A stretch of DNA of 64,000 nucleotides, from sequence record PQ850631.1; one strand, 5' to 3'. How positions within the stretch are numbered: position 1 is the stretch's first letter; each line of letters starts with the position of its first letter. This document shows positions 1 to 64,000 of this stretch, one piece after another. The notes below the pieces were generated by a model. That model worked only from the letters and a program-made list of their open reading frames with translations, was not told the origin of the DNA and did not search any database. Source of the DNA: Escherichia phage VerenaGrendelmeier_Bas101. Both the position numbers and the translations under genes were made by a program.

Positions 1-1428
1 ATGTACCAGTTGAATCCTGCTTTAAAAGAAGTCTGGAAGACAAAAGCGCGATACAAAGTAATATACGGCGGTCGTGCATCTTCCAAATCGCATGATGCCG
101 CTGGTTTTGCTATTTATTTGGCGGCAAACTTCAAATTAAAATTTCTTTGCGTGCGACAATTCCAGAACAAGATTTCTGAATCTGTATATACTCTATTAAA
201 AGACAAAATAGAGATTTCTGATTTCAAAGATGAGTTCAATTTATTAAAGAACTCTATTGAACATAAAAGAACTAAATCTGAATTTCTATTTTACGGTATC
301 GCACGTAACGTTGATGAAATCAAATCAACGGAAGGTGTTGACGTCCTTTGGTTGGAAGAAGCGCACGCGCTTACTGAAGAACAGTGGGACATTATTGAGC
401 CGACAATCCGTAAAGAAGGGTCCGAAATATGGATCATCTTTAACCCTGATGAAGAGGCTGATTTCGTCTACCAAAACTTTGTTATGCGACCGCCGAAGAA
501 TGCCATTGTTAAAAAGATAAACTGGCAAGACAATCCATTTTTGTCGCAAACAATGCTGGACGTTATTGCAGGCATGTACGAGCGTGACCCGAAAAAGGCA
601 GAGCACGTTTATGGCGGCGTGCCGAAGACTGGCGGCGACAAATCTGTAATCAACCGCGCATTCGTTAAGGCCGCTCTTAATCTCCACAAACACCCTACGC
701 TGGGATGGAGTTTGTCAGGGTCTAACCGTATAGGCTTTGACGTAGCGGACGATGGCGACGACCTTAACGCCACTGCATTCGTCACAGGAAACGTATTGCG
801 CGGCATCAAGACTTGGGAAGGTCTGGAAGATGAATTGTTGAAATCGGCAAGCGGAGTTTGGAAAGATGCGCTTACATTTGGCGCTTCTATAACTTATGAC
901 GCCATCGGTGTCGGCGCTTTTGCTGGTTCAAAATTTGATGAACTAAACGAGTATGCAATACATGAAAATCCATCATTTCCAAGAATCGAATTTAATGCGT
1001 TCAACGCGCAAGGGTCTGTTGATGATCCTGATGACGTTTTTCTTGAGCTACCACACGTTGAAATACTCAATAAAGACCATTTCGCAAACATAAAAGCGCA
1101 AAAGTGGACTGAAATTGCAGAGAGATTCAGAAAGACATACGAATATGCAACTGGGCAAGCCGTATATCCGACTGATGAATTGATTTCAATCGACACCGAT
1201 GGTATACCGGAACTTGGGATTCCAGCTTGGACTACTGAAGAGATTGAGACGTTTCTTTTTGAGATGTCAGCGCCGCGCAAAGATACGTCTGTTCTTGGCA
1301 AGTTCAAAGTTGAATCCAAAAAGGATATGGCAAAGCGTGGAGTCAAATCACCTAACAAAGCGGACGCAGCAATCATGGCATTGATGAAACCAATTGTTGC
1401 AGCATCCGGCTTCTTCTCTAACCTTTAA
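1..1428 (+). CDS. terminase large subunit
   Basis: 475-aa ORF starting at window base 1; N-terminal P-loop-like KVIYGGRASSKSHD; directly upstream of portal-like gene. Confidence 0.7.
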   Translation: MYQLNPALKEVWKTKARYKVIYGGRASSKSHDAAGFAIYLAANFKLKFLCVRQFQNKISESVYTLLKDKIEISDFKDEFNLLKNSIEHKRTKSEFLFYGIARNVDEIKSTEGVDVLWLEEAHALTEEQWDIIEPTIRKEGSEIWIIFNPDEEADFVYQNFVMRPPKNAIVKKINWQDNPFLSQTMLDVIAGMYERDPKKAEHVYGGVPKTGGDKSVINRAFVKAALNLHKHPTLGWSLSGSNRIGFDVADDGDDLNATAFVTGNVLRGIKTWEGLEDELLKSASGVWKDALTFGASITYDAIGVGAFAGSKFDELNEYAIHENPSFPRIEFNAFNAQGSVDDPDDVFLELPHVEILNKDHFANIKAQKWTEIAERFRKTYEYATGQAVYPTDELISIDTDGIPELGIPAWTTEEIETFLFEMSAPRKDTSVLGKFKVESKKDMAKRGVKSPNKADAAIMALMKPIVAASGFFSNL

Positions 1429-1431
1429 CAA

Positions 1432-1671
1432 TCAAAGCATTCCGTGCTGAAGGTCAAGCTTTCTTGCGGCAAACGACCTGGCACGGAATCGCTTACCCGC
1501 TCTCACCGCCTGCCGAATCTTCTTTTGCATACACTTACGGTCAAAATCGTTGCGGTCAACGGCTTCGAGTAAATCCCGACGCAAAGCACCTAGTGTCGCC
1601 TTTTCGGATAATTCCACGCCCAGCGCGGCTGCAACGTCTTTCAAAACATCGAGTTCGGTTAACGTTCTCAT
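1432..1671 (-). CDS. hypothetical small protein with basic C-terminus (second gene of minus-strand cassette)
   Basis: 79-aa ORF; start overlaps stop of upstream minus-strand ORF by 4 bp; C-terminus KKIRQAVRAGKRFRAR is Arg/Lys-rich. Confidence 0.4.
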   Translation of the reverse strand: MRTLTELDVLKDVAAALGVELSEKATLGALRRDLLEAVDRNDFDRKCMQKKIRQAVRAGKRFRARSFAARKLDLQHGML

Positions 1672-2084
1672 TTGATGATCCCCTTGATGTCTGATTCTGC
1701 CATAAAGATTGGAGTGCCGCCGCCGGGAACAATCGAGCGCGTTACTTTGTCGAACATATCGTTCTCTTCAACTTGAATACGATAAAATTTATTTTTGGAT
1801 GAAGATGGGCACAATCCAATAAATTTACCAATGCCGCGAACGCATTCATCTTCAAAGTATACTGTTTCGCCTTGAATGGATTCGATGTTTTCAACCGGAT
1901 ACACCTTGCGACCTAAAAGCCACTCATCCATGGTCGCCTGCAACACGTTTCGCGCATCCAAAATCCAAGGGTCAACTGTGGCACCTTCATATCGCGCAGC
2001 AGTGGCTTTTGCCAGCTCTTCATATTCGCATACGTTTACCACTTCGCCTTGATGAAGGACGACAAATACAATTGTTGTGCTCAT
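1668..2084 (-). CDS. hypothetical protein (first gene of minus-strand cassette)
   Basis: 138-aa ORF; AAAGGAG RBS 7 nt upstream of ATG; transcribed opposite to flanking late genes. Confidence 0.45.
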   Translation of the reverse strand: MSTTIVFVVLHQGEVVNVCEYEELAKATAARYEGATVDPWILDARNVLQATMDEWLLGRKVYPVENIESIQGETVYFEDECVRGIGKFIGLCPSSSKNKFYRIQVEENDMFDKVTRSIVPGGGTPIFMAESDIKGIIK

Positions 2085-2112
2085 TTCAATCTCCTTTCGT
2101 TTGGTTAACTAA

Positions 2113-2140
2113 AATATAACTCAAAATGATACAAAAGCAA
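2113..2140 (-). promoter_or_regulatory. sigma70-like promoter (TTGCTT-16-TATATT) for minus-strand cassette
   Basis: read on minus strand: TTGCTT, 16-bp spacer, TATATT, about 30 nt upstream of the RBS of 1668..2084. Confidence 0.45.
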
Positions 2141-2179
2141 AATATTTTATGAACTATTTATGATTACTATACATATCAT

Positions 2180-2208
2180 TTGCTTACAAACACATGAATA
2201 TTTATAAT
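2180..2208 (+). promoter_or_regulatory. sigma70-like promoter (TTGCTT-17-TATAAT) upstream of portal gene
   Basis: -35 TTGCTT 2180-2185, 17-bp spacer, -10 TATAAT 2203-2208. Confidence 0.5.
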
Positions 2209-2246
2209 ATAGATTGATTCCCTTTCACTGTCAGGTGGCGTTAACA

Positions 2247-4622
2247 ATGAAAATTCTTGGCATAAAACTCTGGGAGAAGACGCAACCAGAAGCCGAACCA
2301 GCGGAGATGCCGCCAGGCGACCCATTGGCACCGTTTGAACGCCTGGAAAGGCGCGGCAGCGGCCAACGCTGGGATAAGACCGAAAGCAACCGCCCGACCT
2401 TTAAAACCGTTGATGACTTTCCTTTATATGAGCCTGATATCAACGGGGACGGTGTTGCAATCATTAAAGGTCGCTCAGTAGATTCAGCAACCGTATCCAA
2501 AAAAGTTATGGATAATGCCTTAAAGAACATAAGTTCAGAAGGGCAGGTGAATCCATACACAGTCCCTATTCAGTTGCAAAACTGGTACTTATCGCAATCA
2601 TTTATCGGATATCAAGCTTGCGCCATCATCGCGCAGCACTGGCTAGTGAACAAGGCTTGTTCCATGGTAGGCCGCGATGCGGTCCGTAAAGGCTGGGAAG
2701 TCAAATCCAGCTCTGAGTCGGAATTGTCAGTACAGGCAAGCGAACGCCTAAAGCAAATTGATAAAGAATTTAATATCAAAGAGCACTTAGTTGAAGCCGA
2801 ACGATTCAAGAATATTTTTGGCATCCGCGTCATCATATTTGATGTGCGCAGTGATGACCCAGAATATTATAGCAAACCTTTTAACATCGATGGCGTGACA
2901 AAGGGGTCTTATAAGGGAATCATTCAGGTTGACCCTTATTGGATGATGCCATTCTTGACATCTGAAAACACTGCAGACCCTGCATCACAGCATTTTTATG
3001 ATCCAGAATATTGGGTGATCAGCGGACAACGTTATCACCGCAGCCACCTCATAATCTTGCGCAACGATGAGCCAGCTGATATTCTCAAGCCGACTTATAT
3101 CTATGGCGGCATTCCTTTGACTCAGCAGATTTATGAACGTATCTATGCCGCTGAACGTACCGCTAACGAAGCTCCATTGCTGGCGATGTCTAAGCGTACA
3201 ACCACGCTGCGGACCGACGTTGACAAGGCGATTGCCAATGAGCGGTCGTTTGCCGAACGTTTGATGATGTGGATTAAGTACCGCGACAACTATGCGGTAA
3301 AAGTACTTGGTCAGAAAGAAGAGATGGACCAGTTTGACATCAACTTGTCAGACTTCGACAGCATCATCATGAACCAGTACCAGCTGGTGGCCGCAATCGC
3401 AAAAGTTCCGTCGACAAAACTGTTAGGGACGTCACCTAAAGGCTTTAACGCCACTGGTGAGTTCGAAATGGTCAGCTATCACGAAGAATTGGAGACTTGT
3501 CAGCAGCACGATTTGACGAAGATTCTTGACCGTCACTACAAAATCCTTTTGAAATCTGAAGGTGTTGAAGTCGACGTTAAAGTGGCATGGGAGCCAGTTG
3601 GTTCACTTACTGCTACTCAACTTGCAGAGATTAACGACAAACGAGCGAATACTGGTAAGACTCTCATTGATGCTGGCGTCATCTCCCCTGATGAAGAGCG
3701 CGACCGCATCAAAGACGACAAAAACAGCGGCTACAACCGTTTGCCAGAAGATACAGCAGAAGAAACCCCAGGGATGTCTCCAGAGAATATGGCATTGCTT
3801 GGCAAGTCCGCTGGTGAAGTTCTGCAAGGTAAGGCCGATATTGAACAGGCTAAGGCTGATGTTGTCAAGATGGGCGGCCAGTTCTATAGCGAGACTGGTA
3901 TCATGCCGGAAGGTGCCGCGCGCGGTGAGTTGGCAGAAAACCCTGACAGGGCACCAGTTGAGATTAACATGGATGATACCGATGACGAATCAAGCCATCA
4001 CGTTGATGTTCTAACGCAACTTAAAGAGGGTCTGGAGGGTATTGCTGACTATTACCTTAAAGAAGGTCAGGACGTGGATTTTGACCCTCAAAAAGATGCA
4101 AGGTCGGTGCAACCGTCTACGCTTCCAAGCGTAAAAGGAAATGTCGTAAACTTGCGACACAATGTAGGGAAGATGGATGCCGCATCGCTGCCTAAGATGA
4201 AGTTGCACGGGATGATTCTTGGTATTGAGAATCCTCGCAACAGCATTCGCAGGGGTAACAGTCTTGATGGTGAATGGGCAGTTAAGATGCCGCACCATTA
4301 CGGATTCATCAAAGGAACCAAGGGTGCTGATGGTGATGAAGTCGACTGCTTTGTTGGACCAAATATGAAGTCGCCTAAAGTATTCATCATTAACCAAAAT
4401 GATAATTATTCTGGCGAATTTGATGAACACAAGTGTATGCTTGGATTCGATTCAGCAGAAGAAGCGAAAGAAGCTTATCAGGCATCATTTGGTAACGGTT
4501 GGAATGGATTCGACTCAATCCACGAATTGGATGTAGACTCATTCAAGGAGTGGTTGAAGGGTGATTGCTCTCAAGCATATGGAGCACTCAATAATCCTAC
4601 TAATTCACCGAAGCAAGGTTGA
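2247..4622 (+). CDS. portal-like protein with C-terminal inorganic-pyrophosphatase-like domain
   Basis: large ORF after terminase; start moved to ATG 2247 behind AGGTGG RBS; C-terminal HHYGFIKGT..DGDEVDCFV and AEEAKEAYQASF resemble family I PPase. Confidence 0.55.
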   Translation: MKILGIKLWEKTQPEAEPAEMPPGDPLAPFERLERRGSGQRWDKTESNRPTFKTVDDFPLYEPDINGDGVAIIKGRSVDSATVSKKVMDNALKNISSEGQVNPYTVPIQLQNWYLSQSFIGYQACAIIAQHWLVNKACSMVGRDAVRKGWEVKSSSESELSVQASERLKQIDKEFNIKEHLVEAERFKNIFGIRVIIFDVRSDDPEYYSKPFNIDGVTKGSYKGIIQVDPYWMMPFLTSENTADPASQHFYDPEYWVISGQRYHRSHLIILRNDEPADILKPTYIYGGIPLTQQIYERIYAAERTANEAPLLAMSKRTTTLRTDVDKAIANERSFAERLMMWIKYRDNYAVKVLGQKEEMDQFDINLSDFDSIIMNQYQLVAAIAKVPSTKLLGTSPKGFNATGEFEMVSYHEELETCQQHDLTKILDRHYKILLKSEGVEVDVKVAWEPVGSLTATQLAEINDKRANTGKTLIDAGVISPDEERDRIKDDKNSGYNRLPEDTAEETPGMSPENMALLGKSAGEVLQGKADIEQAKADVVKMGGQFYSETGIMPEGAARGELAENPDRAPVEINMDDTDDESSHHVDVLTQLKEGLEGIADYYLKEGQDVDFDPQKDARSVQPSTLPSVKGNVVNLRHNVGKMDAASLPKMKLHGMILGIENPRNSIRRGNSLDGEWAVKMPHHYGFIKGTKGADGDEVDCFVGPNMKSPKVFIINQNDNYSGEFDEHKCMLGFDSAEEAKEAYQASFGNGWNGFDSIHELDVDSFKEWLKGDCSQAYGALNNPTNSPKQG

Positions 4623-4623
4623 T

Positions 4624-5475
4624 ATGGCTTTTAAAGCTTCGAAAAAACGTGAACGCCGCTCACCCGATAGAATCGGGCGCGGCAGTCCGATAATCCCATC
4701 CAACGCTATTGCGATGGCCTATCGTCGTGAGATGAAAGGTCTTTGCTATGCGATGATTGACGACTATCAAGCAGGAATTGCTGAGTGGCTTGAAAAGAAG
4801 CAGGTGAAAAAGTTCTTTGCGCAAGACTCTGCTGATTCAACTTTTCAGACCTTGATGAAGCGCCTTCAACTGAAATGGGCAAAAGCATTCGCCCGTGTTG
4901 GGTCAAAGATTGCTGCAGATTTCATCAAGTCAGTTGAAAAGGGTGCGACTTCTGCTACATTCGCAAGTCTTAAATCTGCAGGAATAGAAGCGCCAAAAGC
5001 CACATATAATAAATTCGTTGAGAACACTCTTAAAACAAGCGAGACGTTCAACACGACTCTAGTGACTAAGGTTGGCGAGGATATTCACAACAGGGTGTAC
5101 GAAGCGGTGATGCTTTCGCTGACTTCGCCAGACCCAGCGCAGCAAGGCACATCCGGCATTCAGGCGGCACTAAGGAATGTAAAACAATTCTCTGCAAAAC
5201 GCGTAGACCTTATCGCCAAAGACCAAACGAGCAAACTTTATTGCGTATTAAGTGATGAAAGGATGCGACAGAATGGCGTTGAGGAATTTGAGTGGGCGCA
5301 TTCAGGAGCAGGCAAAGAGCCGCGAATATCACATGAGCACGTCGACGGCATGAGATTCAAGCTTGATGACAAACGCTTATGGGAAGTAGGTGGAGAACTT
5401 AAGTTCAAAAAGGGTGACATCGGTCCTCCTGGATGGGCAATACACTGCAAGTGCAGAAAAATACCAATTATCTGA
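4624..5475 (+). CDS. head morphogenesis protein (MuF / SPP1 gp7-like)
   Basis: follows portal; start taken at ATG 4624 just after portal stop; family assignment from position and C-terminal region, not searched. Confidence 0.5.
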   Translation: MAFKASKKRERRSPDRIGRGSPIIPSNAIAMAYRREMKGLCYAMIDDYQAGIAEWLEKKQVKKFFAQDSADSTFQTLMKRLQLKWAKAFARVGSKIAADFIKSVEKGATSATFASLKSAGIEAPKATYNKFVENTLKTSETFNTTLVTKVGEDIHNRVYEAVMLSLTSPDPAQQGTSGIQAALRNVKQFSAKRVDLIAKDQTSKLYCVLSDERMRQNGVEEFEWAHSGAGKEPRISHEHVDGMRFKLDDKRLWEVGGELKFKKGDIGPPGWAIHCKCRKIPII

Positions 5476-5482
5476 GGTCATT

Positions 5483-6403
5483 ATGACGATACCAATCAAC
5501 ACATTCCCTCTATCTGGACAAACTCCAGTCTTGCCTGCGGTGTATGCTAATGGCTTGGCAATTGTCTCAGAATTCACTTCTGATAAAAACTTGATTGTTC
5601 CACTGAGCCCGCCGCTTGCATCAGGGTATAACTCAGTAGGTCAATTCTTTATGATTGGCAATGATGGCGATTCGACCAGCAAGCCTAACCTGACATTGTC
5701 TGTGCCTAAGATGAACATCACAGACGTTCAAACTGGCTTGACTGCATCAACAATCACCATTGCTTTTGGTGAAGCAGTGATCATAGGTATGGAGTCTGGA
5801 GGGTCGAAAAACGCTGTCGCAGTCAAAGTTGTGAAAACCAGCGGCAACCAATACACGTTACCAGCGGCAACAGCTTCCGTTCTTGGTGGCGTCAAAATAG
5901 GCACCGGAATAAGCGTAGCAGGTGATGGTACAATCAGCGTCACCCAATACTCATTGCCGATTGCCTCAGCATCTACTTTAGGCGGCGTAAAGGTCGGTAC
6001 AACTCTATCAATTGATGGGTCTGGTGTGCTTAATGCAGCAGCAAGTACCGTCCAGAATGCCACTAATAGCGTCAGCAATCCTCCAACAACTTTGGTCAAT
6101 CTGGCAACCTTAAACCTTCCTGCAGGGAAATGGCTTGTAACAGCAAGTCAGTTGACTGTCGCGACAGCAGGCGTTCAAGCGAATACCGGAATTACAGTCA
6201 AATTGTCAACAAGCAATTCAGATATTACGGATGATGCATTTGCCATGTCAGCTGGAATTCGGGCTGCAGGTCGCTTCGGCGGCAACATCCCAACAAAAGT
6301 AATTACTCTTGCCGCGCCTGGTAATGTGTATTTAAACTATCAGTGCACCGACGCGTTGACATCTACCGTTTACGGACAGATCACCGCAATTAAGCTGAAC
6401 TAA
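5483..6403 (+). CDS. structural protein with internal tandem repeats
   Basis: start moved to ATG 5483 behind GAGG; two about 30-aa repeats containing LGGVK(I/V)GT. Confidence 0.45.
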   Translation: MTIPINTFPLSGQTPVLPAVYANGLAIVSEFTSDKNLIVPLSPPLASGYNSVGQFFMIGNDGDSTSKPNLTLSVPKMNITDVQTGLTASTITIAFGEAVIIGMESGGSKNAVAVKVVKTSGNQYTLPAATASVLGGVKIGTGISVAGDGTISVTQYSLPIASASTLGGVKVGTTLSIDGSGVLNAAASTVQNATNSVSNPPTTLVNLATLNLPAGKWLVTASQLTVATAGVQANTGITVKLSTSNSDITDDAFAMSAGIRAAGRFGGNIPTKVITLAAPGNVYLNYQCTDALTSTVYGQITAIKLN

Positions 6404-6413
6404 AGAGGAAGTT

Positions 6414-6551
6414 ATGCAAAAGATTATTCAGTCACGTTATGTTAAAGTGCGAAATATTAATTGCAACTCTTTGCTTTCTTGGAAATGGGCTGTTTATGAC
6501 TCGATGTTGATTGGCGTTTTAGTGGCAGGAGTGCTATTTAATATTCACTGA
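6414..6551 (+). CDS. small putative membrane peptide (45 aa)
   Basis: AGAGGAAG RBS then ATG 6414; hydrophobic stretch MLIGVLVAGVLF; not in ORF track (under 60 aa). Confidence 0.3.
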   Translation: MQKIIQSRYVKVRNINCNSLLSWKWAVYDSMLIGVLVAGVLFNIH

Positions 6552-6584
6552 ATTCATCGGCAAAGGATTGCCGCGAGTTTTATA

Positions 6585-6850
6585 CGTATAATGACGTATC
6601 ATCCGTATCAAGTAAGTTGTTGTTTTCAAAAGAATCTTACGGATGATACGCGTTGCCGCCGTACCATATAGGAATTCAAATAAATTAATTTAAAATTATA
6701 TATCTAATTTAATTTTATTTTTTTATAAACTCTTATATATGAAAAGTATCCGTATCATCCGTATCATCCGTAGCACACCAGTGATAGCGCGACTTATACA
6801 CCGATACGGATAAAAATACGCCTCATTTTATCCGTATCATCCGTATCACA
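6585..6850. repeat. control region A: conserved 14-mer CGTATAATGACGTA, 9-bp ATCCGTATC iterons and AT-rich tract
   Basis: 14-mer at 6585-6598; iterons at 6597-6610, 6637-6666 (inverted), 6748-6773 (three tandem units), 6803-6812, 6828-6848; AT-rich 6670-6745. Confidence 0.6.
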
Positions 6851-6905
6851 CTAATAAAGGCGCGGCTATATCGGTTGTTATACATATTCAAACCATAATT
6901 ATTGT

Positions 6906-6934
6906 TTGCCTAAGTTTTTTTCATTAGATATAAT
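6906..6934 (+). promoter_or_regulatory. sigma70-like promoter (TTGCCT-17-TATAAT) for head/tail operon
   Basis: -35 TTGCCT 6906-6911, -10 TATAAT 6929-6934, 24 nt upstream of the start of 6958..8379. Confidence 0.5.
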
Positions 6935-6957
6935 ACACAATACTTATTTGAGGGTGG

Positions 6958-8379
6958 ATGCGAATGCAAACGGCACGCGAAATTGACAAAAATGGATTCT
7001 TGACGATTATGGGTTGTCCAATTTCGTCATTTGGCATTTTTGATTATTCTGCTGGTCAAGTTGGTCTTGATGGTGATCCGAATCGCATCGTAAAAGTCTA
7101 TCGCCCTGAGTCAGCGGTGAAAGACCCCGAAGCGATAGATTCATTCAAAAATATCCCTTTCATCGACAATCACGAAATGCTTTCTGGATTTGAAGGTGAT
7201 GAGGATAACACGGCACCCGAAGAGTATGGTGTCGATGGCGTTCTAACTGGCAATGTTTATTATGACAAGCCATGGATGCGCGGCGACCTTAAAGTGTTCA
7301 GCCGTCGTCTTAAGAAGGCCATTGATTCTGGAAAGGTTGACTTGTCTTTGGGCTATGACTGTGAATTCATCATACAGTCTGGAGAGTTTGACGGGCAGCC
7401 GTATGAAGTGGTGCAGACAACTCTTCGCGGCAACCACATTGCTCTCGTGGACGTTGGTCGAGTACCAGGTGCACGGGTGCTGGATGGTCGTTGCTTTGAC
7501 CATCTTTGTTTGACGACTGTAACACCATCCAACGAGGATTTAGACATGCCAAAACCGTTAAAAGGTAAAGCGCGTGATAATGCTGTTGAACAGCTGAAAT
7601 CACTGATCCCTGCGCTCGAACAATTTCTGAATGAAGAGAGTGCTGAAGCTGCTCATCAGGACGAAGTTGAAGTGAAAGCAGAAGAGAAGGACTCAACCGA
7701 AAATCGTGAAGAAGTAATGGTTGATCCAGAAGTCAAGGCAGAAGCAGAAGAAACCCCAGAAGGTGAAGAGAAGTTTGAAGTTGAAACTGAATCTCACGCT
7801 GACGGCGAACTTCCGCAATTGATCAGCCAAATCGAAGCACTTATTGCAAAACTGAAAGGTGGCGCGGTAGGTGATGAAGAAGAAGTTGAAGCCGAAGTCA
7901 AAGACGAAGAAGAAGTTGAAGTCAAGGCTGAAGATGTATCACCTTGCGACAAAGCTGAAGATGTGGTTAGCGGCCTGCAAAACAGCAACGTAAAGGGGGC
8001 TTCGGTCGAAAAAGATGACAAACCGACAAAAGCGGCGAAAGCGTCGCCAGGTCCAGCAAAAGGGGAACACTCAATGGCATCTGATTCAGCAGTTGCTGCT
8101 TTCTACGCTGATTCTGCTCGTAAGAATAGCCTCTACCAGCGCCTGTCTAAAGTTGTTGGTGCCTTTGATCATGCAACTATGGACTCCAAGTCCGTAGCGA
8201 AATATGGCGCTAAAAAGTTAGGCTTGAAGTGCGTTGATGGTGCTGAGTTTGACGTGGTGGATAATTATCTGCGCGGCGTTGAGCACGGTCAAAAACAGCG
8301 TGTAGTCGCAAAACAAAAGGCCGCTGCGGATTCTGCAGCAACTGACGAAGCATTTGAAGCTTGGTTGAAAGGGGAATAA
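6958..8379 (+). CDS. putative scaffolding / prohead core protein
   Basis: 473 aa; globular N-terminal half, then highly acidic E/V/K-rich repeats (EEVEAEVKDEEEVEVKAED); lies between head-morphogenesis and capsid genes. Confidence 0.45.
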   Translation: MRMQTAREIDKNGFLTIMGCPISSFGIFDYSAGQVGLDGDPNRIVKVYRPESAVKDPEAIDSFKNIPFIDNHEMLSGFEGDEDNTAPEEYGVDGVLTGNVYYDKPWMRGDLKVFSRRLKKAIDSGKVDLSLGYDCEFIIQSGEFDGQPYEVVQTTLRGNHIALVDVGRVPGARVLDGRCFDHLCLTTVTPSNEDLDMPKPLKGKARDNAVEQLKSLIPALEQFLNEESAEAAHQDEVEVKAEEKDSTENREEVMVDPEVKAEAEETPEGEEKFEVETESHADGELPQLISQIEALIAKLKGGAVGDEEEVEAEVKDEEEVEVKAEDVSPCDKAEDVVSGLQNSNVKGASVEKDDKPTKAAKASPGPAKGEHSMASDSAVAAFYADSARKNSLYQRLSKVVGAFDHATMDSKSVAKYGAKKLGLKCVDGAEFDVVDNYLRGVEHGQKQRVVAKQKAAADSAATDEAFEAWLKGE

Positions 8380-8381
8380 AC

Positions 8382-8999
8382 ATGATTTTCCAAACTAGTG
8401 TAGGCCGTCAATATACAACTGGCTTTCCTGGCGACATCGTTCGCGACGGCCCACAGCGTGGGAAGCCAGGCCGAATCGTTAGCGCCAACGACGGTGCAAA
8501 CGTAAACGCCATCAGCCGTGTGTTTGGTTTTAAGGCTGACGTGTCATTAATGGGTACTGGCCAAACCAAAACCTTGGGCGCGCAGGACTTTGAAGTTGAA
8601 CTGGGCGGCACCAATTACTATGGCATCCTTGGCAACAGCAAGCGTTACGCTCTGTATGGCAACTCTACTGGTCCTTTGGGTGCCAGCATGGTTCTGCCTC
8701 AATATAGCGAAGGCGAGTTCTATGATATGTGCACGGGCCTCGTAGTTGAAGTATTCAACCCAAGCACCAGTCCGCAGACGCTGAACTACGGCGACCTGCT
8801 CGCTTATGTACCTAAAGGCATTTCCAGCGGTAACAACCCGAACAACTTGCCTATCGGTGCAATTATCGCCTATACTGGCTCACTGCCAACTGGCATGGTT
8901 GCCATTCCAGGCGGTATCGTGATTGACCCGACTGCTATTGCCCTTTCCGGCCCAAGCGTCCAGTCTTCCACTTATACCATTGTACAATTGACTCGTTAA
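8382..8999 (+). CDS. hypothetical head-associated protein
   Basis: start moved to ATG 8382 behind AAAGGGGA; Gly/Ser/Thr-rich; between scaffold-like and capsid-like genes. Confidence 0.45.
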   Translation: MIFQTSVGRQYTTGFPGDIVRDGPQRGKPGRIVSANDGANVNAISRVFGFKADVSLMGTGQTKTLGAQDFEVELGGTNYYGILGNSKRYALYGNSTGPLGASMVLPQYSEGEFYDMCTGLVVEVFNPSTSPQTLNYGDLLAYVPKGISSGNNPNNLPIGAIIAYTGSLPTGMVAIPGGIVIDPTAIALSGPSVQSSTYTIVQLTR

Positions 9000-9013
9000 T
9001 AGGCAGGTGAATA

Positions 9014-10153
9014 ATGACTCGCATTAGCCAAACACACTCTCGCCTCCCAGCGAGCAAGGTGCGCCCTTTTGATATGCAATCCGTTACTGACGCGGCTGTT
9101 TCCCAGCTTGCTCGTATCGGTATTGTGTTTGATTCCGCGATTGTGCGTGATCAGATTGAGCACTTAAACCGTGCAGGCGCTTTCCGCGTAGGTGACGCCG
9201 CGTTTACTGCGCCGCAGACTACTCCGTCAATCCCGACCCCGTTGCAATTCCTGCAGCAGTGGCTGCCTGGCTTCGTCAAAATCATGACCGCTGCTCGTAA
9301 AATCGACGAGCTGGTTGGTATTGATACCGTTGGTCAGTGGGAAGATGCAGAAATCGTTCAGGGCATCGTTGAACCAGCTGGCACCGCAGTTGAATATGGT
9401 GATTTCACATCTATTCCTCTGGCAAGCTGGAACGTAAACTTTGAACGTCGTTCTATCGTTCGTGGCGAAATGGGCATGGCAGTTGGTATGCTGGAAGAAG
9501 GCCGCGCATCCGCTATGCGTCTGAACTCCGCAGAAACCAAGCGCCAGCAGGCTGCTGTATCTCTGGAAATCATGCGTAACGCAATCGGCTTCTATGGTTG
9601 GTACAACGGGAACAACCGCACATTCGGCTTCCTGAATGATCCAAACCTGCCAGCAGCGATGACTTCCAACACCACTTCCGGCTGGGCTACTGCGACTTTC
9701 CAACAGGTAACTGCAGACATCCGTTTGATGGTTCGTCAAATTCGTGTGAACTCTCAGGACCAGATTGATCCAGAGAAAGTTGACATGACTCTGGCGCTGC
9801 CGACTAACTCTATCGATTGGCTGTCCAACACCACTGACTTCGGTATTTCTGTACGTGACTGGATCACCCAGACTTATCCGAAGATGAAGATCAAATCTGC
9901 ACCGGAACTCAACGGCGCACTTGGCAGTGACCCGACTTTCTTGAACGTGGCATACCTGTACGCCGATCACATCGATTCCTCAATCGATGGTTCAAGCGAT
10001 GATGGTTCCGTATTCAGTCAGCTGGTTCAAACCAAGTTCATGACTCTGGGCGTTGAAAAGCGTGCTAAGAGCTACGTTGAAGACTACGCAAACGCAACAG
10101 CAGGCGTTCTGCTCAAGCGTCCGTTCGCAGTCGTCCGTATGACTGGTATTTAA
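9014..10153 (+). CDS. putative major capsid protein
   Basis: 379-aa ORF after scaffold-like gene, AGGTG RBS, followed by a strong hairpin; assignment by position and size. Confidence 0.5.
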
Positions 10154-10178
10154 TTGCTGTGATTACACAGTAAAACAC

Positions 10179-10208
10179 ATGGGGCGTGGTCGAAAGGCTT
10201 CGCCCCAT
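10179..10208 (+). terminator. stem-loop after capsid gene (no clear U-tract)
   Basis: ATGGGGCG / CGCCCCAT 8-bp stem with 14-nt loop, 26 nt after the capsid stop. Confidence 0.3.
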
Positions 10209-10268
10209 ATCAATAGACCTCAAGGGCTGTAGGGGCTTATCTGAGGCTTATATAAATAGGACTACAAA

Positions 10269-10733
10269 ATGTCAAAATACATCGTTTCAACTATGTCTAT
10301 GTCAGTTAACTACACTTTCTATACGGAAGTGAAAGAAAACCCGAATGCAAAAGCTGGTTCAGGCGCTCTTCCAAATATTCGCAAACAGATTCTAATCAAG
10401 GGCGGCGCTGGTCTTACTTCAGCAACTTCCGGCTTTGGTGAAATGGCAAAAGGCGCTGACGGTGCACCTTTGTGGACTCCTGAAGGAATCGTCACCGTTG
10501 TAAGCGATGCAGATTTTGAGCATCTGAAAGATCATCACGTGTTTAAGCAGCATCTTGAAAAAGGTTTGGTGAAAGTCGTAAATCACGACATTGTTGGCAA
10601 CCACAAAGCCGTCGCTAAAGAAGTTCGCAGCATGTCAGACGACCCGTTTGCGCCTATGACGCGCGAAACTGCTGACAAGCGCATCAAGGTAAAATTGAGC
10701 GGCGACCAAGAAGATGATTTGTTCCGCGTTTAA
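10269..10733 (+). CDS. hypothetical virion protein
   Basis: 154-aa ORF in late operon. Confidence 0.45.
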   Translation: MSKYIVSTMSMSVNYTFYTEVKENPNAKAGSGALPNIRKQILIKGGAGLTSATSGFGEMAKGADGAPLWTPEGIVTVVSDADFEHLKDHHVFKQHLEKGLVKVVNHDIVGNHKAVAKEVRSMSDDPFAPMTRETADKRIKVKLSGDQEDDLFRV

Positions 10734-10738
10734 ATAAG

Positions 10739-11203
10739 GTGAATGCCATGTCATTAGATTACGAAAAGTTCAGAATTAAATTTCCACAGTTTGCTGATCA
10801 GGTTAAATTCCCTGACACAACACTTCAAGTATTCTATGACATGGCATGTGAATTTATTGAATCACAAGACAGTCCTTGTCGTGTTTTAAATGGCAGTAAA
10901 TTGGAGCTGGCATTGGAATATATGACGGCTCATCTTTTATGCATAGCCGCAGACCAACAAGTGTCTGTGTCTTCTGGTGACGGAGTTGAACAAGGCGGCT
11001 TCGTGACTGGCGCAACAATTGGTGACATCACAGTGAACAAAGTCGCGCCGCCTGCGAGTGATGGCTGGGAATACTGGCTATCAAGCACTCCATATGGCAT
11101 GGCGCTGTGGGCGCTTCTTCAAGCACTGGCCGTTGGCGGCTTGTCATTCGGCGGTCTTCCAGAGCGTGAAGGATTCCGTAAAATTGGTGGGGTATTCTGG
11201 TGA
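10739..11203 (+). CDS. hypothetical head-tail joining region protein
   Basis: 154-aa ORF, tightly packed. Confidence 0.45.
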   Translation: MNAMSLDYEKFRIKFPQFADQVKFPDTTLQVFYDMACEFIESQDSPCRVLNGSKLELALEYMTAHLLCIAADQQVSVSSGDGVEQGGFVTGATIGDITVNKVAPPASDGWEYWLSSTPYGMALWALLQALAVGGLSFGGLPEREGFRKIGGVFW

Positions 11204-11586
11204 GGATTCCTGGCGTAAACTTATATCGAGTTGCGACAAAGGTTATCGGTCGCCAACCGATTCAATATTACATGTACAAGGGGCGCACCCTTGATAAGAT
11301 GCGCAACTATGTCACTACATATGAAGAACCAATCACTTTACTTGCTTCGGTGCAGGCTGTACTTCGAAACCAATACGTTGAGCTTGGATTAGAGCTTCAA
11401 AAGAACTATGTCAAAATCTGGGTGGACAAAGACATTGTTGACCTTGACCGCGACGCTTCCGGCGACTATTTTGTGTTTGGTGGCAAAACGTACAAGATGG
11501 AAGATGAAACGACATGGTTTGACCAAGATGGTTGGACGTCTTGCCTTGCCGTGGAAGTAAAACAAAGCTTTCCAGTGTCTACTTGA
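11200..11586 (+). CDS. hypothetical head-tail joining region protein
   Basis: 128-aa ORF; GTG start overlapping upstream stop. Confidence 0.4.
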   Translation: MRIPGVNLYRVATKVIGRQPIQYYMYKGRTLDKMRNYVTTYEEPITLLASVQAVLRNQYVELGLELQKNYVKIWVDKDIVDLDRDASGDYFVFGGKTYKMEDETTWFDQDGWTSCLAVEVKQSFPVST

Positions 11587-11587
11587 G

Positions 11588-12169
11588 GTGTATATGACAG
11601 ATGTCGACCTGATTGACATGCTGGCAACGCGAATTGAAGAAGGTCTGGCGGCGTATAGTCGTGCAGACCTTTCTGCTGTTCCGGTCCAGAAAAAATACCA
11701 ACCGACTCAACAGGGCATTCCGACTGGTGATCAGATTTGGTTTAACCTTTTATTCTCAGTTCCATTTGGTTGGTCGATGAGAAAGAATGAATTTGTCAAT
11801 GATGAATCTCAATTCGTTAATGGCAAATTTAAAGATATTGAAGATCAGATATACGCAACACGTTTTCAAATTAGCGGTTTATTTCCAGAAGTCCCTGGCG
11901 ATCCAGAAAAGCCTACGGCTAATGACGTTTTGACTTATTTAGCAAGATTCATAACCCACAAGGCTAATTTGAGAGATTGGTTTAAAAAGCATCAAGCTTC
12001 AGTATATAGAGTCGACATGAACAACAATGAAAAGTTCTATGACGACATGTCGCAATTTGAATCGTTTCCTTCTTTTGATTTGGTAATCCTTCACAGAAAC
12101 GCAATTTCAATTGACACGCCTGCTGTTGCAAGAGCTGTTAATAACGATTTAGGCGATATTCCGGTGTGA
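11588..12169 (+). CDS. hypothetical head-tail joining region protein
   Basis: 193-aa ORF. Confidence 0.45.
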   Translation: MYMTDVDLIDMLATRIEEGLAAYSRADLSAVPVQKKYQPTQQGIPTGDQIWFNLLFSVPFGWSMRKNEFVNDESQFVNGKFKDIEDQIYATRFQISGLFPEVPGDPEKPTANDVLTYLARFITHKANLRDWFKKHQASVYRVDMNNNEKFYDDMSQFESFPSFDLVILHRNAISIDTPAVARAVNNDLGDIPV

Positions 12170-12170
12170 T

Positions 12171-12656
12171 ATGACAAAATCAAAAATGATAGAAAAACAG
12201 ATAAAGGCGCTTCAATCGATGAAGGGTCTTACTGTAGAGGCAGGATGGTTTGATTCTACCAGATACCCTTCAGAAACTGGTGGAGAAGGGATGTTGGTGT
12301 CAGAAGTCGCGCGGCTTAATGAATTTGGTCACATAGCCGTTTTGAACTTTGGACAAGGTCCAGTCAGGGTAGAAGTGCCACCCAGACCATTCATGAGATA
12401 TGCCTATGAATTATTCGTTAGTGAGCGCAGTGAAATAGAGAATAAAATTGCTAAAAAGATTTTTTCCGGTAAAATAGACGCTAGACAGGCATTAGGTCAG
12501 ATTGGGCTTGCGATGGAAGCAAAGATTGTCGAATCAATTAAAAACGGACCGTGGCAGCCAAACGCCAGATATACTGTACGTGTGAAGGGATTCGACAAAC
12601 CTTTGATTCACACCAGCCTCATGTGGCAATCTGTCAGCAGCCAAGTCATTAAATAA
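12171..12656 (+). CDS. hypothetical tail completion-like protein
   Basis: 161-aa ORF preceding sheath-like gene. Confidence 0.4.
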   Translation: MTKSKMIEKQIKALQSMKGLTVEAGWFDSTRYPSETGGEGMLVSEVARLNEFGHIAVLNFGQGPVRVEVPPRPFMRYAYELFVSERSEIENKIAKKIFSGKIDARQALGQIGLAMEAKIVESIKNGPWQPNARYTVRVKGFDKPLIHTSLMWQSVSSQVIK

Positions 12657-12668
12657 GAGGACACCGAC

Positions 12669-14207
12669 GTGATCAGTCAATCTCGTTATATTAAAATTGT
12701 ATCAGGGGTCGGAGCAGGCGCGGCTGTTGCAGTTCGCAAACTGTCGCTTCGCATCATGACTTCCAATACAGTCCTGCCGCCGGGCATTGTAGCAGAATTT
12801 TCAACTGCTGATGCCGTTGGATCATATTTCGGTTTTTCTTCCGAAGAATACAAGCGTGCAGCATTGTATTTTGGATTCATCAGCAAGCAAATCAACTCGC
12901 CTGATTCAATCAGCTTTTCTCGCGTTGTATCCACGGCGATTCCTGCAATGGTTATCGGCGATACTGAGCCTAAAACGCTTGCTACTTTTCAGGCATTCAC
13001 TGGCGCTATCTTAAGCATCACTTATGACGGCACAGACTACCTGACTGACGCCATCAACCTTTCAGCGGCAACAAGCCTTGCCAACGTAGCGGAACTTTTG
13101 GAAACGGCAATCAACACCAAGTTTGCAGCCGAAGGTGGCACGTCGGTGCCTGCACTTGCTGATGCAGAAGTGTATTGGAATGCCAACACCCAGCAGTTCA
13201 CTTTGGAAGCCGCTACGTCGACCGCTGGTGCTGGAAACCTTTCGATTAACGTCACAGGTCAACCGACAGACCCATCTCAGGCGCTTGGTTGGACGACTAC
13301 TGGCACCGTTACGGTTGCTGGCCAGGGTGTAGCAAGTCCGGTAGAAGCCATCGCGGCATCTGTGGAGATTTCCAACAACTTTGGCTCATTCCTTTTCGCT
13401 GGAGCAGACCGAACGCTGGAAGAAATCACAGCCGTTGCAGCTTGGACTCACTCGCAGAACAATATGTACATGTATCTGTTCTCGACTGCATTCGCCAACA
13501 TTGGCTCATACTATACCGCACTGAAAGGTTACTCAGGCGTTGGTATGATGATCCGTGCAACCAACCTTGCGAATGATTACATCGACCAGGCACCTGCTGA
13601 AATTCTCGCGGCGACAAACTATAATACTGTAAATGCAACTCAAAACTACATGTACTATCAGTTTGACACGCGAAATGTTACTGTATCGACTGATTCACGC
13701 GCAGATACTGCTGATCAAAACCGTGCAAACTATATCGGCGCTACTCAGCAAGCTGGTCAAACGCTCGCGTTCTTCCAGCGTGGTGTTCTGATGGGCGGGT
13801 CTACCGCAGCAGTTGACATGAACACTTATGCCAACGAGATGTGGCTTAAATCTGCTATTACTTCTCAGCTGTTCAGCATGTTCTTGAATCTTGGTCGCGT
13901 GCCTGCAAACGAAGAAGGCAAAGCGACTGTCCAAGCCATGATTCAAGTTGCTGTTGACAATGCGAAGGTTAACGGCACCATCTCTGTCGGTAAGGCGCTG
14001 ACGGAAATTCAGAAACAGTACATCACGCAAACCTCCGGTGACAACACTGCTTGGCGGCAGGTTGAGACTATCGGTTATTGGTTGACTGTCGATTTTGACA
14101 CTGAAACCACTTCCGATAACCGCACCGAATACTATGCAACATACACGCTAATCTACTCTAAAGATGATGCTGTGCGTCGCGTTGAAGGTCGTGACGTTCT
14201 TATTTAA
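12669..14207 (+). CDS. putative tail sheath protein
   Basis: 512-aa ORF immediately upstream of tube-like gene; assignment by order and size. Confidence 0.45.
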   Translation: MISQSRYIKIVSGVGAGAAVAVRKLSLRIMTSNTVLPPGIVAEFSTADAVGSYFGFSSEEYKRAALYFGFISKQINSPDSISFSRVVSTAIPAMVIGDTEPKTLATFQAFTGAILSITYDGTDYLTDAINLSAATSLANVAELLETAINTKFAAEGGTSVPALADAEVYWNANTQQFTLEAATSTAGAGNLSINVTGQPTDPSQALGWTTTGTVTVAGQGVASPVEAIAASVEISNNFGSFLFAGADRTLEEITAVAAWTHSQNNMYMYLFSTAFANIGSYYTALKGYSGVGMMIRATNLANDYIDQAPAEILAATNYNTVNATQNYMYYQFDTRNVTVSTDSRADTADQNRANYIGATQQAGQTLAFFQRGVLMGGSTAAVDMNTYANEMWLKSAITSQLFSMFLNLGRVPANEEGKATVQAMIQVAVDNAKVNGTISVGKALTEIQKQYITQTSGDNTAWRQVETIGYWLTVDFDTETTSDNRTEYYATYTLIYSKDDAVRRVEGRDVLI

Positions 14208-14254
14208 ATAATTGCCGCCGTAACTGGCGGCCATCTCTCTGAGAGGAATCTGTA

Positions 14255-14722
14255 ATGATTAACGTTTCCGGTTTTGGCGCTTCGATTCGTTTGGTAGCAT
14301 CAAACACTTTCCCTAATGGTGTGACCCTTTCTGATTTTGCAGATGATGCTGATCCGATTGACGCGCCGGACCTGCAAATCTCTGAGGCTGCAATGGGCCT
14401 TAACGGTGACTTAGTAGTGTGGAACCGTGCAAACCCGCTTGAAGTAGGTGTGAACATCATCCCTACTTCTGAAAGTGATGTTAACTTGGACGTTCTTGCA
14501 GCTGCAAACCGCGTAGGCAAGCGCAAGAACTCCGCAAAAGACGTGATCACACTTGTGCTGACTTATCCTTCTGGAATGGTTATCACGCTAAACAAAGGCA
14601 CCTTGACAACTGGTTCAGTAATTCCTGGCATCCAGTCTCAAGGTCGTGTGAAAACACGTCAATATCGCTTCAAGTTTGAGAACGTAGTCAAAACTGGCGT
14701 GAGCAACCAAGAGATTTTATAA
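14255..14722 (+). CDS. putative tail tube protein
   Basis: 155 aa, N-terminus MINVSGFGASIRLVA; homologous to 15673..16170. Confidence 0.45.
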   Translation: MINVSGFGASIRLVASNTFPNGVTLSDFADDADPIDAPDLQISEAAMGLNGDLVVWNRANPLEVGVNIIPTSESDVNLDVLAAANRVGKRKNSAKDVITLVLTYPSGMVITLNKGTLTTGSVIPGIQSQGRVKTRQYRFKFENVVKTGVSNQEIL

Positions 14723-15051
14723 TGTATCAAATACCACTTGACAGCGTACCTAACCAGAATATCAGCTTTAACGTTGACGGTGCATATTGGCAGTTGCACA
14801 TTTTTGCCGCTATCGAGCATATGTGTGCCGACGTATATCGCAATGGTGAACTTTTGATTCAAGGGGTGCGCTGTTTTGGTGGTATCCCAATGGTGCCTTA
14901 TAAGTATCTCATGATTGGGTACGGTAATTTCATTTTCGACAGCGTACCTGATTATGAAAGGTTTAACTCAGGCGGCTGTAATCTATATTACATGTCAGAA
15001 TCTGAGTTGGCTGAATTCCAGGCCACTGCTGAAGCGGAGTTTGCAATTTGA
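14722..15051 (+). CDS. hypothetical tail protein
   Basis: 109-aa ORF, start/stop coupled. Confidence 0.4.
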   Translation: MYQIPLDSVPNQNISFNVDGAYWQLHIFAAIEHMCADVYRNGELLIQGVRCFGGIPMVPYKYLMIGYGNFIFDSVPDYERFNSGGCNLYYMSESELAEFQATAEAEFAI

Positions 15052-15404
15052 CAACTCTAACCATTGAAGTGAACGAAAATAATGACCTTTTTCTACCTGA
15101 TGGAAGAAACTTAAATATTCTTTCAGGAGAAAAAGCGATGGTGCAAGTAATCAAGGCCGCGCATCAGATGCGACTTGGTGAAGACTTGTACGATATAGAA
15201 AACGGGGTCGATTATTTGGGGACCGTTTTCAAGTCGCCCGTTGACGAAGACGGTGCGCGAAAGTCGATTGCAGATGCTATTCTGAAGAAAGCAGACGTTG
15301 CCGGAATCGACTCATTGACTGTCACCATCCAAAACGGTATCCTTGGATTCACTGCAGAAGTGGTGACTATTTATGGCGAACGTATAAAGGTGAGTAATCA
15401 ATAA
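15048..15404 (+). CDS. hypothetical tail protein
   Basis: 118-aa ORF. Confidence 0.4.
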   Translation: MTTLTIEVNENNDLFLPDGRNLNILSGEKAMVQVIKAAHQMRLGEDLYDIENGVDYLGTVFKSPVDEDGARKSIADAILKKADVAGIDSLTVTIQNGILGFTAEVVTIYGERIKVSNQ

Positions 15405-15670
15405 TGGCACAAGTAATTCATTTTGCAAATGGCGTCATGAAATTTGGCGAAAAATTTGAAGACGCATCAGAGCTGTTTAATAAGAAGGTTGAGCCTGTTA
15501 CAGAAATCAAAGAGCAGGTCGAAGAAAAGTCCGTTGAACAAAAACTCGATTTTGATTCCATGAGCGTTTCAGAATTGAAGTCTTATGCCAAAGAAAATGG
15601 CATAGACATCAAGGGTCTTTCTTATAAGGATGAAATTCTTGCTGCAGTTAAATCTGCATCTGCGGAGTAA
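15404..15670 (+). CDS. hypothetical tail protein
   Basis: 88-aa ORF. Confidence 0.4.
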   Translation: MAQVIHFANGVMKFGEKFEDASELFNKKVEPVTEIKEQVEEKSVEQKLDFDSMSVSELKSYAKENGIDIKGLSYKDEILAAVKSASAE

Positions 15671-15672
15671 AC

Positions 15673-16170
15673 ATGGTCAATATTAGTGGATTTGGCACAA
15701 GCATTAGAATTGTCGCTCTTCAATCTTTTCCTGTTGGGCTGAATATCAGTTCTTTGTCTGATGACCAGGATTCGCTAATTATTGAGGAAGTTGAATCAGT
15801 AGGTTATCAACTTACTTACGACGGCGGCATTTGCATATACGACAAAGCCGCCGTCGTTCGCGTATCCATTGCGGTCATTCCAAACACTGAAGATGACATA
15901 AATCTTAAGCTTTTATTATCTGCCCGTAAAGGTGGATTCAAGTGGTTGCCAATTCAGGATGTGACATCAATGCTTATTACATATCCTGACGGTGGAAGGG
16001 TGGCATTCTCTAACGGAACAATAATCAGCGGTCCGCTTGGTGACTCCATAGAGCAATCAGGCCGTCGCAAGACAAACCGATACACATTTGTGTTTGCCAG
16101 CTACGGCGGCGCGCAGAGCACGTCTCAAATTGCCAAGGGCGTGGTGCAGAGCATATTGGGGTCCATTTAA
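15673..16170 (+). CDS. tail tube paralog (possible tube initiator)
   Basis: 165 aa; N-terminus MVNISGFGTSIRIVA and later ITYPDGG align with 14255..14722. Confidence 0.45.
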   Translation: MVNISGFGTSIRIVALQSFPVGLNISSLSDDQDSLIIEEVESVGYQLTYDGGICIYDKAAVVRVSIAVIPNTEDDINLKLLLSARKGGFKWLPIQDVTSMLITYPDGGRVAFSNGTIISGPLGDSIEQSGRRKTNRYTFVFASYGGAQSTSQIAKGVVQSILGSI

Positions 16171-16703
16171 TGGCTATCGATTTACTGTCATATAGTCTAT
16201 CAAACAGAAGCTTCACGATAAAGAGCTTCAACCTTGGAGAAGTATCCACGCTTGGATGGGCCATAGTCAACGTCAAAATAAGACTCCAAGCGAAGATATT
16301 CAAAAACCAAAGGGAAGACGGCAGCTATATTGTCGATGGCAGAGTAAAGATGCCGCGAATACTCACTGTCACCGTGATAGCGCAAACGAAAAGTGCATCA
16401 GATGCAATAGCTAAAATGCTGCAAAACAGGTCGACTATATACACAATTAATTCCCGTGGTCTAATATTCGAACGTATGGTGCTGCAAAATAACAACTTCA
16501 GCCAGGACGCTGACAATATAACGTCTCAGCCCATACAATTGGTCTTCCATGAGATATTAACACAGCAGGATGTGTCTATTCAAACAGCGCAGGCAGGCGA
16601 CTCAACAGTAATAGAGCGCGGCATTGCATACATAAAAGAAACTTCTGCCAGCGTCACTGGCGTCGCTACAAAGGTGATGAATGGTATCAAGGGGATGTTC
16701 TGA
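16170..16703 (+). CDS. hypothetical tail protein
   Basis: 177-aa ORF. Confidence 0.4.
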   Translation: MAIDLLSYSLSNRSFTIKSFNLGEVSTLGWAIVNVKIRLQAKIFKNQREDGSYIVDGRVKMPRILTVTVIAQTKSASDAIAKMLQNRSTIYTINSRGLIFERMVLQNNNFSQDADNITSQPIQLVFHEILTQQDVSIQTAQAGDSTVIERGIAYIKETSASVTGVATKVMNGIKGMF

Positions 16704-17263
16704 TGGACTTCGTTTCGATTCTGCTTTCTGGTCAATCTTTGACCATAACGAATGAGTCAACAGGTCTTCCTGTCTGGACAAGGCTTTCACCTGTTTCTGC
16801 AGAAATAACATCCCCAGCAGAAACAACTCAATTCCCTCTTGCTGGTACAGCCATGCAGGTTGTCGAAGTATCAAGCACGTCATCAGTAAGCAATTTACAG
16901 GCGGCAAAGGTTGTAATGCCAGCCCATATGGCGTTAAACGTAATTTGCAATGACCAGTCTACAATTGAAAATATCATAAATTCATTTGATGATGACGAAG
17001 TCACATTTTCAATAACTTCACGAAGCATCATTGCCAGTAAAATGTCGATGTCCGACGTTGAAATAACCCAGTCAGAAGAAAACTTGAATGGAGTCTCAAT
17101 AGTAATAACCTTCGAGCAAACGTCATTTAGCATTCAAGGAAGCTTCGACCCTAAACAATCTGCAGACGAATCATCAAATGGTGTTGCTATTAAAGAACCA
17201 GTCAGTTTGACTACAACTGTGAGTTCGTTATATAATAAAATAAAATCAACAGTAGGAATATAA
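16703..17263 (+). CDS. hypothetical tail protein
   Basis: 186-aa ORF. Confidence 0.4.
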   Translation: MDFVSILLSGQSLTITNESTGLPVWTRLSPVSAEITSPAETTQFPLAGTAMQVVEVSSTSSVSNLQAAKVVMPAHMALNVICNDQSTIENIINSFDDDEVTFSITSRSIIASKMSMSDVEITQSEENLNGVSIVITFEQTSFSIQGSFDPKQSADESSNGVAIKEPVSLTTTVSSLYNKIKSTVGI

Positions 17264-17264
17264 A

Positions 17265-17681
17265 ATGAAGATCACCAACAAACAAACTGGTCGTACAGTA
17301 GAAATTAAAATCAGCAAAATGACTGCGATGGAAGGCTGGAATATTCAGCGTCGCTTTGTCGAATTTGCAATGTCGAAAGACCCTGCTTTTCGTTCAGAGT
17401 ATACGATGGAAGTGTTGAGCTTCGCAAAAGTCGAGCTTGATGTGGGCCAAGAAATCCCATTAAGTACTGGTGCACTAATTGACAACCATCTTGGTGACTG
17501 GGAAAACCTTAAAGAAGTCTTCGAAGCAGTCCTCATGGAGAACGGTATAAACCCAGATACTCACGCCGAGCGTGAAGGCTACTGGGAACAAGCTGGCGGC
17601 GAAATGGCTGCAGCATTCATCGGCGAATCGATGCGATTAATCGCGCCATTCCTCAGCGGCGAGACTCCAAACAAGGGGTAA
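17265..17681 (+). CDS. putative tail assembly chaperone
   Basis: 138-aa ORF immediately upstream of tape measure gene; by position only. Confidence 0.35.
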   Translation: MKITNKQTGRTVEIKISKMTAMEGWNIQRRFVEFAMSKDPAFRSEYTMEVLSFAKVELDVGQEIPLSTGALIDNHLGDWENLKEVFEAVLMENGINPDTHAEREGYWEQAGGEMAAAFIGESMRLIAPFLSGETPNKG

Positions 17682-17684
17682 ACT

Positions 17685-19865
17685 GTGTCTGACTCATTAG
17701 AAAAATTTGTGCTTCAATATACGGTGGACTTGAAAGAGTCCATCAATCGTCTTGAGCAATTGCAAGATAAGGTTGATCAGACAAACAAAAAGGCGAAATC
17801 CGCTGGCAAAGATTTCTCTGGAGCATTCAAAGATGTTTTTGGCGAGCTAAAGCCGCTTACTGGTGAGCTAGGGTCAATTGACGGAATACTTGCGCGGCTG
17901 ACATATCGTTTTGCCGCGCTCGTTCCTGTTGTCGCAGGATTGGCCGTCGTCGTCAAATCCATCGTTGATGTTCGAAAAGAATACGAAGCGCAAAGAAAGC
18001 TTGGTTTTGAAGCCGGACTCTCTCCAATGGGCGTCGAACAACTACAACGACAGTTGAATGAAAGTTCAGGTGGCATCCTTGGCGCACAGGGGTCGCGCGA
18101 TTTAATCAGCAAAGCTTCTAATCTGGCATTCAATGCATACACCAACCCCGATGTGATGAACAAGGACAACTTGTTGTTGAACAAGATGGGGACAAGTCCT
18201 TTCAACAGTAACGGCGGCATCAAAGACACGAATCAGCTGCTTGATGAAATTGGAACAAAGCTGAGAAGTGTGAATGAGCAAACCGCTCGTGCTATTGGTG
18301 CTCTGGCAGGTTTTACCGCCGATGAAGTCCGCGCCCTTCGCGAGCGCAACCAGTCTGTGAAAGAAAGCACACGCATAAGCGATGAGGAAACGGCAAAGCT
18401 GCAGCGCCAACAAGCTGCTCTTGAGACTATACGAAATAGTATGGGGCAAATTCAAGAAGATTGGCGGCGTATTGAACTGGTTATCGGTGAAAACGTTATG
18501 CCTGCATTCTCGACGCTTGTCAGCAAGACCGCCGATACAGTCGAAGGATTCCAGATGATGTTCCAAAGAATGTCTGACGGATGGAGCGAATTTGTCGACA
18601 ATTTCATCGCTGACTTGAAACACCCGTTTGATAAACAGGCGGCTGTTAACGAGCGTCACGAGCGTGCCGTTGATAGATGGATCACGCAGATGGCCGAAGG
18701 CGATGTGAAACGCCAGAGGAACCAGGAGCAAAACGCTGCTGAACAACGCTCTGCACAGGCTCTTTTTACTCGCGATATCAACCTGTTTTCAAGTGCCGTT
18801 TCAACCTTTGCTGGCGTGATTGATGAGCGTCAAGCTTGGGCGGCATGGGCAGGTGAAATCGGGCGCAGCGCAGGGCAATCCGCGATGCCTGGAACACCAG
18901 CATTGAATACTGGCGCGACCGTAGGGAATAATCTTGGGTCAGGGAATCCGACAGCATATGACTCAATATATGAGGAAGCTTCAAAACGCTATGGCATACC
19001 TGTAGCGATGATGAAGGCTGTAACTGAAGTCGAATCTGGATTCAATCCAAATGCTGTGAGCGGAGCAGGCGCGACTGGTTTGATGCAAATCATGCCTTCT
19101 AACTTCAAGGGTCTTGGAATAACAGATGGTAATGATCCTCGACAAAACATTATGGGCGGCGCTCAACTTTTGAAAGAGTATCTGAACGCCGCCAACGGCG
19201 ATTGGAATCTTGCGCTGACGATGTATCACGGCGGCTACGACCGAAGCGGCTGGGGCAAGAACACACGCGCGTATCCTGGAAAGGTGATGGCCGCTCTCGC
19301 CCGACAATCCAATGGCGAGTATGCCACGACAGCGCCGCAAGGTGCACCAGTTACTCCAGTACTTAGCGGTAGCGGAGCGGAAGCGCCAAAGGGCCGTTAT
19401 GCACCAGTACAAGGTCAATCGCGCCAAACGGTGCAATACAGGCAATTGCAAGAAGCCATTGCAGGATACCTGAACGTACCAGTTGAGCAGTTGATGCAGG
19501 GACAAGTCAACAAAGGTGATATTGACTTTGCTCAAACTTACCTTAAGCTTGGCACGCAAAGGGATTATATTAAAAACATGCAACTGGCTTCAACTCCAGG
19601 TGTAAGACCGAACATTCAAGCCGAAGCTATGAAAAACGCTCGTCTTGCTGCATTCCAACTTGAAGCATTCCAGAAATACGGCGGCGACCTTTCCGCGAAT
19701 AGTCGACCTGGTGGGCGTGATATTACTATGGGTCAGAAAAACGTTGTCATCAACATCAACGGCGCTCAAGACCCACGCAGCACGGCATTCGAAACGAAAC
19801 GAGTGCTTGAACAAGATGATATCAACGACATAAACAACCTTACTGCTACACCTTTGAAGTGGTGA
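17685..19865 (+). CDS. tape measure protein with lytic transglycosylase (SLT-like) domain
   Basis: 726 aa; coiled-coil-like N-terminal half; VESGFNPNAVSGAGATGLMQIMPSNF...GGAQLLKEYL resembles SLT active-site region. Confidence 0.65.
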   Translation: MSDSLEKFVLQYTVDLKESINRLEQLQDKVDQTNKKAKSAGKDFSGAFKDVFGELKPLTGELGSIDGILARLTYRFAALVPVVAGLAVVVKSIVDVRKEYEAQRKLGFEAGLSPMGVEQLQRQLNESSGGILGAQGSRDLISKASNLAFNAYTNPDVMNKDNLLLNKMGTSPFNSNGGIKDTNQLLDEIGTKLRSVNEQTARAIGALAGFTADEVRALRERNQSVKESTRISDEETAKLQRQQAALETIRNSMGQIQEDWRRIELVIGENVMPAFSTLVSKTADTVEGFQMMFQRMSDGWSEFVDNFIADLKHPFDKQAAVNERHERAVDRWITQMAEGDVKRQRNQEQNAAEQRSAQALFTRDINLFSSAVSTFAGVIDERQAWAAWAGEIGRSAGQSAMPGTPALNTGATVGNNLGSGNPTAYDSIYEEASKRYGIPVAMMKAVTEVESGFNPNAVSGAGATGLMQIMPSNFKGLGITDGNDPRQNIMGGAQLLKEYLNAANGDWNLALTMYHGGYDRSGWGKNTRAYPGKVMAALARQSNGEYATTAPQGAPVTPVLSGSGAEAPKGRYAPVQGQSRQTVQYRQLQEAIAGYLNVPVEQLMQGQVNKGDIDFAQTYLKLGTQRDYIKNMQLASTPGVRPNIQAEAMKNARLAAFQLEAFQKYGGDLSANSRPGGRDITMGQKNVVININGAQDPRSTAFETKRVLEQDDINDINNLTATPLKW

Positions 19866-19869
19866 TAAT

Positions 19870-20742
19870 TTGAAAAAGAGAATCCTTAAAGTCACCTTAT
19901 CTATGCCGGATGGCACAAGCCAAGTGCTTGATGAAGGATTGATGCTTAGATGCCGAATCAAAAAGGCAGCACTTTCCGTGCAAAATAAGGCCACAATCGA
20001 AGTCGCAGGATTGACAGGGTACTTAAGAGAGTACCTGCTTTCCAACTTCACCGCATTCAACAAACGTCTGCGTGATCAAGGCCAATTGGCGGCGAATTAT
20101 GTCAACGTAACAATTGAAGCTGGATATAGAGAAGGCAACGTTGTTAGTAGCAACTTAGTCTACAAGGGGCAAGTCACAACGGTCGAGATAACAGCGCCGC
20201 CGCCGAACATCGTCATACGCATCACTTGCTACACCAACCAGATAAACAGGACTAAGTTTATCACTCAAGCTGCACCGTCAAACCCAACATTCAAAGAGTT
20301 TGTGGAGTGGTCGGCAAAGCAAATGGATATTGATACTGTTATATGCGATACTTCGATTAACAATCAGCGCCTTGTTAACCCAGGCCGCACAACATATGTT
20401 GCAGCCGCCTTGTTGCTTGAGATTCAGAACTATCAAAGGAACTCTATTGCGGCATATATCGATGATGATACGCTCATCGTCAAGGATAAAGACAAAATTC
20501 TGAATCCAGAACAGATAACGGTGATTGAGGAATTTGTCGGAATACCGATGTGGAACGAGTGGGGTGCTGACTTCACTTGCATGTATAACGCGGATTTGAA
20601 GCTTGCCCAAGGTGTGAAATTCAAATCAGTCTTAAACCCAAGCTTGAACGACACCACATTTGTCATCATGCAACTTGAATATGATTTAGCAAGTCGTGAT
20701 GATATATTTACGGTGACGGGCGGCGTTGCACCATCGGCCTAA
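19870..20742 (+). CDS. hypothetical baseplate/tail protein
   Basis: 290-aa ORF after tape measure. Confidence 0.4.
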   Translation: MKKRILKVTLSMPDGTSQVLDEGLMLRCRIKKAALSVQNKATIEVAGLTGYLREYLLSNFTAFNKRLRDQGQLAANYVNVTIEAGYREGNVVSSNLVYKGQVTTVEITAPPPNIVIRITCYTNQINRTKFITQAAPSNPTFKEFVEWSAKQMDIDTVICDTSINNQRLVNPGRTTYVAAALLLEIQNYQRNSIAAYIDDDTLIVKDKDKILNPEQITVIEEFVGIPMWNEWGADFTCMYNADLKLAQGVKFKSVLNPSLNDTTFVIMQLEYDLASRDDIFTVTGGVAPSA

Positions 20743-20744
20743 AT

Positions 20745-21266
20745 ATGAGAAAGAATAAAGTAATTGAGCTGTTTGGAGTTACTTATGAAATACATCAATT
20801 CAGCGCAATAGACGCGTTTGAAATGGTTGATGCGATAAGCATATTAACTCCACTTGAATTATTAAGTGAATGTCATGTTATTAAATATGACGGAACTAAA
20901 GTCAGATTAAACTCTGAGAAGGCCATCAGTGAAGAAGTGAAAAGTGTGCCAAATCACTTGCCGCCCAACCTTGTATTGAAAGTTCTAATGGAAGCGGTAA
21001 AGAAGCACAATTTTGGATTCCTCAGTGATTGGAAAGGCACTAAGATTCCAAATAGATTCTTGGCTGACGTCCCGACCGTAGAGCCTAATTATCTTGAGCC
21101 GATGGTTGCAAGCCTAATAAACAATGGTCTTGCTTCGTTAAAAGAATTGGAAGAATATTATTCATTGCGTGATGCATTCGCTATGTTTGATGGACTAATA
21201 GCAAAATCACTTAATGAAGCCTACTCAAACGAAGCTGCCATTAAAGAATCAAAGTCAAATCGCTAA
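20745..21266 (+). CDS. hypothetical baseplate/tail protein
   Basis: 173-aa ORF. Confidence 0.4.
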   Translation: MRKNKVIELFGVTYEIHQFSAIDAFEMVDAISILTPLELLSECHVIKYDGTKVRLNSEKAISEEVKSVPNHLPPNLVLKVLMEAVKKHNFGFLSDWKGTKIPNRFLADVPTVEPNYLEPMVASLINNGLASLKELEEYYSLRDAFAMFDGLIAKSLNEAYSNEAAIKESKSNR

Positions 21267-21270
21267 AATA

Positions 21271-21299
21271 TTGCTTATAGACTCCTTATAGATTATAAT
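21271..21299 (+). promoter_or_regulatory. sigma70-like promoter (TTGCTT-17-TATAAT) inside tail module
   Basis: -35 TTGCTT 21271-21276, -10 TATAAT 21294-21299. Confidence 0.5.
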
Positions 21300-21324
21300 T
21301 TGTTGATCAGATATAAGGAGTCTA
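21278..21324 (+). promoter_or_regulatory. 13-bp perfect inverted repeat spanning promoter -10 and downstream RBS
   Basis: TAGACTCCTTATA 21278-21290 and TATAAGGAGTCTA 21312-21324; right arm contains the AAGGAG RBS of the next gene. Confidence 0.5.
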
Positions 21325-22052
21325 TGATGGCAGAGAAGTTAACTCAACTTACAAGCCCCAACCAAACTGACAAATCAAGTATGTTTGCCGCGCTGCAGGG
21401 AATGCTGGATCGTGGCAAGTATACCACTGACGGCATGATTCCTGCACAAGTAATATCTTATGACCGCAAACAGAATTTAGCAGTCATAAAGCCTGTTATT
21501 CATTTCGTAAGTCTTGATGATAAACCAGTGGAGCGTCAACCTCTGGTGTCAATTCCTGTATTGGCAATCGGCGGCGGCGGCTTTGTAATCAACTTTCCTT
21601 TGAAAGAAGGTGATTTGGGCTGGATATTCGCTGGCGACCGCGAGTTGTCGACATTCCTTGAAGAATTGAAGCCGACCGCGCCTACCAATGGTCGCGTGAA
21701 AACTTTCGCTGATGGACTGTTCATACCGGATGTATTCCGAAAATACACCATAAGCGGAGAGGATGCAGGCTCAATGGTAATTCAGTCACTCAGCGGCGCT
21801 GTACGAATTGCATTAAGTGATGACTCGATAAACATAACCGCATCAGCTGGGGTAAACGTGAAAACACCAATCACCACTATCGACCAACAACTGATAGTGA
21901 ATGGAAAGGCAACATTCAATGGTGGTATAGAAGGGAAAGAAGGAACGACGGCAACGCTTCCGACTGGCACCACAATCGGCGGCACAAATGTATCCACTCA
22001 CGGGCACATAGGTAACGGACCTGGAAACAGAACTGGGGACATGATAGAATGA
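21324..22052 (+). CDS. putative baseplate spike/hub protein (gpV-like)
   Basis: start moved to ATG 21324 behind AAGGAG; Gly-rich C-terminal region; by position. Confidence 0.4.
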   Translation: MMAEKLTQLTSPNQTDKSSMFAALQGMLDRGKYTTDGMIPAQVISYDRKQNLAVIKPVIHFVSLDDKPVERQPLVSIPVLAIGGGGFVINFPLKEGDLGWIFAGDRELSTFLEELKPTAPTNGRVKTFADGLFIPDVFRKYTISGEDAGSMVIQSLSGAVRIALSDDSINITASAGVNVKTPITTIDQQLIVNGKATFNGGIEGKEGTTATLPTGTTIGGTNVSTHGHIGNGPGNRTGDMIE

Positions 22053-23320
22053 GTGCACAATATTCTTACATAGTAAGCACTGGTGTAATAACCATCGACA
22101 CAGCCGATTTGCTGGCTGACGTTCAGAATGAATGGATTGAGTCATTAGGGGTCGGGCTTGACGTTGATGCATCGACACCGCAAGGCACCCTAATCGCGAC
22201 AGAGACTTTGGCAAGAACTTCAGTCATGAAGAACAACGCCGAGCTGGGAAGTCTCATCAACCCTAATTATTCATATGGCGTATACCTTGATGCCATCGCG
22301 GCACTGCTTGGTATTGAGCGAACGAAAAACATCAGCACGATGTTGAAAGGAATTACCGCAGAAGGAACGCCGCTGTTGGAAATTCCTGCTGGAAGTTTGC
22401 TGACGGATTCAAACGGCACATACTGGTATGTTCTTGAAGACGTTCAAATCACTTCGACTGGCAAGACAAGCAACATGACTCTTGCATCAAAAGATTATGG
22501 CTCATTTACGGTTGCCCCTGATGAAGAGTTTACAGTGGTGCAAGGTTATGACGTCATCGGATGGTCAAGAACGTATTCAACATCAGCAACGACGACTGTG
22601 CCAGGAACGCAATACATGGGCGACGGAGCGTTAAAGGCCGCTCGCGTTAAGCGTCTTTACCAGCAGGGCATTGCATCGCTTGGTGCCATTCGCGCTCGCG
22701 CCATGTCGGTCGACGGCGTGGAATCTGTGATGGTCGTGGAGAACGACACGGGATTGCCTGGAACGGTACGCGGCATCACCTTTTCAACGCCTAACGGTGT
22801 TTGGGTGTGCGCAAGCGGAACTTTCGATAAGCAAGTTTTTGCTGAGACTATTTTCAAAGCGAAAATGGGCGGCCAGCCGTGGGACTTTGGTGCTGCCAAC
22901 CAGGGCAATCCAGTCAACTCTCCTGATGGAATAGAAGTTGTCGACGAAGAATCACAACTGTCTTATTTCGTGAAGTTCAACACTGCAGTAATATATGACT
23001 TGTATGTCGATATTACTGTTTCAAGAGGCACCGCAACCGCCGATGCGGAATCTATTATTGCCGCTGTGTTGAATTACGGCAATGGCAATTTTAACGGTGA
23101 GCAAGGGTATACAGTAGGTCAATCTCAATCTTCTTTTGAAATTGCTTCAGCAGTGTCTTGCGAGTATCCAGGCTTGTATATTAAAGATTGCAAAATTGCA
23201 GCAGTTAAAAGCGGACAGGCAGCGCCAAATTATCCATCCGATTACGGCAGCGAGTGGATTGCCAATCCTTGGGATAAGGCGAATACTATGCGCGGCTTCA
23301 TCAACGTTAAATTTGTGTGA
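22049..23320 (+). CDS. putative baseplate protein (J-like)
   Basis: 423-aa ORF coupled to upstream gene; by position. Confidence 0.4.
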   Translation: MSAQYSYIVSTGVITIDTADLLADVQNEWIESLGVGLDVDASTPQGTLIATETLARTSVMKNNAELGSLINPNYSYGVYLDAIAALLGIERTKNISTMLKGITAEGTPLLEIPAGSLLTDSNGTYWYVLEDVQITSTGKTSNMTLASKDYGSFTVAPDEEFTVVQGYDVIGWSRTYSTSATTTVPGTQYMGDGALKAARVKRLYQQGIASLGAIRARAMSVDGVESVMVVENDTGLPGTVRGITFSTPNGVWVCASGTFDKQVFAETIFKAKMGGQPWDFGAANQGNPVNSPDGIEVVDEESQLSYFVKFNTAVIYDLYVDITVSRGTATADAESIIAAVLNYGNGNFNGEQGYTVGQSQSSFEIASAVSCEYPGLYIKDCKIAAVKSGQAAPNYPSDYGSEWIANPWDKANTMRGFINVKFV

Positions 23321-23326
23321 GGAACT

Positions 23327-26065
23327 ATGCAAAAGTTTGACACAAACCTGTTGCAAAACCTTAAGTGGATGCAGAACAATGCACCAAACATTACATCTTT
23401 GGTGCAAAAGAAAAGTGACTGGTATGAAAGATACCAAGATCAGTTTTGGACTGACTGGTACAATAACATTTTTAACATTGACACTTGTGATGCAATGGGC
23501 ATTTATATTTGGTGCGACATTCTTTGCATACCAAGAGACTTTGTGGACTTAAGCAATTATGAGCACAACTGGGCGTTTGGACCGACGCGCGACAACTTTG
23601 AAGGTGCGGACAACATCGGCGGCAACTTCTTTGGTGCTGGCGGGAAGGTTGTAAAGAATATCGAAGAAGCGCGCATACTTCTTAAGCTTCGTTATCTGAC
23701 GCTTACAAGTGATGGCCGCATCGAAAGTATCAACCGCATGCTTAAGTGGATTTTTAACCGTGGAGAGGCTTGGGATTACTCTTCATCACGCTACGCATAT
23801 GTGACCGACAATACTCAAGGTGCGGTGTCTTCATCTGAATCAACAAATGGCTCATTCCTTCTGTACGACTGGCAAGGGTCAACTGAGATTCAGCATGATT
23901 ATAAGCAGATACTTTTAAGCCATGGCAACAACGCCGGGCTGACCATCAGCGGAGTGTCAGGCGCCGTGTCACGGATGGCGCACCCAGATTGGTACTCATG
24001 GGGGAATGGCTCCGGCACAGGTCTTGTCGGCGGCGACACCAGACAGTATGGCGGCCCTGATTACTATGGACAGTTGTGTGGTGATTACCCAGGCGAGGCC
24101 ATAGAGAATTTTGCCAACGCAGTAAGGGTAGTCAAGACTGCTTCAAGCGGTGAGCCTGTGTATTCTTTGGCAAATAATCCAAGCGCCCAATCCATTGCGC
24201 TTCCTTCGCAGGCTGGCGTTAACGTTTGTTATAGCTTCTACATAAAGGTGCTTTCTGAAAATGTCGCTTCTGTTTCGGTTACAGAGAATAGTGATGCATC
24301 GAGTAATGGAAAGCTGTTTGACCCCGTCACTGGCCAGTTCAACTTGGACCCGTCATTGAGCTATTTCATCAAAGGCAAATTCGATGGAGTAAGAAGGGAA
24401 TCAAACCGTGGTGGCATAAAAGCAATTGGCGGCGATTGGTATCGAATCTGGATTGTAGAGCAGACGGCAACCGCTGCTTCTGGAGTAAGTACCAGCTTTT
24501 CAATAGAGTTGAAGGCGACTGCCGCTGGATCAACTCAAACTCGTGAATTGCCTGAAGGGTCTGATGCTCTTTTGTTTGGATACTCGATTTGCGTCTGCGA
24601 CCCTGTTCAGAATCCAAATGGACCTGAGCCTTATTTTTATGGAACGCAAAACCCTCCTTCTGACGGAACAGCAATCCTGTCTGTAACGGCGGGAACACTC
24701 AATAACATCTCCTGTGCAAACGGACCGCTGACGACAAGAAACGGTGTAGTTGGCGAGTCATTCATGCAACCTGGCTCATCACTTGCATACTCTGGCTCAA
24801 TCGGCGGCTACCCGTACCCAGGGAACGCCACGCTGATTGCAGAGACTGATGGAATCAGACGCTCATGGAACGTTAGCAGGCTGGATGGAGTACCGCCGCC
24901 GCCGACCGCCGACTATTACATGGAATACGTCATCGGACCTTATTTCGCCAACAACCTGTCTGACAACTTTAAGACGCTAGTTGGTGACAGGAATGAAGGA
25001 TTCTTGCCAGCAAATGCCGGAATACGCTGGCAGCTTTACCAAGAAGTCGCAGACTTATCTGATATTGATTTGACTGTCAGCGACATAACAGACACGCGCG
25101 TAGGATTTGAAACGGAAGGTGTTGCGTGGATTAACACTGACGGTATCATCAGAGTTGGCGGCATCAACGAGTGGCCGCTGAACAACTTCAACGGTGTGAT
25201 ACGCCAGCTTGAATCTTTGAAAGGTGTAAACCAGGTCGTCGACGGCGCGCTTGTCAACGACTATTCAATCTCAAAAGCATCAAGAGATGACTTTGGTCGT
25301 GAAATACCACGCGCGGCAATCACTAACTATTGGCGCTACACACAGCCAAATGACGGTACATCTTTTGGCAATATCATTGAGGATGGCGCAAACACTGTCA
25401 CAGCGATGCCAATCAGCGGTGTGCCCAACCAGTTCCCATCATTCAAGCTTTCCGCTACAATAGGGACTGTGCCAACGTCCGGTTATGCACGCGCTGTACT
25501 TGCTACTAAATACACTGGCACCCTGACTGGCCCTTTGTCATTTATCGCAATAGTCAAAAACAACACGGTTAACGGTCAAAAACTTTTTGTAACTGTACCG
25601 GATGGGATGGGCGGCTATATCCCTAAATTCTACAACATAGGCGCAGGTGATTTGCAACGTATCGAAATTGACCTTGCCGCTGAGATTGTTGAAGGCGCTA
25701 CCTGGGATGGATCAACAGGCGGCATCAGCATCGGTTTGATATCAGGGAAAGACTTGCCGACCGAAGTTGGTACTACTCTTGAACTTGATATTTTAAGCTT
25801 GATGCTTGTGTCTGGTAGTACGATGAATGCGCTTGCAATTTCAACAAGCGAAGATTTCGCAAAGAAAACTGCGACTTCTATATACATCAAAAACCCAGGA
25901 TCACTTGCCACTGGAGTTCAATTGATTGCTTCTAATGGTGATGTTGTAGCAACAGTAAACTTTCCGAGAAGTGCTGCTGGTGGTTATGTTTCAAGCATGA
26001 ACATAACTGACTTAACTGGTGATTGGGCATCGACCCTTTTATCAAAAATTAAATACATCGTGTAG
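23327..26065 (+). CDS. large tail fibre / baseplate wedge protein
   Basis: 912-aa ORF rich in Gly/Ser/Thr/Asn. Confidence 0.45.
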   Translation: MQKFDTNLLQNLKWMQNNAPNITSLVQKKSDWYERYQDQFWTDWYNNIFNIDTCDAMGIYIWCDILCIPRDFVDLSNYEHNWAFGPTRDNFEGADNIGGNFFGAGGKVVKNIEEARILLKLRYLTLTSDGRIESINRMLKWIFNRGEAWDYSSSRYAYVTDNTQGAVSSSESTNGSFLLYDWQGSTEIQHDYKQILLSHGNNAGLTISGVSGAVSRMAHPDWYSWGNGSGTGLVGGDTRQYGGPDYYGQLCGDYPGEAIENFANAVRVVKTASSGEPVYSLANNPSAQSIALPSQAGVNVCYSFYIKVLSENVASVSVTENSDASSNGKLFDPVTGQFNLDPSLSYFIKGKFDGVRRESNRGGIKAIGGDWYRIWIVEQTATAASGVSTSFSIELKATAAGSTQTRELPEGSDALLFGYSICVCDPVQNPNGPEPYFYGTQNPPSDGTAILSVTAGTLNNISCANGPLTTRNGVVGESFMQPGSSLAYSGSIGGYPYPGNATLIAETDGIRRSWNVSRLDGVPPPPTADYYMEYVIGPYFANNLSDNFKTLVGDRNEGFLPANAGIRWQLYQEVADLSDIDLTVSDITDTRVGFETEGVAWINTDGIIRVGGINEWPLNNFNGVIRQLESLKGVNQVVDGALVNDYSISKASRDDFGREIPRAAITNYWRYTQPNDGTSFGNIIEDGANTVTAMPISGVPNQFPSFKLSATIGTVPTSGYARAVLATKYTGTLTGPLSFIAIVKNNTVNGQKLFVTVPDGMGGYIPKFYNIGAGDLQRIEIDLAAEIVEGATWDGSTGGISIGLISGKDLPTEVGTTLELDILSLMLVSGSTMNALAISTSEDFAKKTATSIYIKNPGSLATGVQLIASNGDVVATVNFPRSAAGGYVSSMNITDLTGDWASTLLSKIKYIV

Positions 26066-26075
26066 AGGAACGGCA

Positions 26076-27863
26076 ATGCCAACACTTATTAACAGACCTT
26101 TCGCGCAAAGCGGTGATGTATCCGTGGTGCCGGATGCAAGTCCAAGCGGTTATGTGAACTTCCAGCGCGGCTACACCCCTGACTATGCACTTGCGCTGGA
26201 AGCCGGAAACGTAGCCGCGAAAGCAGTTGAACGTGAGTCGATGAACTGGTTGCTGAATCTGATCACCGACAACCTTATGTTCATACAGGACCACGGCGCT
26301 CAACAGTATTTCTCGTCTGACTTGAAGCCAGATGGATACCCGAAAAATGCCATCGTTGTCAGCAACTCTGGCACCCCTTCAGCGCCTGAATGGCGCATTT
26401 TCCAGAGTGTGGTAGACGGCAACACCAGCGCAGTCCCAGCTAACGGCGAAACGGAATCTTGGCAGGAATTGACGCTGCCTAGCGAAGCGAGAAAATATAT
26501 TCCTATGCCTGCTGGCGGCGATGCGCAAAACCCGTATTTTGTTCGCGGACTGATTTCAAACTTTGTGGACTTTGATAATATCACGACTTCCACAACTATT
26601 GTCATTCAATCTGATGCCGTTGCCGCTCTCTGCTCTAACATCCCGAATGCGGTTGGTGCGACGAAGGTTGCAGGACGTCTCCAGGTTTGCGCTTGGCAGG
26701 TTGATGCGCAGACTTTCGCCCTGCAACAATACACGTCAATGAACGGATATGTTTTCACCCGCTCTTATACGTCTGGTGCTTGGAGTGCTTGGATTCAAAA
26801 TGCAACTGTTCAAGACGTGCAAATCGGCACGCCGAATCTTGCATCAGGTAAAGGCGCACAAGATATAATCCTTACCGTTCCGGCAGGTTATGCATGGCCG
26901 CCGTCAGCAGGTAGTCGCCTGACAATTGTCAATGATGTAACGACTACCGGACCTGTTACCGTGACCATTGGTGCAAACAAGGTTGCCGTCCTTGGATTCG
27001 ACGGCGGCGAGTTGCCAGCAGGGTCCATCGTCGGTCTGCTGCCTTTCACCATTATTTATGACGGAACAGTCTGGCGTCTTCTTCAAGCATTCGGCGCGGC
27101 GCAAATCGGTGTTGATGCTAGTGAGCCGCAACAGTTTGTGACAAAGCGTCAACTCGATGATTTGGCTTCTAAGTTGATCACTATGGGTGATGTATTCGAA
27201 GTCGGTGAGACTCGATTCTTGACTAATGGCACCAACCCAAACACCAAGCTTGGCGCTTATGGACAGGTGTGGACCAGATTGCCTGATAACATGGTCATCA
27301 GAACATCCGGCACGGCACGAAACGGTCTTGCCACTGGCGGCGCGGACTCCGTCACCCTTACCGCCGCCATGCTTCCTCTGCACAATCACAGCGTGAACAT
27401 TACTACGCGACAAAGCGGTCCATGGTCAAATACCACTGGAGATGCGGGCAACCATAACCACACAGGCGATACCAGTCAAAACGGTGCTCACGTGCACGGA
27501 ATGGATTCGGCAGGCAACCACCACCATGACAGTAGCTGGGGTGAGGCGAATACGAATGATGCGCGGTATGGCGTGTATGACAATACGCACAACAACTTCG
27601 GCAGTCGAAAGGGCGGCGACTGGGATAACTACAAATACAACACCTCGACTAACGGCAACCACGTCCACAATATCCAATCTTCTGGGTCACACACCCATGG
27701 GTTGAATATAAATTACGCTGGCAATCACAGCCATAGCTATACCCTTCCCGCTCACACTCACGATGTGGTCGGTAACACTGGCAACGCAGGGCAGTCTGTT
27801 CCAACGGCTGTCTCAACCCTGCCGCGATATGTCGTCTTGAACGGCTGGTACAGAAGCGCATAA
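26076..27863 (+). CDS. tail fibre protein with His-rich C-terminal region
   Basis: start moved to ATG 26076 behind GAGGA; C-terminal HNHS..NHNHTGD..HVHG..NHHHD..HVHN..HTHG..NHSHS..HTHD. Confidence 0.5.
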   Translation: MPTLINRPFAQSGDVSVVPDASPSGYVNFQRGYTPDYALALEAGNVAAKAVERESMNWLLNLITDNLMFIQDHGAQQYFSSDLKPDGYPKNAIVVSNSGTPSAPEWRIFQSVVDGNTSAVPANGETESWQELTLPSEARKYIPMPAGGDAQNPYFVRGLISNFVDFDNITTSTTIVIQSDAVAALCSNIPNAVGATKVAGRLQVCAWQVDAQTFALQQYTSMNGYVFTRSYTSGAWSAWIQNATVQDVQIGTPNLASGKGAQDIILTVPAGYAWPPSAGSRLTIVNDVTTTGPVTVTIGANKVAVLGFDGGELPAGSIVGLLPFTIIYDGTVWRLLQAFGAAQIGVDASEPQQFVTKRQLDDLASKLITMGDVFEVGETRFLTNGTNPNTKLGAYGQVWTRLPDNMVIRTSGTARNGLATGGADSVTLTAAMLPLHNHSVNITTRQSGPWSNTTGDAGNHNHTGDTSQNGAHVHGMDSAGNHHHDSSWGEANTNDARYGVYDNTHNNFGSRKGGDWDNYKYNTSTNGNHVHNIQSSGSHTHGLNINYAGNHSHSYTLPAHTHDVVGNTGNAGQSVPTAVSTLPRYVVLNGWYRSA

Positions 27864-27871
27864 GGTGATTT

Positions 27872-28516
27872 ATGATTAATGCAAACGTGATATCTAAAGG
27901 GACCGGATGCAGCATGGATGTCGCAGAGAAATGGGTGGACCCTTTCAAGCAGGCTTGTGAGCACTACGGAATCAAAAGCAAGAACGCCATCGCGGCGTTG
28001 CTTGCAAACGTAGGAGTGGAAACAGGCAGTCTGAAGACATTTGTGGAAAACTTGAATTATTCCGCTCAAGGTCTTGCTAATACATGGCCTAGCCGTTACA
28101 GCGCCAGCGGTCGTTTCGGCGGTGCACCCAACTCCTTGGCATTGTCGATTGCCCGTAAACCAATGGAAATCGCCAATAATACATATGCAAACCGCATGGG
28201 CAACGGTTCGGTAGCATCGGGAGACGGTTGGAAGTACCGTGGCCGTGGTGCCATTCAGCTGACTGGAAAGGATAACTATGCAGATTATTCAAAGCAATCA
28301 GGCTATGACGCATTGAACAATCCTGATATTCTGACTGAACCAAAATACATCGCTGACAGCGCGGCATGGTTCTTTAAGAATAGCGGCTGTATTCCTCTTG
28401 CCGATGCGGGTGCATTTGATTCGACTGTTAAGCGGATTAACGGGGCCGCGCCGAATACGGCTAACCATGGGGATTTGCGACGGAAGCGTTACAAGGATGC
28501 ACTAGCAGTTATGTAA
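27872..28516 (+). CDS. endolysin (GH19 / predicted-chitinase-like)
   Basis: 214 aa; AIAALLANVGVETGSLKTFVENLNYS and GAIQLTGKDNY motifs typical of this lysin family; last gene of late operon. Confidence 0.6.
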   Translation: MINANVISKGTGCSMDVAEKWVDPFKQACEHYGIKSKNAIAALLANVGVETGSLKTFVENLNYSAQGLANTWPSRYSASGRFGGAPNSLALSIARKPMEIANNTYANRMGNGSVASGDGWKYRGRGAIQLTGKDNYADYSKQSGYDALNNPDILTEPKYIADSAAWFFKNSGCIPLADAGAFDSTVKRINGAAPNTANHGDLRRKRYKDALAVM

Positions 28517-28548
28517 GAAAAAGGCCCATATGGGCCTTTGTTTATTTT
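28512..28548. terminator. bidirectional rho-independent terminator
   Basis: AGGCCCA / TGGGCCT stem 28522-28537 flanked by an A-run upstream and T-run downstream; between convergent endolysin and minus-strand genes. Confidence 0.65.
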
Positions 28549-28772
28549 ACGGCTTCAACCTGGACGGGCGGCGCGGAGCTTGTATCAATGTCTGGCAAGT
28601 CGAAGTAATACCCCGCCATGCCAATCACGCCAACAATCGCGGCCCGTGCCACCTTGTTGCTAATTGACTCCCCAATAAGCTTTACCAACAGGGACAAGAT
28701 TTGAGACGTCAAAGCCTTTTTCAGCCTTTTGTTTTCTTCCAAATCTTTCTGCATAACTACCACCCATGTCAA
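28542..28772 (-). CDS. small single-pass membrane protein (holin-like candidate)
   Basis: 76 aa, one hydrophobic helix AAIVGVIGMAGYYF; start overlaps upstream gene stop. Confidence 0.4.
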   Translation of the reverse strand: MTWVVVMQKDLEENKRLKKALTSQILSLLVKLIGESISNKVARAAIVGVIGMAGYYFDLPDIDTSSAPPVQVEAVK

Positions 28773-29311
28773 CGCACATCCTGTGTCTTAACATTACCTG
28801 AAGCATCTCTTAAGGGCAGTGGATAGTAGGCCATTTGGTAGTCTGATACGCCTTCAACATGATAAAACACGATTACGTCTTTGCTGTTGATGAGCATGTT
28901 AACGACATCTGATTTATCTTCTGGAGTAAGTATGAGTGCGCCGCCTGTCCTGCTGTCTACTGCAACAGGGTATGTCTTGTCGACAAGGCCGCTGTCCAAT
29001 GTATTATACCTGACAACGATTTCAGGGGCATCAACTTTTGCAATTGACATTCCGAACACAAACGACACGACTTGGCGACCGCGATCATTCATTACGCACA
29101 TCTTTTCCTTGTCAAACCTTTCCTTTATCACATCGTATTTGTTCCAGCAAAATTCGAACGATTGGCCGTTGTTAAAATATCGAGTTAATACTTTTGCATT
29201 GCTGTTTGGCGGCGTAAACATACTTTCAGCCGCAGCACTTTTGGTGAAGAACAAAACTGTCAGCATAGCCATGATGATGATCAAAACAATCTTTAAATTT
29301 TTTGATTTCAT
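28769..29311 (-). CDS. secreted or membrane-anchored protein
   Basis: 180 aa; N-terminal signal-like KIVLIIIMAMLTVLFFTKSAAAES; AAGGTG RBS. Confidence 0.45.
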   Translation of the reverse strand: MKSKNLKIVLIIIMAMLTVLFFTKSAAAESMFTPPNSNAKVLTRYFNNGQSFEFCWNKYDVIKERFDKEKMCVMNDRGRQVVSFVFGMSIAKVDAPEIVVRYNTLDSGLVDKTYPVAVDSRTGGALILTPEDKSDVVNMLINSKDVIVFYHVEGVSDYQMAYYPLPLRDASGNVKTQDVR

Positions 29312-29342
29312 TATAATTCACCTTTTGATTACGAATATTAAT

Positions 29343-29370
29343 AGTATAGGCCGAAGGTTTTGAAAGTAAA
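29343..29370 (-). promoter_or_regulatory. sigma70-like promoter (TTTACT-16-TATACT) for 28769..29311 cassette
   Basis: minus-strand reading: TTTACT (plus 29365-29370), 16-bp spacer, TATACT (plus 29343-29348). Confidence 0.45.
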
Positions 29371-29382
29371 TAAGGCGAAAGG

Positions 29383-29413
29383 TAAATAAAAGAAAAGCCG
29401 GAGATTTCCGGCT
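29383..29413 (-). terminator. rho-independent terminator downstream of ligase operon
   Basis: AGCCGGA / TCCGGCT stem with 4-nt loop; U-run on minus strand. Confidence 0.55.
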
Positions 29414-29487
29414 TTATGTATACACTGCAGATTTAATTCTATAAAACGGCGCGATAGATTATCCGCACCAATTATTTATCCAGTGTC

Positions 29488-30465
29488 TTAAAAATACTCC
29501 ATATCGGTAATATCACGGAAGCATTTATACAAAGCAGAGCGCGGCACATCGACAATGCCAAAGTTAAAGAATTTATATGTAAGATACTTGTTGCGATAAT
29601 TCTCGCGATTCTCCCAAAGCATTTTTCTCTCTGCCATAGGCATTGAACCAGCGGAGACGCGGAAAGGAATCATTTCGCCTTTCTCATCAACATATTTTGG
29701 ATTGACGACTACGAATGAGCCAAGGTATCCTTTTGCGACTAATCCTTCAGCCTCTTTTGAACGCTTAGTGCGACCCAACTCATCAATGAATGCTTCGTTG
29801 TTGTTCTCCATCATCTCAACGAAGTCTATGATCAGTCCTTCTTCATCGGTCCACGGCTTGTCCTTCCACACATCACGTGACTTTGGCGTCGCGCGGCCAT
29901 GCTTGTATTTACCCGTCCAAGACTTGCCATACAAGCCTTCATAGCCAAGCTGGTCTGCTTCGATTTGCATTGCCGCGTACTGCTCCATATTTTCGATGTT
30001 GCGATATTCGAGAGCGCGAAGGAATGGGCGTCGACCATGGTTGATGAGGTGCTGATTGACTTCAGCAACTCTAGCGCGATAGTTTGCATAACGCTTTTCA
30101 AAAGGCAAATCAGGGTCGCTGAAATCATCAAACACCCACCATGTAAAGTTAGTGATTGCATCAGTATTCATGCATGCAGTATAGGCCTGTTGCATGACGT
30201 TCTTATCATTTGGATTGCCGTCGATTAGCTCTCCATCAAGTCCGTGAATTAATTCACCCAAGAAGAGGAACTCTTTTTTGATTTGAATGTTTCGCAGTGC
30301 CATGCCGGACGTGCCCATTGGCAAGTTGTCATACGCCATTGCGCGTATGCCATCGACCTTGAATGACAATCCGCAAGGCAGCGGCACGTCTTCGCCGCGC
30401 TCGATTATTTGCTTACGCTGGCAACCCTTCATTGGTTTTAATGCTTTGATTTCTCCTGCCATCAC
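29488..30465 (-). CDS. ATP-dependent DNA ligase
   Basis: 325 aa; nucleotidyltransferase motif I KVDGIRA. Confidence 0.65.
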   Translation of the reverse strand: MMAGEIKALKPMKGCQRKQIIERGEDVPLPCGLSFKVDGIRAMAYDNLPMGTSGMALRNIQIKKEFLFLGELIHGLDGELIDGNPNDKNVMQQAYTACMNTDAITNFTWWVFDDFSDPDLPFEKRYANYRARVAEVNQHLINHGRRPFLRALEYRNIENMEQYAAMQIEADQLGYEGLYGKSWTGKYKHGRATPKSRDVWKDKPWTDEEGLIIDFVEMMENNNEAFIDELGRTKRSKEAEGLVAKGYLGSFVVVNPKYVDEKGEMIPFRVSAGSMPMAERKMLWENRENYRNKYLTYKFFNFGIVDVPRSALYKCFRDITDMEYF

Positions 30466-31055
30466 TCAAACTCCTTATTCATCACTTGTTCCAGCGCATA
30501 GGCGTAAGCCTGATCAGTCGATTTGATGAATGTGCCGTTGTACATGACACCTTTTCGGTCTTTAATGTCTTCGTAGGCCGCTTGCGCACAGTCGGATAAG
30601 CGAAGGCCATAATCATGAGCTACGCCGGAAAGGTAATCGGATGCGGCCATGATGGTCACGTCAATATCCATGGTCTGATTCTTAGCGATTGCATCACCAA
30701 GTCGTCCAAGGGTCTTTGCCAGGCGAAGGATAAATGAATGAGGGTGAGCACCTTTATCAGCGCAACCGCCGCCATTAATGTTTTCGATTTCAGTACCGTT
30801 TTGCGCTGCCAGGATGGTCAACACAACAAGGCAATCGCCGATGTCGTCCTTAATTGCTGCCTGCAAGTCACAGATGGCTTGCTCTGTATATCCAATTTCA
30901 GGGTCGAAGAACACAAGGTCATGGAGTTGATCAACGTGGTCGGTTAACTCCCCGAACTCGCTGATAAGCTTCGGGTATTGGTCCTTAAGGTCGCAACCTT
31001 GGATGATGTTACGGTCAGAAGCCCACTGGCGAATGTTTGCATAAATCTGTTTCAT
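30462..31055 (-). CDS. MazG-like nucleoside triphosphate pyrophosphohydrolase
   Basis: 197 aa; ISEFGELTDHV and DDIGDCLVVLTILA resemble MazG-type motifs. Confidence 0.45.
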   Translation of the reverse strand: MKQIYANIRQWASDRNIIQGCDLKDQYPKLISEFGELTDHVDQLHDLVFFDPEIGYTEQAICDLQAAIKDDIGDCLVVLTILAAQNGTEIENINGGGCADKGAHPHSFILRLAKTLGRLGDAIAKNQTMDIDVTIMAASDYLSGVAHDYGLRLSDCAQAAYEDIKDRKGVMYNGTFIKSTDQAYAYALEQVMNKEFE

Positions 31056-31570
31056 TTATTTTCCTTTGATGCATTGAATTGATCGATTTTTATTTTAGCC
31101 TGATTATAAGTATCAATCAAGCTATTAACTTTCTCTTTTAATCGATTTGTTTCTGCGGCGAACTGAACAAGAAAACTGACATCTTCTTCTGATAGTCCAC
31201 AGTTTCCTTCTGGGATAGAGAGGCGTCCAGTGGTCGCAGAGTCGGGCATACTCCTGAGTAACTCACGGGAGCAGCTGAGTTGCGCGCGCAACTTGATATT
31301 CCCAGACTTGTAACGAGCAATAGTGTCATCAGCAACCAGTTGCGCTTCCTGGCGACCCTTCTCATATGCCGATGCCGATTCAACCTGTAAAGATGCAATT
31401 TGCTCTTCGAGTGCATTTATCTTGTCCTTACGCTCATTAAGCGATGTCAGATATTGATTATCCTTGACCAGTGATGCGTTGGTTTGCTGCAGGTCTTCAA
31501 CGTATGATCCAGCGGCAAACGCGCCAACAAGGGCCAGAATCTTCAGGAGCGGTACAATTCTTTCTATCAT
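31052..31570 (-). CDS. i-spanin (Rz-like)
   Basis: 172 aa; N-terminal TM helix IVPLLKILALVGAFAAGSYV then long coiled-coil-like region; contains embedded +1-frame lipoprotein ORF. Confidence 0.45.
   Translation of the reverse strand: MIERIVPLLKILALVGAFAAGSYVEDLQQTNASLVKDNQYLTSLNERKDKINALEEQIASLQVESASAYEKGRQEAQLVADDTIARYKSGNIKLRAQLSCSRELLRSMPDSATTGRLSIPEGNCGLSEEDVSFLVQFAAETNRLKEKVNSLIDTYNQAKIKIDQFNASKENK
31138..31365 (-). CDS. o-spanin (Rz1-like), embedded in i-spanin gene
   Basis: alternative-frame ORF with lipoprotein signal and lipobox LLMTLLLVTSLGISSC, then short Pro-containing mature part; start codon uncertain. Confidence 0.35.
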   Translation of the reverse strand: MRRVARKRNWLLMTLLLVTSLGISSCARNSAAPVSYSGVCPTLRPLDASLSQKETVDYQKKMSVFLFSSPQKQID

Positions 31571-31627
31571 GATGCACCAGATAAATAAAAGGCCGCCAAT
31601 CGGCAGCCTTGTTGATTTGATTGTCGA

Positions 31628-32488
31628 TTAAAACTCTTCTGCGTCGGTCGGAGTTTCATTGACAGGACCAGCGGCACCGCTTGCTTCTTCCTGCTTGCTG
31701 CGGTCAATGTTAACGTTGCCGCCAACTACGTCATTGTGGAATGCCTTGGCGACTTCGTACAGACCTTTATCCTGCACCAGACCTTCCAGCTCAAACTTAA
31801 GAACTGACCAGGTGTTGCCGTCTTTGGACTGAGATGCAGTGCCCATGCGAACAATGTTCATAAAGGTCGGCGGCGTTTTCAGACCCTGCGGAGTCTGAAC
31901 TTTCTTCTGCTGCAGAGCGGTCATCAGCATGCGAGACGGCTTGATCATGGAAGAAGTCAGAGACAGCATTGCGCTACCAAATTCACCAGTTTCTTCGTTC
32001 AACAGAATTACGAAGTGGTTGCGTGTATCTGCGTAGTAAGGCGATTTCTTCTCGTGCACCTTGCCGTTTTCGTCCGGCACGAATACCTTACCGTTGATCT
32101 CAACAGCGCGGCCTGCCGCGACTTCTGCATCAACGTGCTCTTTGGTGAATTCACCTTTAAAGCCTTTATCATCGGACTCGCGACCGCCCCAAAGGATGAA
32201 GGTGCGTTTGAATGCGCAAGGGATGATCTGCACGCCTTTCTTGCCGTCATACAACTCACCAGTAACGGTGTTGTAAAGCATGCCAGCTTTTGCGCCAGGA
32301 ACGTGTTTTGGATCATCTTCGTCGACCATAGGAGACATCTTCTGCAGTACGACGATAAAAGGAATGGCATACGCATCGGCATCGGCACCTTCAAAACCAG
32401 CGCCAAAATCGGTCATGTCGACAAAATCAGCCATAGCGGACATCTGGGTGTTTTTCACTGCAACTTCGGTGGTTTCTTTCTTAGACAT
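31628..32488 (-). CDS. putative ssDNA-binding protein
   Basis: 286 aa; acidic C-terminal tail ending ...TDAEEF (SSB-like hallmark); in replication module. Confidence 0.35.
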   Translation of the reverse strand: MSKKETTEVAVKNTQMSAMADFVDMTDFGAGFEGADADAYAIPFIVVLQKMSPMVDEDDPKHVPGAKAGMLYNTVTGELYDGKKGVQIIPCAFKRTFILWGGRESDDKGFKGEFTKEHVDAEVAAGRAVEINGKVFVPDENGKVHEKKSPYYADTRNHFVILLNEETGEFGSAMLSLTSSMIKPSRMLMTALQQKKVQTPQGLKTPPTFMNIVRMGTASQSKDGNTWSVLKFELEGLVQDKGLYEVAKAFHNDVVGGNVNIDRSKQEEASGAAGPVNETPTDAEEF

Positions 32489-32547
32489 TTGATATTTTCC
32501 TATAGTATCAAGTTTCGTGGCAACCTGATTTCAAGATAAAGGTTAAA

Positions 32548-33105
32548 TTACTTTTTGCTTTTAGGCAAGGTTATTTTAGCTTCTTTGTATTCAAAAACGC
32601 TAATATCTTCACTAACTGGATTGCCCGCTTCCAGCTGTTCTTTTACAAACGACTTCAGTGTAGCAGAATGAACGCCTTGTTTCAACGTGGCTTCAACACC
32701 ATCTTCACGCAGTGCGGCAACAATCTCTTGCGCCTGTTCGATTTCTTCGCGACCGAACTCAGCCGTGACGCTGGACTTGATCAAGCCGCCGTAACCGTTG
32801 TTGACAAGCCAATCGAAAACTTTTAATTCGTTTTCTTTCTTGATTGAAGCATTCACCTTGGACTCGACTTTGATTTTGGTCTTGTCCTCAAGCTTGATTT
32901 CAGACACACCAAGCTCATCCATTACGCCAGGAAGCAGAACAGTTTTGATTTCACTGATGCGCTGCTTTTGCATATCAGCTTCATCTTCAAGCTCTGTCAA
33001 AGCTTCTTGGCGTTCTGCCAGTTCAGATACTAAGCGCGCAAGGCGCTCTTGAATGCTCTCAGGAGCGACCTGCGGCAAATCATCTTCCCAATTAATATTG
33101 CTCAT
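32548..33105 (-). CDS. hypothetical acidic protein
   Basis: 185-aa ORF in replication module. Confidence 0.45.
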   Translation of the reverse strand: MSNINWEDDLPQVAPESIQERLARLVSELAERQEALTELEDEADMQKQRISEIKTVLLPGVMDELGVSEIKLEDKTKIKVESKVNASIKKENELKVFDWLVNNGYGGLIKSSVTAEFGREEIEQAQEIVAALREDGVEATLKQGVHSATLKSFVKEQLEAGNPVSEDISVFEYKEAKITLPKSKK

Positions 33106-33365
33106 ATTTTACCTTCTTGCATTAGCCCTTCAACACGGGTCATTTGATAACGTTCAGGTTTCCAAGCCGCCAAAGCCTTCTCAGCGCCTTTTAAGGTTTT
33201 ATATGCCTTGATGCCAGGCATAATAACGGTATTCACCCCAGCACCGTTGCCATAATCAAACTCTTTAACAACGCGGAACATTCCGTCAATTTCTTTGACC
33301 AAAAGACGTTTGAAAGCGATTGCGCCAGTAGCTTCATTTTTGTAACGTTCAAGGATGCGTACCAT
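33102..33365 (-). CDS. hypothetical protein
   Basis: 87-aa ORF coupled to downstream gene. Confidence 0.4.
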   Translation of the reverse strand: MVRILERYKNEATGAIAFKRLLVKEIDGMFRVVKEFDYGNGAGVNTVIMPGIKAYKTLKGAEKALAAWKPERYQMTRVEGLMQEGKI

Positions 33366-33441
33366 TTTGTATTCCTCTGTTTCGTTTCTATGAATTAATT
33401 ATGACTCATCTTCCGTGACAAGTCAAATTATTTTTTTGATA

Positions 33442-34965
33442 TTAATTCATCTTTTTGCCGTCGAGGATGTGATCAGCAAGCATAGACTTCATACTTAGTG
33501 ATCGCTGAATTTCTTCGTCGATGGTATCAACACCAATAAAATCAACATACAACACGCTTGATTTGGTGCCGATGCGGTGATTTCGGTCTTCGGATTGCTT
33601 GCGCAGCTCGTTGTCATAGTTGCAAGAATAATAGATTGCCAAGTCGGCAGCGGTAAGCGTGATTCCGATGCCTGCCGCTGCAGCGTGGCAAACCAACACC
33701 TGTGTTCCACCATTCGCGACTGTGTTCTTCTGGAAGTCATCAATTAAGAACTCGCGCTGCTCTTTGGACGTTTCACCGTTGTATACACCAGTGACCACGC
33801 CTTCAGACCCAAGCCAGTCCTTAATCTGGTTCATCTCTTCCTTAAAGATGGCCCAAACGATGAATTTGCGCTCTGGGTCGTCTTCCAGCACCCCTTCCAC
33901 ATAGTCCTTAAAGGCCGTGAATCGTGGGTTGTCTTCCATGTAGACCATCTCATCATACACCTTAACAAAGCCTGATGTCACCTGCTTCATCTTAGTGCGA
34001 GATGCGATCATCTCAAACTTAACGTTTTCTTCTTCGCCTTTGTACTCCATCAGATAGTTGTACTCATTCTTGAGTTCATCGTATACATCGCGCTGCTTAG
34101 GAGACAACTCGAAGTCGATAAACTTGTACACCTTCTCTGGAAGGTCCGGCAAGTATTCCGCTTTTGTCGCACGGAAATAGTGCGGCTCCATCAGCCGGAT
34201 AAGCTTGTCAAGGTTTTTATACATCGGTCGGCCAAACTGGTCTTTGCGCGGCACTTGCGGAATGCCATAACCGTTGCCGCCGATTTTCTTGAGAATGGCC
34301 TGCATCTCTGGGTCGTGCGCTTCAAGCAGCACTGTGAATTCAGAGTTGAATGCACGGAACGATTTGGTGCCGAGCAAGCCAGCTTCAAGGAAGTGATACT
34401 GCATGTAAATATCAGCAGGCGAGCGCGGCAGCGGCGTGCCGGAAAGTATGCGACGGGCCTTTGCCAGCCGTCCCAATTCTACAACCTTGATGGAGCGTTT
34501 GGCTGTGTTATTTTTGATACGCGTCGATTCGTCAATGATCATCAAACAGCGGTACTTCTTCAGGACAGACTCGATGTGTTGATAACCGACTGGTGTGTTG
34601 ACAGTATCGATGTTGAATGAGAAGATGCGCGCAGGCACTTCACCTTCAGGATAGTGATCAGCAAACATCTTCTCCCAAATGGCTTTACCCTTTTTAGTTT
34701 TCATCTTGTCATTTCCGCGCCAGTAATGACCAATCCATTTAATGGAAAGGTGTTCTGGTGCTTCACGACGAATCCAGTTCGAGTGGACACCGTTAGGAGC
34801 GATGACAACCATGGCATCAAATGCGCCAGCGGCGAAGTGTTTTTCAAACTCTGCCAAAGCAGTCCAGGTTTTACCAAGACCCTGTTCCATAAAATAAGCA
34901 AAGTATTTTCTGCGGCCTGCTTTATCAAGCGCCAATAATTGGTGGCGCATCCCTTGTGTTTTCAT
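33442..34965 (-). CDS. SNF2-family helicase
   Basis: 507 aa; Walker A-like GLGKT, DExx-type IIDESTRIKN and SGTPL motifs. Confidence 0.7.
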   Translation of the reverse strand: MKTQGMRHQLLALDKAGRRKYFAYFMEQGLGKTWTALAEFEKHFAAGAFDAMVVIAPNGVHSNWIRREAPEHLSIKWIGHYWRGNDKMKTKKGKAIWEKMFADHYPEGEVPARIFSFNIDTVNTPVGYQHIESVLKKYRCLMIIDESTRIKNNTAKRSIKVVELGRLAKARRILSGTPLPRSPADIYMQYHFLEAGLLGTKSFRAFNSEFTVLLEAHDPEMQAILKKIGGNGYGIPQVPRKDQFGRPMYKNLDKLIRLMEPHYFRATKAEYLPDLPEKVYKFIDFELSPKQRDVYDELKNEYNYLMEYKGEEENVKFEMIASRTKMKQVTSGFVKVYDEMVYMEDNPRFTAFKDYVEGVLEDDPERKFIVWAIFKEEMNQIKDWLGSEGVVTGVYNGETSKEQREFLIDDFQKNTVANGGTQVLVCHAAAAGIGITLTAADLAIYYSCNYDNELRKQSEDRNHRIGTKSSVLYVDFIGVDTIDEEIQRSLSMKSMLADHILDGKKMN

Positions 34966-35384
34966 GACAATTCCTCTAAATACTTGATGATGTGATGAAT
35001 AGTTCCCTTCACGATTATCTCACGTTGAACGTCTGCAATATTATAACGCTTTAATTCAATAGAAGGGTGGACTAAATAAAACATCTTCTCAGAATCAACC
35101 TTAAGCAGAACAAATGATGGGTATTTCCAATCATTCCACGAAGAAAGAAAGCTGCATTGGCCTTTCTCAAATGCATTTCTGAAAGGTGCAGTGGTGGCCC
35201 TTGCAGGCCACGATTCAAAGAACTTCATTTCAAGCCAAAAGCCGCGCCCTTTCCGGTTTGTGCCGATTACGTCCGGCACGCCATCACCAGTCATCGACTC
35301 GATTCTTTGAAGCTTCAATACCGATTCTGAATGCTTCTTCAAAGGCACGAATATGTATTTCTGCTCACGGTTATTTGTTGCCAT
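34962..35384 (-). CDS. VRR-NUC-like nuclease
   Basis: 140 aa; GVPDVIG...GFWLEMKF matches a PD-(D/E)xK pattern. Confidence 0.55.
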   Translation of the reverse strand: MATNNREQKYIFVPLKKHSESVLKLQRIESMTGDGVPDVIGTNRKGRGFWLEMKFFESWPARATTAPFRNAFEKGQCSFLSSWNDWKYPSFVLLKVDSEKMFYLVHPSIELKRYNIADVQREIIVKGTIHHIIKYLEELS

Positions 35385-38268
35385 CTGGATACACCTGTTT
35401 GATCACATCAACGATGAACATGTCAATGCCTTCAAGCTTACGACCTTTCATCAGGAAGAATGCGCCGTTCCCGACGTTTTCAGCAATGTACTTCCCGTAC
35501 TTCTGGAACTTCTCTGGACGAATCCTGAAGCGCATTGGCGAGTCGGTCGAGTCGTCTTTGCACATAAGGTCGATGAACTGAGTCTCAAGCTTGTTCCCGT
35601 ACTGGTCAAACTCTGCGTAGCGGCCATCAGCTTGAAGACCCTTTTTAAGCTTTCCGTGCTTTGTATAAATGCCGCGCTCAAGACGTTTACGGATGCGTGT
35701 TGCTTCGTTCTCGTCTGCAAGCACTTTCTTTGTCAACTTGCCGATTACTATTGCGCGCTCGTCATCACCGACTTCCTTCATCTGGCGTATTGAAGCACCG
35801 GAAGTAACGCCAATCAGATAGGGGTCATTATACGCCCAGCCGAACTTGGTGTGCATCTCTGTAAGGTCGCCGTATTTAACTTCAGCATTGGCCAATGCAC
35901 CCTTTTGCTTTTGCGTTAAGGTTCCGGCTTCACGTGCTTCGATATACTTCATCGCCTTCACCATTCCGTACCCTTTCGCGTTCATGATGCCGCCGATTAG
36001 CTTTCCGTTCGCGATGGTCCAGTTCATCGAAGAGTGATCAGGGTCGATTGGAACGTAATCCACGCCTTCCTTCGCAAGTTCACGTAATATCGCAATCGTC
36101 TGGTCTTCGTCCTTAGCAGCGCGTAAGCAGGCAGCGGCAAATTCCAACGGGTAGTGTCGCTTAAGCCACAAGGTCCAGTAGGTCACGACCGCGTATGACA
36201 CGGAGTGTGACTTGTTAAAGCCCCATGACCCGAACGTAGCCATCGCTTGCCAAAGCTTTCTTGCATCCGCTTCCGGTACGCCGTTATTGATTGCGCCTGC
36301 AACAAAGTCCTCGCCAAGCTTGTTAAAGTATTCTTCACCCTTACGGCCTGACATCGCCTTACGTACAGCGGACGTTTTCGCCCAGTCAAATGAACCAATC
36401 TCTTTAACAACGGCCATGATTTGCTCTTGGTAAAGAAACACGCCGTAAGTCTCTTTTAAGTATGGCTCAAGCTGCGGCACGTCGTATTCAATCGGCGCAC
36501 GCCCTGCCGCGCGTTCAATGTATTTCTGGGCCATACCGGATGACAACGGGCCAGGTCGACCCAAAGCTGTCAGGTTGTCGATTTTGTTAAAGTTATCGAC
36601 GTGAACAAAGTTTGTTACTGAACGTACAGCATCACCTTCAAACTGGAAGATGCCTGACATCTTGTTTTCGTTAAGAATGTCAAGGACGCTTTGATCATCA
36701 AGCTTGATTCCGTAGAGCGTTTCAGCATCAATAACGCCTGTATCAGAAATAATGCCGAGAGTACGAAGGCCCAACGCATCAAGCTTCAAAAGGTTAAGGT
36801 ATTCGCTGTCAGGCTTATCGATTTGCGCAATCCCTTCTGCAGTTACAGTACAGTAATCAGAGATTGGGTCATTACACACAATGATTCCCGCTGCGTGAAC
36901 ACCTGTGTGAGACGGGTGAATCTCAAGGTCACCCATGCAACGCGCGGCGTCAGGATATTTCGCCACGAACTCTTGACCCGTGGTCGTTGTTGCAAAGGTA
37001 TCCTCCAGGCCGTGACCATAACGGGCGTCACCGGATGAGTATTCAAGCAGTGCGTTTTTAATGTTGGCCGTTTCGTGGTATCCAATGTTGAACTTCTTAC
37101 CAACCTGCGCCATTACTGAGTTGGCCTTAAGCGTGTTGATGTTGCCAAGCTTTGCAACGTTCATTTCGCCGTATTTCTCTTTAAGATAATCAAACACCAT
37201 ATAGCGTTTGGTATCTTCAAAGTCGATGTCGATGTCAGGAAGGTCGGCGCGGCTTACGTCGATGAATCGGGCAAACAGTAGCTTATACGGGATTGGGTCC
37301 ACTTCCGTGATGCCGAGGCAATAGCAAACAAGTGAACCAGCCGATGAGCCGCGCGCAGGACCGACGAGCATTTTTGTTTTTGCGAATCGCACAAGGTCCG
37401 CTACCACCAGAAAGTATGAGTCGAAATCTTTCAGCTGAATCTGGTGAATCTCTTCGTTGAAGCGGTCCTCATATTCCTGAGTCCATTCTTTGATGTGACC
37501 TGCTTTTAGACGGTACTCCATCCCCTCACGAGCAAGCTTTACCATGTCACCAGCAAGGTGAATAATCGGTGCCTTACGCAATTTCAAGTCAAGTCCGACT
37601 ATGCCGTTTGCTATGTCAACAGCATTGGCCGTTGCCTGATCAAGTTCATCTTCAGTCAAGATGCCTTTAAGCTGTTTGCGCAAGTCTTCCGCGTCAACGA
37701 TGCAATGCGGCTTGACCGTGTCGCGCACTTCCCAAGCATAAGCAAAGTCAACGTGCTCAGGTGAAGGCATGTGGTTGTATCCGGTTAAAACCAGCGGCCT
37801 TCCACCGCTACGATGAGCCAATGCCTGGCGCTTTGCCAAAAGGAACGATGATGGGTTGACGTCTATATAGTCGTAGTCCTCTGGCCGCAGCAACTCCACG
37901 GCACCGCCACAGAATTTAACGACGCCATCGAGCGCACCGAACTCTGCACGGGTAAGCCCACCGCGCTGCGTTGAAAGTGTTGTAGCATTGTAAAAAGATT
38001 TTAAGTCAAGGGCCAATATCCAAGCCTTCGGTTTGAATCCCTTTTTAGGGTCCGCATCAGGGTCGATGATTGGAATCTCCATCCCAAACATAGGCTTAAT
38101 ATCATTTTTCTGGCATTCCTTTTCCCAGCGAACGTGACCCCATGTGTTGTTATCAACTAATGCCGCGACTTCGCAGCCCAACTCTTTGAGCCGTGCTATA
38201 ATTTCAGGATGCCGTCCATAAACTTCTTTGAACGTGTAACCGCTGCGAACTCTCAATTGTGGAAACAT
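35371..38268 (-). CDS. DNA polymerase III alpha-like replicative polymerase
   Basis: 965 aa; N-terminal PHP-like region, overall DnaE-like. Confidence 0.7.
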   Translation of the reverse strand: MFPQLRVRSGYTFKEVYGRHPEIIARLKELGCEVAALVDNNTWGHVRWEKECQKNDIKPMFGMEIPIIDPDADPKKGFKPKAWILALDLKSFYNATTLSTQRGGLTRAEFGALDGVVKFCGGAVELLRPEDYDYIDVNPSSFLLAKRQALAHRSGGRPLVLTGYNHMPSPEHVDFAYAWEVRDTVKPHCIVDAEDLRKQLKGILTEDELDQATANAVDIANGIVGLDLKLRKAPIIHLAGDMVKLAREGMEYRLKAGHIKEWTQEYEDRFNEEIHQIQLKDFDSYFLVVADLVRFAKTKMLVGPARGSSAGSLVCYCLGITEVDPIPYKLLFARFIDVSRADLPDIDIDFEDTKRYMVFDYLKEKYGEMNVAKLGNINTLKANSVMAQVGKKFNIGYHETANIKNALLEYSSGDARYGHGLEDTFATTTTGQEFVAKYPDAARCMGDLEIHPSHTGVHAAGIIVCNDPISDYCTVTAEGIAQIDKPDSEYLNLLKLDALGLRTLGIISDTGVIDAETLYGIKLDDQSVLDILNENKMSGIFQFEGDAVRSVTNFVHVDNFNKIDNLTALGRPGPLSSGMAQKYIERAAGRAPIEYDVPQLEPYLKETYGVFLYQEQIMAVVKEIGSFDWAKTSAVRKAMSGRKGEEYFNKLGEDFVAGAINNGVPEADARKLWQAMATFGSWGFNKSHSVSYAVVTYWTLWLKRHYPLEFAAACLRAAKDEDQTIAILRELAKEGVDYVPIDPDHSSMNWTIANGKLIGGIMNAKGYGMVKAMKYIEAREAGTLTQKQKGALANAEVKYGDLTEMHTKFGWAYNDPYLIGVTSGASIRQMKEVGDDERAIVIGKLTKKVLADENEATRIRKRLERGIYTKHGKLKKGLQADGRYAEFDQYGNKLETQFIDLMCKDDSTDSPMRFRIRPEKFQKYGKYIAENVGNGAFFLMKGRKLEGIDMFIVDVIKQVYPDGNK

Positions 38269-38810
38269 TATTTACTCCAGATGTCATATACGCCAATTTG
38301 TTGGCAGACTTTGTGCAGTAATATTACGTCGTCTAATGCACGGTGTTTCTGTTCATATTTTCCGAAATATAATTCATACAGCTCTTGAAGCTTAACTCTT
38401 CGGCCAAAAATAGGCAAGGTTTGCTCAACTGTACAAATGTTTATTTCTGGAAAATTAACATCATCAAGCGTAAGTCCTTCGCGCTGTAGTGCATAATCAA
38501 GAATGTTTTTATCGAACGCATGGTTGTGCGCGATAGTGGCATCCGTCTTCTTGAAGATTTCTTTTAGCTGCGGGACAAAATTGATGAATGGTGGATTGCA
38601 CTCAAGGTCTTCATTTGTTAATCCGGTAATCTTTGTGATAATTTCTTCAATCACGATTTCAGGATTAATTATGAATTCAAACGTTTCAAGAATCTCTTTG
38701 CCGTCTGTCAACAGACCTGCAAATTCAATAGGGCGCGGCTGCATCCCAAGCGGCGCTTTCGGGTGCACGGTCAATCCGGTTGTTTCGAAGTCATAAGGGA
38801 GAAATAACAC
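38268..38810 (-). CDS. DnaQ-like 3'-5' exonuclease
   Basis: 180 aa; FDFETTG, HNHAFD and HRALDD motifs of DEDDh exonucleases; coupled to polymerase gene. Confidence 0.7.
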   Translation of the reverse strand: MLFLPYDFETTGLTVHPKAPLGMQPRPIEFAGLLTDGKEILETFEFIINPEIVIEEIITKITGLTNEDLECNPPFINFVPQLKEIFKKTDATIAHNHAFDKNILDYALQREGLTLDDVNFPEINICTVEQTLPIFGRRVKLQELYELYFGKYEQKHRALDDVILLHKVCQQIGVYDIWSK

Positions 38811-38864
38811 ATTAGCCTCCTACAAAAAGGCCGCCCATTAGGACGGCCACATATTCACGATTTG

Positions 38865-39416
38865 TTATACAGTGTACGGAGTACCGTCTTGATTCAACCG
38901 CACGATGAACTTAAGGTCAACACCAATGATTTCACGCGTATCAAAGATCACATAGTTGTAACGACGCTGACCAGCAATGTTTGGGTTGGTGTGAGAGTCG
39001 GTCACAACTTCCTGTGCAACCTGAATGCCTTCTTCGCTAAAGAACTTACGCCATTCAGCAAGTTCAGCGGCAGTCACGTGCATGCCAAGGTGGCTGACCT
39101 GATTGTCATGCGCATCGATATATTCGATGTTTTCGTTAATCCAGTTGCAGCCCATTGTGTAGTCAAGGATTTCAAGCTCAAGAGGCTTACCAGCGCCGCC
39201 ATCAGTACCGTTGCCAGCCTGATAGTTGAAGCGCAAGTCAGCTTCATTGGTACAATCGTCGCGACGACCTTTAAAGTCATCAGCTTCAAATACGCGACCA
39301 GTAGCAACAACATGATCATGGAACCATTCTGTCAGGCCGATTTTAGCCAAGAAATCCTGTGCGCGCTGAGCATCTGGAATTGACAGGGCGATTTGTTCAA
39401 TTTTAAAATGTGGCAT
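38865..39416 (-). CDS. VOC/glyoxalase-like fold protein
   Basis: 183 aa; N-terminal FKIEQIALSIPDAQRAQDFLAKIGL pattern and HLGMHV. Confidence 0.35.
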   Translation of the reverse strand: MPHFKIEQIALSIPDAQRAQDFLAKIGLTEWFHDHVVATGRVFEADDFKGRRDDCTNEADLRFNYQAGNGTDGGAGKPLELEILDYTMGCNWINENIEYIDAHDNQVSHLGMHVTAAELAEWRKFFSEEGIQVAQEVVTDSHTNPNIAGQRRYNYVIFDTREIIGVDLKFIVRLNQDGTPYTV

Positions 39417-39512
39417 TTTGTTTCCTTAATTAAATATTATTGATTAATTACTGTGTTGTCTTCGTCCTGTTTCTTTTCAGGAGCGGGTGTGACAACTTCA
39501 AATGTTCGTGAT

Positions 39513-40196
39513 TTATTTACCGAATGGAATATCAGTACCAGACATAAAGCGCCATGCGCCCGTAATTAAGATATGGCGAATGAAGTCAGCAATTACTTGC
39601 GGCTCAGTCTCCAATCCGTTCATCAATGCCTTTTTCTGGTATTCAGCAGCATACTCAGGAGTCCAGCCGCGAGTCGCGCAAACAGCATCTTCAATCTGTT
39701 TGGACATGCCAGTACCACGTAGCTTGTTAGGACTAATAGAAAATACCGTGATCCCGTATTTAGGCGTAAGCTCGTGAGCCATCTGCTTGCTAATCATAAG
39801 CGCAGCGGCCTTGGAAGCATTATAACACAAGCTGGACGTCATAGGAATATGCGCAGCGTTGGAAACGATATTGATCACAAAACCTTTGTTGTCGATAAGA
39901 CTTTTCAGCGCGGCTTGAGTCGTGTTGACGAAAGAGAAGGCGTTGGTGTGCATAACGCGATTGAACTCTTCGTAGTTAACATCTTCAAACCAGTTGTTGG
40001 AGTTGACGCCAGCACAGTTGATCAAGCCTTCTACATCATATGGGCTTAAAATTTCTTTCATCTGTTTCGCGTCGCGGACGTCATATCCGTATGCTGAATC
40101 GATTCCAAGCACGTTATGACCGTAAGCGCCAAGGGTGTCAAAAATAGATTTACCAAGACCGGAATTGGAACCTGTTACAACAATTACTTTTTTCAT
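39513..40196 (-). CDS. short-chain dehydrogenase/reductase (SDR)
   Basis: 227 aa; Rossmann VIVVTGSNSGLGKS and catalytic YNASKAA. Confidence 0.7.
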   Translation of the reverse strand: MKKVIVVTGSNSGLGKSIFDTLGAYGHNVLGIDSAYGYDVRDAKQMKEILSPYDVEGLINCAGVNSNNWFEDVNYEEFNRVMHTNAFSFVNTTQAALKSLIDNKGFVINIVSNAAHIPMTSSLCYNASKAAALMISKQMAHELTPKYGITVFSISPNKLRGTGMSKQIEDAVCATRGWTPEYAAEYQKKALMNGLETEPQVIADFIRHILITGAWRFMSGTDIPFGK

Positions 40197-40261
40197 TTAT
40201 TTATCCTTTTTGGACTTCATTTCGATGAGATAAATATAACTCATCGAAACGCACAAGTAAA

Positions 40262-41134
40262 CTATTTATTGAAATTAATATTGTGGGTGTTGACGAGACG
40301 TTCACACATGGCGCTGTAAACACCATCATCGTGTATAGAGTCTTCGTGCTTCAGGCCGCTGATTGCAAAGCGTGTAAGCTTGACAATCTTAAGCTCGAAC
40401 AGATGCCACATGTGGTAGTCTTCCGGCGTTTTCAACGTTACGCCATTAGGGAAAAGCACCTGCATAACCTGGCCTACCATCACAGCGTTATCGCCATAGA
40501 CAGCGTTACGCTCACGGAAAGTCGCGGCCATCGCATCAAGAATATCGGCGGCGGTTGCCGGAGATTGTTTGATTTCCACTGCTTTAGTCTCTTCTTGCCC
40601 CGTTGCGCTTGGATCAACTGCTAATCGTTGCACTACTTCACCTGCCTTGCAAAGATTAAATGTAAAAGCGATTTTATTTTGAGCAACGGAATTATAATCC
40701 ATAGCTTCTTTACGCATCGCCGCGAGTACGTCTTGTCTGTCGTCAAACACATTAATGATTCGATAATCGCCGTGACGCAATGCGTAATATAGCCATTCAG
40801 ACTTCATAATAGTTGATGGACGTTTGTCGCCATAGTCTCTCATCTTGATTGTAAATTCATCAAAAGGGAAAACATTGTCCAGACGTTCAAAAGTCACTTG
40901 TCTGTATTTTTCTGGCCTTGCAGTCCAATATTCAACCGCCTCACCGCGAAGAGATGCCGACTCTACTGCTGATGCAATGTGAGGATAGAACTGATCATAA
41001 CCAATACCGCTGTAATAATCATCATAGTCTGACAACGGACCTGCCACCTTGATGCGGTCTAAGCGCCAACGGTCATCAAACAGCGTTCCGTCAAGGTCGA
41101 ATACGTTTAAAATTTCGCTGTTTTTAATGCTCAT
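40262..41134 (-). CDS. HAD-like phosphatase with C-terminal extension
   Basis: 290 aa; N-terminal motif FDLDGTLFDD and later VFDDRQD. Confidence 0.4.
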   Translation of the reverse strand: MSIKNSEILNVFDLDGTLFDDRWRLDRIKVAGPLSDYDDYYSGIGYDQFYPHIASAVESASLRGEAVEYWTARPEKYRQVTFERLDNVFPFDEFTIKMRDYGDKRPSTIMKSEWLYYALRHGDYRIINVFDDRQDVLAAMRKEAMDYNSVAQNKIAFTFNLCKAGEVVQRLAVDPSATGQEETKAVEIKQSPATAADILDAMAATFRERNAVYGDNAVMVGQVMQVLFPNGVTLKTPEDYHMWHLFELKIVKLTRFAISGLKHEDSIHDDGVYSAMCERLVNTHNINFNK

Positions 41135-41934
41135 CCTTTTGATACTCCATCTTTAGCAACTGGATTGTTGGTGATTGGCATCGCACTCCAAAACTGGATG
41201 CGTAACTCTTCTTGCTGTGCCGTGGTATCCATCCAATCACGATACCAAGGGCAATGGGCTTTGCCATGACGAGGAAACGCGCATTTACCCATACCGATGC
41301 ATTGCGGCTGTAATAATGGATTTGCCCACGGGTGCACCTTGAGGACTTCCGCAACCATTGCTCGGAATACTTCTTGATACTCGCCTTGTGTGCGCGTGCA
41401 CAAGCGGTTGGAAGCCATCTGTTGCAGCGTTCGCAAGTTGAACTTTGCCATGATATGCGTTTGCATATTAGAAGGCAACACGGCACGTGCATCTTGAATC
41501 TCTGCGCCAGCCGCGCGAAGCTCTTGATACAAAGCATCGATAGTCGCCATCGCATCATCCCACTTCTCTGCCAGTTCAGCGGCCTTCTCGTCATGACGAG
41601 TCCATCCCTTTGGATCATCCTCTGGGTAAGTAAACTTAGCAGGGCGAATCGCATCAAATGCAGACGACTCCTGAGCGCGGCTGGTGCGTTCTTGATATGC
41701 GCCTGTGCGTGTGCGCACCATCTGATGGGTCATATTCTTTGATACATCAGTGATGTCAAAGATATAGTCCACAAAGTCAAAAGGCGACTTGATTGTATCA
41801 AGCATGTAGCGCCAGTGCTCTTGCTTCTCTGATTCTGTCATCTCAGAGACTGGCTTACCAGTCATGCGCGTGTTCTTTGTTTCCAGCAAAAGGTCAAGTG
41901 CATCTTGGGTGTATCGAATTAATTCAACTTTCAT
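41131..41934 (-). CDS. ThyX-like flavin-dependent thymidylate synthase homolog (divergent)
   Basis: 267 aa; SKNMTHQMVRTRTGAYQERTSR aligns with the ThyX RHR...S signature region but has RTR in place of RHR. Confidence 0.5.
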   Translation of the reverse strand: MKVELIRYTQDALDLLLETKNTRMTGKPVSEMTESEKQEHWRYMLDTIKSPFDFVDYIFDITDVSKNMTHQMVRTRTGAYQERTSRAQESSAFDAIRPAKFTYPEDDPKGWTRHDEKAAELAEKWDDAMATIDALYQELRAAGAEIQDARAVLPSNMQTHIMAKFNLRTLQQMASNRLCTRTQGEYQEVFRAMVAEVLKVHPWANPLLQPQCIGMGKCAFPRHGKAHCPWYRDWMDTTAQQEELRIQFWSAMPITNNPVAKDGVSKG

Positions 41935-41947
41935 TTTAATTATCCTA

Positions 41948-42394
41948 TTAACGGTAATTCACTAGTTGCTGATCACCAGAGAAGGTGCAATGATAAACGA
42001 ATTGTGCGTTATAAAGCAACTGAAAACTTTTCTTTGGTTCATTATTAGAACTCATTGATGTAAAGATTTCTGCACCAGAACGGTTTTCACCAATCAGGTT
42101 AATAAAGCCGCCAGTTGAACGAGGCTGAACGAAAGTGAAACGCTGCATCCACGGAGTCCGGTTGGCACCTTTTCCGGTGAATCCCTGAATCTGAATATTC
42201 AGACCTTCTTGCTCGTTCACACCGATGTAAGTGGTAATTGTTGCGCCAGTCGTCGCTGCGGTCTTGCCGTCCATCGCTTCGCAATCGTAAACAGCGATTG
42301 AATCGGAAGTACGGACAGCGGCTTCAGTCGCTTCCATATACATGGTTCCGAGAATAGCAGTCGCGGCAAGCGCGATTCCAGTGATGCGTTTCAT
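41948..42394 (-). CDS. secreted protein
   Basis: 148 aa; signal-peptide-like N-terminus MKRITGIALAATAILG; AGAGGA RBS; own promoter. Confidence 0.45.
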   Translation of the reverse strand: MKRITGIALAATAILGTMYMEATEAAVRTSDSIAVYDCEAMDGKTAATTGATITTYIGVNEQEGLNIQIQGFTGKGANRTPWMQRFTFVQPRSTGGFINLIGENRSGAEIFTSMSSNNEPKKSFQLLYNAQFVYHCTFSGDQQLVNYR

Positions 42395-42414
42395 TTTCGT
42401 TTCCTCTATGAGTT

Positions 42415-42458
42415 CTGCTTCAATGATTAAAGTATACGCCCATTGAAGCAGAAAGCAA
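42415..42458 (-). promoter_or_regulatory. promoter (TTGCTT-16-TATACT) with flanking 11-bp inverted repeat (operator-like)
   Basis: minus-strand -35 at plus 42453-42458, -10 at plus 42431-42436; arms CTGCTTCAATG 42415-42425 and CATTGAAGCAG 42441-42451 bracket the -10. Confidence 0.5.
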
Positions 42459-42459
42459 A

Positions 42460-43455
42460 TTATTTATTAGCAATATAAGCAAATTTTTGATAGTTATTTG
42501 CTTTGATGAGTTTTTCAACTTCAGCAAGGTCATGAGCGACGTCATCAAGCAAAATGTTTCGCCAAGTAGCGAATCGACCGACACTGAATACGTTCAAATC
42601 CATAGTCAACTGGAGCAGTAAGGCGTGGCGCAAGTCTTTCGGAATGTCGACAATTTTGCCATACTTCTGGTCAACCTTTTCAACTTCTTCCAAAGAGATG
42701 TCATTCCATGAAAGACCAAAAGCGGTAAGAACTTCATCCACTTCTGCACGCAGCTTCATGTCGCGATAACGTGTAATGCCGCCAGCGGCTTCAACTGCTG
42801 CCGCGCTGACGCTTACCAATGGAATTGTTTCAATGATCAGCGTGTCACCAGTGATTGATGCGCGGTAAGTCCTTACAGAATAGTCAGGGAAGTAAATTGT
42901 TTGATACAACTCACACTTGCGCTTAATCTTAAAACGATAAACGCGAATATTTGCCTTATCAAACGAGAAGTCGAGCTTTTGATCAATACCAGCAAGCTTC
43001 ATCATGACTGGCAGCGGCGATGTGTTGATGATTGGCGTCTCGCTATAGCCGCAAAGCGTGTCGACCGGAGTATTAAAGAATATACGGTCACCCAGTTTAT
43101 CGACAAGTTGATCATAAAAGTCATCCGGCGCTATGTAGCGCGTAGCAGTTTGAAGCTTCATGATTGAGCGGCTGCCAAACTGGTTGGTGACTTTCATAGA
43201 GTACATATTGGCAAGGTTGATTGGGCAATGGTCGTGATAGTAGTTACCGCGAAAATACACGGCCTTGTCAACTGTCACTGCCTTAAAAGGGATTCCGGTA
43301 ATACGGCTTACTTCTTCGCCGCGAAAGCGTAGCAGCGCCTTGTGCTGTGGCGCTCGCTCCCCTGCTTCGTACACAATAGAGTTCGGGAAGTGACACGCGG
43401 TAATAAGTCCTGCCAAACCGCCGCCGATAATCATTACAGGTTGTTTCATGTTCAT
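42460..43455 (-). CDS. FAD-dependent oxidoreductase
   Basis: 331 aa; N-terminal dinucleotide-binding VMIIGGGLAGL. Confidence 0.55.
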   Translation of the reverse strand: MNMKQPVMIIGGGLAGLITACHFPNSIVYEAGERAPQHKALLRFRGEEVSRITGIPFKAVTVDKAVYFRGNYYHDHCPINLANMYSMKVTNQFGSRSIMKLQTATRYIAPDDFYDQLVDKLGDRIFFNTPVDTLCGYSETPIINTSPLPVMMKLAGIDQKLDFSFDKANIRVYRFKIKRKCELYQTIYFPDYSVRTYRASITGDTLIIETIPLVSVSAAAVEAAGGITRYRDMKLRAEVDEVLTAFGLSWNDISLEEVEKVDQKYGKIVDIPKDLRHALLLQLTMDLNVFSVGRFATWRNILLDDVAHDLAEVEKLIKANNYQKFAYIANK

Positions 43456-43479
43456 TTGTCCTTTGTGGGTGATATGAGA

Positions 43480-43508
43480 AGTATAATAGCTAAATTATTT
43501 TACAGCAA
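43480..43508 (-). promoter_or_regulatory. sigma70-like promoter (TTGCTG-17-TATACT) for FAD oxidoreductase operon
   Basis: minus-strand -35 at plus 43503-43508, -10 at plus 43480-43485; AAAGGA RBS downstream. Confidence 0.45.
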
Positions 43509-43534
43509 CAAGTCATTTCTATTTAGTACAGACG

Positions 43535-43562
43535 AAAAAAAGACCCACAACAAGTGTGGGTC
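43535..43562 (-). terminator. rho-independent terminator after Lys/Ala/Glu-rich protein gene
   Basis: GACCCACA / TGTGGGTC 8-bp stem, 5-nt loop, then 7-nt U-run on minus strand. Confidence 0.6.
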
Positions 43563-43590
43563 AATTACCGCTATATAACCGTCCTACAGG

Positions 43591-44430
43591 TTATTCCGCT
43601 TGATCACCGTCTTCAGCATCGTCGTTGGATTCAACATCGACAAACTCGATGTGGCCCATCTCTTCCAGCTTGCTCAGGTAGGAGCGAACGGAAGCGCCAA
43701 ACAGTTGATCTTTAACTTTCTCGCCCAGCTCATCGATAGACTGTGCCACGCCAACTTCGCCTTCTTTGATCGCAGCCAGAACGCGTCCACGGGTGGAATG
43801 CTCTTGCGGCTGGCTCAGGCCATTACCAGTGTAGATGAAGTGAGTAGCTTTTGCACGACGCTGACCGTTTGCCTTTTTAGCAGCCTTACGTTCTGCGATG
43901 GCTTTGCGACGTTCTTCAGCTTCTTTCTTACGCTGTTCTTTCTGCTGTTCTGCAGCTTCTTTCGCCGCAATCTTAGCAGCTTCACGCTCTGCCTTGCGTT
44001 TCGCTTTAGCTTCTTCTTTGGCCTTCTCTTTTTCGGCCTTCGCTGCAGCACGGGCTTGATCACGCTCTGCTTTCTTAGCAGCAGCTTGTTCAGCTTTCAG
44101 GCGCTTGGCTTCTTCTTTAGCCTTTGCCTTTTCGATTTCTTTCGCTGCTTTAGCGGCTTCACGCTCTGCTTTCTTAGCAGCGGCCTTTTCTGCACGCTCT
44201 TTAGCTTTCTTGGCTGCTTCTTCAGCACGCTTCTGAGCCTTCTCATCAGCAGCCTGCTTGCGTTTCAGCGCAGCTTCTTCACGCTTGGCTTGTTTTTCCT
44301 GCTCACGCTTCTGGCGTTTTTCTTCGGCTTCTTTCTTTTTAGCCAGGCGTTTTTCTTCAGCCACGCGACGACGTTCTGCTGCAGCTGCTTGTTTTTCTTC
44401 TTTAGATAATACTTTGATTGCTTCGGCCAT
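43591..44430 (-). CDS. Lys/Ala/Glu-rich low-complexity protein with globular C-terminal domain
   Basis: about 200 aa of KAEE/AKKA-type charged repeats, then non-repetitive acidic C-terminus; ATG 44430 behind AAGGA. Confidence 0.5.
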   Translation of the reverse strand: MAEAIKVLSKEEKQAAAAERRRVAEEKRLAKKKEAEEKRQKREQEKQAKREEAALKRKQAADEKAQKRAEEAAKKAKERAEKAAAKKAEREAAKAAKEIEKAKAKEEAKRLKAEQAAAKKAERDQARAAAKAEKEKAKEEAKAKRKAEREAAKIAAKEAAEQQKEQRKKEAEERRKAIAERKAAKKANGQRRAKATHFIYTGNGLSQPQEHSTRGRVLAAIKEGEVGVAQSIDELGEKVKDQLFGASVRSYLSKLEEMGHIEFVDVESNDDAEDGDQAE

Positions 44431-44589
44431 GTTCACAGTCCTTAAATAAATTAGTTTATTTTATATTCCCCGTTTGGGATAACTTAATTATGCCTTCAGT
44501 CGCCGCCAGTAGCAACTAAAAACTATGGCGGCGATGCCACTTTAATTAAACTGATTTTCAGTTTTATTTTTCGTAAATTTACGTCAACA

Positions 44590-45774
44590 TTAACGCGCTT
44601 TCAAATCACGGTACACGGTCAGATTCTTCTTAGCACGGGTGATTGCGGTGTACATCATCTTGGAGTACGGAACGCCGCGCAAGATTTCTTCCAGCACGCA
44701 CACATTATCCCACTCGCTGCCTTGCGATTTGTGCACCGTGATGACATAGCCATAGTCCATCCCGCCAACAGCGCGTTGCGCTTCTTTGCGCACTTCCTGA
44801 TCAGTAGAGAAGGAAAGAGGATTAATCTTAACCTTTATATCTTTACCATCAGTCAATGAACGCAAGTTGACATACATTATTTCATTCGACTCATCTTCAT
44901 CCCTTTCAAAGTCCGGCACTGGCTCATAGCCAATAACAATCCCTTGCTCGCCATTACAGAATCCTGGCCCGTGTTGGTTGAAGGTGCAAATAACCTTCTC
45001 GCCGATTCCTGGCATTGGTGTTATACGTCCGCTCACTTGCCGTAATAATGAATTCCATTTATCTTTGGTGCTATTATAGGAGCAAATAATTTGATCATCT
45101 TCGCCCATGAATTTCTTCAATGCAGTAACGCGCGGCGATTCTGCCAATACTTTGACGTCATCGTATTCACGCGGAGGAAGGCGGTTGCCTTGGCGAACGA
45201 AGAAGGAAGCACGGATGATGTTGGACTCTTTCCCTTGCCGCATGATTTCTGTTAACAGTACGTCAACGGCTTCTTCGGTAAAGTAGGCGGCGGCTTTTAC
45301 CGGAGGGACTTGTCCAATGTCGCCTAATGCCAGCACAGGGATGCGGTGATCAAGAAGGCGCTCTGTGTCCCACTCGCCAACCATTGAAGCTTCATCAAGG
45401 ACTACAAGATGCGGCTTTTCGTCCAGCTTTGACTTTCTCGAGAATATTGGCTCATTGTCGTCATTTACGCCGCGCACGTTATAGATGAACTGGTGAAGGG
45501 TCTTAGCGCCACGACAACCTTTTTGCTTTAATCTGCTTGCAGCCTTTCCGGTCGGCGCAATATAGATAGCGCCGTACTCACCGACACAACGGCGCACAAT
45601 CTCGCGAGCAATAGAGGTTTTACCAGTCCCTGCATAGCCAGCGATGAAAAACACGCGCTTCGTCGTTTTACCGTCTTGCAATCGCTTGTACCATGCAACG
45701 GCCTTTTCGATGGCGTCAATTTGTTGCGCGTTAAACTGAATCACTGGCTCATCATTAAATTCTGGAATGTTCAT
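44590..45774 (-). CDS. Dda/RecD-like SF1 DNA helicase
   Basis: 394 aa; Walker A GYAGTGKTS; C-terminal YTAITRAKKNLTV. Confidence 0.65.
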   Translation of the reverse strand: MNIPEFNDEPVIQFNAQQIDAIEKAVAWYKRLQDGKTTKRVFFIAGYAGTGKTSIAREIVRRCVGEYGAIYIAPTGKAASRLKQKGCRGAKTLHQFIYNVRGVNDDNEPIFSRKSKLDEKPHLVVLDEASMVGEWDTERLLDHRIPVLALGDIGQVPPVKAAAYFTEEAVDVLLTEIMRQGKESNIIRASFFVRQGNRLPPREYDDVKVLAESPRVTALKKFMGEDDQIICSYNSTKDKWNSLLRQVSGRITPMPGIGEKVICTFNQHGPGFCNGEQGIVIGYEPVPDFERDEDESNEIMYVNLRSLTDGKDIKVKINPLSFSTDQEVRKEAQRAVGGMDYGYVITVHKSQGSEWDNVCVLEEILRGVPYSKMMYTAITRAKKNLTVYRDLKAR

Positions 45775-46100
45775 TATAACTCCACTACGCTGTCAAGGTC
45801 CAGATATACTGGAATAAAATGGCAATCTTCTTTTCGTTCAAACATCTCACCATCAACATGGCTGAAGAAAACAGTTGTATTTGGTATCTTCCATCCTTTC
45901 TCGTCGCGCACTAAGTACGCCATGGATTCAACAGGGATGTGCAGCGATACCGGATTTGCGGCAAAAATAAATTTGATTCTGTCTGGTTGACCCAGGAATC
46001 GCATGATTGTTAGGCTTGAATTCAATCTTGTATTAAGGAAGGACTCAACGATTCCGACGTGTGTTGCACGTTCGCGTTGCTTCGTCTCTTTTTCGTTCAT
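45774..46100 (-). CDS. hypothetical protein
   Basis: 108-aa ORF coupled to helicase gene. Confidence 0.4.
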   Translation of the reverse strand: MNEKETKQRERATHVGIVESFLNTRLNSSLTIMRFLGQPDRIKFIFAANPVSLHIPVESMAYLVRDEKGWKIPNTTVFFSHVDGEMFERKEDCHFIPVYLDLDSVVEL

Positions 46101-46203
46101 TTCAGGCGACCTTTGTTAGTGCGGAAATATTTTCTGATAGTATAATTGCAGATATAGTATAAAGCAAAGTAAATCGAAATTGTGAACTAAATGGTAAATA
46201 TTG

Positions 46204-46231
46204 TTGACTTTGTATCACTCAATATTATACT
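46204..46231 (+). promoter_or_regulatory. sigma70-like promoter (TTGACT-16-TATACT) for plus-strand early operon
   Basis: -35 TTGACT 46204-46209, -10 TATACT 46226-46231, in divergent intergenic region. Confidence 0.5.
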
Positions 46232-46260
46232 GCAGGTATTGATCACCGAAGGAAAGAAAG

Positions 46261-47343
46261 ATGGCTAGTTTAAGAGAAGAAGCAAAAATAATTGAAGAGT
46301 TTTTAACAGAACTCCAAAGAGGCATCCCAGAAGATGAGCGCGTCATGACGGTGTTTGCTCCTGAAGCAACGGTACAGACCGACGAGCGCGGCAAGAAGAT
46401 CAACAGCAGCTTCTGGCCTAAGCCTTGGAAGTTGGGCAAGCCGCTCATGCAGCACCAAAACGGCTATGCTTGCATCAGTTCAATGCGTAAGTCTCCCAAC
46501 CCAAAGACGGGTGAGATGCGATACTGGCGTACAGAGTCGGCCTTTGGTCACGGCATGGCGATGATGGTCGACGACATCGGTCACGGTAAAGGGTCCAAAG
46601 GCGATTTAGATTTGGAGTTCTTTTTCGAGCGACTGAAGCCGACTGTCATAGTCGAGACGTCACCGAACAACCACCAGCTTTGGTACTTCTTTAAAGAACC
46701 GATTGACCATCTTATTCAGTTCAAAGCATTTCTTGGGTCTTTCGTTAACATGGTACTCAAGAAGGGCGGCGACAACACGATTAAAGACGTAACGCGCGTT
46801 GGCCGTGTTCCTGGGTGCATCAACAACAAGCGTGTGACTCACGACGGCCCCTATAAATATGTCGATGAGAACGGCGACCCGTTCCGCTGCCGACTTGTCC
46901 ATGCAGACTACTCCTTGCGCTACACCATCGAAGACATCTGTCAGGCATTCGGCTTTCACGTCGTTATGCCGCAAAAGCGTGAGATTCAAATTGACGTAGA
47001 TGAATACAAGTACGATGCTGTTTGGTATAAAATAGCCCAGCAGATTCTAGCGCGCAACAAGATGGGTGAAGGGTCTGATGGCGACGTCATCGAGAATATG
47101 TCAGGCAAGTGCCGCATAATCTGCCCTTGGGGTGAAGAACACACCAACGGCGACCCGTATGGCGCTTACTTTCGCGGCCCTATCCCTGGTGCAGAACATG
47201 AGTTTGTGTTCGGTTGCGCCCACGACTGTCACCGGAAAGGGGAAGGCAAGAAAGGTTGGACTGCTTTTGTTGAAGCAATCGTCATGCCTTATATTGAGAA
47301 TCAACTTGACATGATAAATCGTCGTGCAGGTGGCATAAAATAG
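46261..47343 (+). CDS. putative primase (primase-polymerase / RepB'-like) with C-terminal Cys/His cluster
   Basis: 360 aa; MMVDDIGHG, SPNNHQLWYF and RVPGCINNK motifs; C-terminal CRIICPWGEEH...CAHDCH. Confidence 0.4.
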   Translation: MASLREEAKIIEEFLTELQRGIPEDERVMTVFAPEATVQTDERGKKINSSFWPKPWKLGKPLMQHQNGYACISSMRKSPNPKTGEMRYWRTESAFGHGMAMMVDDIGHGKGSKGDLDLEFFFERLKPTVIVETSPNNHQLWYFFKEPIDHLIQFKAFLGSFVNMVLKKGGDNTIKDVTRVGRVPGCINNKRVTHDGPYKYVDENGDPFRCRLVHADYSLRYTIEDICQAFGFHVVMPQKREIQIDVDEYKYDAVWYKIAQQILARNKMGEGSDGDVIENMSGKCRIICPWGEEHTNGDPYGAYFRGPIPGAEHEFVFGCAHDCHRKGEGKKGWTAFVEAIVMPYIENQLDMINRRAGGIK

Positions 47344-47344
47344 T

Positions 47345-47372
47345 TTGCTTTTATTTTCATAGCAACTATAAT
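47345..47372 (+). promoter_or_regulatory. sigma70-like promoter (TTGCTT-16-TATAAT)
   Basis: -35 47345-47350, -10 47367-47372. Confidence 0.45.
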
Positions 47373-47401
47373 CATTTTATGAACTGAAGCAGAGGTGATT
47401 C

Positions 47402-47548
47402 ATGCAAAGCGAAGAATTGAACATCGAGGTTGAATGTCTGTTAAAGTCGTTAGAACCTAAACCAGCAGAGCTTCCGACCCTTCAAGGAGTCACGGCTCAC
47501 CATCAAGCGGCTGCGGCCAAACACTACTCTGAATTTGTTAAGGAATAA
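47402..47548 (+). CDS. small hypothetical protein (48 aa)
   Basis: AGAGGTG RBS then ATG 47402; not in ORF track. Confidence 0.3.
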   Translation: MQSEELNIEVECLLKSLEPKPAELPTLQGVTAHHQAAAAKHYSEFVKE

Positions 47549-47550
47549 AA

Positions 47551-47841
47551 ATGAACGAACCAAAAATGATGACCGTTGAAGAAGCACAAAAGCTTCGTGT
47601 TGAAAACGAGCTTAAGCTTGTCAACCAGATTCTCCCCTTGTTTGCAGGCTACGCAGTGGAGGAAGTTGTTGGTGCAATCCTTAACGTATCAACGCATGTC
47701 GCTATGAATCTTCAGGCCGAACGATTCAATACGCTGCTGACTATTAAAAACCTTACGGTCAGTGCAACGTTCACCGTTGAGCCAGTCAATTTTGACGAAG
47801 CTTCAGCCGCAATTCAACAGCAAAGAGATCAAGAGGTGTAG
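47551..47841 (+). CDS. hypothetical early protein
   Basis: 96-aa ORF. Confidence 0.4.
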   Translation: MNEPKMMTVEEAQKLRVENELKLVNQILPLFAGYAVEEVVGAILNVSTHVAMNLQAERFNTLLTIKNLTVSATFTVEPVNFDEASAAIQQQRDQEV

Positions 47842-47842
47842 C

Positions 47843-48106
47843 ATGGGTGCTTTCCGTAATGAGTTCACCTGGAACGTTACCAGCAATCTCTCGACTTGTC
47901 CTAACTGTGCAAGCGATGTTATCAAGGTGCGGCAGCATCGCAACGCGGAGGAAGGTGCCTGGGAGGATGGCGACCTTGTAGAATGCCAGTGCTGCTCTCA
48001 TGAAGGTGTTGTGGAGCTTTACGCTGGCGAAGGTTGCCCACCAGCAGAACGCACAGCACGCGTTGAATGGGATGCAACAGACTCCATTGGTGATCCTCAA
48101 CAGTAA
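47843..48106 (+). CDS. zinc-ribbon-like small protein
   Basis: start at ATG 47843 behind AGAGGTG; CPNC...CQCCSH cysteine pairs. Confidence 0.4.
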   Translation: MGAFRNEFTWNVTSNLSTCPNCASDVIKVRQHRNAEEGAWEDGDLVECQCCSHEGVVELYAGEGCPPAERTARVEWDATDSIGDPQQ

Positions 48107-48124
48107 ATTTAGGTATAGATACTT

Positions 48125-48229
48125 ATGAAAGCCGTAAAGAAATACACATTAATCATTTCCCTTGTTATCATCCTGGGGCTATTATATGTATTGGATATGG
48201 CATATTATTTGGCAGGGGTGAGTAAATGA
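48125..48229 (+). CDS. small hydrophobic peptide (34 aa)
   Basis: single TM-like helix LIISLVIILGLLYVL; stop overlaps next start (ATGA). Confidence 0.3.
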   Translation: MKAVKKYTLIISLVIILGLLYVLDMAYYLAGVSK

Positions 48230-48516
48230 ATATTGTAATTCTTTATGGTGAAAATATCAGCGATGACGACATCGAAGTTGCCGTTGATGTTTACGGTATC
48301 GATGAGGTGAAACGTGTTGAAGAAATTAGTGGCGCAAATCTCAATGAGATTGTCAAAGAAGCTGGTTGCCCTTCGGAAGAGATTCTGGTGGTTACTAACG
48401 ATGACCTGTCTTCTATGGATCATTTGCGCCGCATCTTCACCGATTGCCAATACCTTCATGCTGTTCAATCAGTAAACAAATTGAGAAAGGCATACGCCAA
48501 CCAATTTCCTTGCTGA
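48226..48516 (+). CDS. hypothetical early protein
   Basis: 96-aa ORF. Confidence 0.4.
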   Translation: MNIVILYGENISDDDIEVAVDVYGIDEVKRVEEISGANLNEIVKEAGCPSEEILVVTNDDLSSMDHLRRIFTDCQYLHAVQSVNKLRKAYANQFPC

Positions 48517-48565
48517 TAGTTCACCAGTTATATTGCTTTAAATTGAGTTTTACTATATTAATATA

Positions 48566-48592
48566 CAACGCCAGATTTCTGGCGTTTATTTA
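48566..48592 (+). terminator. rho-independent terminator-like hairpin
   Basis: CGCCAGA / TCTGGCG stem followed by TTTATTT. Confidence 0.4.
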
Positions 48593-48652
48593 CCGCACCC
48601 TGAAAGGATATATCCATGCAACAATATAACAAAGCCGTATCAGGAGGATTAA

Positions 48653-50323
48653 ATGTCAATTAATAATGACAATCTTCCAGAGGATACAGGTGATGAATTT
48701 GGTGCAATCTTTGACGAAATTCAAGATGCAGGCGTTTCGGAAGAAATGCAGGCAGCAGAGCAGCAAGGCACCAGAGCTAAAATCAGCCTTCAACACAAAG
48801 CCGTTGAAAAAGATTCAGAGCGCATGGAGTGTTACGGTGAAGAAGACTTGGTTGAAAGAGCACGCTTGCTCGCCTCACTTCAGGTAATCAAGTTCCCTCA
48901 CTACAAGCCGACCAAAGATGACTTCGTTCTACAGGCAGACCGGACGAGTGACATGAACCGCTATGCGGTGTTCGACGCGTTGTTTGATAAGGGAAGTGGC
49001 ATTGTTCCATTCCCTCACAAAGATACTTTTCGTGGGCGCTTAGTCGACCATCGCGGCGAAACATTCACTGACCGTACCTTGGAAGTCACAGAGATAGTTG
49101 CCGCTGTCGACGCAGCAGGGCTGTCTAACCCAAACTCACGTCAGGTTGCTCAATCCTATAAGGAATGGGCCATGCGTTATCAGCGCGACGACCTGATGGA
49201 CTTCTTCTACAAGAAGCTGCCTGAATGGGACGGTACTGCGCGCATCGAGAAATACCTTATCGAGCTATTCCGACCGTTCGATACAGAGTTAAACCGACAA
49301 ATCGGTGTGTATTTTTGGCTATCGCTCTACAACCGCCTGACCAACCCTGGCTGTCAAGCGCCAATCTCCATCGCGCTCATCGGCGGCCAGAACGCAGGGA
49401 AGAGTTATTTTAGCAAGCTGCTTTGCGAAGCTATTATGAACGACCGCCACGCAACACCGATTCCGTTGAACTTAGCCGCGCAAAACTTCAACCCGTTCTT
49501 GCGAGCTATTACGGGTCGCTCGATTATCGCGAACGTCGGCGAGATGACAGGCTTTAAAAAGGCCGACATCGAAAACATGAAAGCATTCCTGACTAAGACG
49601 GAAGATGACCTGGACTTCAAATTTGAAGATACGCAGGTTAAACCACGCCAGTGGATTGCTATCATGGACGGCAACGAATACGCAGGCATGCAGCGTGATG
49701 ACACGGGCAACCGTCGTGTGTATCCTATCTTTGTTGGCCAACTCGCCGACAAGGACGGGCAACCGAACTGGTCGAAAGATTTCCAAGCTGACCTTTCCAC
49801 TTTGAAAGAAGACGTTTGGCAGCTTATGGCTGAGTGCGCTGCGTGGATGGAGAAGCACGGCGAAGCAGGCTATAACGCGTTTGTTGGTGAAACATCTCGC
49901 ATGCTTACTGAGTTCAGTAAAAACGAGATGGAACGCGCTCGCGGCGTTATCCGTGATGAGATGGTTGACAACGACCTTGTTGAAGTCGTCATCACCGCGC
50001 CTTATGATCGACATCACAGCGGACGCTGGCACATCACCAGTGGTGCTATTGCTATGGGATTCAGAGCGAAGTGCGGCAAGTCGCCTTTCTCTCGTACCCT
50101 TGCGCCGCACATGTCGAAGCTTGGTTTTGAGCCTGCAACCTATCGCAACCAGCGCGGTTACTTTACGCCGCTGATTAAGAATGAAGCAGGGGAATACATT
50201 TCTGATTTGATGACCATCTTAGCGTATCTTATCCGCGATGAGTCTGACCCTGAAGATATTGAATTCTTGAAGAAGGTTATCGAGCGTAAACGTTCTTTGG
50301 GAAGAGATAAGGATGAATTCTGA
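48653..50323 (+). CDS. primase-associated P-loop ATPase/helicase (VirE / D5-like)
   Basis: 556 aa; Walker A IGGQNAGKSY; overall resemblance to phage/plasmid primase C-terminal ATPase. Confidence 0.5.
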   Translation: MSINNDNLPEDTGDEFGAIFDEIQDAGVSEEMQAAEQQGTRAKISLQHKAVEKDSERMECYGEEDLVERARLLASLQVIKFPHYKPTKDDFVLQADRTSDMNRYAVFDALFDKGSGIVPFPHKDTFRGRLVDHRGETFTDRTLEVTEIVAAVDAAGLSNPNSRQVAQSYKEWAMRYQRDDLMDFFYKKLPEWDGTARIEKYLIELFRPFDTELNRQIGVYFWLSLYNRLTNPGCQAPISIALIGGQNAGKSYFSKLLCEAIMNDRHATPIPLNLAAQNFNPFLRAITGRSIIANVGEMTGFKKADIENMKAFLTKTEDDLDFKFEDTQVKPRQWIAIMDGNEYAGMQRDDTGNRRVYPIFVGQLADKDGQPNWSKDFQADLSTLKEDVWQLMAECAAWMEKHGEAGYNAFVGETSRMLTEFSKNEMERARGVIRDEMVDNDLVEVVITAPYDRHHSGRWHITSGAIAMGFRAKCGKSPFSRTLAPHMSKLGFEPATYRNQRGYFTPLIKNEAGEYISDLMTILAYLIRDESDPEDIEFLKKVIERKRSLGRDKDEF

Positions 50324-50970
50324 TGAATAAAGCAATCAACATCGCTAAATTCTTTCAACATCTTGGTGAACTGAACAAAGAAAGTGACGTTCACGGCGAA
50401 GAAATGAACCGGATGATCTCAACCGTGTTGCGTGGCTTTGGTTATGATAAGGACTCAATCACTTGCAAGCGTACAAAGCTTGTTGATGAGTCTTATCTTT
50501 ACTACGTAGAGTTGCGCATCGGGAAAGATGTGATGATCATTGACCCTAAACTGGAAGGGGCGCACTGTTTTGGCGCTCACCCTCGTGCGAGTGAATTCAA
50601 GGGTCGCGGTCGCAACCGAATCCAGAAGCTTGATGACGCAGGTGACTTGAACATTGCCATGTTCCTTAAAGAGTTCCTTGCGCTACCGAAGGTTGCATCA
50701 TCCACTGGTCGTGATGACCCTTGCAAGATTGGATTCCGAACTAAAGATTTGCGCAATGCGCTACGCAAGAAGGGATTTGTGCCTTCTTATGACAACGTCG
50801 CCGCGCTGATGGCTTCAATGGAGGAAGCTGAAGCGATGGACAAGGTGCGCGGCTATTTCCTGAATACAGGCTTCACCATGTATGAATGGCACACGAAGGG
50901 ATTGACTGTCGCCGACTTCATCTATTCATTAGAGCAGAAGTATGTACGCAATATGCAGGCCACAGGATAA
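50323..50970 (+). CDS. hypothetical early protein
   Basis: 215-aa ORF coupled to upstream gene. Confidence 0.45.
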   Translation: MNKAINIAKFFQHLGELNKESDVHGEEMNRMISTVLRGFGYDKDSITCKRTKLVDESYLYYVELRIGKDVMIIDPKLEGAHCFGAHPRASEFKGRGRNRIQKLDDAGDLNIAMFLKEFLALPKVASSTGRDDPCKIGFRTKDLRNALRKKGFVPSYDNVAALMASMEEAEAMDKVRGYFLNTGFTMYEWHTKGLTVADFIYSLEQKYVRNMQATG

Positions 50971-51009
50971 TTATCATCAAAATATTTGCTTTTCTGACGA
51001 GGTGATATT

Positions 51010-51234
51010 ATGATTAATTTAGACAGGATTGAGTTAGCACTTAGTACCTTAATCAAATATTACCAGTTTGCTTTTAAGGCTAGTTTGTTCGGCTTGTTCA
51101 ATCCTCATCAAGCAGCAAAGGCGCGAAGCAATGCTAACCGCCTGCGCTGTACTGGTATAGTTATCCACGACCGGATATTGACAGAGGGTAGATTCAGCCA
51201 TGAATACACAAGGGAGAATAACAAAGCAACGTAG
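51010..51234 (+). CDS. hypothetical small protein
   Basis: 74-aa ORF behind GAGGTGA RBS. Confidence 0.3.
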   Translation: MINLDRIELALSTLIKYYQFAFKASLFGLFNPHQAAKARSNANRLRCTGIVIHDRILTEGRFSHEYTRENNKAT

Positions 51235-51409
51235 GGCTTTACAAGTCCTCATCCACTACCTGTCACGCCTTTATCCAACGGCGCACGAGCAGAATCCATC
51301 AACGGGTCACCTGTTTAAGCGCCGTAACCTTTCGTTGAAAACATTCGCTTTAATCCAATACGACCGCTACCTGGACGGGCGCTACTGCGGCCCGAAGGAT
51401 TCTCTATGA
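51200..51409 (+). CDS. hypothetical small protein
   Basis: 69-aa ORF; overlaps neighbours; uncertain. Confidence 0.25.
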   Translation: MNTQGRITKQRRALQVLIHYLSRLYPTAHEQNPSTGHLFKRRNLSLKTFALIQYDRYLDGRYCGPKDSL

Positions 51410-51684
51410 TTACTACATACAAAGTATTCTTTGTCAAGTGCACATCATCTATTGATGACCAATTTACTGCTGACAAGAATTATCCCGTGATTTCTGAGTC
51501 AAGGCTAGATATAATCTTGAATGATCATGAGATCTATGAGCCGATGCCAGCGACTGCGTTTGATGTTATCGGTCACGTTCGGATTAAGACGAATGTTGAG
51601 ACGATGCATGACCCGTTGTTCAAGAAGCAAATCAAGAATGCTATGCAAGACTTTTGCGCGGCTATGTTTAAATATTATAAGTGA
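51406..51684 (+). CDS. hypothetical small protein
   Basis: 92-aa ORF. Confidence 0.35.
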   Translation: MITTYKVFFVKCTSSIDDQFTADKNYPVISESRLDIILNDHEIYEPMPATAFDVIGHVRIKTNVETMHDPLFKKQIKNAMQDFCAAMFKYYK

Positions 51685-51691
51685 GTTGAAG

Positions 51692-51913
51692 ATGAGCAAG
51701 AAAACCCTTAAGGCTGGCGACCGTATCCGTTGGGTATCAGGACAACATGTGCGAGCAGGAACCATCCTTGAGCTGGATGAATACCTTACCGATTCTCGCG
51801 GTCGCAATCATTACCGTGTAAGAATCGATACAGTAAAAGAAGATGACAAATCAATGGTTGGTGAAGTGGTCATCGTTACTCCACGTCAAATTAAGGCGGC
51901 TTGTGAAGCATGA
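51692..51913 (+). CDS. hypothetical small protein
   Basis: start moved to ATG 51692; 73 aa. Confidence 0.35.
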   Translation: MSKKTLKAGDRIRWVSGQHVRAGTILELDEYLTDSRGRNHYRVRIDTVKEDDKSMVGEVVIVTPRQIKAACEA

Positions 51914-52064
51914 ATAAATATCAATTTAGCGATAATAAAATCAGTAAGGCAGATGCAATCAAGCAGCTTCGCCGCGTACTTGAAGCCAGCGGACATACGA
52001 AAGAGCGTGCACGCGTCCTGGCCAAAGAGCATTATAAACGTTTTGTGTCACAAATCAGAGGTTA
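51909..52064 (+). CDS. hypothetical small protein (51 aa)
   Basis: ATGA start/stop overlap with upstream gene; not in ORF track. Confidence 0.3.
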
Positions 52065-52067
52065 ATT

Positions 52068-52559
52068 ATGATCATTCATCGCCCTTTAATGTTAAACAAA
52101 GAAGAGTGTGAAGAAATTTTACACGCATTGAGACGTGCAGAGGCAGATGTCAACATTCGTGTAAAGGTAAGAAACTTTATCATGAATGAGTTTAAAGGTT
52201 ATGATGTTGACTATGCCATCGATAAATTACTGAATCGAAACGTCAAGGGTGCAACAAGACCTATTCACCATCAATCACGTTGCGTAAGAGTTCCTATTAA
52301 AACTTATGTTGATAAAAAGCCGCGCCTTAAGCCAATTGACATATTTGACATAAAGAACGGCTACTCAATCATAAGCAAGGACGCGGAAGAGGGTGCAATT
52401 CCTGTCAATGGCCGAGTGATTCACGTGTCGCACGATGCTGATCAGACTTTAATTCAATGGGTAAGGTTTGATAACACTGGCGGCGGCAAATATCGCTACT
52501 ATGGCGACGAGCGATTCACCACTAAATTCTATAAGGTACTCGACCATGGCTCATGTTAA
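52068..52559 (+). CDS. hypothetical early protein
   Basis: 163-aa ORF. Confidence 0.45.
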   Translation: MIIHRPLMLNKEECEEILHALRRAEADVNIRVKVRNFIMNEFKGYDVDYAIDKLLNRNVKGATRPIHHQSRCVRVPIKTYVDKKPRLKPIDIFDIKNGYSIISKDAEEGAIPVNGRVIHVSHDADQTLIQWVRFDNTGGGKYRYYGDERFTTKFYKVLDHGSC

Positions 52560-52893
52560 AGACGAAGTGCTGTTTGGCGCAGAGATTAAGAAACGTGTCA
52601 GAGAAATGGCAGGAGAAGAAAGAATGAAGTCGCTGCGAAAAGGTTTTGATCACATCAATGGCGTATCCGGCACGAAGGAGATGGGCGTGTTGGTAAAAGA
52701 CATTCGCATTGGCGATGTCATGGTCATCGACCGACAAGCGCGCGTCGTTATCCAGGTACAGCCGAACGATGATGAAGGTTGTGTCCTATTGAAGCTGAAG
52801 AAGCTTTCATCCAGCCCAGCGAAAGCCGTCATCAAGAAGGTATGGCCCGAAGGATTACGCAAACTCATTCGTCGACCCGTGGAGAATGTTTAA
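52546..52893 (+). CDS. hypothetical small protein
   Basis: start moved to ATG 52546. Confidence 0.35.
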   Translation: MAHVKDEVLFGAEIKKRVREMAGEERMKSLRKGFDHINGVSGTKEMGVLVKDIRIGDVMVIDRQARVVIQVQPNDDEGCVLLKLKKLSSSPAKAVIKKVWPEGLRKLIRRPVENV

Positions 52894-53129
52894 TGGAAGA
52901 TTATATCAACGCTATGTATATGGCATTCTATGTCGTGCAACTTCCCAATGGCGCGGTATTTTATGGCGAGTATACCTTTGACGTTCAATATGACGTTTCA
53001 GAGCGTACAGTGTTAACAAGGGAGTTGATTGCGGACCTTAAGGACGACATCAAACGCGTCGCGCGGCAGCAGTTCAATTTGGATGACACAGTCATCGTTC
53101 GAATTACCGGAATAACAGAGGTGCAGTGA
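52893..53129 (+). CDS. hypothetical small protein
   Basis: start moved to ATG 52893. Confidence 0.35.
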   Translation: MEDYINAMYMAFYVVQLPNGAVFYGEYTFDVQYDVSERTVLTRELIADLKDDIKRVARQQFNLDDTVIVRITGITEVQ

Positions 53130-53458
53130 TGACCCGTGATCAGATACTCGCCGCGCATGAGCGTGGACTGATAAAGGAAGTGTGGAAGAAGGCCAATGCA
53201 TTTGCTGATTCTTATTACTTCTTAAAGAAGTGCATAAAAGAAAATGCAAGAATGGGCAACACAGTATTGACTTTCAATCTTCTGTCTTATGGCGAAAGGC
53301 TTAATGCAATATATGCTTGTAGACTAGCCAGCATGAAGTTTGATAGAGGAAATGACGGAGAGTTGACCATCTATCGATTCTCTCACCGGACGGGTGATAC
53401 AAAGATAACAAGGACACGTGAACAGATAGAGATTGACCTACTCCACTATGTAAAATGA
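53126..53458 (+). CDS. hypothetical early protein
   Basis: 110-aa ORF, followed by terminator. Confidence 0.45.
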   Translation: MMTRDQILAAHERGLIKEVWKKANAFADSYYFLKKCIKENARMGNTVLTFNLLSYGERLNAIYACRLASMKFDRGNDGELTIYRFSHRTGDTKITRTREQIEIDLLHYVK

Positions 53459-53463
53459 ATATC

Positions 53464-53511
53464 AAAAAGGTGAGCTAAATGCTTGCCTTTTCTTTTATCA
53501 ATACCTATACT
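53464..53511 (+). terminator. terminator-promoter cassette, copy 1
   Basis: GGTGAGC / GCTTGCC stem with G-U wobbles 53469-53487, U-run; descending arm supplies TTGCCT -35 (53483-53488), 17-bp spacer, TATACT 53506-53511. Confidence 0.55.
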
Positions 53512-53543
53512 CTTTTCATCAAGACGAACAATTGAGGTGAATT

Positions 53544-53861
53544 ATGATTTACTTAGGAATGGACCAGGAACAAAACGAGTTGCTAGGAAGCGTGTTAAAC
53601 GTAGACTTGAACACAGCTGTACACATCAAGCCTTGGCCAGAGGACCACGGCGACGTAGTTGTACCCGTTGCGCCTTGGACGCGTTACGTGGCCATTGACA
53701 ATGACGGCCTCGTACATTGTTATTCAGAAAAGCCGACTTACTTCGAAAAGTATCACCAATGGCTGATGACTGGATGGGCAAAGGTGCGCTGTTGCGGCGA
53801 AGTCAGTCTGGAAGGCTGGAGCTTCGAGGCTAGTGAATCGTGTGTCGAGGTGAAATTATGA
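53544..53861 (+). CDS. hypothetical early protein
   Basis: 105-aa ORF; shares A.D..G....EKP....QWL motif with 57338..57829. Confidence 0.45.
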   Translation: MIYLGMDQEQNELLGSVLNVDLNTAVHIKPWPEDHGDVVVPVAPWTRYVAIDNDGLVHCYSEKPTYFEKYHQWLMTGWAKVRCCGEVSLEGWSFEASESCVEVKL

Positions 53862-54076
53862 ATGCCGCGCTGGGTAAGTTGTCGTTCAATAAGCGTAACG
53901 AATTGCGCATGGTGTCGCGCTTTCAACAAACGCATTTATCACTAATCAAGATTGCAAACAAGGCCTACTCTCTAAATTGTCCTGAAGAAGAATGGAAAGA
54001 ATTGAATGAGCGTCATAAACAATTACAAAAGGCTGCATTTAAGCTGCAGCAATATGCTATGGAGTATGCAAAATGA
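53858..54076 (+). CDS. hypothetical small protein
   Basis: start moved to ATG 53858. Confidence 0.35.
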   Translation: MNAALGKLSFNKRNELRMVSRFQQTHLSLIKIANKAYSLNCPEEEWKELNERHKQLQKAAFKLQQYAMEYAK

Positions 54077-54456
54077 GAATGAAGCGTTGCCCTTACTGCC
54101 ACGATGTGATGCATCTTCCACACGAAGAGTTTGTGCAGCACATGACTAACTGTGATAAGAATCCTAAGAGCGAAAGCCAACTTGAAGAAAGAATGTTCTT
54201 GGTGTCATTCAAAGCTTCTGCTTATGAAGTGCAACGTTCTTACGGCGCACCAAGTACGATTTACTGTCCAACAACGTTGAGAAGCGACATCGACTCAATT
54301 CAGCTTTCGACTTGGATTAACGTTAAGGAAGGAGTCACGCCTCACTTTATTGCGCGCATTCAATCTCAGATTCTACAAATCAAGCGCGAATACAACCGTG
54401 ACATCACTGAAGTGAAGGTGTTGTCTATCACGCCGATGAATAAGGAGATGCCGTGA
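54073..54456 (+). CDS. zinc-finger-like early protein
   Basis: 127 aa; N-terminal CPYCHDVMHLPHEEFVQHMTNC. Confidence 0.4.
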   Translation: MRMKRCPYCHDVMHLPHEEFVQHMTNCDKNPKSESQLEERMFLVSFKASAYEVQRSYGAPSTIYCPTTLRSDIDSIQLSTWINVKEGVTPHFIARIQSQILQIKREYNRDITEVKVLSITPMNKEMP

Positions 54457-54713
54457 ACAAGGGTCCGATGACGAAGTTGGCCGTTGCCGCGCGGAAGCTT
54501 CGACAAGCCGTTAATGGGTCGCGGCCCGTGGCATTAACACTCGACGACGCAAAGGCACTGGTAGAGCTACTCGACGAGCACAACCGACGCAAGAATCTGG
54601 AGAACACATTACGCTGGCGCGTTACTCCGAAAGGGCGGGAGAGTGAAAAGAAAGCTTACTTGCGACGCAAACTAAGGTCAGTCGGCCTCCACGAAGAAGC
54701 AAAGAATATTTAA
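54453..54713 (+). CDS. hypothetical small protein
   Basis: 86-aa ORF, followed by terminator. Confidence 0.4.
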   Translation: MNKGPMTKLAVAARKLRQAVNGSRPVALTLDDAKALVELLDEHNRRKNLENTLRWRVTPKGRESEKKAYLRRKLRSVGLHEEAKNI

Positions 54714-54716
54714 TTC

Positions 54717-54763
54717 AAAAAGGTGAGCTATATGCTTGCCTTTTTATTTGACTGTATTATACT
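54717..54763 (+). terminator. terminator-promoter cassette, copy 2
   Basis: near-identical to copy 1: stem 54722-54740, U-run, TTGCCT 54736-54741, 16-bp spacer, TATACT 54758-54763. Confidence 0.55.
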
Positions 54764-54791
54764 TAGTTCATCAAGCAAAGGAGATTTGATT

Positions 54792-55043
54792 ATGCGTATC
54801 AAACCAGCAACCCATCGAGTCCAAGACCTAAGTGGCTTTCTTGAGAAGCAAATTAACATTAATGAATTGAAAGGTGATATTTCAGCGTATTTTTCAATTA
54901 AGCAGATGCAGTTGGATGCGCAAGAAGATGGTGATATGGAAATGGCTGCTGCATTTGGATCAAGTATGAGACAGATTCGTGAGAAGTATGACGAAAGAGT
55001 TTGGAAAAAAGAGATTGGATTGATTCAAGCAAAGGAGAAATGA
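54792..55043 (+). CDS. hypothetical small protein
   Basis: start moved to ATG 54792 behind AAGGAG, downstream of the terminator-promoter element. Confidence 0.4.
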   Translation: MRIKPATHRVQDLSGFLEKQININELKGDISAYFSIKQMQLDAQEDGDMEMAAAFGSSMRQIREKYDERVWKKEIGLIQAKEK

Positions 55044-55045
55044 TT

Positions 55046-55351
55046 ATGAGTTACGACGAAAGGTTTGGCAGAAGCGTATTGTTTCATGATGCTGTTTGGA
55101 TGGACAGCCAAGATGTTGTCTGCGTAGCGTTGAATGAATCTTATAACGGTGTGCTCAAGCCGTTCAAAATCGGTGAGACATACGAGCTGTTTCACGGATG
55201 GTTGACGCGTCGCAACAACCTTCCTGATATGGAAGTCTGGTGGATAGAATACAAGGGTCAGGCTCATCGGTGCAAGGTTGTAGAGATGCACGGCGTCAAA
55301 TACTATCAATCGATTATCAGCGGCTTTGTTTTTAAAGAGGGTGAGATATGA
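55046..55351 (+). CDS. hypothetical small protein
   Basis: start moved to ATG 55046. Confidence 0.4.
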   Translation: MSYDERFGRSVLFHDAVWMDSQDVVCVALNESYNGVLKPFKIGETYELFHGWLTRRNNLPDMEVWWIEYKGQAHRCKVVEMHGVKYYQSIISGFVFKEGEI

Positions 55352-55653
55352 GCACCGAAGCGATGAAGAGCAAGTTGTTGAAGGTGATGCAGGCCGCTGT
55401 CGAGTGCGGCGCTATTCAGGATTTCAAAGAGACGCAAGAAGGCGGTGAGCCAGTATTCTTCTTCAAGAACAAGAAAGGTGCGGCGGCTGCGGTGATGCTC
55501 TTGAAGAACAGCGACACGACCTTTATCCTTTGCGCAGGCGGTTATGACCTTGTTGCCGATGACTCTTACATCACCTGCGCGACGGGTATTAATCCTATGT
55601 TAACGTTCGAGCGTCGCGGTATTCGTGTTGCGACATTTGGAGGCTGTTTATGA
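55348..55653 (+). CDS. hypothetical early protein
   Basis: 101 aa; N-terminus resembles that of 56163..56672. Confidence 0.4.
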   Translation: MSTEAMKSKLLKVMQAAVECGAIQDFKETQEGGEPVFFFKNKKGAAAAVMLLKNSDTTFILCAGGYDLVADDSYITCATGINPMLTFERRGIRVATFGGCL

Positions 55654-55946
55654 AACTAAGTTTAGCACAAGTCCAAACATTATACCGTATGGAAGACGGG
55701 ACGCGATATATGTTGCGTGGCGATTGCAAGAAGGCTCATGAGAAGCGCCCATCGCTGTTTCATGACGTCAATGCACCATCAATCCCTGTCTTGTTTCGCC
55801 TTGGGCTTGTTGATTGGGCGGTTCAAGGAGAAAAAGACCCAAGGCTATATTCATTTGTGGTGATGACAAAGAAGGGTCGCGAGGCATTACAAGGAATTAA
55901 AGAGAATATGAGAAGAGGAAAATACTATTATGACATCCAACCTTAA
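55650..55946 (+). CDS. hypothetical early protein
   Basis: 98-aa ORF. Confidence 0.4.
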   Translation: MKLSLAQVQTLYRMEDGTRYMLRGDCKKAHEKRPSLFHDVNAPSIPVLFRLGLVDWAVQGEKDPRLYSFVVMTKKGREALQGIKENMRRGKYYYDIQP

Positions 55947-56166
55947 AGCCCGTTTATTATTCATCAAGCCGCATGTGCCGTATAAGATTAGTAAGCGCAC
56001 CTGGCTTAACATTTACAACCGCAGCGGCAACCGTTGTTTGTACAAGGCAAAGCGGCGCAAGAAGGTATATTTAAAGGCTGTGATGTCGCAACCCGTTGAT
56101 GCATTCAACATCGGCGAAAATGAATTGTCAATCGGCTATCAAATTGAACTAGGAGTAAAGAAATGA
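55930..56166 (+). CDS. hypothetical small basic protein
   Basis: 78-aa ORF. Confidence 0.35.
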   Translation: MTSNLKARLLFIKPHVPYKISKRTWLNIYNRSGNRCLYKAKRRKKVYLKAVMSQPVDAFNIGENELSIGYQIELGVKK

Positions 56167-56672
56167 AAATCGAACAACTCGAAGCAGTATTGGCAATGGC
56201 TGTTAAAGCAGGCGCAATCAAAAGCTGGCATCGCGAGAAGTCGGATGATGGCGCGCATTTTTGTCGCAACTTCTATATCGTCGGCAACCTTAACGACCAC
56301 TACACCATCGAGTGGTATATTAACATGATGACGCTTAAGTCGCGCACCATGGAGCTTTGGTTTGATGACGTTTGCCTTTCTCATAGCCACCCGTGCTACG
56401 ACGTTGCGCTTGGATTCTTTTACAAAAGCAACCAACCAATCGCCCACATCGGTGAGAAGCATGAGCATTTGAAGGATAAGCAAAAGACTGCTGACGGCTG
56501 GATTGATTGGGACGGCAGCGACTCGAATCCAGTACCAGGTAAGAAAGTTATGTATAAGCTTCGAGACGGTTATGAATCAAGAAGGCCTGTACTTTCGGAT
56601 AGTATGACATGGGAAATTGTCGGTAGACCTTTTGGCGACGACATCATCGCTTATCGCGTCGTGGAGGAATAA
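56163..56672 (+). CDS. early protein with shared C-terminal NPVPG...DIIAYRVV domain
   Basis: 169 aa; C-terminal 60 aa paralogous to C-terminus of 57826..58245. Confidence 0.45.
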   Translation: MKIEQLEAVLAMAVKAGAIKSWHREKSDDGAHFCRNFYIVGNLNDHYTIEWYINMMTLKSRTMELWFDDVCLSHSHPCYDVALGFFYKSNQPIAHIGEKHEHLKDKQKTADGWIDWDGSDSNPVPGKKVMYKLRDGYESRRPVLSDSMTWEIVGRPFGDDIIAYRVVEE

Positions 56673-57013
56673 TGGAAGAGCAAGAAGGACGTGAGCTAAC
56701 GTTCGACGAGCAGATGCAAGAGCTTCAGCGCACATCGCCGCTGCGCGGTAAGGTTGTTGACATCGAGGCGAGCAAGTCCAATCTCACTCAGTGGCGGCTC
56801 AAGTGCACCAGCACAAGCAAAGAACTGTCGAGCTTCAAAGTCGGTCAGACCTATTTGCTTTATGAGGCAAAAGGACTTATTATTGATGGAAGGCAAATTG
56901 TCTTCACGGTAGTCAGCGGAATGCGTTGGTTCGTGAAGCGTGATGTCGAGGGCCGTGACATGTTTGTCGCAGGCTTTCCAGAAACAAGATTCCAATTGGA
57001 GAAGGTTAAATGA
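56672..57013 (+). CDS. hypothetical early protein
   Basis: 113-aa ORF. Confidence 0.4.
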   Translation: MEEQEGRELTFDEQMQELQRTSPLRGKVVDIEASKSNLTQWRLKCTSTSKELSSFKVGQTYLLYEAKGLIIDGRQIVFTVVSGMRWFVKRDVEGRDMFVAGFPETRFQLEKVK

Positions 57014-57345
57014 AATTGAAATGGTACGTGGACCCTGAGCCGACAGGCTCATACAGGTCATTCCAACGTCGCGGCTGGCCGATTTGTTACAGCGGTAATC
57101 CCGATAAAGAAGACTGCGAGATGCTCGCCGCGATAGTAAGTCTTAATCATGACGGCTATGAAGGCCACTACGCGAGAGCAACCAACCTTCGGCTCAAGGT
57201 GCGCATCCATTTCAAGGTCGCAGGCGAGGACCGCACAGGACTCTCCAAGGAAGAGTTCAGCAGCATTGCCGAAGCAAAGGCATGGCTCAAGGCATTCTAT
57301 AAGAACAACCTAAATTTTATCCAACTAAGGACGCATCATGACTAA
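57010..57345 (+). CDS. hypothetical early protein
   Basis: 111-aa ORF. Confidence 0.4.
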   Translation: MKLKWYVDPEPTGSYRSFQRRGWPICYSGNPDKEDCEMLAAIVSLNHDGYEGHYARATNLRLKVRIHFKVAGEDRTGLSKEEFSSIAEAKAWLKAFYKNNLNFIQLRTHHD

Positions 57346-57829
57346 CAAAACGCAACGCATCAATTTTGAAGGTAAAGAATACGAAATAGACGCTCGTGCA
57401 AGATTCGTCGCGCGTGACTCTAACGGAACCATCTGGGCGTACGAGGAAAAACCTGTATGGGAAGAGCGGCGCGGCCAGTGGTTGTATGAAACATGCGGTT
57501 CAGTTTGGTGCGAGCGCATCGACCAAGTGAAGACGTTTGAAAAGAACAGGCCATCATCACGTGATTCATTGAAGGAAGTCGAATCAATCAAAATCAAAGA
57601 CCCAGCGCCGTCGACCGATAAACAATACGCAGTCGGGCAACGTGACATCGAGCAACTCGACGAGGGCGGCTATTATACGCGCCACATCCATGCCATGACT
57701 CAAGAAGGACTTTACAGCAAGTCGGACATCGCCGCTGAACTGGCCCATCGTGACTTACAAATCGACCTTCTCAAGATAGAAGTGCAGAACTTACGAAACA
57801 CCCTGTTAAATACTTGGAGCTTAAAATGA
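57338..57829 (+). CDS. hypothetical early protein
   Basis: 163-aa ORF; N-terminal motif shared with 53544..53861. Confidence 0.4.
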   Translation: MTNKTQRINFEGKEYEIDARARFVARDSNGTIWAYEEKPVWEERRGQWLYETCGSVWCERIDQVKTFEKNRPSSRDSLKEVESIKIKDPAPSTDKQYAVGQRDIEQLDEGGYYTRHIHAMTQEGLYSKSDIAAELAHRDLQIDLLKIEVQNLRNTLLNTWSLK

Positions 57830-58245
57830 TACAGCGTTACGATGTTGATTATTGCACGCAGCACGCTTGCACTTGTGAAGTTGTAAAGGATGATGAAGGC
57901 GGCTATGTTGAATATGAGGACTATGAATCACTACTCAAGCTTAATGAGTCGCTAACAAAAGAGATTGAGCAATACCGCGAGCGCATCAAAGTCGCTGAAG
58001 ATATTATCAAGCTTTTTAGCGAGGCTGTTGAGAAATACAAGGAGCGCAACGTACCGATTAAGGAGGAAGCGTGGACCGTGTGGCGTGGTGGCGATAATCC
58101 GGTGCCTGGTGAGATTGTTGAATACAAGCTGCGCAATGGAGGTGATAAAGTTCTGTCGAGACTTTCTGATCATCTTCACTGGGGTCATATAGGCGCGTTA
58201 AAGGGCAGCGACATCATTGCTTATCGGGTCGTTAAGGAGGGGTGA
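57826..58245 (+). CDS. early protein with shared C-terminal NPVPG...DIIAYRVV domain
   Basis: start at ATG 57826 overlapping upstream stop; CxxC-like N-terminus CTQHACTC. Confidence 0.45.
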   Translation: MIQRYDVDYCTQHACTCEVVKDDEGGYVEYEDYESLLKLNESLTKEIEQYRERIKVAEDIIKLFSEAVEKYKERNVPIKEEAWTVWRGGDNPVPGEIVEYKLRNGGDKVLSRLSDHLHWGHIGALKGSDIIAYRVVKEG

Positions 58246-58694
58246 TGGGCAAACGGCTTATCGCCGCTGGTTGGGCCATACCGAAGTGGGGCCATCGTGC
58301 GCATTACTTTGACGAAGGAGAAGGGCAAAGCCTTTGTGGTCGCGCAACATATTTCGGTGATGAGCGCGTCAGCGGCGATTATATCGATTCGCTTTTAGGT
58401 AAAGGTGATTGCAAGAAGTGCCAAAATATATTAAGAGATATTCTTACGCAAAAAGGATTGCTTGAGCTTGATGAATCGGAAGAAGTAATTGATCTTAAGC
58501 TGGAAGCCAATCACCTTATTAATATGTTCAAGAATTATTACTTAACTAATATGCGCTCAAAGATGCGTAAGGAAGTAATAGAAGAGGTACTCACTTACAA
58601 TCCTTTAAGGATGAATAAAACTAAATTGAAGAAGTTTAATATAATGATAAGGAAGGAATTTAAAAGGCTTGGAGTGAAGAATTTTATATTTTAA
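58242..58694 (+). CDS. hypothetical early protein with Cys cluster
   Basis: 150 aa; CGRATYFGD...CKKCQ; last gene before terminator. Confidence 0.4.
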   Translation: MMGKRLIAAGWAIPKWGHRAHYFDEGEGQSLCGRATYFGDERVSGDYIDSLLGKGDCKKCQNILRDILTQKGLLELDESEEVIDLKLEANHLINMFKNYYLTNMRSKMRKEVIEEVLTYNPLRMNKTKLKKFNIMIRKEFKRLGVKNFIF

Positions 58695-58710
58695 TAGTGA
58701 TTAATGTTAA

Positions 58711-58736
58711 GAGGGCCGATTGGCCCTTTTTGTTTG
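58711..58736 (+). terminator. rho-independent terminator ending early operon
   Basis: GGGCC / GGCCC stem, 4-nt loop, then 9-nt T-run. Confidence 0.65.
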
Positions 58737-58744
58737 CCTGTGGT

Positions 58745-58980
58745 ATGTGAGGATTTATTATCGGATAAAGCGATTGATTTGTGCAAATCTATTAGAGGGT
58801 CATGGGTAGTGAGGATTGTGACGTGAATTTTGTGTCTTGAATATGTGTGCGAATCTGGAAGATTATTGTACTGTGGTGCTGTGGGATTGTAGAGGGAATC
58901 ACTAGGAATTGGAGCGTGTACCGTGGTGTGTGGTCCTGTAGGCTGCGCCGTCTATGGGATTGTCGCTTGAAATTAAAAAG
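58745..58980. repeat. G+T-rich non-coding stretch with GGATTGT repeats
   Basis: plus strand has very few C; GAGGATTGTG at about 58811, GGGATTGTAG at about 58883, GGGATTGTCG at about 58966, plus degenerate copies. Confidence 0.5.
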
Positions 58981-59021
58981 GAGATATAGTTAGCTGGCTA
59001 ACCTTACGCATAGAATTTAAG

Positions 59022-59310
59022 CGTATAATGACGTAAGATTTGGACCTATCCGTAGTTCACTCCACACACTTCTATGGTGCGCCGCGACTGGGTTCAGTGG
59101 TACATCTTACGGATGATACGGATGATACGCGTCGCCGCTATACTTTATACAACTTTGAAAAAAACAATTAACTCCATTTTGAATTAATTTAAATTAATTT
59201 TTTTCTACATCCTCATACTTATACTAAACTTATATTTATACGTATTATCCGTAAGATATAAGTAAAAACAAAGACTTGCGGCAATACGGATGATACGTCA
59301 CGATACGCTT
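59022..59310. repeat. control region B: same 14-mer CGTATAATGACGTA, iterons and AT-rich tract as region A
   Basis: 14-mer 59022-59035; CTTACGGATGATACGGATGATACGCGTCGCCGCTA 59107-59140 matches 6637-6666; iteron copies at 59046-59055, 59243-59257, 59282-59307; AT-rich 59145-59240. Confidence 0.6.
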
Positions 59311-59472
59311 CAACCAGCCAGCAGCGGCTAAGTCATTGATTTGCATAACAAGCGACGAAAGGGATGGATTTCTTTTATACGTATCAAACAGTACACCACG
59401 CACCACGGTCCGTTATCCATCCAGCACTATGATTTGTGTACGTTTATAGCCATAATGAACATCAATCTGCAC

Positions 59473-59501
59473 TTGAATATAATGTCCATCCATTGTATAA
59501 T
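59473..59501 (+). promoter_or_regulatory. sigma70-like promoter (TTGAAT-17-TATAAT)
   Basis: -35 59473-59478, -10 59496-59501 with TG immediately upstream. Confidence 0.4.
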
Positions 59502-59521
59502 TCACACTATTAATTTGCACT

Positions 59522-60010
59522 ATGGGATTTTGCACTATGAGTCAAGATTATGTAGCGATGCCTGAAGACTTTGAAGACCCGCGATTCGCAGAGCACAATC
59601 AGGCTTTATTCGATGAGTTCATTGACCTTGTTATTCAGGGCCATGACATGCGCGCAGCTTTTGCACTAGTATTTGGAATGGAAGTTGCAACGGATAACTA
59701 CACTGGCCAGCGAATCCTTTGCACGCAACGCAATCCATACTACAAGATGCGCTTCAAAAAGCGTATGGAAGAGATGCCACTCAAGGATTTGTGGAGCGTA
59801 AAAGGTGCAATTCACAATTTGGTCAAGCTTGTGCGTGATCCAGAAGTCGCGGCGTCAGCCAAGCTTAATGCTATTCGTGAACTGAATATCATCTATGGCA
59901 TCACGATGATTGATGAAAACGGCAATAGTAAAATGGGCCGTTCTATGGACGATTTCTACAAGGATTTTGGAGAGGCGGCCAAAGAAGGCGAGCAATTCTC
60001 CCGCCACTAG
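59522..60010 (+). CDS. hypothetical protein
   Basis: 162-aa ORF; start region overlaps two TTTGCACTAT copies; start codon uncertain (59522 or 59537). Confidence 0.4.
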   Translation: MGFCTMSQDYVAMPEDFEDPRFAEHNQALFDEFIDLVIQGHDMRAAFALVFGMEVATDNYTGQRILCTQRNPYYKMRFKKRMEEMPLKDLWSVKGAIHNLVKLVRDPEVAASAKLNAIRELNIIYGITMIDENGNSKMGRSMDDFYKDFGEAAKEGEQFSRH

Positions 60011-60029
60011 CCAATTTGCACTATAAAAC

Positions 60030-60063
60030 GGCCCTAGAACACATTGTCTCCACTTCTAGGGCC
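60030..60063 (+). terminator. hairpin after 59522..60010 (weak U-tract)
   Basis: GGCCCTAGAA / TTCTAGGGCC 10-bp stem with 14-nt loop. Confidence 0.35.
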
Positions 60064-60124
60064 ATCGGTAATACGACGGGGAAGGTTGCAACCGTAAACG
60101 CGTTAGAAAGTGTATTATTATAAG

Positions 60125-60388
60125 TCATCTTTTAGTCACCTTACGTAACAATTTACGACCTTCAACCGTCCAATCGAACGACTCCACCAGCAGATTCGCA
60201 CTATAACCTAAGATGATGCGCCCTTTCTCGTTATCGACCCGCCAACAAGTCTCGAATAGCATTCGATTTGCACTATTAACTATCGCCGCAACGCGCGTTG
60301 GGTAAACGCAATTTGCACTATGGTCGTAAAGGGATAAGGTGCGACCACTTCCGATGGACAATGTAGCGATGAGAATAAGCGTATTCAT
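60125..60388 (-). CDS. hypothetical small protein
   Basis: 87-aa ORF; three in-frame TTTGCACTAT copies translate as SAN tripeptides; weak support. Confidence 0.3.
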   Translation of the reverse strand: MNTLILIATLSIGSGRTLSLYDHSANCVYPTRVAAIVNSANRMLFETCWRVDNEKGRIILGYSANLLVESFDWTVEGRKLLRKVTKR

Positions 60389-60438
60389 AAGCCACCAATT
60401 TGCACTATGAAAAGCGACCCCGAAGGGCCGCCATTCGA

Positions 60439-61065
60439 TTAGATAATCTGGAATGTGTAGGACTTGTTGCCGAACTCAAAGTTCAAGCGTCCAGCTTCTT
60501 TAAGCTTCATGCGGAAGCGAATGTGCTTACTATCCGGTAAGCCCAGCGCGGCGAACGCCACGCGGACCGATTTGAACTCGCCTACACCCTCGACCATAAC
60601 GCCGTTACGCGTGAGACGCTTTTGCGCCACTTCCTTGTTATCCCAACTTTTTGCAATACCTTCGCTATTCGAACGGCGATGGGAAGGAGTTCCATTTTGC
60701 ACTACGCAATTTGCACTATCGTTTAGGCCGCTTTTAACGAAGGCTTCATACTCTTCGTCGGTCATCGCGTCGAGTTCTTCCTGGGTCGGCTCGGCCTTTT
60801 TAACGACCGCACGCGCCTTATGCGTTTTTACATCGCTGGACACTTCCTCGCGCGGCTTCGCGTCGGGAATGGGCGATTCGTTGGACGGCTCATCGAGCGC
60901 GTTTAAGGACTCGATTAACGCGATTACGCGAGTCTCGGCGGTACGGCGGTCCGCAAATTTCTTAATCGGCTTCGAACCGGAATTTGCATTATAAAATGCA
61001 ACGAGGTCGGCGGTCTTAGTTGCGATAACGTCGCCGCTAGTCGAGAAACGATTTAAGCTAACCAT
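60439..61065 (-). CDS. hypothetical protein
   Basis: 208 aa; conserved initiation region ATAGGAGTTCATT-ATG. Confidence 0.45.
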   Translation of the reverse strand: MVSLNRFSTSGDVIATKTADLVAFYNANSGSKPIKKFADRRTAETRVIALIESLNALDEPSNESPIPDAKPREEVSSDVKTHKARAVVKKAEPTQEELDAMTDEEYEAFVKSGLNDSANCVVQNGTPSHRRSNSEGIAKSWDNKEVAQKRLTRNGVMVEGVGEFKSVRVAFAALGLPDSKHIRFRMKLKEAGRLNFEFGNKSYTFQII

Positions 61066-61145
61066 AATGAACTCCTATTTGTTAGGGCGCTAGGCGCGAA
61101 AGAATTTTATTAAAGCGCCGCGCGCGACGCTCTAAAAATCCTCTC

Positions 61146-61460
61146 TTACTCTTCGTCGTCTTCGATTAATTCGAGGGCGAAGGCGTAAGCTTTGCTATCG
61201 TAATTAACTAAAACGGCGAGTTCGAACTCGTTAATAAACGCCGTTTTACCGCATAAATTTAATTCCGCATCGACTTCGAAGAATCCGTTTTCGTCGCGCT
61301 CTAAGCGAGAAGCAGCGAGTTGCTCGATTACCGTCGCGTCGTTAATTTCTTCGCCTAAGCGAACGCCGGAGAATTTCGCGAGAATTTCGCCGTAAGTAAG
61401 CGTAACGCCCTGGACTTCGGCGGTTGCGTTTTCGAGGGTAAAGCGGGTAACGATAGCCAT
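61146..61460 (-). CDS. small acidic protein
   Basis: 104 aa ending LIEDDEE; conserved initiation region CTAGGAGTTTATT-ATG. Confidence 0.45.
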   Translation of the reverse strand: MAIVTRFTLENATAEVQGVTLTYGEILAKFSGVRLGEEINDATVIEQLAASRLERDENGFFEVDAELNLCGKTAFINEFELAVLVNYDSKAYAFALELIEDDEE

Positions 61461-61600
61461 AATAAACTCCTAGTTGGGAGAGGCGTTAACGACCTATTCG
61501 TTAACTCATCCCGTCCCGATATGAGTACATTATAATATAGTGTAGAAAAAAGTAAAGCACTTTTTCGATAAAAATGCGATAAATTATTTTATCTTTTTTC

Positions 61601-61628
61601 TTTACTTCTTCGTACACTCGCGTATACT
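61601..61628 (+). promoter_or_regulatory. sigma70-like promoter (TTTACT-16-TATACT)
   Basis: within direct repeat CTTTACTTCTTCGTACACT also found at 62003. Confidence 0.45.
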
Positions 61629-61684
61629 TGTTTATATCGAGACGGGCGATGGCCCTTCCTTCTACTAGCATCGGGAGTTTTATT

Positions 61685-61987
61685 ATGACCACTTTAATCT
61701 CTTCTATCCTTACTTACGACGAAGACCGTTTAACCGTTCGCTCTCTTATCGCCGCCGTTAACGCGGAACTAGAATCCACCATTATTAAGGTCCGCGCGGT
61801 CGCTTTCGTCGGCCTTTCCTTCGACGATATTAAGTACGCCGAACGTAGCGCCATCCGCTTCGCGAAGACCGACGACGAAGCCGTTACCCTTATCGAGACG
61901 GTTACGCCGCGCGGCGAAGCGTTAATTATCGTCGAGTATATCGACGTAGAAGGCGATAAGGCTTATAAATATTTTATTGCAGAATAA
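61685..61987 (+). CDS. small acidic protein
   Basis: start at ATG 61685 behind GGGAGTTTTATT; 100 aa. Confidence 0.45.
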   Translation: MTTLISSILTYDEDRLTVRSLIAAVNAELESTIIKVRAVAFVGLSFDDIKYAERSAIRFAKTDDEAVTLIETVTPRGEALIIVEYIDVEGDKAYKYFIAE

Positions 61988-61998
61988 CGAAAAAGTGC

Positions 61999-62027
61999 TT
62001 TACTTCTTCGTACACTAAGACTATAAT
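61999..62027 (+). promoter_or_regulatory. sigma70-like promoter (TTTACT-17-TATAAT)
   Basis: -35 61999-62004, -10 62022-62027; paralogous to promoter at 61601. Confidence 0.5.
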
Positions 62028-62094
62028 GTTTTATATCGAGAGGGGATGAGGTAGCGAATAGGTCGCTACCCGCCCGACCAACTAGGAGATTATT

Positions 62095-62385
62095 ATGATT
62101 ACTTTAGCCGCTATCCGTTCCGCTCGCGTCGAGACTTCCGAAAACTCTAACGTATTTGGCGAAACCTTAGAGAGCGTTTATCTCTCTAACGTAGACGCAA
62201 CTATCGAACCTATTTATGAGCCGATCAACTTCCTCGACCTTTACAAGTATCGCGACGAGGACATCGTATCATCCCGCGTAACGATTAACGGCTTCGTCTA
62301 TACGATTACCGAAATCGGCGGCGAATATCTCGCTGTACCGCAACTCGGCGGCGAAGTAACTTATTTTAAAATTGTCTCCTTATAA
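62095..62385 (+). CDS. small acidic protein
   Basis: 96 aa; conserved initiation region CTAGGAGATTATT-ATG; 5' UTR hairpin GGTAGCG / CGCTACC 62050-62070. Confidence 0.45.
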   Translation: MITLAAIRSARVETSENSNVFGETLESVYLSNVDATIEPIYEPINFLDLYKYRDEDIVSSRVTINGFVYTITEIGGEYLAVPQLGGEVTYFKIVSL

Positions 62386-62404
62386 TATCCTTCCGTTACT
62401 AATA

Positions 62405-62430
62405 GGCCGCGCTTAGTCGCGGCTTTTCTT
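62405..62430 (+). terminator. rho-independent terminator
   Basis: GCCGCG / CGCGGC stem, 6-nt loop, then TTTTCTT. Confidence 0.55.
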
Positions 62431-62549
62431 CGTCCCTATCTCGATGCGCTTCTCCGCGAAAACTCCTTTATCCTTCCCTTCGTCGTCGCATAATCTTCGT
62501 CGAGATGCGCCTTAGTTCGCATAACAGGTATTACGTTAAATGGAGAACA

Positions 62550-63012
62550 TCGCGTAAGTCCTTGTTTTATATAGACACCTATATCGGACCGTTAGGGCGG
62601 GTCGCGTAAGTCGTTGTTTTATAAAGGCGCAAAACTTTCCCTTCGTTCCGAACTAAAACGAGGAATATGCCGACCCTTCGCCCGAAAATAGTACGCATGC
62701 GAAATCACATGCATCTCGAATAATCCCCACCGATATTATCCTACACGCAATCATTCGCTTTCGAATCATTATGCTTCATATTATTATGCGTCGAATCATT
62801 CGCTTTCGAATTGTAACGCTGGAAACTGTAACGGCGATTGATTATTGCGTTCGTGTGGTTTTTAGGGCATGGGTCTTTTGGTGCGTTTTGGTGCTTGATG
62901 GAATTTGCGGTACACTAATCAAAATACGACACATTTGGTCCACTAACTTTTCAAAGAAAAAGTCCTAGACAGTACCGTACTATTTTGTACCCACAGGAAT
63001 TTGCAGTACACT
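62550..63012. repeat. non-coding region with three families of direct repeats
   Basis: TCGCGTAAGTCnTTGTTTTATA at 62550 and 62602; AATCATTCGCTTTCGAAT at 62749 and 62794; GGAATTTGCrGTACACT at 62900 and 62996. Confidence 0.55.
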
Positions 63013-63082
63013 CCTGCGCGGCAGGCAAAATAAAGGGCCGCCCTAAGCGACCCACGATTCATGGTTAAATCAGCAACACCCA

Positions 63083-63463
63083 CTATTCACTCTTATGGGC
63101 ATCACCAAATCCATCAGCAATCTGGCTGATCAACGACTCAATGGACACAGTTTTACCAATTGATCGAGCGGTTATGGCGAGCATATTATCAATCAAACCA
63201 CGATTGGCTTCACATGTTCCAGGCTTTAATTCATCTTTAGGACCACCAAAAAGCTGGTCGCGCAGACTTTCAAGAGAACGCTCAATATTTTCCAACTTCT
63301 CTTCTAAATCGGATTGGCGACGTAAAACCCACGTCAAGTCACGGTTGCCAACTTCCAATCCATCAGAATAGCAAGGTGGAGCGTCAATTTTGATGCTGGA
63401 ACCAAAAGCAGTGCCGCTGCCTTTAGTATAAGTATGGCTCATAGAATCATTTTTATTTGACAT
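63083..63463 (-). CDS. hypothetical protein with coiled-coil-like segment
   Basis: start moved to internal ATG (plus 63461-63463) behind AAGG. Confidence 0.35.
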   Translation of the reverse strand: MSNKNDSMSHTYTKGSGTAFGSSIKIDAPPCYSDGLEVGNRDLTWVLRRQSDLEEKLENIERSLESLRDQLFGGPKDELKPGTCEANRGLIDNMLAITARSIGKTVSIESLISQIADGFGDAHKSE

Positions 63464-63525
63464 ATCATTACCTTTAATATTTGGGTGATTAACAATAACT
63501 ATAATAAAGCCGCATAGCGCGGCAT

Positions 63526-63786
63526 TCAAATCGATTTATTAATTGTGACGATTGGATTCATCAATCGATACCAATTGCGCAGGGTCGCCGGATACCGTTG
63601 AGCCGATGATACCCATCTGAGAGAAAATTCTGAATAAACTTCTTTCCAGTACTTGCGCGCAGCTTTCTGGGCTTGCCCTTTGCGCTTATAACTTTTGCCT
63701 TGAAAGATGAAGCGGTCTTTTGGAGCGTAATACTCCACCACACCTTCCAGCCATTGTAAGAATGCTACTGATTCATTTTGATTCAT
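63526..63786 (-). CDS. hypothetical small basic protein
   Basis: 86-aa ORF; GAGG RBS. Confidence 0.4.
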   Translation of the reverse strand: MNQNESVAFLQWLEGVVEYYAPKDRFIFQGKSYKRKGQAQKAARKYWKEVYSEFSLRWVSSAQRYPATLRNWYRLMNPIVTINKSI

Positions 63787-63793
63787 GTTAACC

Positions 63794-64000
63794 TCAATAT
63801 TTTAATAAGAAAGCACCCAACCAACTTTCCTCGACCTCGCGGCCAGTAGCCACACGGTCGGTCTTGGCTATGGGTCTGGATTCGCCGCAGGGCAACCCGT
63901 CCTGTAGATGTGTACTATTGCCAATTCTCACCATGACCTTTCCATCAGGGTCGATATAAGCGCGACAACCCATGATTTCGAGTCGTTGTAGACACTGGCG
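63794..64000 (-). CDS. hypothetical protein, 5' end beyond window
   Basis: open minus-strand frame running off the window end; stop at plus 63794-63796, coupled to downstream gene. Confidence 0.3.
   Translation of the reverse strand, partial: RQCLQRLEIMGCRAYIDPDGKVMVRIGNSTHLQDGLPCGESRPIAKTDRVATGREVEESWLGAFLLKY

Follow-up and report, generated by a model that had tools for sequence, protein, structure and literature searches.

The nin and early region of the lambdoid phages is the paradigm for phage accessory regions, which evolve as mosaics of modules. Here we analysed the small genes of a Wifcevirus-like E. coli myophage, Escherichia phage VerenaGrendelmeier_Bas101 (PQ850631.1), in a stretch of DNA of 64,000 nucleotides, referred to as the window. 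The locus resembles the lambdoid case in that cassettes of small genes without a known function change hands at conserved boundaries, their presence varies among close relatives, and recombination takes place at short common stretches. It differs in that exchange often concerns less than a gene, namely a domain of 58-77 amino acids, and in that two paralogous copies inside one operon provided the crossover sites in phage ECML-117. Two such domains are central here: module A, a unit of about 77 aa with the core [FY][IV]A.D..G.[IV]..Y...P……W, and module B, of about 58 aa, with the signature WxWxGG(e/n)(C/N)PV … V.V..R.G … W.H … DI[IV]AYR(V). The shuffling of modules at this locus is ordinary phage mosaicism and the uncharacterised domain family is its one modestly novel element; the current understanding of phage evolution is left unchanged, and the value of the locus lies in annotation and in a set of candidates.

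Among the families already described, the PHROGs for modules A and B are matched by the window proteins at E values from 1e-22 to 4e-3, and all of these PHROGs are annotated as 'unknown function'. Module B is N-terminal in the profile of phrog_9174 and C-terminal in those of 11995 and 16943, indicating that PHROGs capture whole-protein clusters and not the common domain, and neither A nor B is defined as a domain in Pfam, NCBIfam, PDB or PHROGs, the resources searched. Phage MazG-like/SaV-like proteins (DUF3310, DUF6378, dGTP_diPhyd_N) are recurrent fusion partners of B in other phages, whereas the window proteins lack these domains and B is joined there to another module, D, or to a coiled coil. 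Like the small beta-barrels of the SH3/Tudor-like and YgdR/DUF903 types, modules A and B are predicted to be small all-beta units; however, no SH3/Tudor-like barrel could be superposed significantly by Foldseek (E>=0.5, for A with a model of low confidence), and the predicted model of B had no neighbour in the PDB (best E=0.5, no TM above 0.36). The lambda protein Ea22 (ead/Ea22-like) is an early or accessory phage protein, as are the window proteins. As a carrier of a B-like C-terminal domain it was ruled out, all matches of the A and B HMMs to the six-frame translated ea22 region having E>0.3.

Gene and module organisation of the locus

Four of the five genes named in a preliminary description of this DNA lie in an 11-gene operon (54793..58694, + strand) of tiny overlapping ORFs, which is located downstream of the primase and has a terminator at each end. 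The features of the region are as follows.

53544..53861, + strand: gene for a 105-aa protein consisting of a 25-aa leader and module A (residues ~26-103, nt 53619-53852; phrog_1972 E=1.7e-22; HMM residues 26-103)
54715..54785, + strand: terminator-like hairpin, then a promoter-like site and RBS, read from the sequence as the operon start
55348..55653, + strand: gene for the 101-aa protein F (z=1.9 versus the module D N-terminus; no PHROG or Pfam match)
56163..56474, + strand: module D, residues 1-104 of the 169-aa product of 56163..56672 (phrog_21861 E=7.7e-50)
56484..56672, + strand: module B, copy 1, residues 108-169 of the 56163 product, then stop (B-family HMM E=1.4e-18; AF2 pLDDT 85)
57338..57595, + strand: module A, copy 2, residues 1-86 of the 163-aa product of 57338..57829 (z=11.4; phrog_1972 E=2.3e-14)
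57614..57829, + strand: module C, residues 93-163 of the 57338..57829 product, helical with a coiled-coil-like tail (phrog_34533 E=8e-16)
57826..58059, + strand: N-terminal segment (allele N1, C-x2-H-x-C-x-C) and putative helical/coiled-coil segment (allele cc1) of the 139-aa product of 57826..58245 (phrog_23083 E=4.6e-10)
58060..58245, + strand: module B, copy 2, residues 79-139 of the 57826 product, then stop (B-family HMM E=1.1e-20; 51% identity to copy 1)
58713..58735, + strand: GC hairpin and T-run, read from the sequence as the operon end (WFH terminator annotated at the equivalent place)

A 30-nt repeat at the upstream boundary (54715..54785) recurs at 53462-53491, with a chance expectation of 0 matches, and terminators are annotated at the corresponding places in WFH and WFC; apart from terminators, the signals that we could read around the operon were sigma-70-like sites only. 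The orthologs begin with MIQRYD, which identifies the ATG at 57826 as the correct start. The middle segment of the 57826 product is probably helical or coiled-coil, as suggested by its sequence and by weak matches to coiled-coil families. Scanning all six frames of the whole 64-kb window with the HMMs revealed two copies of module A, two of module B and none further.

The preliminary description had proposed that domains are shuffled among these genes on the grounds of three pairwise similarities, and alignments against shuffled controls bore out two of them. The 56163..56672 and 57826..58245 products are indeed related at their C-termini, with a Smith-Waterman score of 138 versus 29.5±4.9 for shuffles (z=22, 0/2000), 51% identity over 59 aa and a BLASTP E value of 1e-14, and all the invariant residues listed for this domain were found. 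The 53544..53861 and 57338..57829 products are likewise similar (score 77 versus 26.9±4.4, z=11.4, 0/2000; 40.5% identity over 37 aa); the motif, which had been placed at the N-terminus of both, is at residues 47-74 of 105 in the 53544 product and hence not N-terminal there. Since phrog_1972 matches both products across ~77 aa each, the unit in common is a domain and extends beyond the motif. For the third pair, the supposedly alike N-termini of the 55348 and 56163 products, the score did not exceed the controls (32 versus 24.4±3.9, z=1.9, 115/2000 shuffles reaching it), BLASTP gave E=1.6, and phrog_21861, which covers the 56163 N-terminus, had no match to the 55348 product. Shuffling is borne out for modules A and B, with stronger support from 10 Wifcevirus genomes than the window sequence alone could give, and not for the third pair. 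It is doubtful that the latter two proteins truly have a short N-terminal helix, A[VL]..AV..GAIK.[FY].E, in common: the motif does sharpen in the orthologs (AVKAGAIKSY versus AVNCGAIKEF), and profile-profile comparison of the ortholog alignments by hhalign gave P=0.003 over 29 columns, but the hhalign probability was 9.9%, about one P value of this kind is expected by chance among the ~250 possible pairs so that it is not significant, and the two products have no PHROG family in common. The words 'early', 'host-takeover' and 'anti-defence' that had been attached to these genes express what one may infer about them.

Wide distribution of module B among phage and prophage proteins

We built a B-family profile of 79 sequences and applied it to the copies in the window. 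Copy 2, in the 57826 product, carries every signature residue, and copy 1, in the 56163 product, has both first tryptophans, the G, NPV, R.G, the third W and DIIAYR, with GSDS replacing GG and the His after the third Trp missing. Family searching yielded 6,607 representatives (clusters at 50% identity) at E<=1e-3 and 846 at E<=1e-10. Across many groups of Proteobacteria phages, at least 254 records include a carrier of B, which is nearly always annotated as hypothetical. The B family, made up of phage and prophage proteins, is very large, and it is unnamed and uncharacterised. Family searching with the 79 isolated B segments gave nothing below E=0.03, and no Pfam-A or NCBIfam family reached its curated threshold for the five window proteins, for which the sole PADLOC match was LmuB at the level of a coiled coil (E=0.006, 12.8 bits); for modules A and B, no match in Pfam, NCBIfam, PADLOC or PDB gave a function. 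In PHROGs, B matches phrog_9174, 11995, 16943 and 26870, with E values from 4.6e-10 to 4e-3, and the neighbours in BFVD are all uncharacterised.

Standalone B proteins are 59-62 aa long, and many B proteins contain 2-4 tandem copies with a median spacing of 3 aa. Among the best-scoring matches, B is C-terminal in 101 of 152 proteins, 20 proteins consist of B only, and dGTP_diPhyd_N, DUF3310 and DUF6378 each match 6 of 147 proteins; because scores add up, the best-150 list of the exhaustive search favours multi-copy proteins, so that these figures for copy number and partners do not serve as estimates for the family at large. In a second set, DUF6378 matched 3 and dGTP_diPhyd_N 1 of 22 proteins. 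AF2 modelling of isolated B predicted a small beta-rich domain (pLDDT 85, pTM 0.69), in which DSSP assigned two long strands and bridges, and no more. By its standalone members, its tandem arrays and its AF2 score, module B qualifies as an independently folding unit, and column entropies at both the family and the genus level revealed a conserved scaffold with variable loops. If this descriptive part stands, it adds a domain family of thousands of clusters that Pfam and NCBIfam do not see, and a definition of the B family would recast many 'hypothetical' phage proteins as multi-domain.

The matches of module A were to phrog_1972, 11307, 15430, 19703 and 28884, and its distant members are found in Gorganvirus, Suseptimavirus (Gordonclarkvirinae) and Straboviridae phages and in one viral contig. 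Its structure model is of low confidence (pLDDT 58), and on this model its best PDB neighbours would be YgdR/DUF903 barrels (probability 0.84, target-normalised TM 0.64, E=0.5).

Modules are exchanged at conserved edges within the genus

Comparison of 10 Wifcevirus genomes, the window phage and nine relatives, showed that modules A and B come and go, occur in duplicate and move between gene positions, with exchange at conserved module edges, and that nucleotide identity between genomes breaks at module scale. The 53544 gene is kept at 105 aa in all 10 genomes. The module A segment of the 57338 gene is found among the nine relatives only in Mansfield, ECO71P1 and Eco4M-7, and this type of module A also exists as the standalone 54-64-aa proteins P0018-P0020. 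Module C, joined to module A in the window, is a 72-77-aa gene of its own in Bas99, WFH, SP13 and WFC and has alternative tails in Mansfield, ECO71P1 and AV128. Module D, 81-91% identical across the genus, is a standalone 108-aa protein in Mansfield and AV128; its profile matched designed consensus-TPR chains at a whole-sequence E=4.5e-7, yet no single stretch passed, and the Pfam TPR models had no match to it. Within the genus, B is an optional companion of D, and A of C, and ECO71P1 has the arrangement E+cc+B+B.

Alleles are exchanged as well. The 57826-type gene has three N-terminal and two coiled-coil alleles, combined in most ways across the genus, and at least seven B alleles occur in mixed combinations. 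B copy 1 is absent from the relatives or merely 59-67% identical in nucleotide sequence, its allele being nearest to the E-gene B alleles of Mansfield and Eco4M-7 (54-56%), and copy 2 is 88-94% identical to those of ECO71P1, SP13 and AV128 and 58-63% to those of WFH and Bas99. ECML-117 carries a deletion chimera in which one B copy has crossed over with the other, within the conserved stretch that codes for NPVPGK, with the loss of ~1.4 kb. Together, gain, loss and exchange in the 10 genomes and the ECML-117 chimera support shuffling: modules move by recombination at conserved edges, and the two B copies of one genome serve as recombination substrates. If this description stands, the locus is a clean natural case of sub-gene module exchange with a mapped crossover between intragenomic paralogs. 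Since ECML-117, a viable phage, lacks four gene segments of the operon, part of the operon is dispensable.

Possible roles of module B

The explanation that we favour, with somewhat better than even confidence in it as a whole, is that the region is a fast-evolving accessory operon whose small proteins are built from independently folding modules, module B being, as our best guess, a portable binding or adaptor domain. In this view the target would be specified by variable loops (about residues 30-54) held by a conserved aromatic-rich scaffold, and activity or oligomerisation would come from the N-terminal partner, either D or the E segment with its coiled coil; the operon would then act in host interaction, takeover or counter-defence, and not in core replication. 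The variability of the loops could also be neutral drift in a small domain.

Among the alternatives, a role of B as a nucleotide- or nucleic-acid-associated accessory domain, tethering or regulating nucleotide-pool enzymes and, in Wifcevirus, directing its partners to DNA or the replisome instead of acting as a variable protein-binding adaptor, appears unlikely but deserves the most weight. The sole recurrent named partners of B are MazG-like pyrophosphohydrolases (dGTP_diPhyd_N, DUF3310, DUF6378, dATP-dGTP_PPHyd), plus one HD domain, although any one nucleotide-enzyme domain matches just the 6/147 and 1-3/22 proteins given above and the other partners are mostly helical, unknown or none. B genes often adjoin replication genes, such as polymerase, exonuclease and primase in Burkholderia phage HN03, and in our reading of viral contigs they lie beside helicase/replication proteins. 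The conserved Trp, Tyr and Arg of B may be compatible with base stacking, but B has no similarity to any known nucleic-acid-binding fold.

We consider it improbable that proteins with a B module are effectors that counter host defence as inhibitors or sponges, their loop diversity having arisen in an arms race with host immunity. Consistent with such a role, the B genes belong to an accessory operon, their alleles swap between two gene positions, and presence or absence differs among genomes that are 87-92% identical. Moreover, of the defence systems tested on Wifcevirus phages, EcoP1_I is the only one that they do not resist, and no mechanism for this protection is known (PMC11990801). The four BASEL isolates of the genus, however, have an identical resistance profile (PMC11990801) even though at least two of them differ at this locus, module A of the 57338-type gene being missing in Bas99 and present in Bas100, which argues that these alleles do not decide the tested phenotypes, and the window proteins matched no defence family or named family among those searched. 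If the description stands, the few genes here that are dispensable and polymorphic, in a genus resisting almost every tested defence, are reasonable candidates for a knock-out screen. We would similarly give little credence to B being an unrecognised fold that works as a general-purpose, cassette-exchangeable recognition domain, in which hypervariable loops on a conserved aromatic scaffold, and alleles swapped between genes and genomes at conserved coding edges, would retarget small effectors to host factors or defence systems.

It is very improbable that the paralogy arose as a neutral side effect of recombination, both illegitimate and homologous, in a region that the phage can do without, and that the modules have no specific role here, for while ECML-117 is viable and the A+C (57338-type) gene is frameshifted in vB_Eco4M-7, the scaffold residues of B are kept across thousands of diverged clusters and in both window copies, and in all ten genomes the ORFs, that frameshift apart, are unbroken and have their start and stop codons coupled. 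Where adenine-specific changes would be expected of DGR variable proteins, the variation of B itself resembles allele replacement: the two window copies differ at the nucleotide level throughout, not solely at A positions.

Two protein modules are shared among the small genes downstream of the primase

Downstream of the DNA primase gene, the plus strand carries a series of small ORFs whose stop and start codons overlap, and the five genes in question belong to it. Searching with the 6 kb around them retrieved 28 phage records, among them ManiWeber_Bas99, Mansfield, WFH and ECML-117; each is a Wifcevirus-type E. coli/Shigella myophage with a genome of about 68 kb, and the match is piecewise, at about 86-92% nucleotide identity over 61-82% of the query. 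Every gene beneath this match is annotated as "hypothetical protein", and a literature search returned nothing on these genes. The run carries the following signals:

53462-53525: terminator-like hairpin (AAAAAGGTGAGC-loop-GCTTGCCTTTT and a T-run), followed immediately by a promoter-like site
54715-54785: second copy of this hairpin-plus-promoter cassette, 1253 nt from the first
58713-58735: GC hairpin with a T-run after the last gene

The 30-nt core of the cassette, found at 53462 and 54715, has zero matches expected by chance, and the two cassettes split the small-gene run into transcription units. WFH has terminators annotated at the same three places, and from these signals together we assign four of the five genes to one terminator-bounded unit of about 11 small genes (54793-58694). 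The literature yielded no expression-timing data for any Wifcevirus, and this operon is putatively early.

To determine which of the proposed similarities are real, we compared the 23 ORFs of the region in an all-against-all BLASTP and scored pairs by Smith-Waterman alignment against 2000 shuffles. The products of 56163..56672 and 57826..58245 had been described as sharing a C-terminal domain, and they indeed align with 51% identity over 59 aa (BLASTP E=1e-14; z=22, 0/2000 shuffles as high), the invariant residues listed for them being exactly those of the pairwise alignment. We refer to this unit of about 58-60 aa as module B, with copy 1 in the 56163 and copy 2 in the 57826 product. The similarity claimed between the products of 53544..53861 and 57338..57829 is likewise real (40.5% over 37 aa, E=1e-6, z=11.4, none of the 2000 shuffles as high), but it is not N-terminal in the 53544 product, whose motif occupies residues 47-74 out of 105. 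As phrog_1972 matches both products over about 77 aa, what they have in common is a domain, here called module A. Scanning all six frames of the entire 64-kb window with HMMs revealed no further copies, so that there are two of each module only.

The third similarity put forward in the preliminary description, which would link the 55348 and 56163 products at their N-termini, had to be rejected as not above chance: 115 of 2000 shuffles scored as high (z=1.9), and profile-profile comparison of the ortholog alignments returned P=0.003 across 29 columns with a probability of 9.9%, which is chance level given that about 250 pairs are possible. A motif AV..GAIK.[FY] in the orthologs of both products is suggestive at the sequence level and falls short of established homology. 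Overall, the original observation is for the most part correct, and the domain shuffling is genuine.

Modules are gained, lost and recombined within the genus

We mapped six modules in every ORF of ten genomes, namely the window and the homologous loci of nine relatives. The proposed domain shuffling was borne out by this comparison through module gain and loss, mixing of alleles and a crossover in ECML-117. The 56163-type gene, in which an N-terminal part (module D) precedes B, is reduced to D alone in Mansfield and AV128. Among the ten genomes, the fusion of A with module C, the C-terminal part of the 57338 product, occurs only in the window, Mansfield and ECO71P1, with three more records found by tblastn. 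Module C is a separate gene of 72-77 aa in Bas99, WFH, SP13 and WFC, and in AV128 (4776-5168 of its locus) it carries a tail of some 70 aa that is unrelated to the others. In vB_Eco4M-7 (4313-4805 of its locus) a frameshift breaks up the A+C gene, leaving a 62-aa protein with module A and, overlapping it, an ORF of 144 aa, an arrangement also present in the resequenced/synthetic vB_Eco4M-7n.

The 57826-type gene, consisting of an N-terminal segment, a predicted coiled coil and B, exists with three N-terminal, two coiled-coil and several B alleles in mixed combinations, and in ECO71P1 (4647-5243) it encodes 198 aa with two tandem B modules. At least seven alleles can be told apart among the 18 B modules, and they do not track gene position; copy 1 of the window most resembles the alleles that Mansfield and Eco4M-7 have as copy 2 (54-56%). 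Judged by the pattern of differences, this variation looks more like allele replacement than DGR-type hypermutation, the nucleotides of the two window copies differing over their whole length and not at A positions alone. In ECML-117 the D gene shows near identity to D-type sequences in its 5' part, up to the conserved NPVPGK-coding stretch, from which point the copy-2 allele of B takes over and leads into the gene downstream; the intervening orthologs of 56672, 57010 and 57338 and the N-terminus of 57826 are deleted. This arrangement is decisive and results from a crossover between the two paralogous B modules. A map of identity in 100-nt steps also breaks at module scale; for example, only three of nine relatives have 57400-57600, and between flanks at 90-99% the stretch 56500-56700 is either absent or drops to 59-67% identity.

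The phenomenon is that of classic phage mosaicism and will not surprise phage genomicists; here it is seen at sub-gene scale and includes a mapped crossover between intragenomic paralogs. Modules A and B are autonomous and ancient units that recombine at conserved edges, and these genes are dispensable for plaque growth in at least one relative.

Module A occurs in other phage groups

Module A matches four further PHROGs besides phrog_1972. By tblastn its fused form was found in seven Wifcevirus records. More distant forms turned up in podoviruses of about 70-78 kb, namely Suseptimavirus ECBP2 and others that include BASEL Gordonclarkvirinae isolates, as well as in a Proteus Gorganvirus and a Providencia strabovirus. 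The AlphaFold model, built from a shallow alignment, is all-beta with low overall confidence (pLDDT 58; about 67-80 for residues 1-50), and its best neighbours in a Foldseek search of the PDB, the YgdR/DUF903 small barrels, were not significant (E=0.5). A and B were never found within one protein among the 190 homologous proteins collected, and they were neighbours once, on a viral contig (IMGVR_UViG_3300034375_006619). There, a standalone 79-aa module-A protein (5793-6032; contains WVAMDADGVWFWYEEKP) is encoded 1.6 kb downstream of a protein joining a dGTP_diPhyd_N-like domain to module B; outside Wifcevirus, too, A and B therefore move within shared accessory regions.

Module B defines a large family of phage domains

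Four PHROG families match module B at a different profile position in each, which already indicates a mobile domain. Word-indexed homolog searches yielded few proteins (5, 15 and 26), and the informative search was one run exhaustively, with a profile, against 1.84 billion cluster representatives: 6,607 proteins passed E<=1e-3, and 846 passed E<=1e-10. In the best 150 plus seeds (152 proteins), B is present once in 22, twice in 105, three times in 18 and four times in 7, usually with at most 10 residues between adjacent copies; it lies at the extreme C-terminus in 101, and 20 are little more than B, although such counts are not population frequencies, because additive scores favour multi-copy proteins in the ranking. 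Members standing alone have 59-62 aa. By tblastn, B is present in at least 254 phage records, nearly all annotated as hypothetical, from hosts including Salmonella, Klebsiella, Escherichia, Pseudomonas, Burkholderia, Rhizobium/Sinorhizobium and Caulobacter. A scan of genome contigs, for which the pattern was too specific, gave only three loci, and one prophage-like B gene had no match in E. coli genomes.

No Pfam family covers module B (147 full-length members and 79 isolated segments scanned), and NCBIfam, PADLOC and the PDB sequence library gave no match to the modules themselves when searched with the window proteins and B-family members. PF26207, listed as precomputed for one collected homolog (P0177), was not reproduced by the Pfam scan. 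Lambda Ea22, considered as a possible carrier or relative of B, gave no match when its region was scanned and is not a relative. Existing PHROG clusters of unknown function contain the modules, and none of the resources searched defines A or B as a domain.

The AlphaFold2 model of B, from a 79-sequence alignment, is small, beta-rich and confident (pLDDT 85, pTM 0.69). Foldseek found no significant neighbour in the PDB (best E=0.5, TM<=0.36), and in BFVD the model superposes only on other uncharacterised members of its own family (TM 0.7-0.9). Family-level column entropy distinguishes a conserved scaffold (W8, W11, GG, PV, V24, R29, G31, W45 and DI[IV]AYR) from highly variable stretches at about residues 32-44 and 46-54. 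What deserves to be kept is that a family of this size has a confident model, yet no name, function or structural neighbour.

Possible roles of the modules

Tentatively, we favour a reading in which module B would act as a portable adaptor or binding domain. Its variable loops would determine specificity, its partner segment would contribute activity or oligomerisation, and the role of the operon would then lie in host interaction. We consider it rather unlikely that B instead has a nucleotide- or nucleic-acid-linked role, which is suggested by its MazG-like partners and by replication genes in its neighbourhood. The named partners that recur are the MazG-like dGTP_diPhyd_N, DUF3310 and DUF6378 (6/147 proteins each); among the B proteins of another set, taken from viral contigs, DUF6378 occurs in 3/22 and dGTP_diPhyd_N in 1/22. 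Somewhat less probable still is that B proteins are anti-defence effectors. Wifcevirus isolates resist all tested defence systems except EcoP1_I (PMC11990801), which makes counter-defence genes plausible but does not single out these; at least two of the isolates with this common phenotype are unlike in the present locus, Bas99 being without module A in its 57338-type gene and Bas100 having it. That the paralogy is simply neutral seems very improbable beside the binding or adaptor role.

Other observations in the locus

A 27-nt RBS/start linker (TCAAGCAAAGGAGAnnTGATTATG) is duplicated at 54771-54797 and 55025-55051, flanking gene 54793..55043, which is present in 0/9 relatives and, from its sequence context, looks like a cassette inserted at a conserved gene boundary. 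The duplication also implies that the next gene truly begins with the ATG at 55046 and not with the TTG at 55001. The module D profile (56163-56474) matched designed consensus-TPR proteins in the PDB with a whole-sequence E=4.5e-7; no single stretch passes and the Pfam TPR models are silent, and the match is probably noise summed over repeats. The products of 55046-55351 and 56672-57013 have FK[IV]G[EQ]TYxL[FY] in common (z=3.8, 11/2000 shuffles as high, not significant after multiple testing), which may point to one more weakly similar pair of paralogs or to a motif common in small barrels. A stretch centred on Y[YF]GDER in the products of 52068-52559 and 58242-58694 (36% over 25 aa, z=3.0, 30/2000 shuffles as high) is probably alike by chance. 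The last operon gene, 58242-58694 (phrog_2358), measures 450 nt in the window versus 534 nt in SP13, Eco4M-7 and WFC, and it also has alternative alleles, since nucleotide similarity to these three ends near 58300 or earlier.

Follow-up and report, generated by a model that had tools for sequence, protein, structure and literature searches.

A G+T-rich tract upstream of terS in a Wifcevirus as a possible outer arm of the packaging-initiation region

Introduction

How small terminase subunits find the DNA that is to be packaged is poorly understood. In the genome of Escherichia phage VerenaGrendelmeier_Bas101 (PQ850631.1), a Wifcevirus and thus a PB1-like E. coli myophage, a gene-free stretch upstream of the small terminase gene terS raises this question in a concrete form: why is the stretch so rich in G and T on one strand, and what might read it? 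The locus was analysed within a window of 64,000 nucleotides, which is the whole stretch of DNA considered here. A first-pass annotation of this window had offered three options for the G+T-skewed stretch, namely a structured non-coding RNA, a protein-binding array, or part of a replication origin together with a neighbouring region (region B).

Two features define the gene side of the locus:

59537..60010, plus strand: terS, small terminase subunit; the start annotated in relatives is 59537, and the ORF opens at 59522
59456..59501, plus strand: two overlapping sigma-70-like promoters before terS (TGAACA-16-TATAAT and TTGAAT-17-TATAAT), identified as consensus matches only

The terS product matched best to 7UXE_A, the 'Small terminase' of phage E217 (phmmer against PDB, E = 7.2e-34, residues 3-147). 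E217 is the structural representative of the PB1-like phage family, and its TerS decamer has been solved. The large subunit gene terL is located at window positions 1-1428 (Pfam Terminase_3), roughly 58 kb from terS, in agreement with the distance reported for E217 (PMC9611059). DNA binding by E217 TerS was not appreciable in vitro, and a review of TerS structures described specific binding as weak or undetectable in most systems, E217 included (PMC9611059). An AlphaFold model of the TerS protein that was calculated without an alignment was poor (pLDDT 46.5).

Results

Composition and borders of the tract

58711..58733, plus strand: intrinsic terminator of the early operon, hairpin GGGCCGATTGGCCC followed by TTTTT; left border of the gap
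58734..58980, no strand assigned: G+T-rich, C-poor tract, the putative outer left arm of the terminus/packaging region

The skew that had been noticed in the first-pass annotation is real. Positions 58745-58980 (236 bases) contain 78 T, 77 G, 56 A and 25 C, which corresponds to 65.7% G+T and 10.6% C. When all 236-nt segments of the 64 kb were ranked, the G+T maximum (69.1%) started at 58727, and all segments as G+T-rich as 58745-58980 or richer started between 58645 and 58748. At shorter lengths, 58795-58944 ranked first among the 150-nt segments (70% G+T; 56 G, 15 C) and 58810-58889 second among the 80-nt segments (72.5% G+T). The same annotation had held that a composition similar to other intergenic regions would speak against its reading; the tract is the G+T extreme of the 64 kb, and therefore its composition is unlike that of other intergenic regions. 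By eye, the primase sites GTC (T7-type) and CTG (DnaG) each occur five times among the 25 C's, a modest excess.

The tract directly follows the early-operon terminator, as had been claimed. The last ORF of this operon (58242-58694) is followed by a hairpin with a T-run at 58711-58733, which is annotated as a terminator at the same site in phage WFH and is invariant in ten relatives.

Read from the opposite strand, this composition resembles that of a rut site. What defines a rut site is not its sequence but its composition, a C-rich, G-poor and unstructured RNA of about 80 nt or more, and a composition that is kept without sequence conservation fits this. The tract could then act as a transcriptional insulator, where Rho would stop leftward transcripts coming from the right-hand copy of the terminal repeat before they enter the early operon in antisense. 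The minus strand of the tract fits this description fully. With 33% C and 10.6% G, its RNA would have the largest excess of C over G on the two strands of the 64 kb (56 C to 14 G in 58793-58942), and is predicted to be almost unstructured (-25.7 kcal/mol for 279 nt), while the hairpin of the early terminator lacks a T-run on this strand. However, no leftward promoter with at least 9/12 matches was found between 58980 and 59520, and no transcript is predicted to enter the tract leftward. Indirect evidence comes from phage 14-1, a distant relative and the only one with transcription-start mapping: its corresponding gap has no minus-strand start, and leftward transcripts that read through from the convergent operon stop by 59828, within its terS and a long way from its G+T arm. 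A rut site would also leave the enrichment of GGATT described below unexplained, and we consider this function very improbable.

RNA and coding potential

The data do not support a structured RNA. In a cmscan search against Rfam (57500-60500, E up to 10) nothing matched within 58700-59000; the two weak matches were located elsewhere (mcrA at 59047-59085, with 16.4 bits vs a gathering threshold of 57.6, and HgcE). Compared with shuffled sequences, neither the plus strand (z = +0.70) nor the minus strand (z = +1.26) folded with excess stability. For nine relatives, with differences at 21% of sites, RNAalifold returned a covariation term of +0.28 kcal/mol and 1 compensatory pair among 75. In 14-1 no transcription start was mapped in the equivalent arm on either strand, and no plus-strand terminator was found before 59500. 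G-quadruplexes, which had been suggested as a check, were not predicted: three patterns (four G runs of at least 2 or at least 3 with loops of 1-7 nt, and G3 runs also with loops of 1-12 nt) gave 0 matches in 58700-59000. The same interval contained no Chi-like RecBCD sequence (GCTGGTGG, up to 1 mismatch, in the orientation that is read from the right-hand end).

The statement that the stretch contains no plausible ORF was essentially right. Just two short ORFs are present, 58704-58826 (40 aa) and 58847-58993 (48 aa, GTG start); neither is preceded by a Shine-Dalgarno sequence, and protein-level counterparts of both were absent from the other Wifcevirus types, where tblastn matches reflected short shared DNA motifs.

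A plus-strand small RNA, e.g., a CsrA sponge, or a small protein encoded by the 48-aa ORF was nevertheless considered. The tract contains 9-10 GGA in 236 nt, equal to the maximum of the window, and a promoter-like sequence lies at its left end:

58734-58761, plus strand: promoter-like TTGCCT-16-TATTAT (9/12), overlapping the start of the conserved block 58754-58798

The 48-aa ORF is open in ten of ten close relatives. However, by rough arithmetic about 6 GGA are expected from composition alone, so that the excess is only about 1.5-fold, and a CsrA sponge was rejected on this ground and for lack of structure. The -10 element of the promoter-like sequence is lost in sequence type D, where the site is absent. 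The ORF would encode an implausible product rich in W, C and R, its substitutions are mostly non-synonymous (about 10 synonymous to 13 non-synonymous), and together with the missing Shine-Dalgarno sequence and protein homologue this led us to reject a small protein gene. We regard both products as highly improbable. The RNA-gene and coding alternatives failed these tests, and this is counted in favour of the packaging function discussed below.

GGATT copies and conserved blocks in the tract

58813..58819, plus strand: GGATTGT copy 1, GAGGATTGT; 3/9 relatives have GAGTATTGT
58884..58890, plus strand: GGATTGT copy 2, TGGGATTGT; GGGATTGG in most relatives
58957..58963, plus strand: GGATTGT copy 3, within GCGCCG-N5-TGGGATTG (58943-58962)
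58754..58798, no strand assigned: most conserved block of the tract, TTTATTATCGGATAAAGCGATTGATTTGTGCAAATCTATTAGAGG, almost unchanged across ten relatives; includes a small palindrome (TTATCGGATAA) and the motif GCGATTGATT
58918..58934, no strand assigned: left half of an inverted repeat, GTACCGTGGTGTGTGGT; partner at 59395-59411, 15/17 bases complementary

The GGATTGT repeats reported earlier were confirmed as three copies starting at 58813, 58884 and 58957, i.e., with spacings of 71 and 73 bp. The plus strand of the 64 kb holds five copies in total, three of them in the tract, and the minus strand eight more; the longer word GGGATTGT was found in the window only at 58883 and 58956. A fourth GGATT is located at 58751. 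Helical phasing of the GGATT copies (62, 71 and 73 bp) was rejected, as the spacings are not convincing multiples of 10.5.

The exact GGATTGT is absent from FEC19, which has one GGATTG, and some copies are lost in other close relatives too; therefore, no single copy is essential. The shorter word is kept more widely. GGATT is the top 5-mer common to the four non-alignable Wifcevirus sequence types, and each of the four has GCGCCG, CCGTGG and GGATT, with counts that were reached by 0/300 shuffles. The motif GCGCCG-N5-TGGGATTG is likewise common to the four types, and CCGTGGTG is kept in four of four.

The conserved block at 58754-58798 is linked to the right boundary region of the terminal repeat by the motif GCGAWTGATT. 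Five exact copies occur in the window, and four of them (58770, 62749, 62794 and 62834) are in the boundary regions of the terminal repeat.

The conserved motifs also allow a regulatory explanation. The GCGCCG...CTGGGAT(T) motifs, the third GGGATTGT copy included, might be promoters of the class described in phage 14-1, with the conserved block and its palindrome serving as operators for rightward transcription toward terS. In 14-1, starts assigned to the 'other motif' end in GCTGGGNN (P027, ...CGACTGGGTGA; P046, GCCGCGACTACTGGGAA; P047, GGCGCGGCTGGGAT) with the CTGGG core just 5' of the start, and the window contains GCGCCGCGACTGGGTTC at 59078-59094 and GCGCCGTCTATGGGATTG at 58943-58962 (CTCTGGGATTGCC in relatives). 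The motif is kept in all sequence types and in phage MyoSmar. However, none of the 'other motif' starts of 14-1 lies in the gap before terS, and those that were tested were inactive in reporter assays. A genome-wide scan for the 14-1-type CTGGG motif was uninformative, and the motif is limited to 40 bp at the right-hand side of the tract, which leaves 200 bp of skew unexplained. A promoter region is, in our view, quite improbable.

The gene-free gap and the left end of the terminal repeat

58981..59139, no strand assigned: inner left segment, highly conserved, with repeat variants at 59016-59036 and 59047-59056; motifs GGTGCGCCGCGACTGGGTTC (59075-59094) and two copies of TACGGATGATACG (59108-59129)
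59140..59260, no strand assigned: AT-rich core, 87% A+T in the richest 60 nt; predicted left boundary of the terminal repeat at 59175/59176
59238..59313, no strand assigned: right-hand repeat copies, inverted TACGGATAATACG (59241-59253), a direct copy (59285-59297) and ATACGTCACGATACGCTTCAA
59385..59430, no strand assigned: C+A-rich patch, right arm, containing ACCACGCACCACGGTCC, the partner of 58918-58934
62833..62912, no strand assigned: another G+T-rich tract (78.8%), located at the right-hand boundary of the terminal repeat; top 80-nt segment

The tract is part of a gene-free gap of 830 bp that comprises, from left to right, the terminator, the G+T tract and dyad-symmetric repeats with an AT-rich core, and is followed by terS. 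From the end of the tract to terS the gap extends over 557 bp. The TACGGATGATACG repeat gave 11 matches vs 0.98 expected, with a dyad arrangement about the cut. Nested inverted repeats are centred at 59165-59182, ATACGTCACGATACGCTTCAA pairs with 59016-59036, and the long inverted repeat formed by 58918-58934 and 59395-59411 is centred at 59164.5, near the genome end. Serratia phage MyoSmar carries an identical CTATGGTGCGCCGCGACTGGG, arranged as an inverted pair that straddles the core at about 140-150 nt on each side.

Comparison with homologous records whose ends were determined allows the left end of a 3.7-kb direct terminal repeat to be placed at 59175/6. The WFH record starts at the base that aligns to window position 59176, and the Mansfield record ends at 59175. 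The ends of the WFH and WFC records come from Korf 2019, and the Mansfield record was opened at a boundary called by PhageTerm; these two independent sources agree on the left-boundary base. The boundary would be 195 bp right of the tract, which spans the interval 195-430 bp to its left. The right boundary is at 62878/9 by WFH and about 83 bp further right in WFC, while the Mansfield repeat is 28 bp shorter.

Among all 80-nt segments of the 64 kb, the two with the highest G+T lie in the tract and at the right-hand boundary of the terminal repeat. The segment at the right boundary (62833-62912) is 98% identical to WFH. Homology between the tract and the right-boundary region was considered and rejected: apart from the 10-mer GCGATTGATT, they have in common just a loose likeness in TTAG-GGG-CATGGGT, and the latter resemblance is confined to VerenaGrendelmeier_Bas101 and variable among relatives.

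Within the gap, the tract is the fastest-evolving part. Variable sites amount to 53/247 (21%) in the tract vs 8/130 in 58981-59110.

The same plan in related phages

The comparison with relatives that the first-pass annotation had asked for showed that the lopsided flank and GGATT recur across seven phage groups. Ten loci were compared, i.e., the Wifcevirus sequence types A-D, MyoSmar, Kyle, 14-1, Maja, Gekk3-15 and XcP1, and all follow the same order: a G+T-rich left arm, an AT-rich core, a C+A-rich right arm and then terS. The skew is kept in the three other, non-alignable Wifcevirus sequence types and in six other phage groups, although it is weak in Kyle and XcP1. In every group with a marked arm the G+T peak is located about 170-380 nt from the core. 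The right arm is much more C+A-rich in the other groups, with G+T as low as 21% in 14-1.

GGATT was present in 10/10 left arms, with 23 copies vs 7.4 expected, a count that was reached by 0/500 dinucleotide shuffles. The test word had been fixed beforehand from this window alone, and the other nine left arms by themselves hold 19 copies vs 6.8 expected. Dyad symmetry about the core exceeded that of shuffles in six loci (the window, WFC, type D, MyoSmar, Kyle and Maja).

In other groups, too, genome ends have been mapped to the core or its vicinity. The Kyle record starts inside the core, the Ab27 record starts 44 nt left of it, and the PhageTerm boundary of MyoSmar is about 30 nt left of it. 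A single fixed read terminus was described for Ab27-29 (Essoh 2015).

Discussion

We tentatively propose that the tract is the outer, pacL-like arm of a packaging-initiation region and acts as DNA in cis; of the explanations considered here this is the one we favour, even if we hold it to be possible rather than probable. Terminase would assemble on replicating concatemers at a dyad-organised region of about 800 bp just 5' of terS, and TerL would cut in the AT-rich core at 59175/6 to generate the left end of the 3.7-kb direct terminal repeat. Both flanks would position the terminase complex. The inner flanks would contribute inverted TACGGATGATACG-type repeats and GCGCCG...CTGGG motifs, and the outer flanks the G+T-rich left arm with repeated (T)GGATT(G/T), which is the tract, and the C+A-rich right arm. 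The tract, on the preceding genome unit's side of the cut, would take the role of pacL in SPP1 by giving TerS, or TerS in complex with TerL, several weak sites of contact. A similar G+T-rich patch would mark the other end of the terminal repeat. Judged from the sequences, TerS may read the tract, and the tract may contribute to cutting or packaging. Against this proposal speak the in vitro result for E217 TerS, the low conservation of the tract, which is the least conserved part of the gap and has lost GGATTGT copies in some close relatives, and the weak skew in Kyle and XcP1. Among the three options of the first-pass annotation, a protein-binding array appears the most compatible with these data, as GGATT is over-represented in ten of ten arms.

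The closest known arrangement is the pac region of SPP1 (pacL, pacC, pacR), which spans a few hundred bp, is non-coding or close to terS, and has separate contact regions with short repeated boxes to either side of the cut site pacC. By analogy, the cut would lie here in an AT-rich core with repeats on its flanks and terS next to it, and contact by TerS is putative. In contrast to SPP1, exact 3.7-kb direct terminal repeats are predicted here instead of headful-permuted ends, and the flanks are mirror images in composition (G+T vs C+A) over hundreds of bp. To our knowledge, a mirror-image composition of the flanks was not described for SPP1 pac.

A second likeness is to the concatemer junction of T7 and T3 (pacB, SRL/SRR arrays), where arrays of short repeats are located just outside or inside the terminal repeat. 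The packaging signals of T7 and T3 are reportedly located in unique DNA immediately left of the repeat in the concatemer, and the position of the tract relative to its terminal repeat is analogous. However, T7 and T3 belong to an unrelated phage family, their repeat measures 160-230 bp instead of 3.7 kb, and host RNA polymerase is used in the present phage. Moreover, the arrays of T7 are regular heptamers without strong strand skew, whereas the tract holds a few degenerate copies and the skew dominates.

This skew is about 250 bp long, survives full sequence turnover and is atypical of duplex site arrays, which hints at a strand-level cause. It is tempting to speculate that the mirror-image composition around the cut is the signature of a strand-specific process and not of duplex protein-binding sites, although we consider this rather doubtful. 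One possibility is that the machinery for concatemer processing and repeat duplication reads, or loads on, a single strand of the DNA; the other is that 3'-ended strands are recurrently exposed in single-stranded form, which would leave a local mutational scar.

The scar can be formulated as an explanation of its own. The tract would be a spacer under weak constraint, with a G+T excess that would result from repeated single-stranded exposure of the plus strand near the cut or the concatemer junction, e.g., by 5'-3' resection or strand displacement. On the exposed strand, deamination would change C to T and A to G, and oxidation G to T. The C+A-rich right arm, its mirror image, would have arisen by the same process on the minus strand. 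Enrichment of G+T by such exposure is known from the heavy strand of animal mitochondrial DNA. In agreement with this explanation, the tract keeps its composition through full sequence turnover while it evolves faster than the rest of the gap, and its polarity fits 3'-ended strands facing the cut, with G+T on the plus strand to the left and on the minus strand to the right. The right end of the terminal repeat is likewise G+T-rich on the strand that ends 3' there. The polymorphisms are strand-asymmetric as well (G/T 14 vs A/C 2, C/T 15 vs A/G 7), but they are few and unpolarised, and the G/T vs A/C asymmetry has a p of about 0.06 in a rough Fisher estimate. Mutation bias alone, however, can make neither the over-representation of GGATT nor the shared CCGTGG and GCGCCG islands. 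The enrichment of G in absolute terms (33% vs about 23% expected for a genome of 46% G+C with an even split) needs more than C-to-T change, and the peak of the skew is found about 170-380 nt from the core and not beside the cut, where selection on the inner segment could mask it. A purely mutational origin of the tract hence seems unlikely to us.

In general, keto skew as in the mitochondrial heavy strand and in bacterial leading strands shares with the tract the G+T excess on one strand, the switch in polarity and the asymmetric polymorphism. It differs in that the tract is a feature of a few hundred bp around a packaging cut, with a GC skew of up to +0.556 and with conserved words coexisting. 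We know of no description of a local footprint of single-strand exposure at phage termini.

Under the favoured packaging function, a terS behind a conserved dyad region, ends in an AT-rich core and a skewed outer arm with GGATT provide defined fragments and mutations to test. The pattern of terminator, G+T arm, AT core, C+A arm and terS could allow genome ends to be placed by sequence alone. This applies to Wifcevirus and to Pbunavirus-like therapeutic phages, and would be useful for synthetic rebooting and engineering. If a strand-specific process is at work, the compositional dyad 5' of terS would reveal the packaging start from sequence data alone throughout the family and offer the first concrete DNA target for the solved TerS decamer of the E217 type. 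If the skew is a mutational scar, the sequence would record the extent of DNA-end resection during phage replication.

Finally, the idea of an origin shared with region B was half right. The tract does seem to belong to one larger cis-acting unit together with the repeats and the AT-rich element, but this unit holds a genome end directly 5' of terS, which points to packaging, or to packaging besides replication. An origin could work by an R-loop, as in the R-loop-primed origins of ColE1 and T4 (oriF, oriG): G-rich rightward read-through transcripts would pair with the C-rich template and prime at, or open, the AT-rich element. The GC skew of the tract is strongly positive directly 3' of a heavily used plus-strand operon, and the adjoining element with repeats and the 87% A+T core (59016-59313) is located outside the tract. 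However, the polarity (G+T left, C+A right) is of the terminus type and the reverse of that of a bidirectional origin, and what has been mapped to the core is a genome end adjoining terS. DnaA boxes (TTATNCACA, up to 1 mismatch) were absent from 58700-59000 and not enriched in the window, and no initiator gene was identified nearby. We therefore hold an origin in the tract to be improbable.

The cluster of TACGGATGATACG repeats with its AT-rich element has a paralogue at 6552-6860, away from any known genome end, and the inner element may thus serve regulation or replication rather than packaging. A second copy would be expected if the phage had two origins. On the other hand, the homology is restricted to the core and excludes the tract, and a comparable G+T arm is missing from the paralogous element at 6.6 kb. 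An IMG/VR scan with a 14-mer of the repeat returned mainly chance matches and one more Wifcevirus contig, which is of the WFC type.

Composition and coding content of the tract

The G+T-rich, C-poor tract is real, unusual and conserved. It belongs to a dyad-organised region, not described before, that lies at the genome end beside the small terminase gene (terS). By base count, 58745-58980 contains 25 C in 236 nt (10.6%) and 65.7% G+T. The skew described in the first-pass annotation is extreme for the 64 kb, in which the G+T maximum among all 236-nt windows starts at 58727 (69.1%) and the top-ranked 150-nt window is 58795-58944 (70%). The motif GGATTGT, said to occur at least three times 70-85 bp apart, was found at 58813, 58884 and 58957 (spacing 71 and 73 bp), which accounts for three of the five plus-strand copies of the whole window. 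A start right after the early-operon terminator was likewise confirmed. The surroundings are as follows.

58242-58694 (+): final ORF of the early operon
58711-58733: hairpin and T-run directly preceding the tract, terminating the plus-strand early operon
58695-59521: gene-free gap, 830 bp, of which the tract is the left third
59522 or 59537 to 60010 (+): ORF right of the gap, small terminase
1-1428 (+): terL (Pfam Terminase_3)

The last early-operon gene encodes 150 aa (PHROG 2358, function not assigned) with a Cys-rich N-terminal part (C...CxxC). In the genus Wifcevirus its product exists in two forms, 150 aa vs 177-178 aa, with differing C-terminal halves. The variable non-coding tract starts directly after this two-form gene, which makes the site a mosaic junction.

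Both short ORFs within the tract fail the coding test, so a small-protein gene was rejected, in line with the earlier claim of no plausible ORF. A structured non-coding RNA, one of the explanations proposed at first, was also rejected: Rfam gave no match for the tract, fold z-scores against shuffles were +0.70 (plus strand) and +1.26 (minus strand), the covariation term was +0.28 and 1 of 75 pairs was compensatory. In Pseudomonas phage 14-1, ONT-cappable-seq placed two starts within the gap and no others: P040 at 59399, inside the AT core, and P041 at 59807, each directed toward terS. Neither strand of the G+T arm has a start, and leftward read-through out of the convergent operon has stopped by 59828 (Putzeys et al., Tables S3, S5). 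G4 motifs, one of the checks proposed at first, were absent from the tract, as were Chi and DnaA boxes.

The small terminase gene and the genome ends

At 90-96% identity, 58500-59600 has matches in 28 phage records, every one of them an Escherichia or Shigella myophage of the genus Wifcevirus, including FEC19, WFH, ECML-117 and Mansfield. The group is PB1-like, with genomes of 66-72 kb. The ORF right of the gap was identified as TerS by phmmer against PDB, which matched it to 7UXE_A 'Small terminase' (E = 7.2e-34), the decameric TerS from Pseudomonas phage E217. The E217 gene is reported to be ~58 kb away from terL (PMC9611059); terS and terL are likewise ~58 kb apart here. In almost all Wifcevirus/Pbunavirus records this ORF is a 'hypothetical protein', not annotated as TerS.

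The deposited WFH and WFC genomes carry terminal repeats of ~3.7 kb (PMC6563267). By alignment, the WFH record starts at window 59176 and ends at 62878, and the WFC record starts at the same position as WFH. Thus, the left boundary is inside the AT-rich core and 195 bp to the right of the tract. terS is the first gene within the terminal repeat and is therefore present in two copies in virion DNA. The right boundary is less sharply placed, with repeat lengths of 3,673 bp in Mansfield, 3,701 bp in WFH and 3,784 bp in WFC; because its position shifts by as much as 111 bp among these phages, the right end may vary. All three values fall within or adjoin 62833-62912, which straddles the right boundary, is 98% identical to WFH and is the most G+T-rich 80-nt window of the 64 kb (78.8%); the tract ranks second. 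To its left (62749-62843) are two inverted AATCATTCGCTTTCGAAT repeats, two TGTAACG copies and GCGATTGATT.

Right of the tract, a highly conserved segment carries TACGGATGATACG-type repeats (11 hits vs 0.98 expected), which form nested inverted repeats with their centres at 59165-59182, on either side of a core of 87% A+T.

Variation within Wifcevirus

The tract sequence is common to only ~10 phages (~92% identity). Three further sequence types occupy its place (WFC/Bas100/Eco4M-7, RCIP0319 and Bas98/99), none of which BLAST aligned with the tract; all are still G+T-rich and C-poor over 150-250 bp. The genus types have GGATT (15 copies), GTGGTG, CCGTGG and GCGCCG in common, and 0 of 300 dinucleotide shuffles reached these counts. 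Among phages of the window's own type, no other part of the gap evolves as fast as the tract, in which 53 of 247 sites are variable vs 8 of 130 in the adjoining segment, and the tract's polymorphisms are strand-asymmetric (G/T 14 vs A/C 2). The cause of the skew may act at the level of one strand: the skew extends far and outlasts complete sequence turnover, individual motif copies decay among close relatives, and polymorphism is asymmetric. Such a cause could be mutation of DNA exposed as a single strand next to the cut, leaving a footprint; less likely candidates are a rut site on the minus strand and an origin R-loop.

A common plan beyond the genus

TerS tblastn returned 358 records. We examined the DNA preceding terS in Serratia MyoSmar, Pantoea Kyle, Pseudomonas 14-1, Burkholderia Maja, Aeromonas Gekk3-15 and Xanthomonas XcP1. 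All six have a gap of 690-1070 bp before terS and a common plan:

Left arm, G+T-rich: peak 81% in MyoSmar, 78% in Gekk3-15, 72% in 14-1 and 72% in Maja; weak in Kyle and XcP1
Core, AT-rich: 290-500 nt upstream of terS
Right arm, C+A-rich: G+T minimum 21%, in 14-1

The left arm is present in all ten loci (these six and the four Wifcevirus types). In each group with a marked arm, the G+T peak lies ~170-380 nt left of the core or mapped boundary. GGATT, the core of the motif in the first-pass annotation, occurs in 10 of 10 left arms, with 23 copies vs 7.4 expected (0 of 500 shuffles reach 23); the nine arms other than the window's hold 19 vs 6.8 expected. The MyoSmar arm carries the repeat GGTTGTGGTTCGTKGATTGTGG, then CTATGGTGCGCCGCGACTGGG, the latter identical to window 59071-59091. 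Inverted symmetry about the core is significant in the window, WFC, type D, MyoSmar, Kyle and Maja.

Mapped genome ends lie in or near the core. The MyoSmar PhageTerm boundary is ~30 nt left of the AT core, the Kyle record starts within it, and the first base of Pbunavirus Ab27, set from a single fixed read terminus (PMC4482731), is 44 nt left of it. At the other end of the terminal repeat lies the G+T window that ranks second in the MyoSmar locus and first in the Kyle locus.

Our best reading is that the tract is cis-acting DNA and would form the outer arm of the terminus region, where packaging is initiated. Its counterpart would be the pacL side of the SPP1 pac site, or the arrays of repeats next to the T7 concatemer junction. 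As to mechanism, we infer, judging only from position and conservation, that the terminase, probably TerS, would read the tract. No clear binding of E217 TerS to DNA was seen in vitro (PMC9611059).

Additional observations

In Kyle (L139 3399-3745), a 118-nt imperfect inverted repeat is symmetric about the AT core holding the record start (score 39 vs 10.1 +/- 1.3 in shuffles); an endonuclease VII gene lies ~1.3 kb upstream. Ahead of terS, the right arm has an extreme C+A bias (G+T 21-30%, C up to 51%) in 14-1 (L144 1163-1400) and two further loci (L145 969-1250; L141 3130-3330). In 14-1 it is transcribed as a ~500-nt leader from P040. An untranslated leader of this length, rich in C and poor in G, has the look of an attenuator through which Rho would act on terS, which would fit the reported drop in E217 infectivity with excess TerS (PMC9611059).

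A second gene-free region, 6552-6957, lies between late plus-strand genes, where no genome end is known. It has five exact TACGGATGATACG copies in both orientations around an AT-rich core (~6670-6740) and 66-67% identity over ~200 bp to the terminal-repeat boundary element, and a near-consensus promoter (TTGCCT-17-TATAAT, ~6908-6936) follows the repeat element. Possible roles are a second origin or a regulatory site common to both elements. AAAACAANGACTTRCG has 4 hits vs 0.56 expected: one just within the left end of the terminal repeat (59265-59280, +), two inverted near its right end (62553-62568 and 62605-62620, both -) and one in the 6.6-kb element (6611-6626, -). The terminal repeat thus has inverted copies of a common word near both ends.

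As a further lead, the GCGCCG...CTGGGAT(T) motifs, including the third GGGATTGT copy, resemble 14-1 'other motif' transcription starts (e.g. P027 CGACTGGGTGA, P047 GGCGCGGCTGGGAT). GGTGCGCCGCGACTGGGTTC (59075-59094) and GGCTGCGCCGTCTATGGGATTG (58941-58962) resemble the phage-specific 'CTGGG' start motif of 14-1 (Putzeys 2024), and GGTGCGCCGCGACTGGGTTC has a 21-nt identity to a MyoSmar motif that there forms an inverted pair flanking the AT core.

Follow-up and report, generated by a model that had tools for sequence, protein, structure and literature searches.

Paired iteron modules in a Wifcevirus genome: candidate replication origins, one holding the probable start of the packaged chromosome

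Phage P4 has two clusters of alpha-protein binding repeats, ori and crr, that lie several kb apart. In Bacillus phage SPP1 the initiator is G38P, and neither of the two SPP1 origins is known to coincide with pac. Repeat clusters are also found at packaging sites: they flank the cut in P1 pac and in SPP1 pacL-pacC-pacR, and lambda cosB lies beside Nu1. The origins of SaPI satellites have iterons on either side of a central AT-rich region, in opposite directions and immediately downstream of rep, and these iterons are read by the winged helix of the Rep C-terminal domain (CTD) (PMC9371898).

PB1-like phages, a group that takes in Pbunavirus, Wifcevirus and their relatives, belong to those most often applied in therapy and biocontrol. 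The literature disagrees on how they package DNA, the mode being described as non-permuted, as headful or as giving a terminal repeat. We analyzed a window of 64,000 nucleotides from Escherichia phage VerenaGrendelmeier_Bas101, a Wifcevirus and PB1-like myophage with a genome unit of about 67.6 kb. The window contains two collinear paralogous regions, A (6552-6957) and B (59022-59521), at a distance of about 15.5 kb one way round and 52 kb the other. The analysis yields a defined cis element, i.e., a two-armed iteron module that occurs twice per genome, one copy being the start of the packaged chromosome, and that appears to co-evolve with one phage protein. To those who rebuild or engineer such genomes, it offers a guide to true ends and probable origins.

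The arrangement resembles that of P4: one short repeat forms two clusters that are far apart, presumably read by a single helicase-type initiator, and one of the clusters is beside the initiator gene in several relatives. Whereas the P4 sites differ in architecture (ori vs crr), A and B are both complete two-armed modules with AT-rich cores. As with SPP1 oriL and oriR, two dispersed origin regions would share repeats and one origin-binding protein, but the proposed initiator here is a Rep/SF3-like helicase, unlike G38P. Similar to P1 and SPP1 pac and lambda cosB, a cut lies between two short-repeat clusters with terS adjacent and packaging directed towards terS. The P1, SPP1 and lambda sites, however, are unique in the genome and are not known to be its most AT-rich DNA, whereas here a near-identical, apparently uncut copy is present. 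Furthermore, Wifcevirus virions have a fixed direct terminal repeat of 3.7 kb instead of headful permutation or cohesive ends. The likeness to SaPI/PICI origins is that the iterons of A and B flank a central AT-rich region and the inner ones are oppositely oriented. Differences are that the iterons are 8-13 bp long rather than penta- or hexanucleotides (5-6 nt), that there are two copies per genome of which one holds the packaging cut, and that the modules belong to a virulent myophage of 68 kb and not to a satellite. None of the PB1-like literature searched describes the iterons, their two-armed layout, a second copy before the protease gene or concerted evolution of the copies, or links the locus to a Rep-like helicase.

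Architecture of the two modules

Module B and its flanks comprise the following features.

58713-58731, plus strand: intrinsic terminator, GGGCC-GATT-GGCCC then a T run, from the sequence; phage WFH has a terminator annotated at the same place
58736-58990, plus strand: strand-biased spacer rich in G and T, in which a GGATTGT-type repeat occurs three times at intervals of about 72 bp (family D2)
59022-59056, minus strand: outer-left iteron-like words CGTATAATGACGTAAGAT and CTATCCGTAG (the "14-mer" of the initial annotation)
59105-59137, plus strand: inner-left iterons ATCTTACGGATGAT-ACGGATGAT-ACG with a 9-bp period, then GC box GCGTCGCCGC
59141-59240: AT-rich core of B, 83% AT over 100 bp, second least stable DNA in the window
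59175-59176: left virion end and left boundary of the direct terminal repeat, ...AATTAACTCC/ATTTTGAATT..., by homology to five Wifcevirus records
59176-62878: stretch matching the direct terminal repeat of related virions, 3.7 kb (3703 bp in window coordinates)
59238-59257, minus strand: inner-right iteron ATACGTATTATCCGTAAGAT, in the opposite orientation to the left iterons (inverted repeat I1, 23 nt, 87% complementary)
59268-59311, plus strand: GC box CTTGCGGCAA then outer-right iterons TACGGATGATACGTCACGATACGC
59373-59390: block TTTTATACGTATCAAAC, the final iteron-like word of B, common to A (6878-6895)
59456-59501, plus strand: two overlapping sigma-70-like promoters, TGAACA-16-TATAAT and TTGAAT-17-TATAAT, just 5' of terS
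59522-60010, plus strand: terS, small terminase gene, 162 aa

The corresponding features of module A are these.

6558-6573, plus strand: terminator-like hairpin, CGGCAA-AGGA-TTGCCG then a T-rich tail, preceding A
6583-6610, minus strand: outer-left iterons TATACGTATAATGACGTATCATCCGTATC
6636-6661, plus strand: inner-left iteron CTTACGGATGATACG then GC box CGTTGCCGCC
6666-6745: AT-rich core of A, 91% AT, lower in stability than any other 80 bp of the window
6747-6775, minus strand: inner-right iterons, three tandem 9-bp units, TATCCGTATCATCCGTATCATCCGTAGC
6803-6848: outer-right iterons GATACGGATAAAAATACG (plus) and TTTTATCCGTATCATCCGTATC (minus)
6906-6934, plus strand: sigma-70-like promoter TTGCCT-17-TATAAT of the prohead protease / scaffold / capsid operon

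Both modules have the same elements in the same order and orientation: outer inverted words, inner plus-strand iterons, a CGCGTyGCCGC box, the AT-rich core, inner minus-strand iterons and outer plus-strand iterons. The initial annotation had claimed this shared order, and it holds, with the repeats found where it had placed them. Pairwise alignment, which it had named among its checks, indicates similarity beyond short motifs. The chained alignment of A 6579-6893 with B 59016-59389 has 227 identical columns out of 301 (about 75%). The best local alignment (A 6638-6772 with B 59117-59253) scores 65, compared to 21.3 ± 2.6 for 200 dinucleotide shuffles (z = 16.8).

The 12-mer ACGGATGATACG has eight exact copies in the 64 kb, and every one is in A (6639 on the plus strand; 6595, 6751, 6760 and 6833 on the minus strand) or in B (59109, 59118 and 59286, all on the plus strand). 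A copy with one mismatch is present in B at 59241 on the minus strand. With up to two mismatches there are 14 matches against 4.05 expected, and 14 or more were found in none of 100 shuffles. The 8-mer ATGATACG occurs 10 times in the window, eight times in A and B together. A block TTATACrTATyCAAAC is also common to both modules.

Among all 80-bp segments of the 64 kb, the cores of A and B are the first and second most AT-rich and the least stable. The core of A (6666-6745) is 91% AT and that of B (59158-59237) 84% AT, the mean for 80-bp segments of the window being 54% with a standard deviation of 7%. Folding of both cores as single-stranded DNA gave z values of about -2.7 and -2.9; these merely reflect the inverted iterons, and we rejected them as a hairpin signal. 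GCCGC boxes on the left and GCGGC boxes on the right flank the cores in all lineages. As an enrichment the boxes are not significant alone, since TGCCGC occurs 92 times in the window.

The longest stretch without open reading frames of at least 80 aa is 58695-59521 (827 bp), in agreement with the earlier statement that B lies within the largest non-coding span, of about 800 bp. The next are 62386-63082 (697 bp) and 6404-6957 (554 bp). No Rfam family matched at the gathering score across the whole window, and no tRNA or tmRNA was found there. Degenerate iteron copies had been proposed to continue to about 59430; we find that iteron-like words end at about 59390, with TTTTATACGTATCAAAC. The terminator at 58713-58731 closes a long plus-strand block of small genes 5' of B, and GC skew is +0.34 in 58001-59000. 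The spacer that follows the terminator is not kept across Wifcevirus, as WFC-type and Bas99-type genomes have unrelated sequence there, and Wifcevirus genomes form a mosaic in the left flank of B. The promoter segment 59456-59501, on the other side of B, is invariant in 10 genomes. Module A is nearly invariant within Wifcevirus; at 6636-6661 the window has one 9-bp unit fewer than five other genomes of the genus. The gene 3' of the A promoter (6958-8379) encodes the head maturation protease (phrog_3778, E = 3.9e-171).

The 14-mer CGTATAATGACGTA of the initial annotation is a degenerate inverted iteron dimer. In other Wifcevirus genomes the flank upstream of B carries GCGTATCATGG or CATACGTATCATGACGTATCAT (CGTATCAT-type words). 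Because that flank has been replaced and aligns loosely, the correspondence of these words with CGTATAATGACGTA is positional, not homologous. A role of CGTATAATGACGTA as a -10 promoter element was not adopted: any -35 hexamer is 13-14 bp away, and relatives have CGTATCAT-type words in this loosely aligned flank.

The virion end of relatives falls inside module B

In five related records from three laboratories (WFH, WFC, Ro157lw, SP13 and Mansfield), the left end of the virion DNA corresponds to the junction between 59175 and 59176 in the window, inside the AT-rich core of B. The ends in relatives were set from read ends (PMC6563267) or with PhageTerm (PMC6753283); the window phage's own end is placed at 59176 by homology. 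The 15 bp flanking the end do not vary among 10 genomes, except that SP13 has an additional A at the junction. The site is 47 bp to the right of the left iterons, 62 bp to the left of the right iteron and 346 bp upstream of the terS start. The terS product matches the small terminase of phage E217 (PDB 7UXE; phmmer E = 6e-34, residues 7-152), and its ortholog in Mansfield is annotated as terminase small subunit.

Analogous ends are found in Kyle and MTx in the centre of B', the counterpart of B. In JG024, position 59,376 is the start of 36 out of 161 long reads (PMC10913387), and it falls between the two iteron arms of B'. Ends at A are on record for none of the seven phages with determined ends (the five Wifcevirus, plus Kyle and MTx), nor does the long-read study of JG024 give any. 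Because the chromosome of relatives starts in its core and terS is next to it, B is, by homology, at least a packaging or terminus site, whatever other role it has. As a packaging site its architecture is not unique: all of it recurs in A, and only the cut-proximal AACTCC/ATTTT is specific to B. In E217 the similarity of A to B is about as high as possible, and yet a single read-start site was reported in JG024, so that A is presumably uncut. The elements common to A and B would therefore be insufficient for pac recognition, which suggests that the iterons serve a function other than pac.

Conservation of the pair and a candidate initiator

Wifcevirus, Kylevirus, Myosmarvirus and Pbunavirus all keep the pair of modules in syntenic positions. 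Within a genome, A and B are strongly similar, with z = 38.9 in Kyle, 43.9 in E217 and about 40 in MTx, in addition to the 16.8 in the window. Between genera, all 12 module comparisons gave z values of 4.3 or lower, and 11 of them 1.4 or lower. The repeat word differs by lineage: ACGGATGAT; GGTTATT/AATATCCGAA; TAATTTGG/AATTTCC; GAAAAGT/ACGAAAA; TTATCCGCAAGAT; and TAACCGTTT. Because A resembles B within genomes and not across genera, i.e., the copies evolve in concert in four genera, a single lineage-specific protein that binds both modules is strongly implied. This is in line with the initial suggestion of a shared regulator-binding module. A host factor such as DnaA or IHF was rejected as the reader, as the words are wholly different between phages of related enterobacterial hosts. 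Protein-anchored IMG/VR scans added one further Wifcevirus genome only; the 14-mer TTACGGATGATACG was too unspecific as an IMG/VR query, with unrelated contigs among the matches listed.

Two genes in the replication-gene block of the window (42-50 kb) encode proteins relevant to the initiation of replication.

46261-47343, plus strand: RepB'-type (IncQ-like) DNA primase (Pfam PF16793, E = 4.5e-36)
48653-50323, plus strand: Rep-like self-loading helicase with a VapE-like ATPase (pre-sensor II insert type) and a C-terminal winged-helix-like domain; candidate iteron-binding initiator

The Rep-like protein matches Pfam PF05272 (VapE-like; E = 1.6e-28) and SaPI1 Rep1 (PDB 7PDS) with E = 4e-11 for the single sequence and 2.2e-23 with a profile; it has more than 200 homologs. 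Its AF2 model has a pLDDT of 83 and, within the CTD (about residues 431-556), the topology a1-b1-a2-a3-b2-b3 at residues 436-504. A Foldseek search with the model placed the 7PDS chains on top (E = 3.5e-16, 480 aligned columns), the next match being far behind, and the full-length alignment with Rep1 takes in the CTD. Judged from the model, the protein is structurally homologous to the SaPI Rep initiator-helicase over its full length. A lambda-type origin, with iterons inside an O-like initiator gene and a DnaB-loader partner, does not fit: no O/P-like family was found among the replication proteins scanned, and both modules are intergenic.

The iterons around the core are at 59109 and 59118 (plus) on the left and at 59241 (minus), 59286 and 59302 (both plus) on the right in B, and at 6639 (plus) on the left and 6751 and 6760 (minus) on the right in A. 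At least two opposed iterons per side, as in SaPI origins, are present, with only one clear inverted copy in the right arm of B. Adjacency to rep, another SaPI feature, is absent in the window, where rep runs to 50323 and B begins at about 59022, 8.7 kb further on; around the genome unit, rep is about 25 kb from A. The element does lie directly 3' of rep in Pbunavirus, Bcepfunavirus and Myosmarvirus relatives (module B' in E217/JG024, BcepF1 and MTx), and in L154 a single 225-aa gene separates the two. The module adjoins terS in every lineage examined, whereas its link to rep is found in only some of them, a pattern that fits a packaging role of B at least as well as an origin.

The Rep CTD is the fastest-evolving segment of the protein, with 20-36% identity as compared to 50-64% for the ATPase, and the TerS N-terminus is 48-64% identical between lineages with unrelated iterons. 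Recognition-helix identity does not cleanly track iteron similarity. The domain-wise divergence therein gives a weak lean towards Rep over TerS as the reader.

Origin, packaging site or regulatory array

In the explanation that we propose, A and B would be two copies of one cis-acting module, in which short phage-specific iterons (core ATGATACG, often as 9-bp tandem units) and GC boxes flank an AT-rich centre of about 100 bp and the inner iterons face each other. Both copies would act as replication origins. The winged-helix-like CTD of the SaPI-Rep-like helicase (48653-50323) would recognize the iterons, the helicase would melt the AT-rich centre, and the RepB'-type primase (46261-47343) would then prime. 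Module B would have a second job as the site of the packaging-initiation cut by terminase between 59175 and 59176, from which packaging would run rightwards through terS and produce virions with a 3.7-kb direct terminal repeat (59176-62878). That A and B are two origin-type modules of which B also carries the packaging cut is a reading in which we have moderate confidence, with the balance about even. The dual origins considered in the initial annotation gain support from the SaPI-type anatomy and the Rep homolog; that either module fires as an origin is what we infer from these. The helicase and its putative iterons would constitute a candidate initiator-origin pair in a virulent phage. Against an origin function, cumulative GC skew follows gene orientation and has no feature at A or B; as it follows gene orientation only, the skew has no discriminating power and was discarded as an origin test. 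A GC-skew analysis of Pbunavirus puts candidate origins inside the replication-gene block instead (PMC12390725).

The main alternative, possible but doubtful, is that the repeats are TerS recognition elements, so that B would be a pac-type site built like those of P1 or SPP1 and A a second, uncut TerS-binding site. Precedents are P1, SPP1, lambda cosB and T4. Site A could then serve in two-site synapsis, as proposed for T4 gp16, or in feedback of TerS on the head-gene promoter. This would account well for the virion end between the repeat arms in four genera, for the conserved geometry (cut 30-47 bp to the right of the left cluster and 60-70 bp to the left of the right cluster) and for terS being the gene directly 3' in every lineage examined. 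The 9-bp tandem periodicity would also suit successive HTH domains of a ring oligomer, and TerS of E217 forms a decamer and has its HTH motifs at the N-terminus (PMC9611059). However, this protein did not bind DNA appreciably in vitro (PMC9611059), and the TerS N-terminus is fairly conserved across lineages with unrelated repeats. A recognition site is expected to be unique, yet the similarity of A to B is close to the maximum (z up to 44) and no ends are recorded at A. Moreover, the least stable DNA of the genome is required by origins and not by known pac sites.

Returning to the proposal of origin-type modules, one site may serve for the initiation of both replication and packaging. A terminase cut inside the unwinding element of an origin is unusual. 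We regard it as unlikely, and put it forward tentatively, that the packaging cut and the replication origin are physically one element, with terminase cleaving the centre of B that has been opened or forked by the helicase. Opened DNA, rather than sequence read by TerS alone, may in that case set the left boundary of the terminal repeat, and A may be a second origin that is spared cleavage for want of the cut-proximal motif. If true, replication initiation would be coupled directly to packaging across Lindbergviridae, including therapeutic Pbunavirus phages. The authors of the SCUT-S1 study, working on the same locus, already suggested that pac and origin might coincide.

The presence of a strong sigma-70-like promoter at the end of each module (59473-59501 and 6906-6934), with a morphogenesis gene next to it, could point to upstream regulatory arrays (enhancer, silencer or activator) that co-regulate the two near-consensus sigma-70 promoters of terS and of the protease/scaffold/capsid operon. 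Garbe et al. reported that AT-rich boxes, among other motifs, are conserved between the genes of PB1-like phages and proposed transcription signals specific to the phage (PMC3008698), and the TTATACrTATyCAAAC block shared by A and B would fit such a function. We nevertheless consider it improbable. The iterons are found at no other promoter in the 64 kb, including those of terL, portal and tail genes, and their distances to the promoters downstream (100-450 bp) differ between A and B. A regulatory function also leaves the virion end in the core and the least stable cores unexplained.

That a small mobile or recombinogenic element was inserted twice, or that a duplication without dedicated function arose neutrally, would be in line with two dispersed copies with inverted-repeat arms and the mosaic left flank of B, but this is very improbable, since the same syntenic positions and the architecture are kept in four genera while the sequences have fully turned over and A is near-invariant in Wifcevirus, which argues for selection and not for drift or mobility.

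Paired modules in the window

Module A (6552-6957) and module B (59022-59521) each combine iterons with an AT-rich core. The ATG of the large terminase gene (terL) is position 1 of the window, which is laid out as follows:

1 to 28.5 kb, + strand: structural genes
28.8 to 46.1 kb, - strand: replication and nucleotide-metabolism genes
46.3 to 60.0 kb, + strand: primase, helicase and many small genes
beyond 60.0 kb, - strand: further genes

The window contains no Rfam families or tRNA, and nothing could be learned from GC skew or single-strand folding. Region B and its flanks share 94-95% identity with the Escherichia phages ECML-117, WFH, FEC19 and AV128 of the genus Wifcevirus. These are myophages of 66-72 kb, distantly related to the Pseudomonas PB1-like Pbunavirus (PMC11990801).

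The 12-mer ACGGATGATACG occurs in eight exact copies in the 64 kb, five in A and three in B, a count equalled by none of the shuffles; a copy with one mismatch lies at 59241. No further iteron clusters were found in the window besides A and B. The initial annotation had proposed that the two regions share element order and orientation, and they are indeed collinear and on the same strand: outer inverted words, inner + iterons followed by CGCGTyGCCGC, the AT-rich core, inner - iterons and outer + iterons. The pairwise alignment proposed there as a check matched A 6638-6772 to B 59117-59253 with a score of 65, against 21.3 +/- 2.6 for dinucleotide shuffles (z = 16.8), and the chained alignment (A 6579-6893, B 59016-59389) has 75% identity. 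Ranked by AT content and by instability, the cores, 6666-6745 in A (91% AT) and 59158-59237 in B (84% AT), take first and second place among all 80-bp windows of the stretch. Region B was also correctly placed in the largest non-coding span, since 58695-59521 is the longest ORF-free stretch. The 14-mer CGTATAATGACGTA, listed as an element of its own, is present but is better read as a degenerate inverted iteron dimer.

In other Wifcevirus genomes the upstream flank of B carries GCGTATCATGG or CATACGTATCATGACGTATCAT; the flank is replaced there and only loosely alignable. In the window, the stretch after the terminator (58736-58990) is strongly G/T-biased (GC skew +0.34); it has two copies of GTGAGGATT as well as GGATTGT-type repeats spaced by about 72 bp. 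A stretch of similar composition precedes the counterpart of module B (B') in E217 and JG024, and WFC-type and Bas99-type Wifcevirus genomes have unrelated sequence in its place. At 6639-6650, module A reads CTTACGGATGATACG here versus CTTACGGATGATACGGATGATACG in five other Wifcevirus genomes, i.e., one 9-bp iteron unit fewer, which looks like copy-number slippage within the array. Outside module A, the densest cluster of repeated 8-mers (13 word families, 43.5-44.3 kb) lies in a - strand ORF of 281 aa (43591-44436), which suggests an internally repetitive protein without Pfam match.

Both modules are also present in Kyle (Pantoea phage, Kylevirus), E217 (Pseudomonas phage, Pbunavirus) and MTx (Serratia phage, Myosmarvirus). 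In Kyle one is upstream of the small terminase gene (terS) and the second in a 515-bp gap upstream of the protease gene, with the words GGTTATT and AATATCCGAA; the words in E217 are TAATTTGG and AATTTCC. BcepF1 and two further related lineages, L154 and L155, have the same architecture upstream of terS, each with its own words. Alignment of A with B within a genome gives a z of 16.8 in the window and of 38.9, 43.9 and about 40 in Kyle, E217 and MTx, respectively; orthologous modules compared across genera score at background level. The comparison indicates that the module pair is a family-wide feature, with concerted evolution in every genus examined. The sequences evidently turn over fast while the two copies in a genome stay alike, as expected if one protein, specific to the phage and evolving fast, reads both. 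GC boxes were located in both modules:

6568-6577: GC box, module A
6650-6661: GC box, module A
6858-6870: GC box, module A
59079-59088: GC box, module B
59129-59137: GC box, module B
59268-59279: GC box, module B

They are of the TGCCGC(G) type left of the cores and of the GCGGCA type right of them, and recur in the modules of all lineages examined (Wifcevirus, Kyle, E217, MTx, BcepF1, L154 and L155) despite differing iterons. The hexamer is common, with 92 copies in the genome, and its enrichment in the modules is without proven significance. Several public records have small 'hypothetical protein' CDSs over module B:

E217: vBPaeME217_00077 (1989-2609 of L014, the E217 record stretch)
JG024: PJG24_078
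Bas99: Bas99_0090-0093
SP13: SP13_001
Mansfield: CPT_Mansfield_001

These overlie the iterons and the AT-rich core, their frame and strand vary by annotator, and they are probably spurious calls.

The probable virion end inside module B

The WFH record is a linear molecule of 71,283 bp with an exact 3,701-bp direct terminal repeat (DTR). Its first base corresponds to window position 59176, within the AT-rich core (...AATTAACTCC/ATTTTGAATT..., the slash marking the cut), and its last base to 62878. The same left end is found in WFC, Ro157lw (an independent 2018 deposit) and SP13. Both ends of Mansfield, set by PhageTerm in a third laboratory (PMC6753283), are identical to those of WFH. Ten aligned Wifcevirus genomes hardly differ to the right of the cut; to its left there are three unrelated variants, each with GATACG-type words and the invariant AATTAACTCC/ATTTT.

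Kyle has an exact 3,603-bp terminal repeat, and its left end is in the AT-rich core of the terS-proximal module. PhageTerm places the left end of MTx on the left margin of the B' core, a site 368 bp from the end of the rep-like gene and 377 bp from the start of terS. Of the 161 JG024 nanopore reads that exceed 30 kb, 36 begin at 59,376 +/- 5, a proposed pac site (PMC10913387); this position falls between the left (59,317-59,336) and right (59,447-59,463) iterons of module B'. In Wifcevirus, Kylevirus and Pbunavirus alike, the cut falls between the two iteron clusters, at 30-47 bp from the left one and 60-70 bp from the right one. Because the JG024 reads and this common geometry in three genera agree, a packaging start at region B is well supported and, by homology, very probably applies to the phage of the window.

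The 162-aa product of 59522-60010 matches the E217 small terminase (PDB 7UXE) over nearly its full length (E = 6e-34); it has no Pfam match and its PHROG is 'unknown'. This terS starts 346 bp downstream of the cut and lies about 58 kb from terL, as it does in E217 (PMC9611059).

The second long non-coding span (62386-63082, 697 bp) contains the right DTR boundary between 62878 and 62879 (...GGGCATGGGTCTTT/TGGTGCG...). Two copies each were found of AATCATTCGCTTTCGAAT, TCGCGTAAGTCsTTGTTTTATA, GGAATTTGCrGTACACT and, exactly at the end, TTTTGGTGC; the span has no ACGGATGAT iterons. Its AATCATT and GTACACTAATCA, unlike the left-end iterons, recur at the right end of Kyle, so the span may carry conserved terminase signals.

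A Rep-like helicase as candidate reader

Two genes of the replication block are relevant here:

46261-47343: RepB'-type primase (PF16793)
48653-50323: VapE-like protein, 556 aa (rep)

The VapE-like protein matches SaPI1 Rep1 (PDB 7PDS) with E = 4e-11, or 2.2e-23 with a 24-sequence profile. In its AlphaFold2 model (pLDDT 83, pTM 0.73), the C-terminal domain is winged-helix-like, with the topology a1-b1-a2-a3-b2-b3. A structural search with this model ranked the six Rep1 chains first (E = 3.5e-16 over 480 aligned columns; TM 0.62 relative to the target), nine orders of magnitude ahead of the next matches, NrS-1, poxvirus D5/E5 and ASFV PrimPol. As self-loading helicase-initiators, SaPI Reps read short iterons with the winged helix of the C-terminal domain (CTD); their origin lies directly downstream of rep and has a central AT-rich region with at least two iterons per side in opposite directions (PMC9371898). 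Modules A and B fit this description. Anatomy and initiator fold are alike, whereas the iterons are longer here, there are two copies, the carrier is a virulent phage and one copy overlaps pac.

Module B' directly follows the rep ortholog in E217/JG024, BcepF1 and MTx (ortholog identity 44% in E217 and 42% in BcepF1). A single 225-aa gene separates the two in L154, and several kb of small genes, evidently inserted, do so in Wifcevirus, Kylevirus and L155. The module-terS junction is never interrupted in the lineages examined. The gene directly after rep in the window (50323-50970, 215 aa, no Pfam match) has counterparts of 225-226 aa, likewise next to rep, in L154 and L155 and none between rep and module in E217; its product could be a replication accessory protein.

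The CTD is the fastest-evolving part of Rep, with 20-36% identity versus 50-64% for the ATPase, and the TerS N-terminus shows 48-64% identity between lineages with unrelated iterons. This segment-wise comparison leans weakly toward Rep over TerS as the reader.

Origin, packaging and regulatory readings

We give an even chance to A and B both being modules of origin type, copy B having the packaging cut in addition. The modules would fire as origins, Rep would bind the iterons and module A would stay uncut. This explains the anatomy, the extreme AT-richness and the fact that a complete second copy exists where there is no DNA end, as well as the Rep-type initiator, which must have an origin somewhere. 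Among the closest known systems besides the SaPI origins, two dispersed clusters serve one initiator in P4 (ori/crr) and SPP1 (oriL/oriR), and repeat clusters adjoining the small terminase gene lie around or beside the cut in P1 pac, SPP1 pac and lambda cosB.

A less probable possibility, at about half that weight, is that the iterons are TerS-binding pac repeats and A is an uncut TerS site. It accounts for the cut and for terS never being separated from the module, but not for the second copy. Ends at A would be expected if the shared repeats sufficed for pac recognition; none are recorded in seven end determinations or in the JG024 long reads. Moreover, E217 TerS did not bind DNA to an appreciable extent in vitro (PMC9611059).

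It is unlikely that the modules are a transcription-regulatory array for two downstream sigma-70 promoters. Candidate promoters were found at both modules:

59456-59501: two overlapping near-consensus sigma-70-like promoters, before terS
6906-6934: similar promoter ending module A, before the prohead protease gene

A neutral or mobile duplication is highly improbable, and a small share of the probability goes to none of these four readings. The origin reading is ranked above TerS binding, regulation and duplication, in that order, because of its explanatory scope, the missing ends at A, the in vitro result for E217 TerS and the segment-wise lean toward Rep.

Earlier publications give the Wifcevirus genome ends and a tentative Pbunavirus pac site, and the idea that the AT-rich pac region might be an origin was raised speculatively in one paper. 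The papers found by our literature search do not describe the iterons, their two-armed arrangement or a second copy and its concerted evolution, nor do they link the modules to the Rep-like helicase.

Two copies of the motif TTTGCACTAT(G) lie at the start of terS (59514-59540), and roughly four others follow within the 400 bp just downstream of the gene (60014-60401), among small genes of the - strand; the motif could be a promoter or operator word specific to the phage. In the Kyle-like relative L155 (PP537389.1), a gene for an Ogr/Delta-type zinc-finger protein (PF04606, P2-type late activator) lies between rep and terS at 13941-14183.
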